DNA of 32,000 nt from Aeropyrum pernix K1 (GTDB lineage Archaea; Thermoproteota; Thermoprotei_A; Sulfolobales; Acidilobaceae). The position numbers and the translations under genes are program-made. The notes beneath the pieces were generated by a model. The model worked only from the letters and a program-made list of their open reading frames with translations, searched no databases and was not told the DNA's origin. The stretch spans positions 810,001-842,000 of the forward strand of contig NC_000854.2 of NCBI RefSeq assembly GCF_000011125.1, read 5' to 3'. The stretch's first letter is position 1. Each line of letters opens with the position of its first letter. Positions 1 through 32,000 of the stretch are shown piece by piece.

Positions 1-268
1 GCAGGTTGACAGCTATCACAGGGGGCGTCAATACTCGCGAAACCCTTCCGCCCCTGAAGGAAGACAGGAAGAACAGGATGTTACCTACTACCAGCATACC
101 CACCATTAGAGCCAGATAGATTGCCAGGACTATAACCCCCACGAGGGTGCCCGCCCCGCTAGCGCGGGTGTAGACGTAGCCGAGGAGCAGGAGGCTGCCC
201 AGGGCTAGGAGAAAGCCGAGTACACCGGCTAGAGCGGATATGTATGACAGTGCCCCTCGAGAGGCCAC
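1..268 (-). CDS. Partial hydrophobic membrane protein (N-terminal ~89 aa; runs off the window start)
   Basis: My own minus-strand translation from GTG at 268-266 gives VASRGALSYISALAGVLGFLLALGSLLLLGYVYTRASGAGTLVGVIVLAIYLALMVGMLVVGNILFFLSSFRGG... The frame stays open to position 1 and has 2-3 TM-like segments. It is absent from the ORF track because it is open-ended. Confidence 0.4.
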   Translation of the reverse strand, partial: MASRGALSYISALAGVLGFLLALGSLLLLGYVYTRASGAGTLVGVIVLAIYLALMVGMLVVGNILFFLSSFRGGRVSRVLTPPVIAVNL

Positions 269-303
269 TAAACCCCCAGTCCGCGATTTTAGTGGCTAAA
301 GTT

Positions 304-966
304 TTAATAGAGAGGCTTCCTCGGCCTGAGGACAGTGTAGGTGGCGTGGACCCAGCCCCCGCAGAGTATCCTCGTGTGTTGAAGCGCTAGCTCTACCCTC
401 CTATCCCTCCCGTCGAAAACCCCGGGGCACTCGGCGAGGCCAACGCCCCCTCCGAATATGTACGGCGCTATAGTGGCCCTCACCTCATCAACAAGACCCT
501 TCTCAAGCATAGCGCAGTTCAGCCCTCCCCCACCCTCCACCATCAAAACCCTTACACCCAGCCTCTCCCTAAGCACCGCCACAGCCCTCTCCAGATCCAC
601 CTTCCCCCGGCCAGCCTCGACAACCTCCACTCCCCTCTCGAGATAGGGCTTCAGCCTCTCCCGGCTGTGGCCCTCGGCTGTGACAAGAACGCTCCCCCGC
701 CGCAGCCCCGCGACGTCCGGGGGCACTTTCAGGCCCGAGTCGACTACGACCCTTAGAGGGCTCCTACCACGGGCCAGCCTCACGGTGAGCCTCGGCCTGT
801 CTAGCACCGCGGTCCTGCTACCCACCATAACCGCGTCGGCTGACGCCCTATACTTGTGCTGCAGCTCGAAGTCCTCCCTGCAGCTGAGGAGGCTGTAGCC
901 GGTGATGCTGGCGATCCTGCCGTCAAGGGTTGCTGTGCTGAAAATAAAGGTGTAGGGCCTGGCCAA
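304..966 (-). CDS. arfC: 2,5-diamino-6-ribosylamino-4(3H)-pyrimidinone 5'-phosphate reductase (stand-alone RibD C-terminal/DHFR-like reductase domain, archaeal riboflavin pathway)
   Basis: 220 aa. Family-typical strings are RPYTFIFSTATLDGRIAS, AVMVGSRTAVLDRPRLTVR and LMVEGGGGLNCAMLEKGLVDEV...IAPYIFGG. The size matches archaeal stand-alone reductases. Confidence 0.85.
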   Translation of the reverse strand: MARPYTFIFSTATLDGRIASITGYSLLSCREDFELQHKYRASADAVMVGSRTAVLDRPRLTVRLARGRSPLRVVVDSGLKVPPDVAGLRRGSVLVTAEGHSRERLKPYLERGVEVVEAGRGKVDLERAVAVLRERLGVRVLMVEGGGGLNCAMLEKGLVDEVRATIAPYIFGGGVGLAECPGVFDGRDRRVELALQHTRILCGGWVHATYTVLRPRKPLY

Positions 967-981
967 GCACTGGCACCCGTG

Positions 982-1275
982 TCACCCTGGTGAGGGGGAT
1001 AGGGTTTTAGAGAGTATGCCCGCTATATGCTCCGCCGCCTCCCGGAGGCTGGGGTGGAGGCTTTTCCTCTCGAGCACCAGCCTACCCCCACTGTCCAGCC
1101 TCGCAAGGCCTGCTATGAGGAAGTGCTCCACGGCCTTCTCAACATCCTCCGGGGAGAATAGTGCTGGGCCTCTGCCGCTGTACACCTTGGCGAGCTCCAC
1201 CACCTCGCCCGCCGTGCGGGGTCCTAGCCAGAGCACCCCTAGGAGGAATTCCCGCCTGGTCAGTGGGGGGGTCAA
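982..1275 (-). CDS. Small hypothetical protein, possibly a winged-helix DNA-binding fold
   Basis: 97-aa ORF with a TTG start, co-directional with and 15 nt upstream of the reductase gene. The helix-rich pattern GPRTAGEVVELAKV...VEKAVEHFLIAGLARLDSGGRLVLE resembles wHTH proteins. I recognise no firm motif. Confidence 0.45.
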   Translation of the reverse strand: MTPPLTRREFLLGVLWLGPRTAGEVVELAKVYSGRGPALFSPEDVEKAVEHFLIAGLARLDSGGRLVLERKSLHPSLREAAEHIAGILSKTLSPSPG

Positions 1276-1404
1276 CGCATGCTCACCCTGTTCACATTTG
1301 AAAATGCCGGGACAAACGGGGGTCTCCGGGAGTGTTTTCCTTCACCAGGGCCTGTGGGGTTGGAGCCCCCGGGATACCCGTGTAATACGCGATGTAGCCG
1401 GTAT

Positions 1405-1430
1405 TACTCTGGGCTCCCTACTCTGGGCTC
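1405..1430. repeat. 12-bp direct repeat TACTCTGGGCTC x2 (1405-1416 and 1419-1430) in the divergent intergenic region
   Basis: Read directly from the sequence. The two copies are separated by 'cc'. The first copy overlaps the 3' arm of the 1362-1417 nested hairpin. Confidence 0.8.
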
Positions 1431-1530
1431 TAAACCTACGTCATTGAGGTAATACTCAAATTAGCCTTGCGGCCCAGCAGTAGTTCTATGGGTTTAAAGG
1501 CTTAGCCCGGGATTGTGTGGTGCTGTTTTA

Positions 1531-3462
1531 ATGCCTCGAGGGGGCGCCGGGAGGGTTAAGTCTAAGATTGTCAAGGACGTGGTCCATCAGTTTATAGAGC
1601 TACCCTCGGACCTTGTCGCCACCATTGTAGACAGGCCCCTCTTCCAGAGGCTCCGGAGGGTGAGGCAGCTGAGCCTGGCGGACTACGTCTACCCGGGCGC
1701 GGTGCATACGAGGTTTGAGCATAGCCTGGGAGTGGCCTACACTATGAGGAGGGCTCTCCACCACATTGTGAAGAATGTTGAGGAGATAGTGCTGCCCTCC
1801 GTCGCCGAGTATATAGAGGATGAGTACCCCCTGAAGGGGGGCCTCCAGAAGAGGCTCCAGGGCATTGCCACCCACCTCATAAGGGATGTTACAAATGCCC
1901 TCCGGAATATGGAGGGGGAGGCCGTTGTGGCCGCTCTCCTCCACGACTCGGGCCATATTATGGCGAGCCATATAGCAGAGCAGGCTCTCCACGACCCACT
2001 GATCATGGTTGCCCCTCGGGCAGTCCGGGAGCTGCCCCTACTGGAGGAGCACGAGGACCTCACCATAAAGATCGTGTCAAAGCTTGCCGACGAGGATGTG
2101 GAGATCCTCTATGGAGGTAGGAGGGTGGACCTACGGAGGGTTGTTGAGATACTCAGGCTAGCCTACTCCCGTGGGGAGTGGGAGAAGAGGTGTATTCGGG
2201 ACGCCGAGTACCAGGCCCCTACAGCCCCGGGGGGGCTCGGGGAGAGCGCGAGGGCTTCTCGCTACGCCACGGTAGCGGCTATGTGCATCATAGCACAGCT
2301 CCTAAGCTCCGGCATCGACGTCGACAGGGCTGACTATATAATTAGGGACAGCATACATACGGGGAGCCTCTCGGGCATATACGATATTAACCGCTACTAC
2401 GCGGTACTCACCCTTGTCCCGGAGGCGAGGCATACCCACTCCACCCTCAAAGCCTCCCTCCGCCTGGGGATTCTGGAGAAGGGTGTAACGGTAATCGAGA
2501 ACATGCTTCTGGCCAGGATCTACATGTACAGCGACGTCTACCTCCACGACGTCTCCATGATATACTCGGCCATGCTCTCTAGGGTAATAAGTCTGCTATA
2601 CATAGCCGCCGCCCACCTCCAGGCAGACGCGAGCGAGGGCCTGATAGCCGGGAGGGAGGAGGCTAAGAGGCTTCTAGACAGGTACCCCGCCCTCGAGGCC
2701 CTTGCGCTGCTCCAGCACGGGGTGGATAGGAAGAGTCTCAGCAGCCTTGAGGAGATGCTTTCCATGGCCACCGACGACGCGTTGTTTGAGGCCATGACTA
2801 GGATAGCGTTTGGTAGGGCGGAGGACCTCGCCGGCTACATTATAGCCCTTGGCGATAAGCTTCAGTCAAGCGACAGGAGGGCCAGGTCTTGGTATAGGGA
2901 GGCCTGCCTAGCCCTACACCTACTGTCCTACGGGGTTGTGGCGCGCCGCCATGTGGACGCCCTTATATCCGGGAGCGAGGGCATAGTGCCGAGGCTCATA
3001 GACGCTATAGAGAGCGAGAGCCCACACATAACGGGGCTCATCCGCCGCAACACAACACCCTTGGTAACCCTCTCATGGTCCTCCTACAAGCCGTATCAGA
3101 AGGACCATGCCGGGGGTAGGATCTACGTCTTCAGGAAGCGCTATCCCCTAGAGCCTGTGGAGATAGTCTCCTCCGACCAGGCCCGCGTCTCCAGGGAGCT
3201 TGAGGGCAAGTCGTACTCCAAACTGCTGATAACCTACCCAGCCCTAAACAGCACCGTTCAGGGCGTGAGGCAGCGCAGGGACGAGCCGCAGATATGGAGG
3301 CATAGGAGGGGGAAGCTCTCACATGACCTCGCAAGAGGATCCACACTCTACAGGCTGCTGGAGAGGAGCTGTGGCGTTAACGAGGAAGAGGCTAGGAAGA
3401 CGCTCCAGACGGCCTCCTCGAGGGCTAGGGAGCTGGCGCTAGACCTCTTCAGGTACATCTAG
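1531..3462 (+). CDS. HD-domain phosphohydrolase, SAMHD1/COG1078-like (putative dNTP triphosphohydrolase) with a long C-terminal region
   Basis: Motifs: VKDVVHQFIELP...RPLFQRLRRVRQLSLADYVYPGAVHTRFEHSLGVAY (H..HD metal site part 1), AALLHDSGH (HD), DVDRADYIIRDS, and LLARIYMYSDVYLHD. The ORF track starts at TTG 1513. I prefer ATG 1531 because a TATA-like GTTTAAAG lies at 1492-1499. Confidence 0.85.
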   Translation: MPRGGAGRVKSKIVKDVVHQFIELPSDLVATIVDRPLFQRLRRVRQLSLADYVYPGAVHTRFEHSLGVAYTMRRALHHIVKNVEEIVLPSVAEYIEDEYPLKGGLQKRLQGIATHLIRDVTNALRNMEGEAVVAALLHDSGHIMASHIAEQALHDPLIMVAPRAVRELPLLEEHEDLTIKIVSKLADEDVEILYGGRRVDLRRVVEILRLAYSRGEWEKRCIRDAEYQAPTAPGGLGESARASRYATVAAMCIIAQLLSSGIDVDRADYIIRDSIHTGSLSGIYDINRYYAVLTLVPEARHTHSTLKASLRLGILEKGVTVIENMLLARIYMYSDVYLHDVSMIYSAMLSRVISLLYIAAAHLQADASEGLIAGREEAKRLLDRYPALEALALLQHGVDRKSLSSLEEMLSMATDDALFEAMTRIAFGRAEDLAGYIIALGDKLQSSDRRARSWYREACLALHLLSYGVVARRHVDALISGSEGIVPRLIDAIESESPHITGLIRRNTTPLVTLSWSSYKPYQKDHAGGRIYVFRKRYPLEPVEIVSSDQARVSRELEGKSYSKLLITYPALNSTVQGVRQRRDEPQIWRHRRGKLSHDLARGSTLYRLLERSCGVNEEEARKTLQTASSRARELALDLFRYI

Positions 3463-3544
3463 ACAGCGCACGCCGAGCCCCTAGGATATAATCGCCGCGG
3501 CATTCCCACCTAGAACATGGATTGCATGGGGTGCTAGCGTCGGG

Positions 3545-4045
3545 TTGCCAGCTAGGATAGTGGGGAAGCCTGAGTACCTGCCCGACCCGGTGTGGGAGTC
3601 TGTTATAAGGCTCCACGGCGCCGTGGATCCCGAGACAGGCCATCTCACCTGCCACCACTACCCTATAGCTCTACAGCTGGTTGAAACAGGCGGAGGACCC
3701 GTTCCCGCCCTCCAGGTCGGGGAGTGCATACTGATCGTGGCAGGCGCCACATACATATCAAGACTCCTCGCAGAAGCCAAGGATTCCCGCCTGGAGGAGA
3801 TTGGAGCCGACTATGCACTTGTGAGTGGCGTCAGGGTCTCCACAGAGGTCCTCGCCCACGTACTATCCAGCCTGCGAGACTGGAAGTCGCAGGTTAAGTT
3901 CTACACCCTCACCCTGGAGATAGATGGGAGGGCTAGAGGGGCTGCCGTGGCTGTCTTCCAGGATCAAGAGGGCGGATGGGCCGCTGTTCTCACGGACTGC
4001 GAGAGGGGCGGAGAGGAGAGCCGGTCCGAGACCCTACACCTCTAG
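3545..4045 (+). CDS. Hypothetical protein (166 aa), no recognisable motif
   Basis: ORF with a TTG start, 82 nt after the HD gene and 50 nt before the HDAC-fold gene on the same strand. Codon usage matches its neighbours. A TATA-like GGATATAAT lies near 3484-3493. Confidence 0.55.
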   Translation: MPARIVGKPEYLPDPVWESVIRLHGAVDPETGHLTCHHYPIALQLVETGGGPVPALQVGECILIVAGATYISRLLAEAKDSRLEEIGADYALVSGVRVSTEVLAHVLSSLRDWKSQVKFYTLTLEIDGRARGAAVAVFQDQEGGWAAVLTDCERGGEESRSETLHL

Positions 4046-4095
4046 ACCGCGCGGGGTGCTCCGTTCTGCCTGGAGGAGCGAAGCTCTACTACAGC

Positions 4096-5097
4096 ATGGC
4101 TTTCAAGATGCACGTGCCGCCGCGGGGCAGCGGCCACATAGAGGAGCCTAGGAGGCTGGACAAGGCGCTTAAAGCCCTTAAGAAGAGCCGCCTGCTTGAT
4201 ATGCTGGAGAAGGTTGACCCGGGGTTCCAGAGCCTCAGGGTCTTCGAGACCGTGCACGACCCCCTATATATTAAGGGAATCCTGGCCGAGCTGGAGGCCG
4301 CACTGGACTCGTACTTCATCGACAGCGACACGTACATAAGCCCCGGCACACAGGCGGCCCTTGAGGCGCTGGCAGCCTCGGTTGAGCAGGCTTCAGAGCA
4401 TGTTGCCGAAGGCGGTAAGGCGCTAGTGCTTGGGAGGCCGCCCGGGCATCACGCGGGAGTCGCTGGCCCGGGGCTGGGGGCGCCCAGCCTGGGAGCCTGC
4501 CTGGTGAACGCGGCAGCCTCTCTCGCATACAGACTGGCCGGGAGGGGTTTGAAGGTTCTCATCCTCGATTTTGACGCCAACCACGGCAACGGCACCCAGG
4601 AGATACTTCAGGCCCTGCCAATGGGCGATAGGCTGTTCCACCTAGACATGCACCAGGACTGGAGGAAGAGCTTCCCCTGGACTGGCGAGCCCGGCGTTAC
4701 TGGTGATGGGACTGCGTTGAACATAGTACTCCCTGAGGGGTCTGGCGACGATATAGTACTTGCACTCATAGAGGGGCTCGAGCCTCTTGTGAATGAGTCG
4801 GAGCCCGACGCTGTTGTTGTGAGCATGGGTTTCGACGGCTACTCCGGCGACAGCCCTCTCACCCTCACCAAGCTAACCTCACACACATTCCACGCGCTCG
4901 GGAGGCTGGCCTCCCGGTACCCAGTTGCAGCCGTTCTGGAGACAGGCTTCGGGAGGGGGCTGGAGCTCGGTCTCCCAGCATTCATCGCAGGCCTCCTTGG
5001 CTTGGGAAACCCTGTTCAGGAAGAGGCCATTAAAAGCGATGAAGAAGTGTGGAGGGAGTTTCTAGAGACGAATAAGGAGGTTGTGGAGCACGGCTAA
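4096..5097 (+). CDS. Histone deacetylase / acetylpolyamine amidohydrolase superfamily protein with non-canonical active-site residues
   Basis: Motifs: GRPPGHHAG (catalytic His pair), LILDFDANHGNGTQE (canonical D-x-D-x-H-H-G-[DN]-G), VVVSMGFDGYSGDSPL, and VLETGFGRG (canonical GGGY). I use ATG 4096 (MAFKMHVPP...). The track start at 3976 would overlap the upstream ORF by 70 nt. Confidence 0.8.
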   Translation: MAFKMHVPPRGSGHIEEPRRLDKALKALKKSRLLDMLEKVDPGFQSLRVFETVHDPLYIKGILAELEAALDSYFIDSDTYISPGTQAALEALAASVEQASEHVAEGGKALVLGRPPGHHAGVAGPGLGAPSLGACLVNAAASLAYRLAGRGLKVLILDFDANHGNGTQEILQALPMGDRLFHLDMHQDWRKSFPWTGEPGVTGDGTALNIVLPEGSGDDIVLALIEGLEPLVNESEPDAVVVSMGFDGYSGDSPLTLTKLTSHTFHALGRLASRYPVAAVLETGFGRGLELGLPAFIAGLLGLGNPVQEEAIKSDEEVWREFLETNKEVVEHG

Positions 5098-6503
5098 CCC
5101 TTATTCCTAGCCAATAGTATGTAGCCTGCCAACCCCACTATAGCCAGGCCTGCCAGGCCCGCTATTACTGTGAGCCCGCTGCCCTCCTCCGACTCTGAAG
5201 TCGCTCCTCCCGCCTGTTGGGGCGTGGTGGAGGTCTGCTGGCCGTAGTTTACCAGTAGCACTACCTTCTTCAGGATATCGATATTCTCCTTCGTGACTTC
5301 TACACTATCAGTCACAGCACCGTCTATGTACAGTGCATTTCCGCTCTCCGCCGAGAGGACTACGTTATACTCCTCAGGGCTGGCCGCCGCTGCCCAGAGG
5401 TATAGCTTCCTATGGGCCTCGAACGCCATGACGGGGTAGTCGGTGTAGCCTTCTATCTCAAGCTCAATGTTGTAGAGGCCGTTTGCAATTTCCGCGGCGG
5501 CCCTGAGACTCTCCACTCCCGCCGCCGCTCCAGCCAGGGAAGCTAGGTCCCCGTTTGCTGTCGCTTGGCCCCTAAGGGTGAATTCCCCTTCGGATACTGT
5601 GAGGGAGGCCTCGAGGCCGGCCTCACCCTCCTGGACACCCGCCAGGGCTGCTGCTATCCTTGAAAACAGTTCTCCCTCTGTGGTGTCTATGGTGAACTCT
5701 ATGGTGGGTGGCTCTGAGTCGCTCACCTCGAATTCAACCTGAACTCCTTCATGCTTATCAACCTCCTCAAGCAGCTCAACTATGTGGTCTATAACCTCTT
5801 CTTTGGCCTCTTCGTCGCTTGCAATTACGGTTATAGAACCCTCGGCGTAGAGTGCTCCGGGACCATTCTCACCGGCTGGAGAGGTATAAGTTATCGAGCC
5901 GTTGTACTCAAGCCTTACTTCCCCTTCATACTCTGGGCCTAGGAGGGCGGAGGCGCTGCCAGCTAGCGACCCCTGGTAGGTGCCTGCAAACCCGCCGTCA
6001 CTCTCCTCCAGTCTTAGTACGAGCGATTTGTCTAGCCAGCCTTCGCCGGCATCCTCACGATACTTCTTACAATCCACACCGCTCCACGAGGCTTCTCCAT
6101 CTAGCGTGGCTTCGAAAACGCCCTCAGACGCCACTACGTTTATGGTAAGGGTTTTCTCGAGACTCCCTATATCACATTCCTCGATATTGACTTCGCCTAC
6201 CGCCTCTAGTGAAGCCTGTAGAGCATCGCCGCTATAGTCAATGGAGGCATTAAGCTCCTCTATACTCACTAAGCCGCTCGGGCTGGCCTCGCCAACAACC
6301 TCTATGTAAGTCCTATACCCTGTGCTCCAGAATACACTATCCCCACCGAACTTGTCTATAGCTGCGTCGAAGACACTCCATGGGAGGCCCTTCCACGACT
6401 CCCCCTCAGCATGGTCCGCGAGAACGAGGACTCCGGGAACTGTCAGTAGGGCTATCAATGCGGTTGGTATAGCGTATAGCGCAAGTTTGCGGAGCATCAA
6501 CAC
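5094..6503 (-). CDS. Acidic secreted/surface protein with N-terminal signal/anchor and C-terminal Thr/Ser/Gln linker plus TM anchor
   Basis: 469 aa. The N-terminus is MLRKLALYAIPTALIALLTVPGVLVLA and the body is very Glu/Asp-rich. The C-terminus is QQTSTTPQQAGGATSESEEGSGLTVIAGLAGLAIVGLAGYILLARNKG. The start is GTG 6503 or ATG 6497. I recognise no enzymatic motif. Confidence 0.7.
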   Translation of the reverse strand: MLMLRKLALYAIPTALIALLTVPGVLVLADHAEGESWKGLPWSVFDAAIDKFGGDSVFWSTGYRTYIEVVGEASPSGLVSIEELNASIDYSGDALQASLEAVGEVNIEECDIGSLEKTLTINVVASEGVFEATLDGEASWSGVDCKKYREDAGEGWLDKSLVLRLEESDGGFAGTYQGSLAGSASALLGPEYEGEVRLEYNGSITYTSPAGENGPGALYAEGSITVIASDEEAKEEVIDHIVELLEEVDKHEGVQVEFEVSDSEPPTIEFTIDTTEGELFSRIAAALAGVQEGEAGLEASLTVSEGEFTLRGQATANGDLASLAGAAAGVESLRAAAEIANGLYNIELEIEGYTDYPVMAFEAHRKLYLWAAAASPEEYNVVLSAESGNALYIDGAVTDSVEVTKENIDILKKVVLLVNYGQQTSTTPQQAGGATSESEEGSGLTVIAGLAGLAIVGLAGYILLARNKG

Positions 6504-6847
6504 TTAATCACCTGCCGAGGACCTCCATTTACTATCATTATATCTTTGAAAGATATTTAACTAGGCCTGAACCCAAAGTTGAAGTGTTTGAACAACCTCT
6601 TACGCCTACCGGTTCTGCAAGAACCAGAATAATTTGTTAATCCTTGTTGTTGTGCTGATATTGTTACCTTTTGTTATTTAATGGAAGGAATTTTAACATT
6701 GTTGTTTAACATTGTTCACTATTAAAATATTTATAATCCAGGGCTATGTAAACACCTCGTACCCAGTCTAGGATTCCGGTTTGGGCTTAATAACATAGTA
6801 CTATTAATGATTATATTACGGCCTTTTCGGCTGGAGGGTGAGAGTTC
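6504..6847. promoter_or_regulatory. AT-rich divergent control region upstream of narG and of the acidic surface protein gene
   Basis: This is the most AT-rich stretch in the window. It contains the palindromes TATCTTTgAAAGATA (6541-6555) and GGTTCTgcaAGAACC (6611-6625), and eight TTGTT pentamers between about 6633 and 6717. TATA-like elements are AAAATATTTATAAT (about 6723-6737) and TTATATTA (6812-6819). An SD-like GGAGGGTGA lies at 6833-6841. Confidence 0.7.
6692..6717. repeat. Tandem 13-bp direct repeat TTTAACATTGTT(g/c) x2
   Basis: Read directly: TTTAACATTGTT occurs at 6692-6703 and again at 6705-6716, about 130 nt upstream of the narG start. Confidence 0.85.
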
Positions 6848-9800
6848 TTGTCTCAGCAGAAGGGTGAAGGCAATGGTGGAGGTCCTGTCAAGCTGAGCAG
6901 GCGCGGCTTCTTGAAGGTGCTCGCGGCCGCCGGCCTGCTGTCGAGCCTCGGCCCGCTGGCTTCCGCTCTCTCCAGCAACAGATATCTCACCACAATCGAG
7001 ACCCCCCGCCTCGGCTACCCCGAGGACCTCAGGGGCTGGGAGAAGTTCTACAGGGACATGTGGGCCTATGATAAGGTGGCGAGGAGCACCCACGGAGTCA
7101 ACTGTACTGGGAGCTGCAGCTGGATGGTTTACGTCAAGGACGGTATAGTAGCTTACGAGCTCCAGGCTGGCGACTACCCTGACATAGGGCCCAGCTACCC
7201 CAACTACGAGCCCAGGGGCTGTCCCAGGGGTGCAAGCACCTCCTGGTACCTCTACAGCCCCTTGAGGGTGAAGTACCCCTACGTCAGGAAGCCTCTCCTG
7301 GAGCTTTGGAGGGAGGCTAGGAGCAGCTACAGCGATCCTGTGGAGGCCTGGGCTGGTATAGTCGAGGATCCTGATAAGAGGAGCAGGTATGTGAGGGCGA
7401 GGGGTCTTGGAGGCTGGGTCAGGGCCGACTGGGACACCGTTCTGGAGATAATAGCCTCGGCCCTCGTGTACACAATCAAGAAGTACGGGCCCGACCGGAT
7501 ATTCGGCTTCACCCCCATACCCGCAATGAGCCCCGTCAGCTACGCCAGCGGCGCCAGGTTCATAGAGCTAATAGGAGGCTCCATGGGCAGCTTCTACGAC
7601 TGGTACGCCGATCTTCCGCCGGCGAGCCCCCAGGTTTGGGGTGAGCAGACGGACGTCCCGGAGAGCGCTGACTGGTTCAACGCAGCCTACATTATAAACT
7701 TCGGCACCAACATACCGATGACCAGGACTCCGGACGCCCAGTTCTTCACGGAGGTTAGGTACAAGGGCACGAAGATCGTGGTGGTGAGCCCAGACTTCAG
7801 CGAGCACACCAGGTTCGCCGACGTCTGGGTCCCCATTAAGGAAGGCACCGACGGGGCCTTCGCCATCTCTATGGCGCACGTTATACTGAGGGAGTACTAC
7901 GTGGAGAGGCAGGTAGACTTCTTCATAGACTATGTCAAGAGGTTTACAGACCTGCCCTTCCTGATCGTGCTGGAGCCCTATGAAGGCGGCTACAGGCCCG
8001 GCAAGTTCCTGAGGCTCTCCGACCTACACCCCGAGGAGTACTACAGCGAGGGCTACAGCGGCGAGCCTAACAAGGAGTGGAAGCTCCTCGTGTACGACTC
8101 GAACACAGGCAGGCCGAGGCTTGTGAACGGGAGCATAGGCTACCGGTGGGACGGCAGCGGCAAGTGGAACCTCAAGCTCGAAGACCCGATCACCGGGGAG
8201 CCTGTGGACCCGAAGCTCTCCTTAATAGACGATAGCGACGAGGTGGTGATGGTAAAGTTCCCGGTGTTCGGGGCCTCCTTCGGCGAGAAGGGCATAGTGG
8301 AGAGGGGTGTGCCGGCGAAGAGGGTGAAGCTCGCCGACGGCAGCGAGGCCCTTGTGGCCACGGTGTTCGACCTCCTGGCGGCCTATCTGGGCGTTGACAG
8401 GGGCCTCCCCGGCGACTATCCGGCGGGATACGATGATAAGAAGCCCTTCACCCCGGCTTGGCAGGAGGACATAACCGGTGTGAGCAGGGAGCTCGCCATA
8501 AGACTCGCCAGGGAGTGGGCTGACACGGCGGTGAAGACCCGGGGCAGGGTCATGGTCATGCTGGGCCCGGGCGTCAACCACTGGTTCCACAGCGACCTCC
8601 ACTACAGGGCCATACTGACCCTAGTCAAGCTGACTGGAGCGGAAGGCAGGAACGGGGGAGGATGGGCCCACTACGTCGGCCAGGAGAAGATCAGGACGAT
8701 AGCGGGCTGGGCCAAGCTGGCCTTCGCCCTGGACTGGGTCTTGCCGCCGAGGCACCAGAACAGCCCGAGCTTCTACTACGTCCACACGGACCAGTGGAGG
8801 TATGACAGGCTGACCACGGACTACTATGAGGGGCCCTGGAGCGACGTGAGGGAGAAGATGAAGTGTAGCCACCCGATGGACTGCAACATAAAGGCCGCCA
8901 GGCTGGGCTGGCTACCCTTCTACCCCCAGTTTAACAGGAGCACGCTGGACCTAGCGGCGGAGGCTAGGAGGCTTGGGAAGGATCCCGTGCAGCACGTGGT
9001 AGACCTTCTGAAGAGCGGCCAGCTGAAGCTGGCGATAGAGGACCCGGACGCCCCTGAGAACTGGATTAGGGTCATGTTCGTCTGGAGGGCTAACCTCCTC
9101 GGCAGCAGCGGCAAGGGCCACGAGTACTTCCTGAAGCACCTGCTGGGGAGCCCGATGGCCCAGCCTATGAGCGAGGAGGTGGACAGGAGCCTCATCAAGG
9201 AGGTTGTATGGAGGGCCGCCCCCGAGGGGAAGCTGGACCTCCTGGTGGCAATAGACTTCAGGATGGCCACCACCCCGATATACGCCGACATAGTGCTCCC
9301 CGCCGCGACATGGTATGAGAAGTACGATCTGAGCATGACAGACCTCCACACGTTCCTACACCCCTTCACCCCCGCAGTGGACCCGCTTTGGGAGAGCAAG
9401 AGCGACTGGGACATATTCAAAGAGCTGGCGAGGAAGTTCAGCGAGATAGCGGCCAACCACTTCCCAGACGAGGTCGAGGACATCGTAGCCAGGCCCCTCT
9501 GGCACGACACGCCCATGGAGATAGCCCAGCCCTACGGTGTCGAGAAGGACTGGAGGTATGGCGAGACGGAGCCGGTGCCGGGCAAGACGATGTGGGACCT
9601 TAAGGTGGTTAAGAGGGACTACAGGAACGTGTACAAGATGTTCATAAGCCTGGGGCCGAAGGCCAGGAAGGCCGGCGTCAAGGGAGTAAGCTACGACACC
9701 AGCGACATCTACGAGATGCTGAAGGAGGACCTGGGCGTAGTGTACTGGGAGAAGTGTCCCGACGGCTGTCCAAGCGTAGAGAGCGACAAGAACGCAGCCG

Positions 9801-10699
9801 AGGCTATACTAGCCCTGAGCCCTGAGGCCAACGGCCTGGTGGGTGAGAGGAGCTTCGCCAGCCTCGAGGCCAAGGCTGGCGTGCCGCTAAAGGACCTGGC
9901 GAAGAGTAGGGAGTGGTATAAGTTCGACGACCTTGTAGGCCAGCCTAGGAGGTCCCACACGAGCCCGATGTGGAGCGGTATAGAGGACTTCAACAGGGCC
10001 TACGCACCCTTCACCATAAACACGGAGAAGCTGGTCCCCTGGAGGACCCTCACCGGTAGGCAGCACTTCTACCTCGACCACGACTGGTTCATAGCCCTCG
10101 GAGAGATGCTGCCTACCTACAAGCCTCCCGTTGACCCTGTTAGGCTCGGCTACCTGAAGAACGCTGCGGCGAGGCTTGGGATCACGAGGATGAACGGCTA
10201 CAGGATCGAGGAGGGCGGCAGGAGGTATCTCTTGCTGAGGTACCTCACGCCCCACGGTAAGTGGAACATACACAGCGAGTTCTGGGACAACCTGAAGATG
10301 CTGACCCTGTTCAGGGGAGGCCAGGTGGTGTGGCTGAACGACGAGGACGCGAGGTGGGCCGGGATAGAGGACAACGACTGGGTGGAGATAGTAAACGACA
10401 ACGGAGTCATAGTGGCGAGGGTCGCCACCAGCCCGAGGATACCCAAGGGGGTCGCCATAATGTACCACGCCCAGGAGAGGCATATCTACGTCAGGCCGAG
10501 CAAGCTAACCGGCAAGAAGGGAGGGATCCACAACAGCGTCACCAGGGCAGACCTTAAGGTCAACCTCATGGTGGGAGGCTACGCGCAGCTGAGCTACTTC
10601 TTCAACTACTACGGCCCGACGGGTGTCGACAGGGACACCATGGTTATAGTATACCTACACGACAAGCTAGGCGCCAAGGCACCCCAGCCTGGAGCCTAG
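6848..10699 (+). CDS. narG: Respiratory nitrate reductase alpha subunit (Mo-bisMGD, NarG type) with twin-arginine export signal
   Basis: 1283 aa. The Tat motif is KLSRRGFLKVLAAAGLLSSLGPLASA. The FS0 cluster motif is HGVNCTGSCSW...EPRGCPRGASTSWYLYS. The Mo-Asp context is SFYDWYADLPPASPQVWGEQTDVPESADW, followed by TRTPDAQFFTEVRYKGTKIVVVSPDFSE. All are near-identical to E. coli NarG as I remember it. The start is TTG, preceded by GGAGGGTGA. Confidence 0.95.
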   Translation: MSQQKGEGNGGGPVKLSRRGFLKVLAAAGLLSSLGPLASALSSNRYLTTIETPRLGYPEDLRGWEKFYRDMWAYDKVARSTHGVNCTGSCSWMVYVKDGIVAYELQAGDYPDIGPSYPNYEPRGCPRGASTSWYLYSPLRVKYPYVRKPLLELWREARSSYSDPVEAWAGIVEDPDKRSRYVRARGLGGWVRADWDTVLEIIASALVYTIKKYGPDRIFGFTPIPAMSPVSYASGARFIELIGGSMGSFYDWYADLPPASPQVWGEQTDVPESADWFNAAYIINFGTNIPMTRTPDAQFFTEVRYKGTKIVVVSPDFSEHTRFADVWVPIKEGTDGAFAISMAHVILREYYVERQVDFFIDYVKRFTDLPFLIVLEPYEGGYRPGKFLRLSDLHPEEYYSEGYSGEPNKEWKLLVYDSNTGRPRLVNGSIGYRWDGSGKWNLKLEDPITGEPVDPKLSLIDDSDEVVMVKFPVFGASFGEKGIVERGVPAKRVKLADGSEALVATVFDLLAAYLGVDRGLPGDYPAGYDDKKPFTPAWQEDITGVSRELAIRLAREWADTAVKTRGRVMVMLGPGVNHWFHSDLHYRAILTLVKLTGAEGRNGGGWAHYVGQEKIRTIAGWAKLAFALDWVLPPRHQNSPSFYYVHTDQWRYDRLTTDYYEGPWSDVREKMKCSHPMDCNIKAARLGWLPFYPQFNRSTLDLAAEARRLGKDPVQHVVDLLKSGQLKLAIEDPDAPENWIRVMFVWRANLLGSSGKGHEYFLKHLLGSPMAQPMSEEVDRSLIKEVVWRAAPEGKLDLLVAIDFRMATTPIYADIVLPAATWYEKYDLSMTDLHTFLHPFTPAVDPLWESKSDWDIFKELARKFSEIAANHFPDEVEDIVARPLWHDTPMEIAQPYGVEKDWRYGETEPVPGKTMWDLKVVKRDYRNVYKMFISLGPKARKAGVKGVSYDTSDIYEMLKEDLGVVYWEKCPDGCPSVESDKNAAEAILALSPEANGLVGERSFASLEAKAGVPLKDLAKSREWYKFDDLVGQPRRSHTSPMWSGIEDFNRAYAPFTINTEKLVPWRTLTGRQHFYLDHDWFIALGEMLPTYKPPVDPVRLGYLKNAAARLGITRMNGYRIEEGGRRYLLLRYLTPHGKWNIHSEFWDNLKMLTLFRGGQVVWLNDEDARWAGIEDNDWVEIVNDNGVIVARVATSPRIPKGVAIMYHAQERHIYVRPSKLTGKKGGIHNSVTRADLKVNLMVGGYAQLSYFFNYYGPTGVDRDTMVIVYLHDKLGAKAPQPGA

Positions 10700-10732
10700 T
10701 TTTTACGGGGTGGTGCTTGGTAGGGGGTGTGA

Positions 10733-12133
10733 ATGGAGATGGTTAGGGCTCAGCTCTCCATGGTGATGGTGCTGGATAAGTGTATAGGCTGCCACACGTG
10801 CAGCCTAACCTGTAAGAACGTTTGGACCAACAGGGAGGGCCAGGAGTACGCATGGTGGAACAACGTAGAGACGAGGCCCGGCGTAGGCTACCCGAAGACC
10901 TGGGAGAACCAGGAGAAGTATGGCGGCGGCTGGGTGCTGAGGAACGGGAAGCTGAGGCTCAGGCTGGAGACCGGCAGGTTCAAGACGCCTGGCAGGGAAG
11001 ACTACTACGAGCCCTTCACATACAACTACGAGAACCTGTTCTCCGAGGAGCTGTCTGACCAGCAGCCCCACGCGGACCCGATAAGCATGTACAGCGGCGA
11101 GAAGATCGACGTGCAGTGGGGCCCCAACTTCGACGACGACCTCGCCGGAGGCGACCTGACGATACCCGCCGACCCCAACTGGTCGGGGATAGATAAGGCT
11201 ATATACAAGGAGTTTAAGAACGTGTTCATGTTCTACCTGCCGAGGATATGCAACCACTGCCTCAACCCAAGCTGCCTCGCCGCCTGCCCCAGGAAGAGCG
11301 TCTACAAGAGGCCTGAGGACGGTATAGTCCTGATAGACCAGACTAGGTGCAGAGGATACAGGCAGTGCGTCCAGGCATGCCCCTACAAGAAGGTCTACTA
11401 CAACTGGAAGACGGGTAAGAGCGAGAAATGTATATTCTGCTTCCCAAGGATAGAGACGGGCCAGCCGCCCGTCTGTGCACTGACCTGCGTCGGCAAGATA
11501 AGGTATGTGGGGGTAGTTCTATACGACGAGGAAAGGGTTCTCGAGGCTGCCAAGGCTCCGGAGGACCAGCTCGTCGCCCTGCAGAGGGACATAATCCTAG
11601 ACCCCTTCGACCCACAGGTGGTGAAGGCCGCTAGAGAGTCTGGAGTCCCGGACAACTTTATAGAGGCGGCTAGGAAGAGCCCCATATACTATATGTTCAA
11701 GAAGTGGGAGATAGCGCTGCCTCTACACCCCGAGTTCAGGACGCTGCCCATGGTGTTCTACGTGCCGCCGCTCAACCCCGTGGTGACGGTGCTAGACAGG
11801 AACGGCAAGTACAGCGCGGACTACGACAGCATACTACCGACTATAGACAAGCTCAGGATACCCATAAGGTACCTCGCAAACATGTTCGCTGCCGGAAACG
11901 AGGAGGAGGTTAGGAAAGCCCTCAAGAGGCTCCTAGCGATAAGAGAGTTCTTCAGGCAGATAGAGGTTGAGGGTAAGAGCAGGAGCGAGGCTGCGTGGGT
12001 GCTGGAGGAGAACGGCCTCACAGTGGAGGACGCCGACATGATGTTCAGGTGGCTAGCCCTCAGCAGAGACAGGTACGTGATACCCACCGCCAAGAAGGAG
12101 CTCCGAATCAGGCTGCCGAGCAAGGGCAGGTAG
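10733..12133 (+). CDS. narH: Respiratory nitrate reductase beta subunit (four Fe-S clusters)
   Basis: 466 aa. The N-terminus VLDKCIGCHTCSLTCKNVWTNREGQEYAWWNNVETRPG matches NarH. Further Cys groups are CNHCLNPSCLAACP, CRGYRQCVQACP and CIFCFPRIETGQPPVCALTCVG. An SD-like GGGGGTGTG precedes the ATG. Confidence 0.95.
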   Translation: MEMVRAQLSMVMVLDKCIGCHTCSLTCKNVWTNREGQEYAWWNNVETRPGVGYPKTWENQEKYGGGWVLRNGKLRLRLETGRFKTPGREDYYEPFTYNYENLFSEELSDQQPHADPISMYSGEKIDVQWGPNFDDDLAGGDLTIPADPNWSGIDKAIYKEFKNVFMFYLPRICNHCLNPSCLAACPRKSVYKRPEDGIVLIDQTRCRGYRQCVQACPYKKVYYNWKTGKSEKCIFCFPRIETGQPPVCALTCVGKIRYVGVVLYDEERVLEAAKAPEDQLVALQRDIILDPFDPQVVKAARESGVPDNFIEAARKSPIYYMFKKWEIALPLHPEFRTLPMVFYVPPLNPVVTVLDRNGKYSADYDSILPTIDKLRIPIRYLANMFAAGNEEEVRKALKRLLAIREFFRQIEVEGKSRSEAAWVLEENGLTVEDADMMFRWLALSRDRYVIPTAKKELRIRLPSKGR

Positions 12134-12152
12134 GGCCCGGGGGTGTGGAGCT

Positions 12153-13118
12153 GTGGCTACGGTGGCTGGCCGCGGTCTAGCAGTGCTAGCCCTTCTGGCC
12201 CTCGCCGCCCTAATAGCAGGCGTAGCAGGCTTCGCCGTGGTGACAGCCCAGGTCCCGGGTATAAACGCTGTGTACGTGGATGGGGCTATACCCCTCGACC
12301 CTACGGACAGCTTCTGGCAGCAGATGGAGAAGGCTGAGATATCCCTTGTCTCACAGAACATAGTATACCCGATGACTGGCTACGAGGACGTTAGGACCCT
12401 GCGGGTCGCCGCGGCGGTCAGCAGCGAGGGCATCCTAGCTATATACCTGGAGTGGGAAGACCCAACGATGGATGTGCCGCAGCCGGGAGGCATCGACGAG
12501 TATCCAGACAAGGTTGCCGTTCAGTTCCCGCTCTCCAGCGACTCCCTACCCTACATATGCATGGGCACCGCTGAGCAGCCCGTGAGCATAGTGCTGTGGA
12601 GCGCCTCTGGTTCTACAGAGACGTTGATAGCTGGCAGCGCCTACGGCATGAGCCCCGAGCATAGGGAGGCTCTGGGGCTGCACAGCGTCCCCACGAGCCC
12701 AATAGAGCTGGTGCCCCCAGAAGCCCAGGTCTGGGGCTCTAACGCTGTGTACAAAGATGGCAAGTGGATGGTGGTCCTCTACAGGCCCACGGGCTCCATA
12801 CACGAGTTGGTACCCACACTCGAGCCTGGAAGCGAGACGTCCGTGGCCTTCGCTGTATGGCAGGGTAGCAAGGCGGAGGTCGGGGGTAAGAAGAGCACCA
12901 GCGCCTGGTTCACCATGAGGCTTGGAATGCCCGAGGCTGCTCCCGGAGAGACGGTGACAGTCACGGAGACTCAGCCTGGGGAGACGGTGTACGAGACTGT
13001 AACCGAGACTATGACGAGGGGAGGCCTAGGACTTGCTCTTGCAGGCTTCATAGTAGGGGTCATAATCTACACTGTGGCCGTGGCGGCCTACATCTACCTG
13101 GTCAGGCCGAGGAGATAG
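12153..13118 (+). CDS. Putative haem-b subunit of type II DMSO-reductase-family enzymes (EB_dh/EbdC-SerC-DdhC-like; 'NarM'-like), with signal peptide and C-terminal TM anchor
   Basis: 321 aa with a GTG start after GGGGGTGTG. The signal-like N-terminus is GRGLAVLALLALAALIAGVAGFAVVTAQV. Candidate Met and Lys axial ligands lie in PYICMGTAEQP and VWQGSKAEVGGKKSTSAWF. A Thr/Glu repeat stalk GETVTVTETQPGETVYETVTETMT is followed by the TM segment LGLALAGFIVGVIIYTVAVAAYIYLVRPRR. The position directly after narH supports the call, but the family assignment is from memory of the EB_dh pattern. Confidence 0.6.
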   Translation: MATVAGRGLAVLALLALAALIAGVAGFAVVTAQVPGINAVYVDGAIPLDPTDSFWQQMEKAEISLVSQNIVYPMTGYEDVRTLRVAAAVSSEGILAIYLEWEDPTMDVPQPGGIDEYPDKVAVQFPLSSDSLPYICMGTAEQPVSIVLWSASGSTETLIAGSAYGMSPEHREALGLHSVPTSPIELVPPEAQVWGSNAVYKDGKWMVVLYRPTGSIHELVPTLEPGSETSVAFAVWQGSKAEVGGKKSTSAWFTMRLGMPEAAPGETVTVTETQPGETVYETVTETMTRGGLGLALAGFIVGVIIYTVAVAAYIYLVRPRR

Positions 13119-13138
13119 AATAGGGCCTAATGCAACGG

Positions 13139-13144
13139 TTTTTT
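13139..13144 (+). terminator. Oligo-T tract (T6), possible archaeal intrinsic terminator or attenuation point after the haem-b subunit gene
   Basis: ACGGTTTTTTAACC lies 21 nt after the stop at 13118. It is followed by a 154-nt gap with AT-rich TATA-like GTATAGTATA before the next ORF. Confidence 0.35.
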
Positions 13145-13272
13145 AACCCCTTCCTCCCATCCAAAACTTCTACGCACTTGTATGACCCCGGGGGTTTTCC
13201 CTGATGTATCCTATTCCACTGTATTTGGGTATAGTATACGAGTGTGCAGGAGTATAATGGAGGGTGGGTTAG

Positions 13273-14079
13273 TTGGGGAGTTCTGAGGGCCCGCGGGGTG
13301 AGTGGTTTGAGACTCTTCGAGGGCTAGCCCTCGAGTGGCTCCGCATGGCTGCCCCTGTGCTGGTAGCTGTGTACCTGGCTGAGCTCATTTTCAATAGGAT
13401 TCTATTTAGAGTGATCATCTTTATTCCGTACGGGGAGGCTCAGGATATTGTGGGTAGCCTGATAACCGTTGCTGGCGTTACTGCTGTTAACCTCAGCGTC
13501 CTCGCATCCCTGGCCACCCTTCTGGCACTCCCTCTCTACATGGAGAGGTTCAGGTATGTTCCGCTAGTCATCGCCTCCTTCTACATCTTCGACTATCTCG
13601 GGGTGGCCAGGCTCTATTGGACGCTCCCCCTTCTGGCAGCGTACATACTGGCAGTGGATCCTAAGAGGATTGTGGAGTCCCTGTTCCTCACAGCCCTCGC
13701 CCTGGACTCGATGCTGGTGGACCCCCGGCTTGACACGGTCCTGAACCTACTGTGGCTGGTATTGCCCTTAGCGTACATAGCAGTCACGAGGAGCGTGAGC
13801 ATACCCCGTGGGAAGAGCCTAGCTATAGTCTCGGCGGCGGTTCTCGTGAGCCTCTTGCTTATCGCGGGTAACACATACATCATGGGGCAGATACTGGTTT
13901 TCGCCATGGAGCTCTTGTCTCCTTGGCTACTCCCGCCCGCCATAATCCTCTACAGCCTCACAGGCAGCCTCGGCCTGCTGGGGGTGTTGATGACGGGCCC
14001 TGGCATCCAGATATCCAGCCAGATTCTAGCAGTATCCAGCCTATACCTGCTGGAGCTTAACAGAGGGAGGTGGGAGTAG
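13273..14079 (+). CDS. Polytopic membrane protein (about 8-9 TM) with no His and no Cys, encoded inside the nar operon
   Basis: 268 aa, strongly hydrophobic with regularly spaced TM-length segments. The start is TTG 13273 or ATG 13345. Its stop (14077-14079) abuts the narJ ATG (14082). I found no H or C in the translation. Confidence 0.7.
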   Translation: MGSSEGPRGEWFETLRGLALEWLRMAAPVLVAVYLAELIFNRILFRVIIFIPYGEAQDIVGSLITVAGVTAVNLSVLASLATLLALPLYMERFRYVPLVIASFYIFDYLGVARLYWTLPLLAAYILAVDPKRIVESLFLTALALDSMLVDPRLDTVLNLLWLVLPLAYIAVTRSVSIPRGKSLAIVSAAVLVSLLLIAGNTYIMGQILVFAMELLSPWLLPPAIILYSLTGSLGLLGVLMTGPGIQISSQILAVSSLYLLELNRGRWE

Positions 14080-14081
14080 AA

Positions 14082-14618
14082 ATGAGGCTGACGCTGAAAA
14101 CTCTAAGCATAATATTCAGCTACCCCAGCGAGGACCTCGAGGAGCTTGTCAGGAACAGGGAGGTTGTTAAGCCTCTTCTCATAGGGGAGGACGGTGAGGC
14201 GGCTGCCCTCATAATGGAGTTCCTAGAGAAGCTGGATCTGGAGAGGGCTGACGAGGAGTATGTAGCCGTGTTCGAGATGCCGCCGAAATGCAGCATCTAC
14301 GCCCACACCTACCTGCTGAAGGGCAAGGAGGATATGGTGGGCCAGCTCCTGCTGGAGGTTAAGAGCCACTATAAGGCTAAGCAGCTTGACATGCCTGTGG
14401 ATAGGGAGATCCCCACCTACCTCCCGGCGATGCTGGAGTACCTGGCTCTGGTTTATGATGAGGACCCTAAGGCCGCCCGCAGGTTCGCGAAGAAGTATCT
14501 TCAGCCGTGGGTCGGCGAGCTCGCGTCGTGTCTAGAGAAGAATAGGAGCCTATGGAGCCTCCCCGCGAAGGCTCTAAAAAGGGTTGTAGATAAGATTGCC
14601 GAGGGCCGGGGCCCCTAG
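14082..14618 (+). CDS. narJ: Nitrate reductase molybdenum-cofactor assembly chaperone (NarJ/TorD family)
   Basis: The NarJ-like pattern is LSIIFSYPSEDL...EYVAVFEMPPKCSIYAHTYLL...YKAKQLDMPVDREIPTYLPAMLEYLALVY. ATG 14082 is preceded by GGGAGGTGGGAG; the ORF track starts at GTG 14070. It is the last gene of the nar cluster. Confidence 0.8.
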   Translation: MRLTLKTLSIIFSYPSEDLEELVRNREVVKPLLIGEDGEAAALIMEFLEKLDLERADEEYVAVFEMPPKCSIYAHTYLLKGKEDMVGQLLLEVKSHYKAKQLDMPVDREIPTYLPAMLEYLALVYDEDPKAARRFAKKYLQPWVGELASCLEKNRSLWSLPAKALKRVVDKIAEGRGP

Positions 14619-15397
14619 ACCCACCTCTTCTTACGCCTATACCACTTGACCTGGGCGTAGCTCGTCCTCTTACCCATGCCGAGGTAGAACTCGGCCACAT
14701 CCTTGTCGAGCCTAAGCTCCTCCGCAGAGCCCTCGAGGACTATCCTCCCATTCTCAATGACGTAGCCGTAGTCCGATATCTCAAGGGCCTTCCGGGCGTT
14801 CTGCTCTGCCAGGAGTATTGTGAGACCCTCCTCCCTGTGGAGCATCTTTATAGTCGCGTATATCTGCGATGTTATCTTGGGCGCCAGCCCGAGGCTGGGC
14901 TCGTCCAGCATGAGGAGCTTGGGCCTGTATAGGAGGGCCATGGCTATGGCCAGCATCTGCTGCTCACCGCCGCTGAGGTTGCCGGCCTTCTCGCCAAGCC
15001 TCTCCTTGAGCCTCGGGAAGTAGCTCAGCACGCTCCGGATATCGTCTCTGGATGCTCCTGCAGCGTAGGCCACGCTTACCAGGTTTTCCTCGGTTGTGAG
15101 TTCCTTGAATATCCTCCTGCCCTCCATCACGTATATTACTCCCCTCCTCGCTATCTCGTCGGGCTCCCTGTTGGTTATGTCCTCGCCCTCGAGTTGGATG
15201 GACCCCCTGGTTACCCTACCCCTCTCGTACTTGATAACGCCGGATACCGCCTTCAGGAGTGTCGTCTTCCCCGCGCCGTTTGGGCCTATTAGGCATGTGA
15301 TGCTCCCCTTCTCCACGCTCAGGCTAAGGTTCTTGATCACTAGTATGAAGGGGTGGTACATTATCTCTACGTTGCTGACATTTAGTAGAGGCCCCAA
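14615..15397 (-). CDS. livF: ABC transporter ATP-binding protein, LivF type
   Basis: Walker A GPNGAGKTT, signature LSGGEQQMLAIAMAL, Walker B LLMLDEPSLGLAP. 260 aa. It is the last gene of the minus-strand operon. Confidence 0.9.
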   Translation of the reverse strand: MGPLLNVSNVEIMYHPFILVIKNLSLSVEKGSITCLIGPNGAGKTTLLKAVSGVIKYERGRVTRGSIQLEGEDITNREPDEIARRGVIYVMEGRRIFKELTTEENLVSVAYAAGASRDDIRSVLSYFPRLKERLGEKAGNLSGGEQQMLAIAMALLYRPKLLMLDEPSLGLAPKITSQIYATIKMLHREEGLTILLAEQNARKALEISDYGYVIENGRIVLEGSAEELRLDKDVAEFYLGMGKRTSYAQVKWYRRKKRWV

Positions 15398-15404
15398 GCC
15401 CCGG

Positions 15405-16697
15405 CTAACCTCCCTCCTCTATCGTGTACCTGGCACAGTCAACCTGGCTGGGCGCCTCGAACTTGCCCATAAGCTGTAGCTCACCGTTCTCGCCCAGCTT
15501 TATTATGAACACCTTCCTGTAGGCTAGGTGGAAGCCTGGCTCGTAGTCTATTGTGTCGGCTGTTATGCCCCCGAGGTCGAAGGTGTTAGCCTCTAGCGCC
15601 TCCTTAAGGGCCTCTCCACCCCTCTCCTGGAGGTCCTGCGAGGTTACAGACTCTATCGCCTTTATGAGCAGCCATACGTTGACGAAGCCCTGGACGACCC
15701 TAAGGTTAATCTGGTCCTCGGAGACCCCGTTCATCCTTGCAGCCTCGAATATAGTCTGTATGCCCTCAACGTCCTGGCCGAACATGGGGTATATGAAAGG
15801 TGAGATGCCGAAGACCTTACCATAGCCACCCTCTCCTATAAGCTGTGGGCTCCTCTCGTCGAAGCCCCAGACGTTGGTTAGTAGGAATGCGTCAAGCCCA
15901 ACCTTGGCCATAGCCCTGCCCAGGAGGCTGCAGCTGCTTATAGTGTTACCGCACCACACGTAGTCGGGATCGGCGGCTAGCATCTCCCTGGCTATCCTCT
16001 CCGCGTCCGCCTCGGTGGCCCTCAGCGGGAGGTCGTAGTCGCCAACCACCTGCAGCCCTAGAGAGGGGGCTGCTTTCTTTATAGCCCCTATAGGGCTCCT
16101 CGAGTACGCTACCTTGCTGTCGTAGGCTAGGGCCAGCTTGCCCTGGCCGAACTCGCTGGCCAGGAAGGCGAGGCCGGAGCAGGCTTGGGTGCTGTAGTCG
16201 GGGGCTGGGTAGAAGTTGAAGGGCTTGACAAGCAGCTTCGCCGAGTAGCTGGCTGAGATGTAGGTTATCTTGTCGGTGTCGACCTGGTCGGAGAGCTTCT
16301 CAGTGTCGGCGGTGCCCCAACCTATGATGGCTATCACACCATACCTGTCCCTGAACTCCCTGTAGTACTCCTCGGCGGTGGTCGGGTTGTAGGCGTAATC
16401 CCTCTTTATATAGTTAATGTTAACCCTGACGCCATCCTTAGTGTATATCCCCTTCTCGTTGAAGTACTTGAAGGCGAGTTCCGCACCCAGGGAGTAGCCT
16501 TTGCCCACGTCGCTCGTGGGACCTGTCTCGTCGACGAGTAGCCCTACGTTTATTGTTATAGTCTTCTCGGCTTCTCCACCTTCTCCAGCCGCCTCCTCTC
16601 CTCCCATGAGGAAGAACGCTGCTGCCGCTATGACTATCAAAGCCACTATAGCTGCCGCCGCGTAGATGAGGGTCCGGTTTTGGGCCACTTTAAGCAC
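15405..16697 (-). CDS. Liv-type (PBP type 1) substrate-binding protein, membrane-anchored by an N-terminal TM helix
   Basis: 430 aa. The N-terminal anchor is LIYAAAAIVALIVIAAAAFFLMGG, followed by an acidic linker. Next comes INVGLLVDETGPTSDVGKGYSLGAELAFKYFNEKG, typical of Leu/Ile/Val-binding-protein-family receptors. GTG start preceded by GAGGTG. Confidence 0.85.
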   Translation of the reverse strand: MLKVAQNRTLIYAAAAIVALIVIAAAAFFLMGGEEAAGEGGEAEKTITINVGLLVDETGPTSDVGKGYSLGAELAFKYFNEKGIYTKDGVRVNINYIKRDYAYNPTTAEEYYREFRDRYGVIAIIGWGTADTEKLSDQVDTDKITYISASYSAKLLVKPFNFYPAPDYSTQACSGLAFLASEFGQGKLALAYDSKVAYSRSPIGAIKKAAPSLGLQVVGDYDLPLRATEADAERIAREMLAADPDYVWCGNTISSCSLLGRAMAKVGLDAFLLTNVWGFDERSPQLIGEGGYGKVFGISPFIYPMFGQDVEGIQTIFEAARMNGVSEDQINLRVVQGFVNVWLLIKAIESVTSQDLQERGGEALKEALEANTFDLGGITADTIDYEPGFHLAYRKVFIIKLGENGELQLMGKFEAPSQVDCARYTIEEGG

Positions 16698-16781
16698 ACC
16701 TCATATTCTGTTAAACAAGCGTTTTCAACGAGAGAATATAAATTTTTTATAAAAGAGAATTTGTATATTAACAGTCAAGTT
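16698..16781 (-). promoter_or_regulatory. AT-rich internal promoter region in front of the binding-protein gene
   Basis: This is the only sizeable gap (84 nt) in the operon. It contains the palindromic TTTTATAAAA (16745-16754), flanking AGAGAAT direct repeats (16731-16737 and 16754-16760) and a TAATATAC element. Confidence 0.55.
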
Positions 16782-17831
16782 CTAATAGCTATAAGGCCAT
16801 AGTCTGAAGTACTCTTTAACCCTCCTCAGCACCGCTATCAAGCCCTCAGGCTCCGCTATGATGAACGCCACTATCAGGAAGCCCAGGACGATGTATTTGG
16901 CTGAGGAGGCTATGATCGATAGCCCAATCCCGGCTAGCAGAGGGGTTATAGTACTCTCCATCATAGTCCAGCCCGTCCTCATAACTAACACCCCTAGGAG
17001 GCTGCCCCAAACCACCCTGCCCGGGCCGCCGATCAGCACCATGCCCAGGAGCTCTATCGAGTTCACCAGGGTGAAGCCCTCCCAGCCTATCCCAGAACTG
17101 TAGATGGCGTAGAGGCCGCCTGCAACTCCGGCGTAGAACCCGCCGATGGCGAAGGCTGTAGCTTTAACTAGCTGGACGTTTATGCCTATAGCCTCTGACG
17201 CGACGTCGTTGTCCCTTACCGCTTTCATTGCCCTCCCCAGGCTGGAGCGGCCTATGTTCGCCGCTGCGAGCGCCATAACCACTGTTATTGCTAGTATAAA
17301 GTAGTAGAGGGCCGTCGGCTCCGTGAGGCTTATGCCGAGGAGGGTCTTCGTCTCCGGCGGTACGGGGGTATACTGGTCAGGGTCTATCCTCGAGTAAACG
17401 TACTCTAGTATGAGCTGTGCCGCGAGGCTTGCCATAGCCAGATAGTACTCCTTCAACCTGAAGCTGGGCAGGCTTAGTATTATACCCAGGAGGGCGGCCG
17501 CCAACCCGGCTATAGGTAGTATGGCTACGGAGTTGACACCCAGGTGGAGCGCCGCGTTAGCTACTGTATAGGCTCCTATGCCCATGAGGGCGGCGTGGGC
17601 AAGTGATATCTGGCCCGCGAGGCCCAGCGTTATGTTGAGGCCTATGGCGGCTATCCAGAATATCATCATAACTACCAGCAGGTTGAGGTAGTACTTGCCT
17701 ATTACGAAAGGCGCGGCGACCGCGGCAACCACGGCGAGTATTAGAGCCGCCCAGTGGATGGGGTACCGGAAGATGGCCATATCAGCCTCGTAACTCTCCT
17801 TGAATACTCCCGCCGGCATCCAATCCACCAC
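16782..17831 (-). CDS. livM: Liv-type ABC transporter permease (LivM family)
   Basis: 349-aa polytopic protein. Its position after livH, its size, and the GLAGQISLAHAALMGIGAY motif are typical of LivM-family permeases. Confidence 0.85.
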   Translation of the reverse strand: MVDWMPAGVFKESYEADMAIFRYPIHWAALILAVVAAVAAPFVIGKYYLNLLVVMMIFWIAAIGLNITLGLAGQISLAHAALMGIGAYTVANAALHLGVNSVAILPIAGLAAALLGIILSLPSFRLKEYYLAMASLAAQLILEYVYSRIDPDQYTPVPPETKTLLGISLTEPTALYYFILAITVVMALAAANIGRSSLGRAMKAVRDNDVASEAIGINVQLVKATAFAIGGFYAGVAGGLYAIYSSGIGWEGFTLVNSIELLGMVLIGGPGRVVWGSLLGVLVMRTGWTMMESTITPLLAGIGLSIIASSAKYIVLGFLIVAFIIAEPEGLIAVLRRVKEYFRLWPYSY

Positions 17832-17835
17832 CCGG

Positions 17836-18720
17836 CTAGAGCCTCTCTATCCTCTCACTGCCGAAGAGGCCGTAGGGCTTGACTAGGAGTACTAGGAATA
17901 GTATGAAGAACGCGATATCCCTCCCTATACCGGGCAGGTAGGGGTCCAGAGTTTTGCTGGCTATCTGCTCGGCCAGGCCGAGGAAGACGCCTCCCACGAC
18001 TATTCCTCCCAGGCTGTCGAGACCCGCTATAAGGCTAGCTGCTAGGGCTATTATCGCGAAGAACTCGAGGTCCGGCGACACCTGTGTTTTGATTGAGAGG
18101 AGGAGGGCTGCGAGGCCGCTCACGAGGCCGGCAAGAGCCCAGCCGGCCAGCATGAGCCTCCTCACAGGGAGCCCGTAGGCGGCTGCGCCCTCTGCGTCCT
18201 CCGCCACACCCCTCATAGCAGCGCCGAAGCTAGTTTTCCTATGGAGGACGATGATGCCGGCTAGCACGGCTATCGAGCCTAGAAGGGCTATAACATCGTT
18301 TGTGCCGAGCGTCAGGAAGCCCAGCCTGTACACTTCGGGGTAGAAGGGGAGTACCGCGACCTCGCCCTTTCCAACTATTAGGACAACACCCTTAAGCATG
18401 TAGAATAGTCCCAGGGTTGCTCCAATCAAGGCTATGGGGGGACGGCCTAGCAGAGGCTTCGCGACGAACCTCTCCATGGCCATGCTGACGGCGATGCTGG
18501 CGGCTAGAGCTATGGCCACAGCCGCCAGGAGGTTGCCCGTGGCTATCGAGGCTATCCAAGCCAGGTAGGCTGCTAGTAGCACAACCTCGGGTACTGCGAA
18601 GTTTATGGACTTGTTGACCCTGTAGACGATGTTGTAGCCTAGGGCTATGAGGGAGTATAGGAGCCCCATGAGGACGCCCTGGAAAACCAGGTTCCCCCAC
18701 TGCTCCAGGAGGCCGGCCAC
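17836..18720 (-). CDS. livH: Liv-type ABC transporter permease (LivH family)
   Basis: 294-aa polytopic protein. The N-terminus QGVLMGLLYSLIALGYNIVYRV... is typical of LivH. Confidence 0.85.
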   Translation of the reverse strand: MAGLLEQWGNLVFQGVLMGLLYSLIALGYNIVYRVNKSINFAVPEVVLLAAYLAWIASIATGNLLAAVAIALAASIAVSMAMERFVAKPLLGRPPIALIGATLGLFYMLKGVVLIVGKGEVAVLPFYPEVYRLGFLTLGTNDVIALLGSIAVLAGIIVLHRKTSFGAAMRGVAEDAEGAAAYGLPVRRLMLAGWALAGLVSGLAALLLSIKTQVSPDLEFFAIIALAASLIAGLDSLGGIVVGGVFLGLAEQIASKTLDPYLPGIGRDIAFFILFLVLLVKPYGLFGSERIERL

Positions 18721-18726
18721 AATGCT

Positions 18727-20682
18727 TCACCCCTCAACATCTATTATCTTGACCCTCCTGGTCACCTGGACCCTCCTCCCGTCCTCAAGCTTCATAGTGA
18801 CCGTGAGCTCGTACTCCTCGTCGCCACTGTAGATAGCCTCTATCAGGCCCGCGTACCTCGACTCTATAACCATCCTCCTGAGCTTCCTAGTCCTCGTCAT
18901 CTCCTCGTCGTCGGGGTGGAACTCCTTGAAGAGGCTGACGAACCTCCGTATCCTCTCCTTCTCGGGGAGCCTCCTGTTCACCTTCTCTATCTCCCTCTTA
19001 AGGAGCTGGAGGACCTCGGGCTTCTGAGAAAGGTCTGAGTAGCTTGTGAATGGTATCCTCCGTCTCTCAGCCCATCTAGACACTATTTCGAAGTCTATGT
19101 TGACGAGGGCGGCTAGATAAGGTTTCCCGGAGCCCACTATAGCCGCCTCCCCTATGTAGGGGCTGAACTTCAGCTTATTCTGTATGACCTGGGGTGCAAC
19201 CTTGGTGCCGTCGGAGAGGATTATGATCTCCTTAGCCCTATCCAGAACCTTTAGGTGGCCGTCTTCGGTAAGCACACCCACATCGCCCGTCCTCAGCCAC
19301 CCGTCCACTATAGTCTTCGCCGTGGCCTCCTCGTTCTTGTAGTAGCCCTTCATCATAGCCGGGCTCCTCATCAGTATTTCACCGTCCTCAGCTATCTTCA
19401 CCTCGGTGAGGGGTAGAGGCTTGCCAACAGTGTCGGGCCTAACATCGTCGTCGGGATGGACGACCGCAATCCCCGCCACCTCGGTCTGGCCGTAAATCTG
19501 CTTAAGGTTCACACCGAGTGAGTGGTAGAATATGACGTAGTCCTCCCCTATCATCGCACCGCCAGTATACGCCCTGACTATCCTCTTCAGCCCGGCCTTG
19601 TCCAGAACGGCCCTTAGAGCTAGCCAGTAGGCCAGGTAGTATAGGGCCCTCCAGAGGGTCGGCGGCCTGCTGCGCCCTTTCACGAGCCTCCTCCTAGCGG
19701 CCTCATACCCTATCTTATAGGCCAGCCTGAAGGCGGCCCTCTTGATAGGGTCGGCATCGTCAACCCTGGCCATAATGTCTTTTGCAATCCTCTCCCATAC
19801 CCTCGGCGGGGAGAACATGAAGTGGGGGGCGATCTCCCTGAAATCCCTCCAAAGTGTGTGCGGCGTCTCTGGGAAGTTGACTTTGAACCCGCCTATCATG
19901 TGGTAGGGTATACTCATCATCTGCTCCCCTATCCATGCTGTTGGTAGGAAGGAGACGTACTCCCAATCCTCCCTCACCGGGTCGACGGTGTTTAGCTGGT
20001 GGGCCATTGCAAGCATGTTCTTGAAGGATATCATGGCGAGCTTCGGAAGGCCTGTGGTGCCGCTCGTGGTGAAGAGGCCGCAAACCATGTCTGGCTCCAG
20101 CTCGCCCATCAGCTTCTTAACCTGCTGATCGCCTCCGTCCGAGTAGAGCTTCCTCCCGAGCCTCATCACGTCCCCGAAGGTCACTAACTTAGAGCCGACC
20201 ATCCCCCTGTATTGGTGAAGTCCTTTCGCCTCGTCAACAATTATCTTGTCAACATCTACACCTGAGTCTAGAACCCTGTCGAGCTGCTCCTGACCCTCTA
20301 CAAGCACGAACTTGGCATCGCCACTGTCGAGGAGGTAGCCTACCTCGTCGCTCAGGCTGTCCCGATATATGCCCATGGCCCTGCCTCCCAGGAGCTGGAC
20401 TCCGACCTCGTATATCACCCATGAGGGCCGGTTGAACGTTATGAAAGCCCCTGTATCGCCCGGCCCGAGGCCAAGGTTCTCCAGGGCAAGAGCCGCGTAG
20501 GCCACCCTCAAGTAGTAGTCACGCCAGGTATACCTCCTCCAGATCCCATACCTCTTCCACCTGAAGGCCACCCTCCCAGGCTGTGTCCTGGCGCGCCACT
20601 CGAGGAGCCATGGGAAGGTGGACTCGTATACCTCCCCCTCCCAAGGCTTCTCCCGCCGCCTCTCCACGCTACGTGCCTCCAC
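18727..20682 (-). CDS. AMP-forming long-chain acyl-CoA synthetase (COG1022/FAA1-like), embedded in the ABC operon
   Basis: 651 aa. The AMP-binding P-loop LFTTSGTTGLPKLA is intact. Other core motifs are IYGQTE, GWLRTGDVG and LDRAKEIIILSDGTKVAPQVIQNKL. Gaps to the flanking livG and livH genes are 3 and 6 nt. Confidence 0.9.
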   Translation of the reverse strand: MEARSVERRREKPWEGEVYESTFPWLLEWRARTQPGRVAFRWKRYGIWRRYTWRDYYLRVAYAALALENLGLGPGDTGAFITFNRPSWVIYEVGVQLLGGRAMGIYRDSLSDEVGYLLDSGDAKFVLVEGQEQLDRVLDSGVDVDKIIVDEAKGLHQYRGMVGSKLVTFGDVMRLGRKLYSDGGDQQVKKLMGELEPDMVCGLFTTSGTTGLPKLAMISFKNMLAMAHQLNTVDPVREDWEYVSFLPTAWIGEQMMSIPYHMIGGFKVNFPETPHTLWRDFREIAPHFMFSPPRVWERIAKDIMARVDDADPIKRAAFRLAYKIGYEAARRRLVKGRSRPPTLWRALYYLAYWLALRAVLDKAGLKRIVRAYTGGAMIGEDYVIFYHSLGVNLKQIYGQTEVAGIAVVHPDDDVRPDTVGKPLPLTEVKIAEDGEILMRSPAMMKGYYKNEEATAKTIVDGWLRTGDVGVLTEDGHLKVLDRAKEIIILSDGTKVAPQVIQNKLKFSPYIGEAAIVGSGKPYLAALVNIDFEIVSRWAERRRIPFTSYSDLSQKPEVLQLLKREIEKVNRRLPEKERIRRFVSLFKEFHPDDEEMTRTRKLRRMVIESRYAGLIEAIYSGDEEYELTVTMKLEDGRRVQVTRRVKIIDVEG

Positions 20683-20685
20683 TAC

Positions 20686-21627
20686 CTACTCACCCAGGTA
20701 AGCCTTCCTCACTCTCTCATCGGCAACCGCCTCGTGGGGAGGACCTTCGAATATAACCTTGCCATAATCCATGACCACTACTCTGTCGCATACGTCGGTG
20801 ACGACCTCCATGTCGTGTTCGATTAGGACCATAGTGGTGTGCATAGTCTCGCTAGTCTCGATAATCGCCCTCACAATATCCTCCTTCTCCTCCTTGGACA
20901 GCCCTGCCATGGGCTCGTCCATAAGCACTACCTCGGGGTTCTGGGCAAGGGCGCCGGCGAGGTCGACCTTCTTCTGGATGCCTGGGGGTAGGGCGCCTAT
21001 GGGGCTGTGCCTGTGCTCGTGGAGGTCTAGGAGATCGATAACATGCTCCGCCCTCTCCCTGGCCTCAACCTCCCACCTTTTAGCTCTGAAAGCCCAGAGT
21101 GCCTTCTCTAATATGCTCCCCCTGGTCCAGGGGTGAAGTCTTACCATGATGTTCTCTAGGACGGTCATGCTGTGGAATAGCTCGCTGTGCTGAAAGGTCC
21201 TGGATAGGCCGAGCGTGATGCGTTGGTGGGGTTTGAGGCCTGTTATGTCTCGTCCTTTAAAGTACACCCTCCCCCTCTGCGGCTTGTAGACGCCTGTTAT
21301 CACGTTTAGCAGGCTCGTCTTACCCGCCCCGTTAGGGCCTATGATACCCAGGATCTCTCCCCTCCTAACTTCCACACTAACGTTGTCAAGGGCTGTTACG
21401 CCTCCGAAGCGGAGGGTTATGTTCTCGGTCCACAGCACAGGCTCCCCTATTTGCCGGGGCCTCGTGTAGAGCTCGCCGTAGTCCCAAACTCTATCGAATT
21501 TGTACTTCTCGACGGTAGATGGAGAGGACAATGTAGCGTTGTCCCCCGATAGTGGGATAAGTCCATTATACGGAAAATAGACAGGGCTATTTAAACAGTA
21601 AATGCGAAGTTGGGATAGCCTGTTCAA
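20686..21627 (-). CDS. livG: ABC transporter ATP-binding protein, LivG type (start codon uncertain)
   Basis: Motifs: LRFGGVTALDNVSVEVRRGEILGIIGPNGAGKTS (Walker A) and VVLMDEPMAGL (Walker B). The maximal ORF starts at TTG 21627 and has no internal Met. GTG at 21438 (giving MLWTENITLRFGG...) would yield a canonical ~251-aa LivG. TTG at 21531 is a third option, downstream of a minus-strand TTTAAATA box at 21586-21593. Confidence 0.85.
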   Translation of the reverse strand: MNRLSQLRIYCLNSPVYFPYNGLIPLSGDNATLSSPSTVEKYKFDRVWDYGELYTRPRQIGEPVLWTENITLRFGGVTALDNVSVEVRRGEILGIIGPNGAGKTSLLNVITGVYKPQRGRVYFKGRDITGLKPHQRITLGLSRTFQHSELFHSMTVLENIMVRLHPWTRGSILEKALWAFRAKRWEVEARERAEHVIDLLDLHEHRHSPIGALPPGIQKKVDLAGALAQNPEVVLMDEPMAGLSKEEKEDIVRAIIETSETMHTTMVLIEHDMEVVTDVCDRVVVMDYGKVIFEGPPHEAVADERVRKAYLGE

Positions 21628-21653
21628 AGGCTGTATATACTACATGAAGATGC

Positions 21654-23243
21654 GTGAAATATTTGACTCATGCCGTGGCAACCCGAGTATGGTGTGAAGC
21701 CTCGCCCGCTAAACCCTGGGAGGAGCTGTGGCCTCCCCAGGCGCCCAGGGATGTGGAGGCCCTTAGAGAGAGGTTCACCCCCATACACGAAGAGATATTC
21801 AAGAGGTCCTCACGGGAGGGCTGCGCCCTCATACAGGGGGAGACGGGCTACTGCTACACCTGGAAGAGCCTAGCGTCCTTCATAGAAAGGATTGGAGGCT
21901 GGCTCCAATCCAAAGGTGTCAGCCATGGAGCCCAGGTGGCAGTAGCCTCTGAGAACCTTATAGAGGCTATAGCCTTCTCTCTCGCAGTCCTAGCCTCTGG
22001 CGCCCGGCTCGTCCTAATCGACCCTCTCACCGTTGGCGAGGACCTCGAGTGGCAGCTGGAGGGGCGTAGGGGGCTGGAGACTCTCGCGGCCAGCAGGGGC
22101 TTCCTCGAGAGGAATAGGGAGGCTGTGTCGCGAATTGACAATATAAGTACTGTTATAGAACTCTCGAGCAACCCCCAGCCGCTCGAGGTAGGAGGGGTTG
22201 AGGTCCTCGGCCTCAACGAGGTCTTATCCAGCACTGCAGCGCTAGAGGATGATGTGGAGCCTGACGACGACTCCTTCTCAATATACTACGCAGGGATAGC
22301 TGGGAGAACCATGCAGGCAATCCACAGCCACCTCGGACTCTGGATGGGGTCTAAAGTGTTTGCCGCCACCGCGGGTATAGACAGGGAGACTGTAAGTCTG
22401 CTGGCGACGCCCTTCACCCACGTCCTCGGCCTTCAAGCTTCACTCGTGGCCCCCCTAATCCAGGGGGGTACAGTAGTGGCTCTGCAGAGGTGGAACCCCA
22501 GGCTGGCGGCGAGGCTCGTGTCATCTCTAAGGATAAACTATCTGGCTGGCGTCCCCCTGATGTTTCAGCAGCTGCTGGATCTGGGTGCCACCAGTGGACT
22601 GAGGCTGGCGATATCCGCGGGTGCCCCGCTGCCTCCCGAGCTGCAGAGGAGGTTCGGGAGGGAGACCGGTATTCCCCTGCTCCAGGCTTATGGCATGAGC
22701 GAGAGCCTCATCCTAACCTTCCAAACACCCAAGATAGCGGAGATCGAGGGCACGATTGGAGTTCCACTGCCTGGAGTCGAGGTTTCCCTCCTGGGCGACG
22801 ACGGCCTCCTCAGCCCGCCGCCGGGTGTGGGGGAGCTCGTGGTCCAGGCACCATGGGTTATGAAGGGTTACGAGTTTGAGGAGGAGAACTCCAAGGCTTT
22901 CATCGATGGGTGGCTGAGGACGGGTGATGTAATCGAGATTACCGATAGGGGAGTCATGTTCTTCAGGGGCGTGAGGAAAAGGATAATTAAATATAAGGGT
23001 TATGCAATACTAGCCAGGGATCTAGAGGTCATACTAGAGTCGCACCCCGACGTGCTGGAGGCGAGAGTGTGGGGTGAGCCCGCCGGCGATGTCGGGCAGA
23101 TACCGGTAGCAAGCGTCGTCCTAAGAGCCGGCTCCAGCGTGACGCCCGAGGATCTCATGGAGTACGTGAACCAGAGAGTCTCCTTCTACAAGAAGATAAG
23201 GCGTGTAGAGGTAGAGGGGTACAGGTATAGCCCTGCCCCCTAG
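21654..23243 (+). CDS. Adenylate-forming enzyme (acyl-CoA synthetase superfamily) with degenerate P-loop and no C-terminal A10 lysine motif
   Basis: 529 aa. Retained motifs are QAYGMSES, GELVVQAPWVMKGY, DGWLRTGDV and FFRGVRKRIIKYKGYAILARDLE. The P-loop position reads IYYAGIAGRTMQ instead of TSGTTGxPKG. The protein ends ...YKKIRRVEVEGYRYSPAP without the PKTxSGK motif. The start is GTG 21654 or GTG 21675; a TATA-like TGTATATA lies near 21633. Confidence 0.8.
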   Translation: MKYLTHAVATRVWCEASPAKPWEELWPPQAPRDVEALRERFTPIHEEIFKRSSREGCALIQGETGYCYTWKSLASFIERIGGWLQSKGVSHGAQVAVASENLIEAIAFSLAVLASGARLVLIDPLTVGEDLEWQLEGRRGLETLAASRGFLERNREAVSRIDNISTVIELSSNPQPLEVGGVEVLGLNEVLSSTAALEDDVEPDDDSFSIYYAGIAGRTMQAIHSHLGLWMGSKVFAATAGIDRETVSLLATPFTHVLGLQASLVAPLIQGGTVVALQRWNPRLAARLVSSLRINYLAGVPLMFQQLLDLGATSGLRLAISAGAPLPPELQRRFGRETGIPLLQAYGMSESLILTFQTPKIAEIEGTIGVPLPGVEVSLLGDDGLLSPPPGVGELVVQAPWVMKGYEFEEENSKAFIDGWLRTGDVIEITDRGVMFFRGVRKRIIKYKGYAILARDLEVILESHPDVLEARVWGEPAGDVGQIPVASVVLRAGSSVTPEDLMEYVNQRVSFYKKIRRVEVEGYRYSPAP

Positions 23244-23303
23244 GGCCATAAGACCCTAAATATATACCTGTCCAAGGGTAGGAGCCATTCTGGGATACAC
23301 CCT

Positions 23304-23840
23304 TTGATACCTCCCGAAGCTAGGCATGTTATCCCACTACCGCCAGTCGAGACTACAGCACCCCCAGTGCCAGTGGGGGAGGGAGGGGAGGCGGTTACAT
23401 ACACGGGAGCGGTGACAATACCATATATAGACGTAGGGAGCCCCGACGCTTCTGGGTCCGGGCTTATATACCTCGCCGCGGTAGTCGCCATCCTTTTCGT
23501 GGCCCTAGTGCTTCTTGGGGGCGGTGGGCGCGGCAGGTTCGGAGGGGGGTTCGCCCCTGCAGCTATTGTGGGTGGGCTCAGCAGGGCGTGGAGCTATCTC
23601 TACCCCGGCAGGAAGAGGAGCCTCAGGCTGGCCCTCGAGGCTATGTATGAGAAGGCGCTGGCCCGTGGGGCCCGGATAGCCAGGTCTATGACCCCGAGGG
23701 AGGCGGCGGGGGAGGCTGAGGCTGCTGGCCTGAGGGCCAGGGAGATAGTGGACATCTACTACGACGGGGTGTACGGCCCTCACGAGCCGAGTGAGGAGAT
23801 GGTGAGGAGGGCCTGGAGGCTGGTTAGGGATGAGGGGTAG
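23304..23840 (+). CDS. Single-pass membrane protein with DUF4129-like C-terminal domain
   Basis: 178 aa with a TTG start about 40 nt after the TATA-like AAATATATA (23259-23267). The TM segment is LIYLAAVVAILFVALVLLGG, followed by a Gly/Arg stretch. Next comes MTPREAAGEAEAAGL...IVDIYYDGVYGPHEPSEEMVRRAWRLV, which matches my memory of the DUF4129 pattern (TPrE...Y..arYg....e...). Confidence 0.6.
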   Translation: MIPPEARHVIPLPPVETTAPPVPVGEGGEAVTYTGAVTIPYIDVGSPDASGSGLIYLAAVVAILFVALVLLGGGGRGRFGGGFAPAAIVGGLSRAWSYLYPGRKRSLRLALEAMYEKALARGARIARSMTPREAAGEAEAAGLRAREIVDIYYDGVYGPHEPSEEMVRRAWRLVRDEG

Positions 23841-24936
23841 AGCTATCCTCCTCTTCGCCATTATAACCGGACTGGTGCTTTCAGGGGCTGCAGTAGACGC
23901 TGCCATGAGGGGTGAGCTGAGGATATACACCTCAACCTCGCCCTCCAACCCCTCAGTCTATGGGGCCAGCGAGTTCTACGAGGCGGCTAGAGAGGCTTAC
24001 GACGCCGTGCTGGTGAGGAGCATTGGGGAGCTGGAGGAGCTCGCTGTTGAGGGGGGAGCGTCGATAGTTTATGTCGTGATAGCCCCGGACAAGCCTTTTA
24101 CCTATGAGGAGTACCTTGTTCTCAGCAGCCTCGCATCCCAGGGCAGGCTGAAGATTCTTGTGATGGACGAGACTATAGTGTCAAACTGGCTCCTCGAGAG
24201 GCTTGTAGGGGCTAGGGTATCCGGTGAGGAGCTTATCGTACCGGGCGCCTCGGGGGGATGGCAGTATATTGTGGATGTGGACTGCGGCTCCTTGGGGAGG
24301 GGGCTGGCTTCCAAGCCGAGCTTCATAGAGGAGGCTGCCGGGGGAGAGAGCATCTGCACTGCAGATATCGCTGGAGAAGAGAGGGTTTTGGCTGTTAAGA
24401 TCGAGAGAGGAGGGTTCAAAGCCCTAGTAGTCTCAGACTCCAGCATGTGCGCGAACTTCATGCTAGATCCTCCCCCGTGGCTGGGTGACGGGAACAGGGG
24501 CCTGTGCATGGGCCTCCTCGGCCTTCTAGTAGAGCCCGGGGATGTCGTGGTCTTCGACGATGCCCACTACAAAGGCATTCCACTATACTTCAAGTACGGA
24601 CAGGCCCTCGCCGGGCTAGCCGCGGTTCCGGCGAGGGCCCTCTCCTCCATGTGGGCTATCAACCCCTACGCCACCCTCGCATCCCTAATAGCCGTCTCCA
24701 CGGCTCTCTCGGCGCTGGCGCGCCCATGGAGGCCTCTCGAGAGGCCTCTGGGCGATGAGATGCTTGAGAAGCTCGCCCTCTACGCCCTCCAAGAGGCTGC
24801 GAGGAGAGACCCCATCCTGAGGGCCGCCCTAACCTTCGGTGTGGCCCTCAGGTTAAGGCCTCTTAGACGCCTCCTAATCGAAAGGGCTTACAGGGTTCTG
24901 GGTGTGAAGGGTGGAGAAGGTCTTCGCGCGTATTAG
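23830..24936 (+). CDS. DUF4350-like protein with N-terminal signal/anchor and C-terminal hydrophobic segment
   Basis: 368 aa; its start overlaps the upstream gene by 11 nt. DUF4350-like features are the N-terminal [51 protein letters not shown]...[29 protein letters not shown] and a late TM. The assignment is from memory of the family plus its position upstream of MoxR. Confidence 0.6.
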
Positions 24937-25831
24937 CGAGGAGGTTTCTAAGGTCATAGTTGGGAAGGAGAGGGAGATAAGGCTCGTCCTAGCCGCCCTG
25001 GCAGCCAGAGGCCATGTTCTGCTCGAGGGTGTCCCAGGCGTTGCCAAAACCACTATGGCTAGGGCCATAGCCAGGGCCACGGGCCTGAGGTTCTCTAGGA
25101 TCCAGTTCACCCCTGACATGCTGCCGAGCGATGTCATAGGGACTATGGTCTACGATCAGAGGACAGGTGAGTTCGTTTTTAGGCGTGGTCCTGTTTTTGC
25201 TAATGTTGTTCTTGCTGATGAGGTTAACCGTGCTAATCCTCGTACTCAGAGTGCTTTTCTTGAGGCTATGCAGGAGGGGCAGGTTACTGTGTGGGGTGAG
25301 ACCCACAGGCTCCCCAGCCCCTTCATAGTCCTAGCCACAATGAACCCCATAGAGCTGGAGGGAGTCTACCCACTACCAGAAGCACAACTAGACAGATTCA
25401 TGGCTCGGGTCGTTGTGGGCCATCCCTCTCTTGAGGAGCTCGTCGAGATTATGGAGAAGTACCGGAGTATAACCGAGTTTCCAGTCGAGCCTGTCGCCAG
25501 GCCGGAGGATATTGTCGCGGCGCAGGAGGCTGTGTGGAAGGTGCATGTGGATAAGAACATAAAGCTATATATCGCCAGGATCGTGGAGGAGACTCATAAA
25601 CACCCGGGAGTGTCCCTCGGAGGCTCACCCAGGGCGGCCCTCTCAATCATGATGCTGGCCAGAGGCCTGGCACTGCTAGACGGTCTCGGCTACGTTACTC
25701 CCGACCATGTTAAGGAGGCTGCCAGGGCAGCCCTCCCCCACAGGCTAATACTCACGACAGAAGCCAAGCTGGAGGGCTTGAAGCCTGAGTCGGTAGTTGA
25801 GGATGTACTCTCCTCTGTAGAGACCCCGTAA
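24911..25831 (+). CDS. moxR: MoxR-family AAA+ ATPase
   Basis: 306 aa. Walker A is [18 protein letters not shown]. Walker B and the MoxR signature are [50 protein letters not shown] is also present. The GTG start overlaps the upstream gene by 26 nt. Confidence 0.92.
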
Positions 25832-25855
25832 GACGGAGAAGGGGTTCAGGGAGGG

Positions 25856-27103
25856 TTGGCGGTGAAGCTTACTAGGAGGGGCTGGAGCCTCCTGCTGGCC
25901 TCAAGCCTCTCCTCTGCAGCGGCGCTGGCGACGGGAGACCCAATACTCCTGGCCTCAGGGCTCGTGGGTATCCTCGTCCTCGGCTTCTCCTTCCTCTACG
26001 CTAAGCGGATCCACACCCTCTTGAGCAGAGCCCGGGTTTCAAGGGCCGCTGGCCATATCAAGGCGGTTGAGGGTTCTAGGGTTAGGATAGCCTTCAGGCT
26101 GGAAGCACCGCGGGGGCTCCCAAGGGGGACTGTTGTGAGGGACTCTCCCCCGAGGAGGCTTGCGGTGATCGGAGAGCCCGAGGCTCCAGTAGAGGGGGGG
26201 CCAGGCGGGGTTGTTGAGGCCTGGTACGAGGCTAAGCCCTCTGTAGGGAGCCATAGATGGTCCGAGGTGGAGGTGTACGCTGAATCACCCGGGGGTCTTG
26301 CCGTGGCTAGCGTTAGAAACTCCCTCCCTATTTTGCTTGAGGCGGCGCCTAGCCCCAGGGCCCTGGAGGAGGTTAGGCTGAGGCTGGCCGCAATGACAGG
26401 CTATTCTAAGCCTGTGAACAGGAGGTGGCCCCTCGGCTACGAGTTTCTGGAGCTGAGGGAGTACCAGCCGGGCGATGACCCGCGTATGATACACTGGCCA
26501 TCCACAGCGAGGGCCGGGACCCTCGTCGTAAGGGAGACTGCTATGGAGACCAGGCTTAACCTTACTATAGTGTTGGACGCGAGCGGAGAGATGTGGATAG
26601 GCGGGCCAGGGGCCTCCCCTATAGACCACGCTGCCCGGCTAACACTGGCACTGGCAGCCCTCGCATGGGAGTCGGGGGGTACAGCCTCAGTGTTCCTCTT
26701 CAACGGGTGGAGCTGTTTTGAGGCTAGAAGGGCTGTTGACACAGCCTCCCTCGCCACGGTTCTCTCGAAGCTTGACGTGGGCCACGGCCGCTCAACGGAG
26801 GGTCTAGCTGGCTGCGCCCGGAAAGCAGCATCACTGAGAGCACGGAGACCCCTCATAATAGTCACCGGCCCCGCCGTCGACCTGGCTTGGCTGGTGAAGA
26901 GGGTGGAGGAGCCTCCACGCCCACCAACACCCATCACTCTCTACTCCATCATGACGCCGACTGGAGAATCCCCGGAGGAGAGGCTCGTCAGGGCAGAAAC
27001 ACTCCGCGAGGCAGAGGCTGCTGGGAGTAGGAGGGTAGTGGCGGGCGGCTGGCTGGAGGCAGGCCTTAGGATCCTTGAGACTCTGGAGGTGTATAGCCTT
27101 TGA
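25856..27103 (+). CDS. DUF58 (vWA-like) protein, the canonical MoxR partner, with two N-terminal TM helices
   Basis: 415 aa. The DUF58 hallmark is YEFLELREYQPGDDPRMIHWPSTARAGTLVVRE, followed by the vWA-like strand LTIVLDASGEM. The N-terminus has LLLASSLSSAAALA and ILLASGLVGILVLGFSFLY. The start is TTG 25856 or GTG 25862, after GGGAGGG. Confidence 0.88.
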   Translation: MAVKLTRRGWSLLLASSLSSAAALATGDPILLASGLVGILVLGFSFLYAKRIHTLLSRARVSRAAGHIKAVEGSRVRIAFRLEAPRGLPRGTVVRDSPPRRLAVIGEPEAPVEGGPGGVVEAWYEAKPSVGSHRWSEVEVYAESPGGLAVASVRNSLPILLEAAPSPRALEEVRLRLAAMTGYSKPVNRRWPLGYEFLELREYQPGDDPRMIHWPSTARAGTLVVRETAMETRLNLTIVLDASGEMWIGGPGASPIDHAARLTLALAALAWESGGTASVFLFNGWSCFEARRAVDTASLATVLSKLDVGHGRSTEGLAGCARKAASLRARRPLIIVTGPAVDLAWLVKRVEEPPRPPTPITLYSIMTPTGESPEERLVRAETLREAEAAGSRRVVAGGWLEAGLRILETLEVYSL

Positions 27104-27822
27104 ACAGGGAGGCCCGCGGGGAGTTTGCAGTACTAGTATCAGGCCTGGCCGCGGCAGCGTTCTCCTACAGCAGCGGAGGGCTCCTAGCCTCGGCCACGAT
27201 AGCCCTATCGACAGCTCTCGCCTTGTCCATCACTAGGCTCACAGGCTCCGGCGAGGCGGGAGGGCTCTCGGCGGTAGTCCTCGGGCTTGCTATATATGCT
27301 GCTGGCGCTAGGGCCGGGTCCATCATGGTTCTGGGAGGCGTGGCGTCTCTGGCCCTAGGCCTCCCTGGTGCGGTGATGCTCGCTCCGGCGGTAGCGATTG
27401 CCATCTTCCTAGCGGCTGTAGCCTGGGCCTCGAGCCTCCATGCCGAGTATGTATCCTGGAGGGCGATCTACCTCTGGGCTGTCGCCAGCGCCTCAGCCGC
27501 CTCGATAGTGATGGCAGGCAGAGGGAGGACCTCTATTGCATGGCAGGTGGCATGGGCGGTAAGGCAGCTGACCCCAGACCCTCCGGCCCTTAGGAGGATC
27601 GGGGCAGCGGTCCTATCAGCCTACCCAGCCCTCATGGCTGTCGCGGCGGGCGGCTACCCCGCAGCCATTATGGTGGGGATGGCTACACTGCTCACCTGGC
27701 GCAGACTGGGCGTTGAGACGGCTGCACTGGTAAGCCTAGCTGTAGGTGCACTCGCCGGGTTTGTGGGTCTTGTTGACTACGGGGTAGCCGTTGAGAGGAT
27801 AAACTCCCTGATAAAACAATAA
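27100..27822 (+). CDS. Ala/Gly-rich polytopic membrane protein (about 6 TM), Cys-free
   Basis: 240 aa. Its TTG start overlaps the DUF58 stop in TTGA (27100-27103), which suggests translational coupling. It has no catalytic-looking motif and no Cys. Confidence 0.65.
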   Translation: MNREARGEFAVLVSGLAAAAFSYSSGGLLASATIALSTALALSITRLTGSGEAGGLSAVVLGLAIYAAGARAGSIMVLGGVASLALGLPGAVMLAPAVAIAIFLAAVAWASSLHAEYVSWRAIYLWAVASASAASIVMAGRGRTSIAWQVAWAVRQLTPDPPALRRIGAAVLSAYPALMAVAAGGYPAAIMVGMATLLTWRRLGVETAALVSLAVGALAGFVGLVDYGVAVERINSLIKQ

Positions 27823-27842
27823 CCCCCTGGGGTGCACTGAGG

Positions 27843-28043
27843 GTGGCTGGCAGGATTCTAGGGCATCCTGGATCTGGGAAATCGTTTCTGGGCGGCCTTG
27901 TTCTCGCCGCCTCTGGGATAGTGTTCTTCGGCATAAGCGTCTACACTATATATCAGGGGAGCGTGGCCGCCAGCCTACTCTCAGCAGCTATAGGGCTTGT
28001 GCTAGTTAGCCTGGGGGCTGATATGATGATGAGGGAGTCTTAA
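27843..28043 (+). CDS. Small two-TM membrane protein (66 aa), last gene of the MoxR operon
   Basis: GTG start 20 nt after the upstream stop. Two hydrophobic segments are present: FLGGLVLAASGIVFFGISVY and ASLLSAAIGLVLVSLGA. It is followed by a hairpin and oligo-A/T tract. Confidence 0.5.
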   Translation: MAGRILGHPGSGKSFLGGLVLAASGIVFFGISVYTIYQGSVAASLLSAAIGLVLVSLGADMMMRES

Positions 28044-28060
28044 AACATTGTGGAACGGTT

Positions 28061-28085
28061 AAAAAATCCTGTGTTACATAACACA
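28061..28085. terminator. Bidirectional terminator candidate between convergent genes: A6 tract (T6 on the minus strand) plus perfect hairpin TGTGTTA-ca-TAACACA
   Basis: AAAAAA lies at 28061-28066. The palindrome at 28070-28085 has 7-bp arms and a 2-nt loop. The element sits between the stop at 28043 (+) and the stop at 28120 (-). Confidence 0.5.
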
Positions 28086-28119
28086 CGCTGGCTTGGAGCC
28101 CGTGTTTCTATCCTCGTTG

Positions 28120-28290
28120 CTAGGCTTTGCCTAGCACTCTATAGAAGATCTTGCCGGTGTACGGGCTCTTGGCTTTGGCGAACCTAAACTTGCCCCTCTT
28201 AGTCTCCTTTATCTCGACTTCGTAGTTGTCAGTCTCGTAGTACTTCTTGGCGACTAGGTCGAAGAACTTTATCTTCTCCTTCTTGGGCAT
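28120..28290 (-). CDS. 56-aa lysine-rich basic protein, candidate small chromatin/nucleic-acid-binding protein (reminiscent of crenarchaeal CC1-type proteins)
   Basis: This ORF is not in the track because it is under 60 aa. My translation is MPKKEKIKFFDLVAKKYYETDNYEVEIKETKRGKFRFAKAKSPYTGKIFYRVLGKA*. It has 13 Lys, 3 Arg and 10 aromatic residues. It has an ATG start, a strong TATA (TATATATAAATA on the minus strand, 28305-28316) just upstream, and a T6 terminator downstream. Confidence 0.7.
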   Translation of the reverse strand: MPKKEKIKFFDLVAKKYYETDNYEVEIKETKRGKFRFAKAKSPYTGKIFYRVLGKA

Positions 28291-28304
28291 CCTTCAGCAC
28301 CGAG

Positions 28305-28316
28305 TATTTATATATA
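28305..28316 (-). promoter_or_regulatory. TATA box for the 56-aa basic protein gene (short-leader or leaderless mRNA)
   Basis: The minus strand reads AGTCTATATATAAATACTCGGTGCTGAAGGATG. There are 14 nt between the end of the AT block and the ATG. Confidence 0.55.
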
Positions 28317-28524
28317 GACTAAGTGTTATTTAAGCTTTAGCGGCCGGTATTCGGTTATGAAGTCTGATCCAATGTAATACTGCCTAGCCCGCTTGTGTTG
28401 TGCAGGAAATATTCGACGACGCCACCTCTACATCGGTATTACAGGCGGCAACAGATATAAAAGGCCTGGATACACCTGGCCAAGTGGAGCATGAGGAGCG
28501 TTGGAAGGAGATAGAACCCGTATT

Positions 28525-28956
28525 ATGGACCTAAGGGAGGGTCTTAGGAACGTCTCGATCTCTGGCCGCGTCCTTGAGACGGGAGAGCCCAAGATGGTTG
28601 AAACCAAGAGAGGCCCTGCAACCCTGAGCGAAGCCGTTGTAGGCGATGAGAGTGGTAGGGTTAAGGTGACTCTCTGGGGAAGCCACGCGGGAACACTAAA
28701 GGAGGGCGAGGCCGTTAGGATAGAGGGCGCCTGGACAACCAGCTACAGGGGCAAAGTCCAGGTCAACGTCGGCAGAGAGTCGACCATAGAGAAGGTGGAC
28801 TCCGAGGATGTACCCCAAGCGGAGGACATACCCGAGGAGATGCCGGAGGCCCAGTATAGGGGCTTCGGGCAGAGGCAGCCTTACAGGAGCGGCGGTTTCG
28901 GCGGCTTCAGAGGAGGCGGCTACCAGCCCCGAAGAGGAGGCAGGAGGAGGTTCTAG
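28525..28956 (+). CDS. ssb: Crenarchaeal single-OB-fold single-stranded DNA-binding protein (SSB)
   Basis: NVSISGRVLETGEPKMVETKRGPATLSEAVVGDESGRVKVTLWGSHAGTLKEGEAVRIEGAWTTSYRGKVQVNVG parallels Sulfolobus SSB as I recall it (...[50 protein letters not shown]). The tail is Gly/Arg-rich. ATG 28525 is preceded by GGAAGGAG; the track start is TTG 28501. A TATA ATATAAAA lies at 28455-28462. Confidence 0.92.
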   Translation: MDLREGLRNVSISGRVLETGEPKMVETKRGPATLSEAVVGDESGRVKVTLWGSHAGTLKEGEAVRIEGAWTTSYRGKVQVNVGRESTIEKVDSEDVPQAEDIPEEMPEAQYRGFGQRQPYRSGGFGGFRGGGYQPRRGGRRRF

Positions 28957-29091
28957 TCTCCTCCACCGGATACCCCCTTGTATGGAAAGAACAGGATAAG
29001 ATAACTAGAGAGCGTTCTACGTGGTCTTCGAATATATTGATAACCCAATTTTTGGAATCCCGTCTCCTCGGCTTGCCGGGGAGATGTCTTG

Positions 29092-29682
29092 TCACCTTTC
29101 TCTGTTCTTCCCCTGAGAGGCGGCTATCTTGAGGGCTGCCGCCTCTACATCAACCTCCACTCTAACCAGCCCTGGCTGCTCTCTCAGCGTCCTGGCCCCC
29201 AGCTTCCTCGCCAGTGATATCGCTCTTTGATTGTCTGAGAGAACGTAGCCGTAGAGCTTTTTAACGCCTGCCGGCTTGAGTATAGATATCATCACGCTAG
29301 CGAGGATAGAGCCCAGGCCGTGGCCCTGGTAGTCCTCCCTAACAATTATCCCCCCCTCCGCCGCCCCGGTCTTTTCATCTACAAAGCTCTCTGCCATCCC
29401 CACGATCTCCCCCGTCGCGAGGTCCTCAGCCACAATAACGAGGGTGCATCTGTCGTGGAGGAGCCTGTCTATATAGGGGTCGAAGTATCTTACCACAGCG
29501 AAGAACCTGGTGTATATTGTCTCTTCCGAGAGGCTTTTGTAGAAGCGTATGAGCTTATCCCTGTCACCGGGGCAGAGGCCCCGTATCCTCACGCGGCGCC
29601 CGTTTCTGAGGGTCACCGTTCCGAACTCCTCCCCGCATAGGGGGCACGCCTCGGGAGGGTGTTGGGAGGATTGGGGGTGCAA
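29092..29682 (-). CDS. pat: GNAT acetyltransferase of the Pat (protein lysine acetyltransferase) type
   Basis: The Pat-like N-terminal pattern is TLRNGRRVRIRGLCPGDRDKLIRFYKSLSEETIYTRFF. The acetyl-CoA motif A is VREDYQGHGLGSILAS. The maximal ORF starts at TTG 29682 and adds HPPEACPLCGEEFG. GTG 29616, preceded by GGGGAGGAG, would give a canonical ~174-aa protein. Confidence 0.8.
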   Translation of the reverse strand: MHPQSSQHPPEACPLCGEEFGTVTLRNGRRVRIRGLCPGDRDKLIRFYKSLSEETIYTRFFAVVRYFDPYIDRLLHDRCTLVIVAEDLATGEIVGMAESFVDEKTGAAEGGIIVREDYQGHGLGSILASVMISILKPAGVKKLYGYVLSDNQRAISLARKLGARTLREQPGLVRVEVDVEAAALKIAASQGKNRER

Positions 29683-29724
29683 CTGGAGGACGCCTCCTCC
29701 ATTATTTGTTCTTTCCTGGTAGTA

Positions 29725-30888
29725 TTAGTTTCTAACCGTCCTCACCCGCGGGTACCGGCGGAGGAGGCCTATTATCCAGTAGGAGGCTATCTCCGCCTCC
29801 CTCCTACCCCCCCTTAGGACGGCCTCTACGGAGTGTCCTCTCACCGAGACTTTAACCGGCTTGAGGCCGAGGGCCTCTAGGAGGCGGGCCACCTCCCTCT
29901 CCCCTGCGGAGGGGAGTTTCGACAGGTCTCCGCACGGCCCCAGCCTGCAGGCCGCACACCCCTGGCCGTGGCTCTCCACGTTGGCGCTGCAGCTCGCGGG
30001 TAGCACTTTGAAGCCCATCTCCCTCGCCTTCGACGCTATCCTCTCCTTAAGGTCCCTCGAGTATATCGGCAGCTGCTCCCCCTTCCTGGGCCACCGGGGG
30101 AGGCGCCGCTCTATCTCGCCCATCTCGACGGCTCCCGAGGCTCTGAGGCGACGTAGTATACCTTCTGCAACGCGGAGGGTACCGAGTACAACCTTGTTCA
30201 CGCCAGCCCTGGCAGCCCTCGATAGTATGTCCTCGGCCTCCCTGTCAGTGACCCCCGGGATTATGGGTCTGAGGAACAGGGTGGCGCTCAAACCGGCCTC
30301 CACCAGCCTCCCCATGAACTCTATCCTCTCCTCCGGAGGCGATGCCCCCGGCTCCAGAGCCTTCCACCGGCTCAATGTAGTCATGGATACTAGGACGTCT
30401 ATCCTCGGGTCGGCAGCCTCTATAAACCTCTCGAGTAGGCCCCCCCTGAGCGCTGTCTTAGTGGATATCTGTTGCGGGTTCCCGAGCCACCGCCTTGTGG
30501 ACTCGAGATACTCTATGGCGCGCCAGGCGGTCTCCCTCATGAACGGCTCTGTAACGCTGCCGAAGGCTAGTAGAGTCCCTTTGGGGCCGGGGGCCACGTA
30601 GGGGTTTAGGGCTAGGGCTAGGGCGAGTTCGTCGCCTGAGAGGGGGTAGGGCTGGGGCTTGCCCGTGAAGCCCATGTCGTATATATAGCAGTAGAGGCAG
30701 CCGTAGCTGCAGCCAACTCCCGTGTGGATAGTCATACCGCAGGGTATTGGCCTCCTGCGGGCGTGCCAGTCTCTAGAGGCCCTCTTGAACCCCTCCTCAC
30801 CCACCCTACGCCTCAGCTCCTCGGCCACCAGCCTCTTGATGTGTACCGCATCGACTAGGCTCTTCACACTGTCCATACTAACCGCCAC
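29725..30888 (-). CDS. Radical SAM protein (COG1533 / SplB 'DNA repair photolyase'-like) with a Cys-rich C-terminal extension
   Basis: The CX3CX2C motif lies in TGVGCSYGCLYCYIYD. The TIM-barrel-length core is followed by ASCSANVESHGQGCAACRLGPCGD. The start is GTG 30888 or ATG 30876. It lies 42 nt upstream of the GNAT gene on the same strand. Confidence 0.8.
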   Translation of the reverse strand: MAVSMDSVKSLVDAVHIKRLVAEELRRRVGEEGFKRASRDWHARRRPIPCGMTIHTGVGCSYGCLYCYIYDMGFTGKPQPYPLSGDELALALALNPYVAPGPKGTLLAFGSVTEPFMRETAWRAIEYLESTRRWLGNPQQISTKTALRGGLLERFIEAADPRIDVLVSMTTLSRWKALEPGASPPEERIEFMGRLVEAGLSATLFLRPIIPGVTDREAEDILSRAARAGVNKVVLGTLRVAEGILRRLRASGAVEMGEIERRLPRWPRKGEQLPIYSRDLKERIASKAREMGFKVLPASCSANVESHGQGCAACRLGPCGDLSKLPSAGEREVARLLEALGLKPVKVSVRGHSVEAVLRGGRREAEIASYWIIGLLRRYPRVRTVRN

Positions 30889-31036
30889 CTCCAGGCTGCC
30901 TCAGCCAAATGCCTTCAACTCATCCCCACGGCGTGTCGTAGTCGGGAGTAGACATCATCGGCATGTCCGGGCTGGAGGCCTCCAGGCTCTATTTTTAGAT
31001 TACCCAGGCTATTCTATATACCCCGGCTGGCCGCTC

Positions 31037-32000
31037 ATGCCTCGGGTTAGAGTCGGGGTCGACGTCGGGGGAACCTTTACCGATATAGTGGTGTTTGATG
31101 GGGGCCTCCGGGTTCTCAAGGTTCTCACTACTCCCAAGAGGCCTGTGGAGGGTGTTATGAATGGGCTGTCTAGGGCTCTCGGAACCCTGGAGGGTGTGGA
31201 GGTCCTTGTGCACGCCACCACTATAGGGACAAACTTGTTCCTCGGACAGGTAGGGCTCCAGGCCCCTAGGATCGCACTTTTTGTCAACGAGGGGTTCAGG
31301 GACATTGTGGAGATCGGAAGGCAGAACAGGCCAAGCCTATACAACCCACTGTACCGGAGGCCGAAGCCCCTTGTACCGAGGGATCTGAGGATAGGTGTGA
31401 GGGGTAGGATAGGGCCGGATGGGGTTGAGATAGAGAGGCTCGACGTTGATGCTGTTAGAGAGTGGGCAGCCCGCCTCTGCAGGGAGGGGGTGAGGGTCTA
31501 TGCAGTCTCATTCCTCCACAGCCACCGCAACCCCCTGCACGAGAAGATGGCCGCCCAGGCGGTGGGGGAGGCGTGTCCAGGCGCCTACGTAGTCACGGGG
31601 CACGAGGTGGACCCCCAGCCGATGGAGTATGAGAGGACGAGCACCACAGTCGTCAACGCAGTCCTCAAGCCAATCCTCTCCACCTATCTCCAGGAGCTCC
31701 ACAGGCAGCTCCGGGACAGGGGGTTCAAGGGGGTCTTGCTCGTGATGCAGAGCAACGGGGGGGTGGCCGGTGTTGAAGAGGCTGTTGGGAGGCCCGCCGC
31801 ATTCATCGAGAGCGGGCCCAGCGCGGGAGCCGTTGCCGTGGCCTACTTCTCACGGCTCCAGAGGGTGGATCGGGCTCTCGGCTTCGACATGGGGGGTACG
31901 ACCGCCAAGGCCTCCAGCATAATAGACGGGGAGCCGGAGGTGGTCGACACCTACGAGGTGGGGGGAAGGGTGCACATGGGGAGGCTTATCAGGGGGAGCG
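31037..32000 (+). CDS. hyuA: Hydantoinase/5-oxoprolinase A-type subunit (HyuA family), 5' part; continues beyond the window
   Basis: My own translation from ATG 31037 is MPRVRVGVDVGGTFTDIVVFDGG...VHATTIGTNLFLGQVG...NEGFRDIVEIGRQNRPSLY...YAVSFLHSHRNPLHE...EYERTSTTVVNAVLKP...VMQSNGG...IESGPSAGAV...GFDMGGTTAKASSI. The frame is open to position 32000. It is absent from the track because it is open-ended. Confidence 0.9.
   Translation, partial: MPRVRVGVDVGGTFTDIVVFDGGLRVLKVLTTPKRPVEGVMNGLSRALGTLEGVEVLVHATTIGTNLFLGQVGLQAPRIALFVNEGFRDIVEIGRQNRPSLYNPLYRRPKPLVPRDLRIGVRGRIGPDGVEIERLDVDAVREWAARLCREGVRVYAVSFLHSHRNPLHEKMAAQAVGEACPGAYVVTGHEVDPQPMEYERTSTTVVNAVLKPILSTYLQELHRQLRDRGFKGVLLVMQSNGGVAGVEEAVGRPAAFIESGPSAGAVAVAYFSRLQRVDRALGFDMGGTTAKASSIIDGEPEVVDTYEVGGRVHMGRLIRGS

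Follow-up and report, generated by a model that had tools for sequence, protein, structure and literature searches.

A new narM-linked membrane protein family as a candidate respiratory-chain link for the predicted outward-facing nitrate reductase of Aeropyrum pernix

The window analyzed here is a 32-kb stretch of the Aeropyrum pernix genome, and all coordinates refer to positions within it. Positions 6848–14618 of the + strand contain five genes in the order narG-narH-narM-P4-narJ, and all elements of the five-gene layout described in an earlier note on this DNA were found there. They form an operon for an archaeal 'pNar', an enzyme that is predicted from its sequences to face outward and that belongs to the E. 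coli-type NarGH lineage. In a database comparison, the translations of P4 (APE_1298) and NarM were 100% identical to A. pernix proteins, and the NarM protein of A. pernix K1 is labelled 'putative nitrate reductase, gamma subunit'.

The first gene, narG (6848–10699, + strand), encodes a Mo/W-bisPGD catalytic subunit of 1283 aa, which scored ~1631 bits against TIGR01580 (curated cutoff 1084), as expected of a NarG equivalog, and 1350 bits against E. coli NarG (1Q16_A). The FS0 and Mo-Asp signatures noted earlier (STHGVNCTGSCSW, EPRGCPRGAS, and SFYDWYaDLPPASPQ) matched E. coli NarG column for column in the alignment, with conservation of the FS0 ligands (H-x3-C-x3-C ... C) and of the Mo-binding Asp. 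The two proteins are homologous only from A. pernix residue 62 (E. coli residue 29) onward. The N-terminus contains a twin-arginine signal peptide (6848–6967, + strand; aa 1–40) with SRRGFLK at aa 17–23, a hydrophobic region, ASA at aa 38–40, and an inferred cleavage site. Its score was above the cutoff for TIGR01409 (TAT_signal_seq; 17.8 bits, cutoff 16.7) and below that for Pfam TAT_signal (16 bits, cutoff 22.7), and the twin-arginine motif was kept in 9 of 9 related NarG N-termini examined, including those of Pyrobaculum. The Tat signal on which the earlier note had based its 'pNar' topology is therefore present and conserved, and it supports the predicted outward orientation.

The NarH subunit and the NarJ chaperone named in the same note were also confirmed. 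NarH (10733–12133, + strand; 466 aa) is a four-cluster Fe-S subunit with Fer4_11 and Nitr_red_bet_C matches and an equivalog-level score for TIGR01660 (631 bits, cutoff 524). It has no signal peptide and is therefore presumably exported together with NarG. The last gene, narJ (14070–14618, + strand), encodes a Mo-cofactor insertion chaperone of 182 aa when read from a GTG start (TIGR00684, 220 bits, cutoff 59). The database form of A. pernix NarJ has 178 aa; to judge by its shorter length and the reading-frame sequence, it may start at the M5 codon (14082), in which case it would begin 2 nt past the P4 stop.

Two genes lie between narH and narJ. The product of narM (12153–13118, + strand; 321 aa) matched the EB_dh family (PF09459, 172 bits) and the profile of type II DMSO-reductase gamma subunits (TIGR03477, 269 bits, cutoff 170). 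It consists of a Sec-type signal peptide (aa 1–32, ending in VTA before a Gln), an EB_dh domain (aa 52–248), a Thr/Glu/Pro-rich linker (~aa 257–290), and a C-terminal TM helix (~aa 291–316, or ~aa 294–312 by segment prediction) followed by an RPRR tail, and this architecture was kept in 10 relatives. In an alignment to EbdC (2IVF_C), the residues M137 and K247 corresponded to EbdC Met108 and Lys201 and are the predicted haem ligands, so that NarM agrees with this gamma subunit class in both its profile score and its Met/Lys pair. The TM segments, the two profiles and the EbdC alignment thus bear out the earlier description of a C-terminally anchored, signal-peptide-bearing haem-b gamma subunit of the EbdC/SerC/DdhC type.

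The gene P4 (13273–14079, + strand) follows narM after a non-coding gap of 154 nt (13119–13272, + strand), which contains the T-runs GGTTTTTAA and GGGGGTTTTCC and a Shine-Dalgarno-like box, GGAGGGTGGG, ahead of the TTG start of P4. ORF inspection found no possible earlier in-frame start. The gap may be a site of partial termination or re-initiation; in relatives, the distance between the two genes ranged from −8 to 221 nt.

P4 encodes a polytopic membrane protein of 268 aa with ~10 TM segments and both termini predicted inside. The A. pernix protein contains no His and no Cys, as the earlier note had stated, and the family alignment showed no conserved His, Cys or Met. The residues R42, R46, D107, Y202, Q246, and S248 were invariant (R42 and R46 invariant or near-invariant) and are placed by prediction in the outer membrane half; E37, N41, R42, and R46 fall inside TM1 according to the family alignment and topology prediction. 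The AF2 model of P4 was very confident (pLDDT 95.6), indicating that P4 is a real folded protein. However, P4 had no Pfam or NCBIfam match even at E < 0.1, none of the 25 family members had one at E up to 10, and a Foldseek comparison of this model with the PDB found no match (best E 0.47, TM-score 0.25 or less); neither of two separate models matched a solved fold (best E ~0.5, TM-score < 0.27). The searches yielded 9 homologues in a set of 5.8 billion proteins and 20 representatives in one of 1.84 billion. They came only from Aeropyrum, Acidilobaceae, other Desulfurococcales, one Thermoproteales-like MAG, and Pyrobaculum, and an exhaustive HMMER search found no homologue outside crenarchaeal loci. 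In the literature on the locus tags APE_1297/1298 and PAE3611-3614, we found no description of P4.

Several identities were considered for P4 and rejected. Membership in the NrfD/PsrC/DmsC family was not supported by HMM matches or by the folds of the two models, and a functional analogy is possible. An assignment as NarI or a cytochrome b is at odds with the absence of His and Cys from the A. pernix protein and of conserved ones from the family. The Thr-rich linker, TM helix, and basic tail of NarM raised the idea that P4 could be an archaeosortase/exosortase-like processor of the NarM anchor, but such enzymes need Cys/His/Arg catalytic residues, and P4 lacks Cys, His, and any Pfam match. Recurring W-x-LP-x-x-A-Y motifs suggested an internal duplication or inverted repeat, but hhalign between the segments gave a probability below 2%.

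The genomic context of P4 was highly conserved. A P4 homologue adjoined a nar gene (narM and/or narJ) in all 14 distinct related loci that carry P4, a count that leaves out L009 and L013, duplicates of L008 and L001, respectively. At every locus where the upstream side of P4 was visible, P4 was located directly 3' of narM, even where narJ had been relocated, and the most distant family members (E 2e-12 and 1e-6) came straight after a NarM C-terminus. In Pyrobaculum ferrireducens, where narJ lies upstream in divergent orientation, P4 still starts only 4 nt past narM, indicating that the linkage of P4 is to the structural gene narM. The two genes co-occurred with narGH in every relative examined, a pattern on which the claim of the earlier note depended. 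Based on these comparisons, P4 defines a new and very small family that is strictly linked to narM. With start codons set to the longest ORF, P4 overlapped narJ in 7 of 10 loci and narM in only 2 of 11 (L008 and L016). Among relatives, P4 was the fastest-evolving of the proteins compared, with 37–57% identity, compared to 47–70% for NarM, 71–89% for NarH, and 74–89% for NarG.

P4 was missing from both types of distant operon examined. One type (L010 and L011) has a gamma subunit without an anchor together with a cytochrome b and a c-type cytochrome, and the other (L021) is an Nxr-like cluster with an anchored gamma subunit. The 235-aa gene after the gamma subunit of L021 was considered as a P4 homologue, but its product is soluble and not homologous; two further genes of unknown function that follow P4 in Pyrobaculum were also unrelated to it. 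A first genome scan with single-protein NarM patterns gave no matches.

The earlier note had also stated that neither NarI nor NarK is encoded here. We detected no NarI, cytochrome b, Rieske protein, or NarK/nitrate transporter in the 32-kb window, either among 26 large flanking ORFs searched with Pfam or NCBIfam or in a hydropathy and CxxCH screen of all ORFs of at least 90 aa. The NarI di-haem cytochrome b was absent from the operon, the window, and the related loci examined, no cytochrome b was a conserved neighbour in the window or related loci, and no other candidate membrane redox module was found within ~10 kb in the Aeropyrum, Desulfurococcales, and Thermoproteales-like loci. The profile scans and the screen detected only three other polytopic products in the window, namely two ABC permeases and a 240-aa protein (27100–27822); the latter has a single His, sits in a MoxR/DUF58 cluster, and is unrelated to P4.

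The operon as such belongs to the already-described NarGH-NarM type of nitrate/(per)chlorate reductase. A. pernix has been tied to (per)chlorate respiration via a pNar-type enzyme (PMC6299022), and NarM was described as a membrane anchor that co-purified with NarGH from Pyrobaculum aerophilum (PMC4683180). The statement of the earlier note that the coupling of the enzyme to the respiratory chain is unexplained therefore holds in part: the operon has no NarI or quinol module, but this is the published pNarGH-NarM architecture and not an oddity, and the coupling of outward-facing archaeal Nar has already been posed as an open question (PMC4683180), which makes the observation a rediscovery.

The A. 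pernix operon shares a Tat-type NarG leader, NarH, and the lack of NarI with the Mo/W nitrate reductase NarGHM of P. aerophilum (Afshar 2001 and de Vries 2010, as cited in PMC4683180), and in both species NarM combines a haem-b domain of the EB_dh type with one TM anchor at the C-terminus. P. ferrireducens, a sister species of P. aerophilum, has the same narG-narH-narM-P4 order. Pyrobaculum NarG was 57–60% identical to A. pernix NarG, and P4 of Pyrobaculum, with 232 aa, is the shorter protein and only a distant relative (hhalign E 4e-24). The Pyrobaculum locus differs in its divergent, upstream narJ and in having an MFS gene, an ArsR-like gene, and the two genes after P4. In the accessible literature the P. 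aerophilum enzyme is described with three subunits and P4 is not mentioned. Work by de Vries et al. in 2010 reportedly found the purified enzyme to consist of three subunits (NarGHM) and to be reducible by quinol; if so, the enzyme does not strictly need P4 in vitro.

Haloarchaeal pNarGH clusters (Haloferax mediterranei, Haloarcula) likewise combine an outward Tat-NarGH, the EbdC-like b-type cytochrome Orf7, and NarJ (PMC4683180), but they carry their own quinol-oxidising module of NarB (Rieske) and NarC (cytochrome b), whereas the A. pernix operon lacks these and contains P4. E. coli NarGHI (1Q16) shares with A. pernix the NarG and NarH equivalogs, the FS0 His/Cys3 and Mo-Asp ligands, and NarJ; however, the E. 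coli enzyme lacks a functional Tat signal, has its NarGH on the cytoplasmic side, needs NarK, and uses the di-haem NarI as its membrane subunit, while A. pernix has a Tat signal and, instead of NarI, NarM and P4. EbdABC (2IVF), SerABC, ClrABC, and DdhABC have the gamma family and Met/Lys haem-b ligation in common with NarM, and these soluble type II enzymes, like that of A. pernix, are exported by Tat (alpha) and Sec (gamma). They differ in that their gamma subunit has no TM anchor, their alpha subunit is not a NarG equivalog, and no P4-like gene is present.

A separate comparison concerns the anchors of the NrfD/PsrC/DmsC type, which are quinol sites without a cofactor. They resemble P4 functionally in being polytopic, of similar size (8–10 TM), free of haem and Fe-S, and encoded with a complex iron-sulfur molybdoenzyme; however, they touch the Fe-S subunit directly with no haem-b subunit between, and they have no sequence or fold similarity to P4. 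Given such anchors, the absence of His and Cys from a membrane protein is no sound basis for the earlier inference that it is unable to oxidise quinol.

We propose the following model, in which the roles of the known subunits follow their families. NarJ would load the cofactor onto NarG in the cytoplasm, and folded NarG carrying bound NarH would leave via Tat. NarM would be exported unfolded via Sec, take up one haem b with Met137/Lys247 ligation as in EbdC, and be held by its C-terminal TM helix behind a Thr-rich stalk of ~35 residues. The haem b of NarM would hand electrons to the Fe-S clusters of NarH, from which they would reach Mo/W by way of FS0, and nitrate, or chlorate/perchlorate, would be reduced outside the cell, so that no nitrate transporter would be needed. 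The invariant Arg, Asp, Tyr, Trp, Gln, and Ser residues of P4, clustered in the outer membrane half, could form a docking surface for the NarM haem domain.

Within this model, we slightly favour the idea that P4, as an integral membrane protein, pairs with the anchor helix of NarM at or near stoichiometric amounts. The strict linkage to narM, the absence of P4 from the two distant operon types, the lack of a rival membrane redox module nearby, the polar residues on the outer side, and the confident model argue for P4 as a member of the complex. That these residues form a menaquinol-oxidising site, with P4 as a functional replacement for NarI, seems rather unlikely. P4 resembles none of the known quinol-oxidising subunits, such as NarI, NrfD/PsrC/DmsC, or cytochrome b, in sequence or fold. 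The long flexible stalk of NarM also argues against a rigid, short distance between haem and membrane. The most specific form, in which P4 is an unrecognised, cofactor-less fourth NarGHM subunit with ~10 TM segments and a new fold that forms the menaquinol site together with the NarM anchor helix, is a little less likely still. In the proposed model, quinol oxidation and nitrate reduction would both occur outside, and the enzyme itself would therefore be electroneutral. Taken as a whole, a pNar operon with P4 as the membrane partner of NarM, and possibly as a quinol site, is our best explanation, and we hold it tentatively, at somewhat under even chances.

Electrons could instead come from outside the operon. 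A Rieske/cytochrome b complex would oxidise menaquinol, and the monohaem cytochrome c APE_1719.1 or another pseudo-periplasmic carrier would reduce the NarM haem b, mirroring SerABC, ClrABC, and DdhABC. The role of P4 would in that case be limited to anchoring or stabilising without redox activity, or P4 would have nothing to do with electron flow. By TIGR03477, NarM is one of the EbdC/SerC/DdhC gamma subunits, a family whose members exchange electrons with c-type cytochromes. The Thr-rich stalk of NarM is flexible, as would suit a catalytic module that is mobile but tethered, and the distant operons L010 and L011 place a cytochrome b and a c-type cytochrome beside the enzyme. Outside the operon a plausible electron route does exist, since A. 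pernix has genes for a canonical bc complex with a cytochrome c at another place in its genome, and Aeropyrum and Pyrobaculum, the cultured genera in which we found NarM with P4, both encode such complexes (PMC4429474). In addition, the pNar of haloarchaea works with a Rieske/cytochrome b pair and shows antimycin-sensitive activity (PMC4683180). However, the bc genes of A. pernix are unlinked to nar, no nar locus examined contained a carrier gene, the strict linkage of narM and P4 would be left unexplained, and NarM, unlike SerC or EbdC, has gained a membrane anchor. This external route appears improbable rather than remote, and we consider it nearly as likely as the reading of P4 as the NarM partner.

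The faster divergence of P4 and its more frequent overlap with narJ than with narM count against a structural subunit and would also fit a role in maturation, in which P4 acts alongside NarJ, for example by supplying extracellular NarM with haem b at the outer face or fitting it there, by putting the tail anchor in place, or by docking Tat-exported NarGH onto NarM. In most loci narJ starts ahead of or right next to the P4 stop, and the 154-nt gap with T-runs parts P4 and narJ from narGHM in A. pernix and could lower their expression. How Sec-exported gamma subunits acquire haem b has no general explanation, and, speculatively, the conserved Arg pair and Tyr of P4 could bind haem propionates and iron. 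On the other hand, bacterial SerC, EbdC, and DdhC mature without a P4 homologue, and the P4 members with examined context, in a family of 20 representatives, were all in crenarchaeal NarM operons. P4 has none of the conserved His, Cys, or Met usual in haem handlers, overlaps narM in L008 and L016, and remains with narM in Pyrobaculum though narJ has relocated. We regard biogenesis as quite unlikely. Less likely still is that P4 transports a small solute such as nitrite, chlorite, molybdate, or tungstate, with its intramembrane Arg binding the oxyanion. Nitrate/nitrite carriers of the NarK type are characterised by Arg within their TM helices, and R42, R46, and E37/N41 within TM1 and the ~10 TM segments would suit this idea, but with an enzyme that faces outward neither substrate nor product ever has to cross the membrane, the Foldseek and profile searches revealed no resemblance to a transporter fold or family, no internal inverted repeat was detected, and an MFS gene is already present in the Pyrobaculum nar locus.

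The operon itself adds nothing new on the electron supply and energy conservation of outward-facing archaeal Nar, an acknowledged question since the pNar concept was proposed (PMC4683180). The new point is the P4 family, which adjoins narM, has no known fold, and, being linked to narM from Aeropyrum to Pyrobaculum, gives the coupling question a concrete and testable candidate for the missing respiratory-chain link. If the proposed quinol function is true, P4 and the NarM anchor helix would represent a new type of quinol-coupling module beside the NarI, NrfD, and Rieske/cytochrome b types. The P4 family also bears on hyperthermophilic nitrate/(per)chlorate respiration in A. pernix, long held to be strictly aerobic.

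Upstream of narG, an AT-rich region contains a tandem direct repeat (6692–6716, + strand) of two 100% identical copies of TTTAACATTGTT, 13 nt apart, which is a possible regulator-binding site.

Five ORFs, all in the same direction, occupy positions 6848–14618 (+), and four of them were assigned by curated profiles with scores above the trusted cutoffs. These were NarG (TIGR01580, 1631 bits vs a cutoff of 1084), NarH (TIGR01660, 631 vs 524), the type II DMSO-reductase haem-b gamma subunit NarM (TIGR03477, 269 vs 170; PF09459 EB_dh, 172 bits), and NarJ (TIGR00684, 220 vs 59). The fourth ORF (13273–14079, +) encodes a 268-aa protein, here termed P4, which had no Pfam or NCBIfam profile match even at E < 0.1. 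P4 and NarM were 100% identical to Aeropyrum pernix proteins named in databases as "hypothetical protein APE_1298" and "putative nitrate reductase, gamma subunit", respectively. Database entries disagree on the start of P4: the protein is 244 aa long in the original K1 record (BAA80289.1), compared with 268 aa in RefSeq and 270 aa for another strain. The family alignment favours the long form, because the conserved residues start at ~aa 22. The NarG signatures quoted in the earlier note are real: the FS0 block (STHGVNCTGSCSW...EPRGCPRGAS) and the Mo-Asp block (YDWYaDLPPASP) matched E. coli NarG column for column in an alignment.

Homology to E. coli NarG starts at NarG residue 62, which aligned to E. 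coli residue 29. The leader ahead of it contains S-R-R-G-F-L-K, a hydrophobic stretch, and A-S-A. This leader passed the NCBIfam Tat model (17.8, cutoff 16.7) and scored below the cutoff of the Pfam Tat model (16, cutoff 22.7). All nine N-termini extracted from related NarG proteins, Pyrobaculum among them, retained the twin-arginine motif, which supports the export signal proposed from the sequence. NarH is without a signal peptide. NarM starts with a Sec-type signal peptide (...VTA|Q), followed by the EB_dh domain, ~35 linker residues rich in Thr/Glu/Pro, a TM helix near the C-terminus, and a basic tail; this layout was conserved in ten relatives. Counted through the alignment, NarM M137 and K247 are the counterparts of the EbdC (2IVF_C) haem-b ligands Met108 and Lys201. 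The likeness to EbdC and the C-terminal anchor noted before both held. The NarG leader and the NarM layout and ligands together argue strongly for an enzyme that would face outward, with a tethered haem-b subunit.

The reported lack of NarI and of a nitrate/nitrite transporter was borne out over the whole 32-kb window. Neither profile scans (Pfam or NCBIfam) of 26 flanking ORFs nor a screen of all ORFs ≥90 aa for hydropathy and CxxCH motifs detected NarI, a Rieske protein, a cytochrome b, a c-type cytochrome, or a NarK-like transporter. Around the operon lie genes for a branched-chain amino-acid ABC transporter and acyl-CoA synthetases, together with a MoxR/DUF58 cluster, a histone-deacetylase-like gene, and one for a secreted acidic protein.

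P4 contains no His and no Cys, as the earlier note had stated, and neither residue was conserved anywhere in the family alignment of 25 sequences. The invariant or near-invariant residues in this alignment are R42, R46, F50, P52, G68, D107, W161, P165, Y202, P217, L220, Y227, G242, P243, Q246, and S248, and the family motifs are ELxxNRxLxRVxIFIPPG, LWLLAPLP, NPYIxGQ, and LLTGPxxQLSxQ. From family-averaged hydropathy and the positive-inside rule, P4 is predicted to have ~10 TM segments and to keep its two termini on the inside, which would place most of the invariant polar residues in the outer membrane half. An AlphaFold2 model built from 24 sequences had a pLDDT of 95.6 and a pTM of 0.91, indicating that P4 is a real, well-folded membrane protein. 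A Foldseek comparison of this model with 350,542 PDB chains gave no match (best E 0.47, TM-score ≤0.25), and an earlier model with a pLDDT of 78.8 likewise had no fold match. No Pfam family recurred among the P4 members, even weakly, and no internal repeat was found in P4. P4 falls outside every described family, and it is neither NarI- nor NrfD- nor cytochrome-b-like.

Homologues of P4 were few: nine among 5.8 billion proteins searched by word index, and 20 when 1.84 billion cluster representatives were searched exhaustively with a HMMER profile. Six P4 loci were found in the 185,579 species genomes scanned, all from Aeropyrum, Acidilobaceae, or Desulfurococcales MAGs; this taxon list is a lower bound. 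A. pernix and A. camini carry the genes, yet neither genome was returned by two genome scans, so the species-genome collection or the pattern step misses some true loci. Through NarG homologues, P4 was also found in a Thermoproteales-like MAG (hhalign E 4e-55) and in Pyrobaculum ferrireducens (hhalign E 4e-24). The gene order narG-narH-narM-P4 was seen in every locus of sufficient length. Even the two most distant placeable members, P0054 and P0057, each lie directly 3' of a NarM C-terminus with the Lys-ligand motif, Thr-rich linker, and anchor. In P. ferrireducens, narJ is divergent and upstream while P4 still lies 4 nt past narM, showing that P4 is linked to narM and not to the chaperone gene narJ.

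The Pyrobaculum locus (L019, CP003098, 6500–8866 and 15907–17518) further differs from that of A. pernix in that narJ lies beside an ArsR-like regulator and an MFS transporter, and P4 is followed by a 270-aa soluble protein (5 Cys) and a 243-aa polytopic protein (4 His). Both lack Pfam matches, and the second, with its His residues, could have a bearing on electron input in Pyrobaculum. P4 was absent from the distant operons examined. In two Nxr/Nar-like operons (L010, 171–9480; L011, 459–9505), the gamma subunit has no anchor, and genes for a cytochrome b and a c-type cytochrome lie immediately 5' of the alpha/beta/gamma genes. The Nxr-like cluster L021 (733–10615) has an anchored gamma subunit followed by a soluble protein unrelated to P4, and a cytochrome bd-like subunit and c-type cytochromes directly upstream of its alpha/beta/gamma genes. 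These operons exemplify electron-transfer modules linked in cis in other lineages.

By family knowledge and the conserved ligands, NarM haem b would pass electrons to the NarH Fe-S clusters, from which they would reach Mo/W via FS0. For the step before NarM, we lean towards P4 as the integral-membrane partner of the NarM helix, and more tentatively suggest that it possibly supplies a menaquinol site. Three observations underlie both proposals: across two crenarchaeal orders P4 is linked strictly and exclusively to narM, these loci contain no other membrane redox gene, and conserved residues of the Arg, Asp, Tyr, Trp, Gln, and Ser types cluster on the predicted outer side. Such residue types form quinone sites, for example in succinate:quinone reductase. 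The earlier inference from missing His and Cys to an inability to oxidise quinol is invalid, because NrfD/PsrC/DmsC-type anchors are also cofactor-less. However, P4 is unlike any of these anchors, the NarM stalk is long and probably flexible, and P4 is the fastest-evolving of the five operon proteins. With longest-ORF starts, P4 overlaps narJ in seven of ten loci and narM in only two of 11, and a 154-nt gap with T-runs precedes it in A. pernix. The purified Pyrobaculum enzyme reportedly has three subunits and is reducible by quinol, which also counts against this reading.

In a possible route nearly as likely as the preferred one, electrons would reach NarM by way of the bc complex, encoded away from the operon, and its cytochrome c (APE_1719.1, APE_1724.1, APE_1725.1). 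It is favoured by the canonical bc complexes encoded in both Aeropyrum and Pyrobaculum (PMC4429474). The soluble relatives SerABC, ClrABC, and DdhABC also work with c-type cytochromes. It is rather unlikely that P4 is instead a biogenesis factor for NarM, acting for example in extracellular haem-b insertion, and a function as an oxyanion transporter is improbable.

Archaeal Nar enzymes are described in the literature as reducing nitrate on the outer side. A. pernix, formerly held to be a strict aerobe, uses such an enzyme for anaerobic growth on perchlorate (PMC6299022), and its Nar is included in published periplasmic nitrate reductase alignments (PMC8840923). The operon architecture and the coupling question were therefore already known, which makes the finding a correct rediscovery. 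The observation itself holds, and the earlier interpretation is supported in part, being right in its anatomy and unsound in one inference. No mention of P4 was found in the searchable literature, and the evidence on P4 is the part that goes beyond findable publications. As a conserved family with no known fold, P4 makes the long-standing coupling question directly experimental.

Several other features were observed around the operon. The AT-rich 340-nt spacer between narG and the divergent gene contains a perfect tandem repeat of TTTAACATTGTT (two copies, 6692–6716, +) and a third, degenerate copy at 6637–6651, upstream of TATA-like boxes; the repeats may be a transcription-regulator binding site. 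The product of the divergent gene (5094–6503, −) is an acidic protein of 469 aa that has a signal peptide, a stalk rich in Ser/Thr/Gln, and a TM anchor at the C-terminus. No Pfam or NCBIfam family matched this apparent surface protein, and its adjacency to nar was not conserved in relatives. A histone-deacetylase-family gene (PF00850; 3976–5097, +) lies <2 kb from the operon on its upstream side, and one directly follows narJ in an Acidilobaceae MAG (L001, 11455–12483, −; L002, 1968–2996, −), making this family a recurring nar neighbour. A cluster at 24911–27822 (+), preceded by DUF4129, consists of genes for a MoxR AAA+ ATPase, a DUF58 protein, and a membrane protein of 240 aa (~6 TM) that lacks annotation and proved unrelated to P4. 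A C/D-box small RNA (Rfam sR11, RF01150) was identified at 30900–30962 (−) with 39.3 bits against a gathering score of 39.
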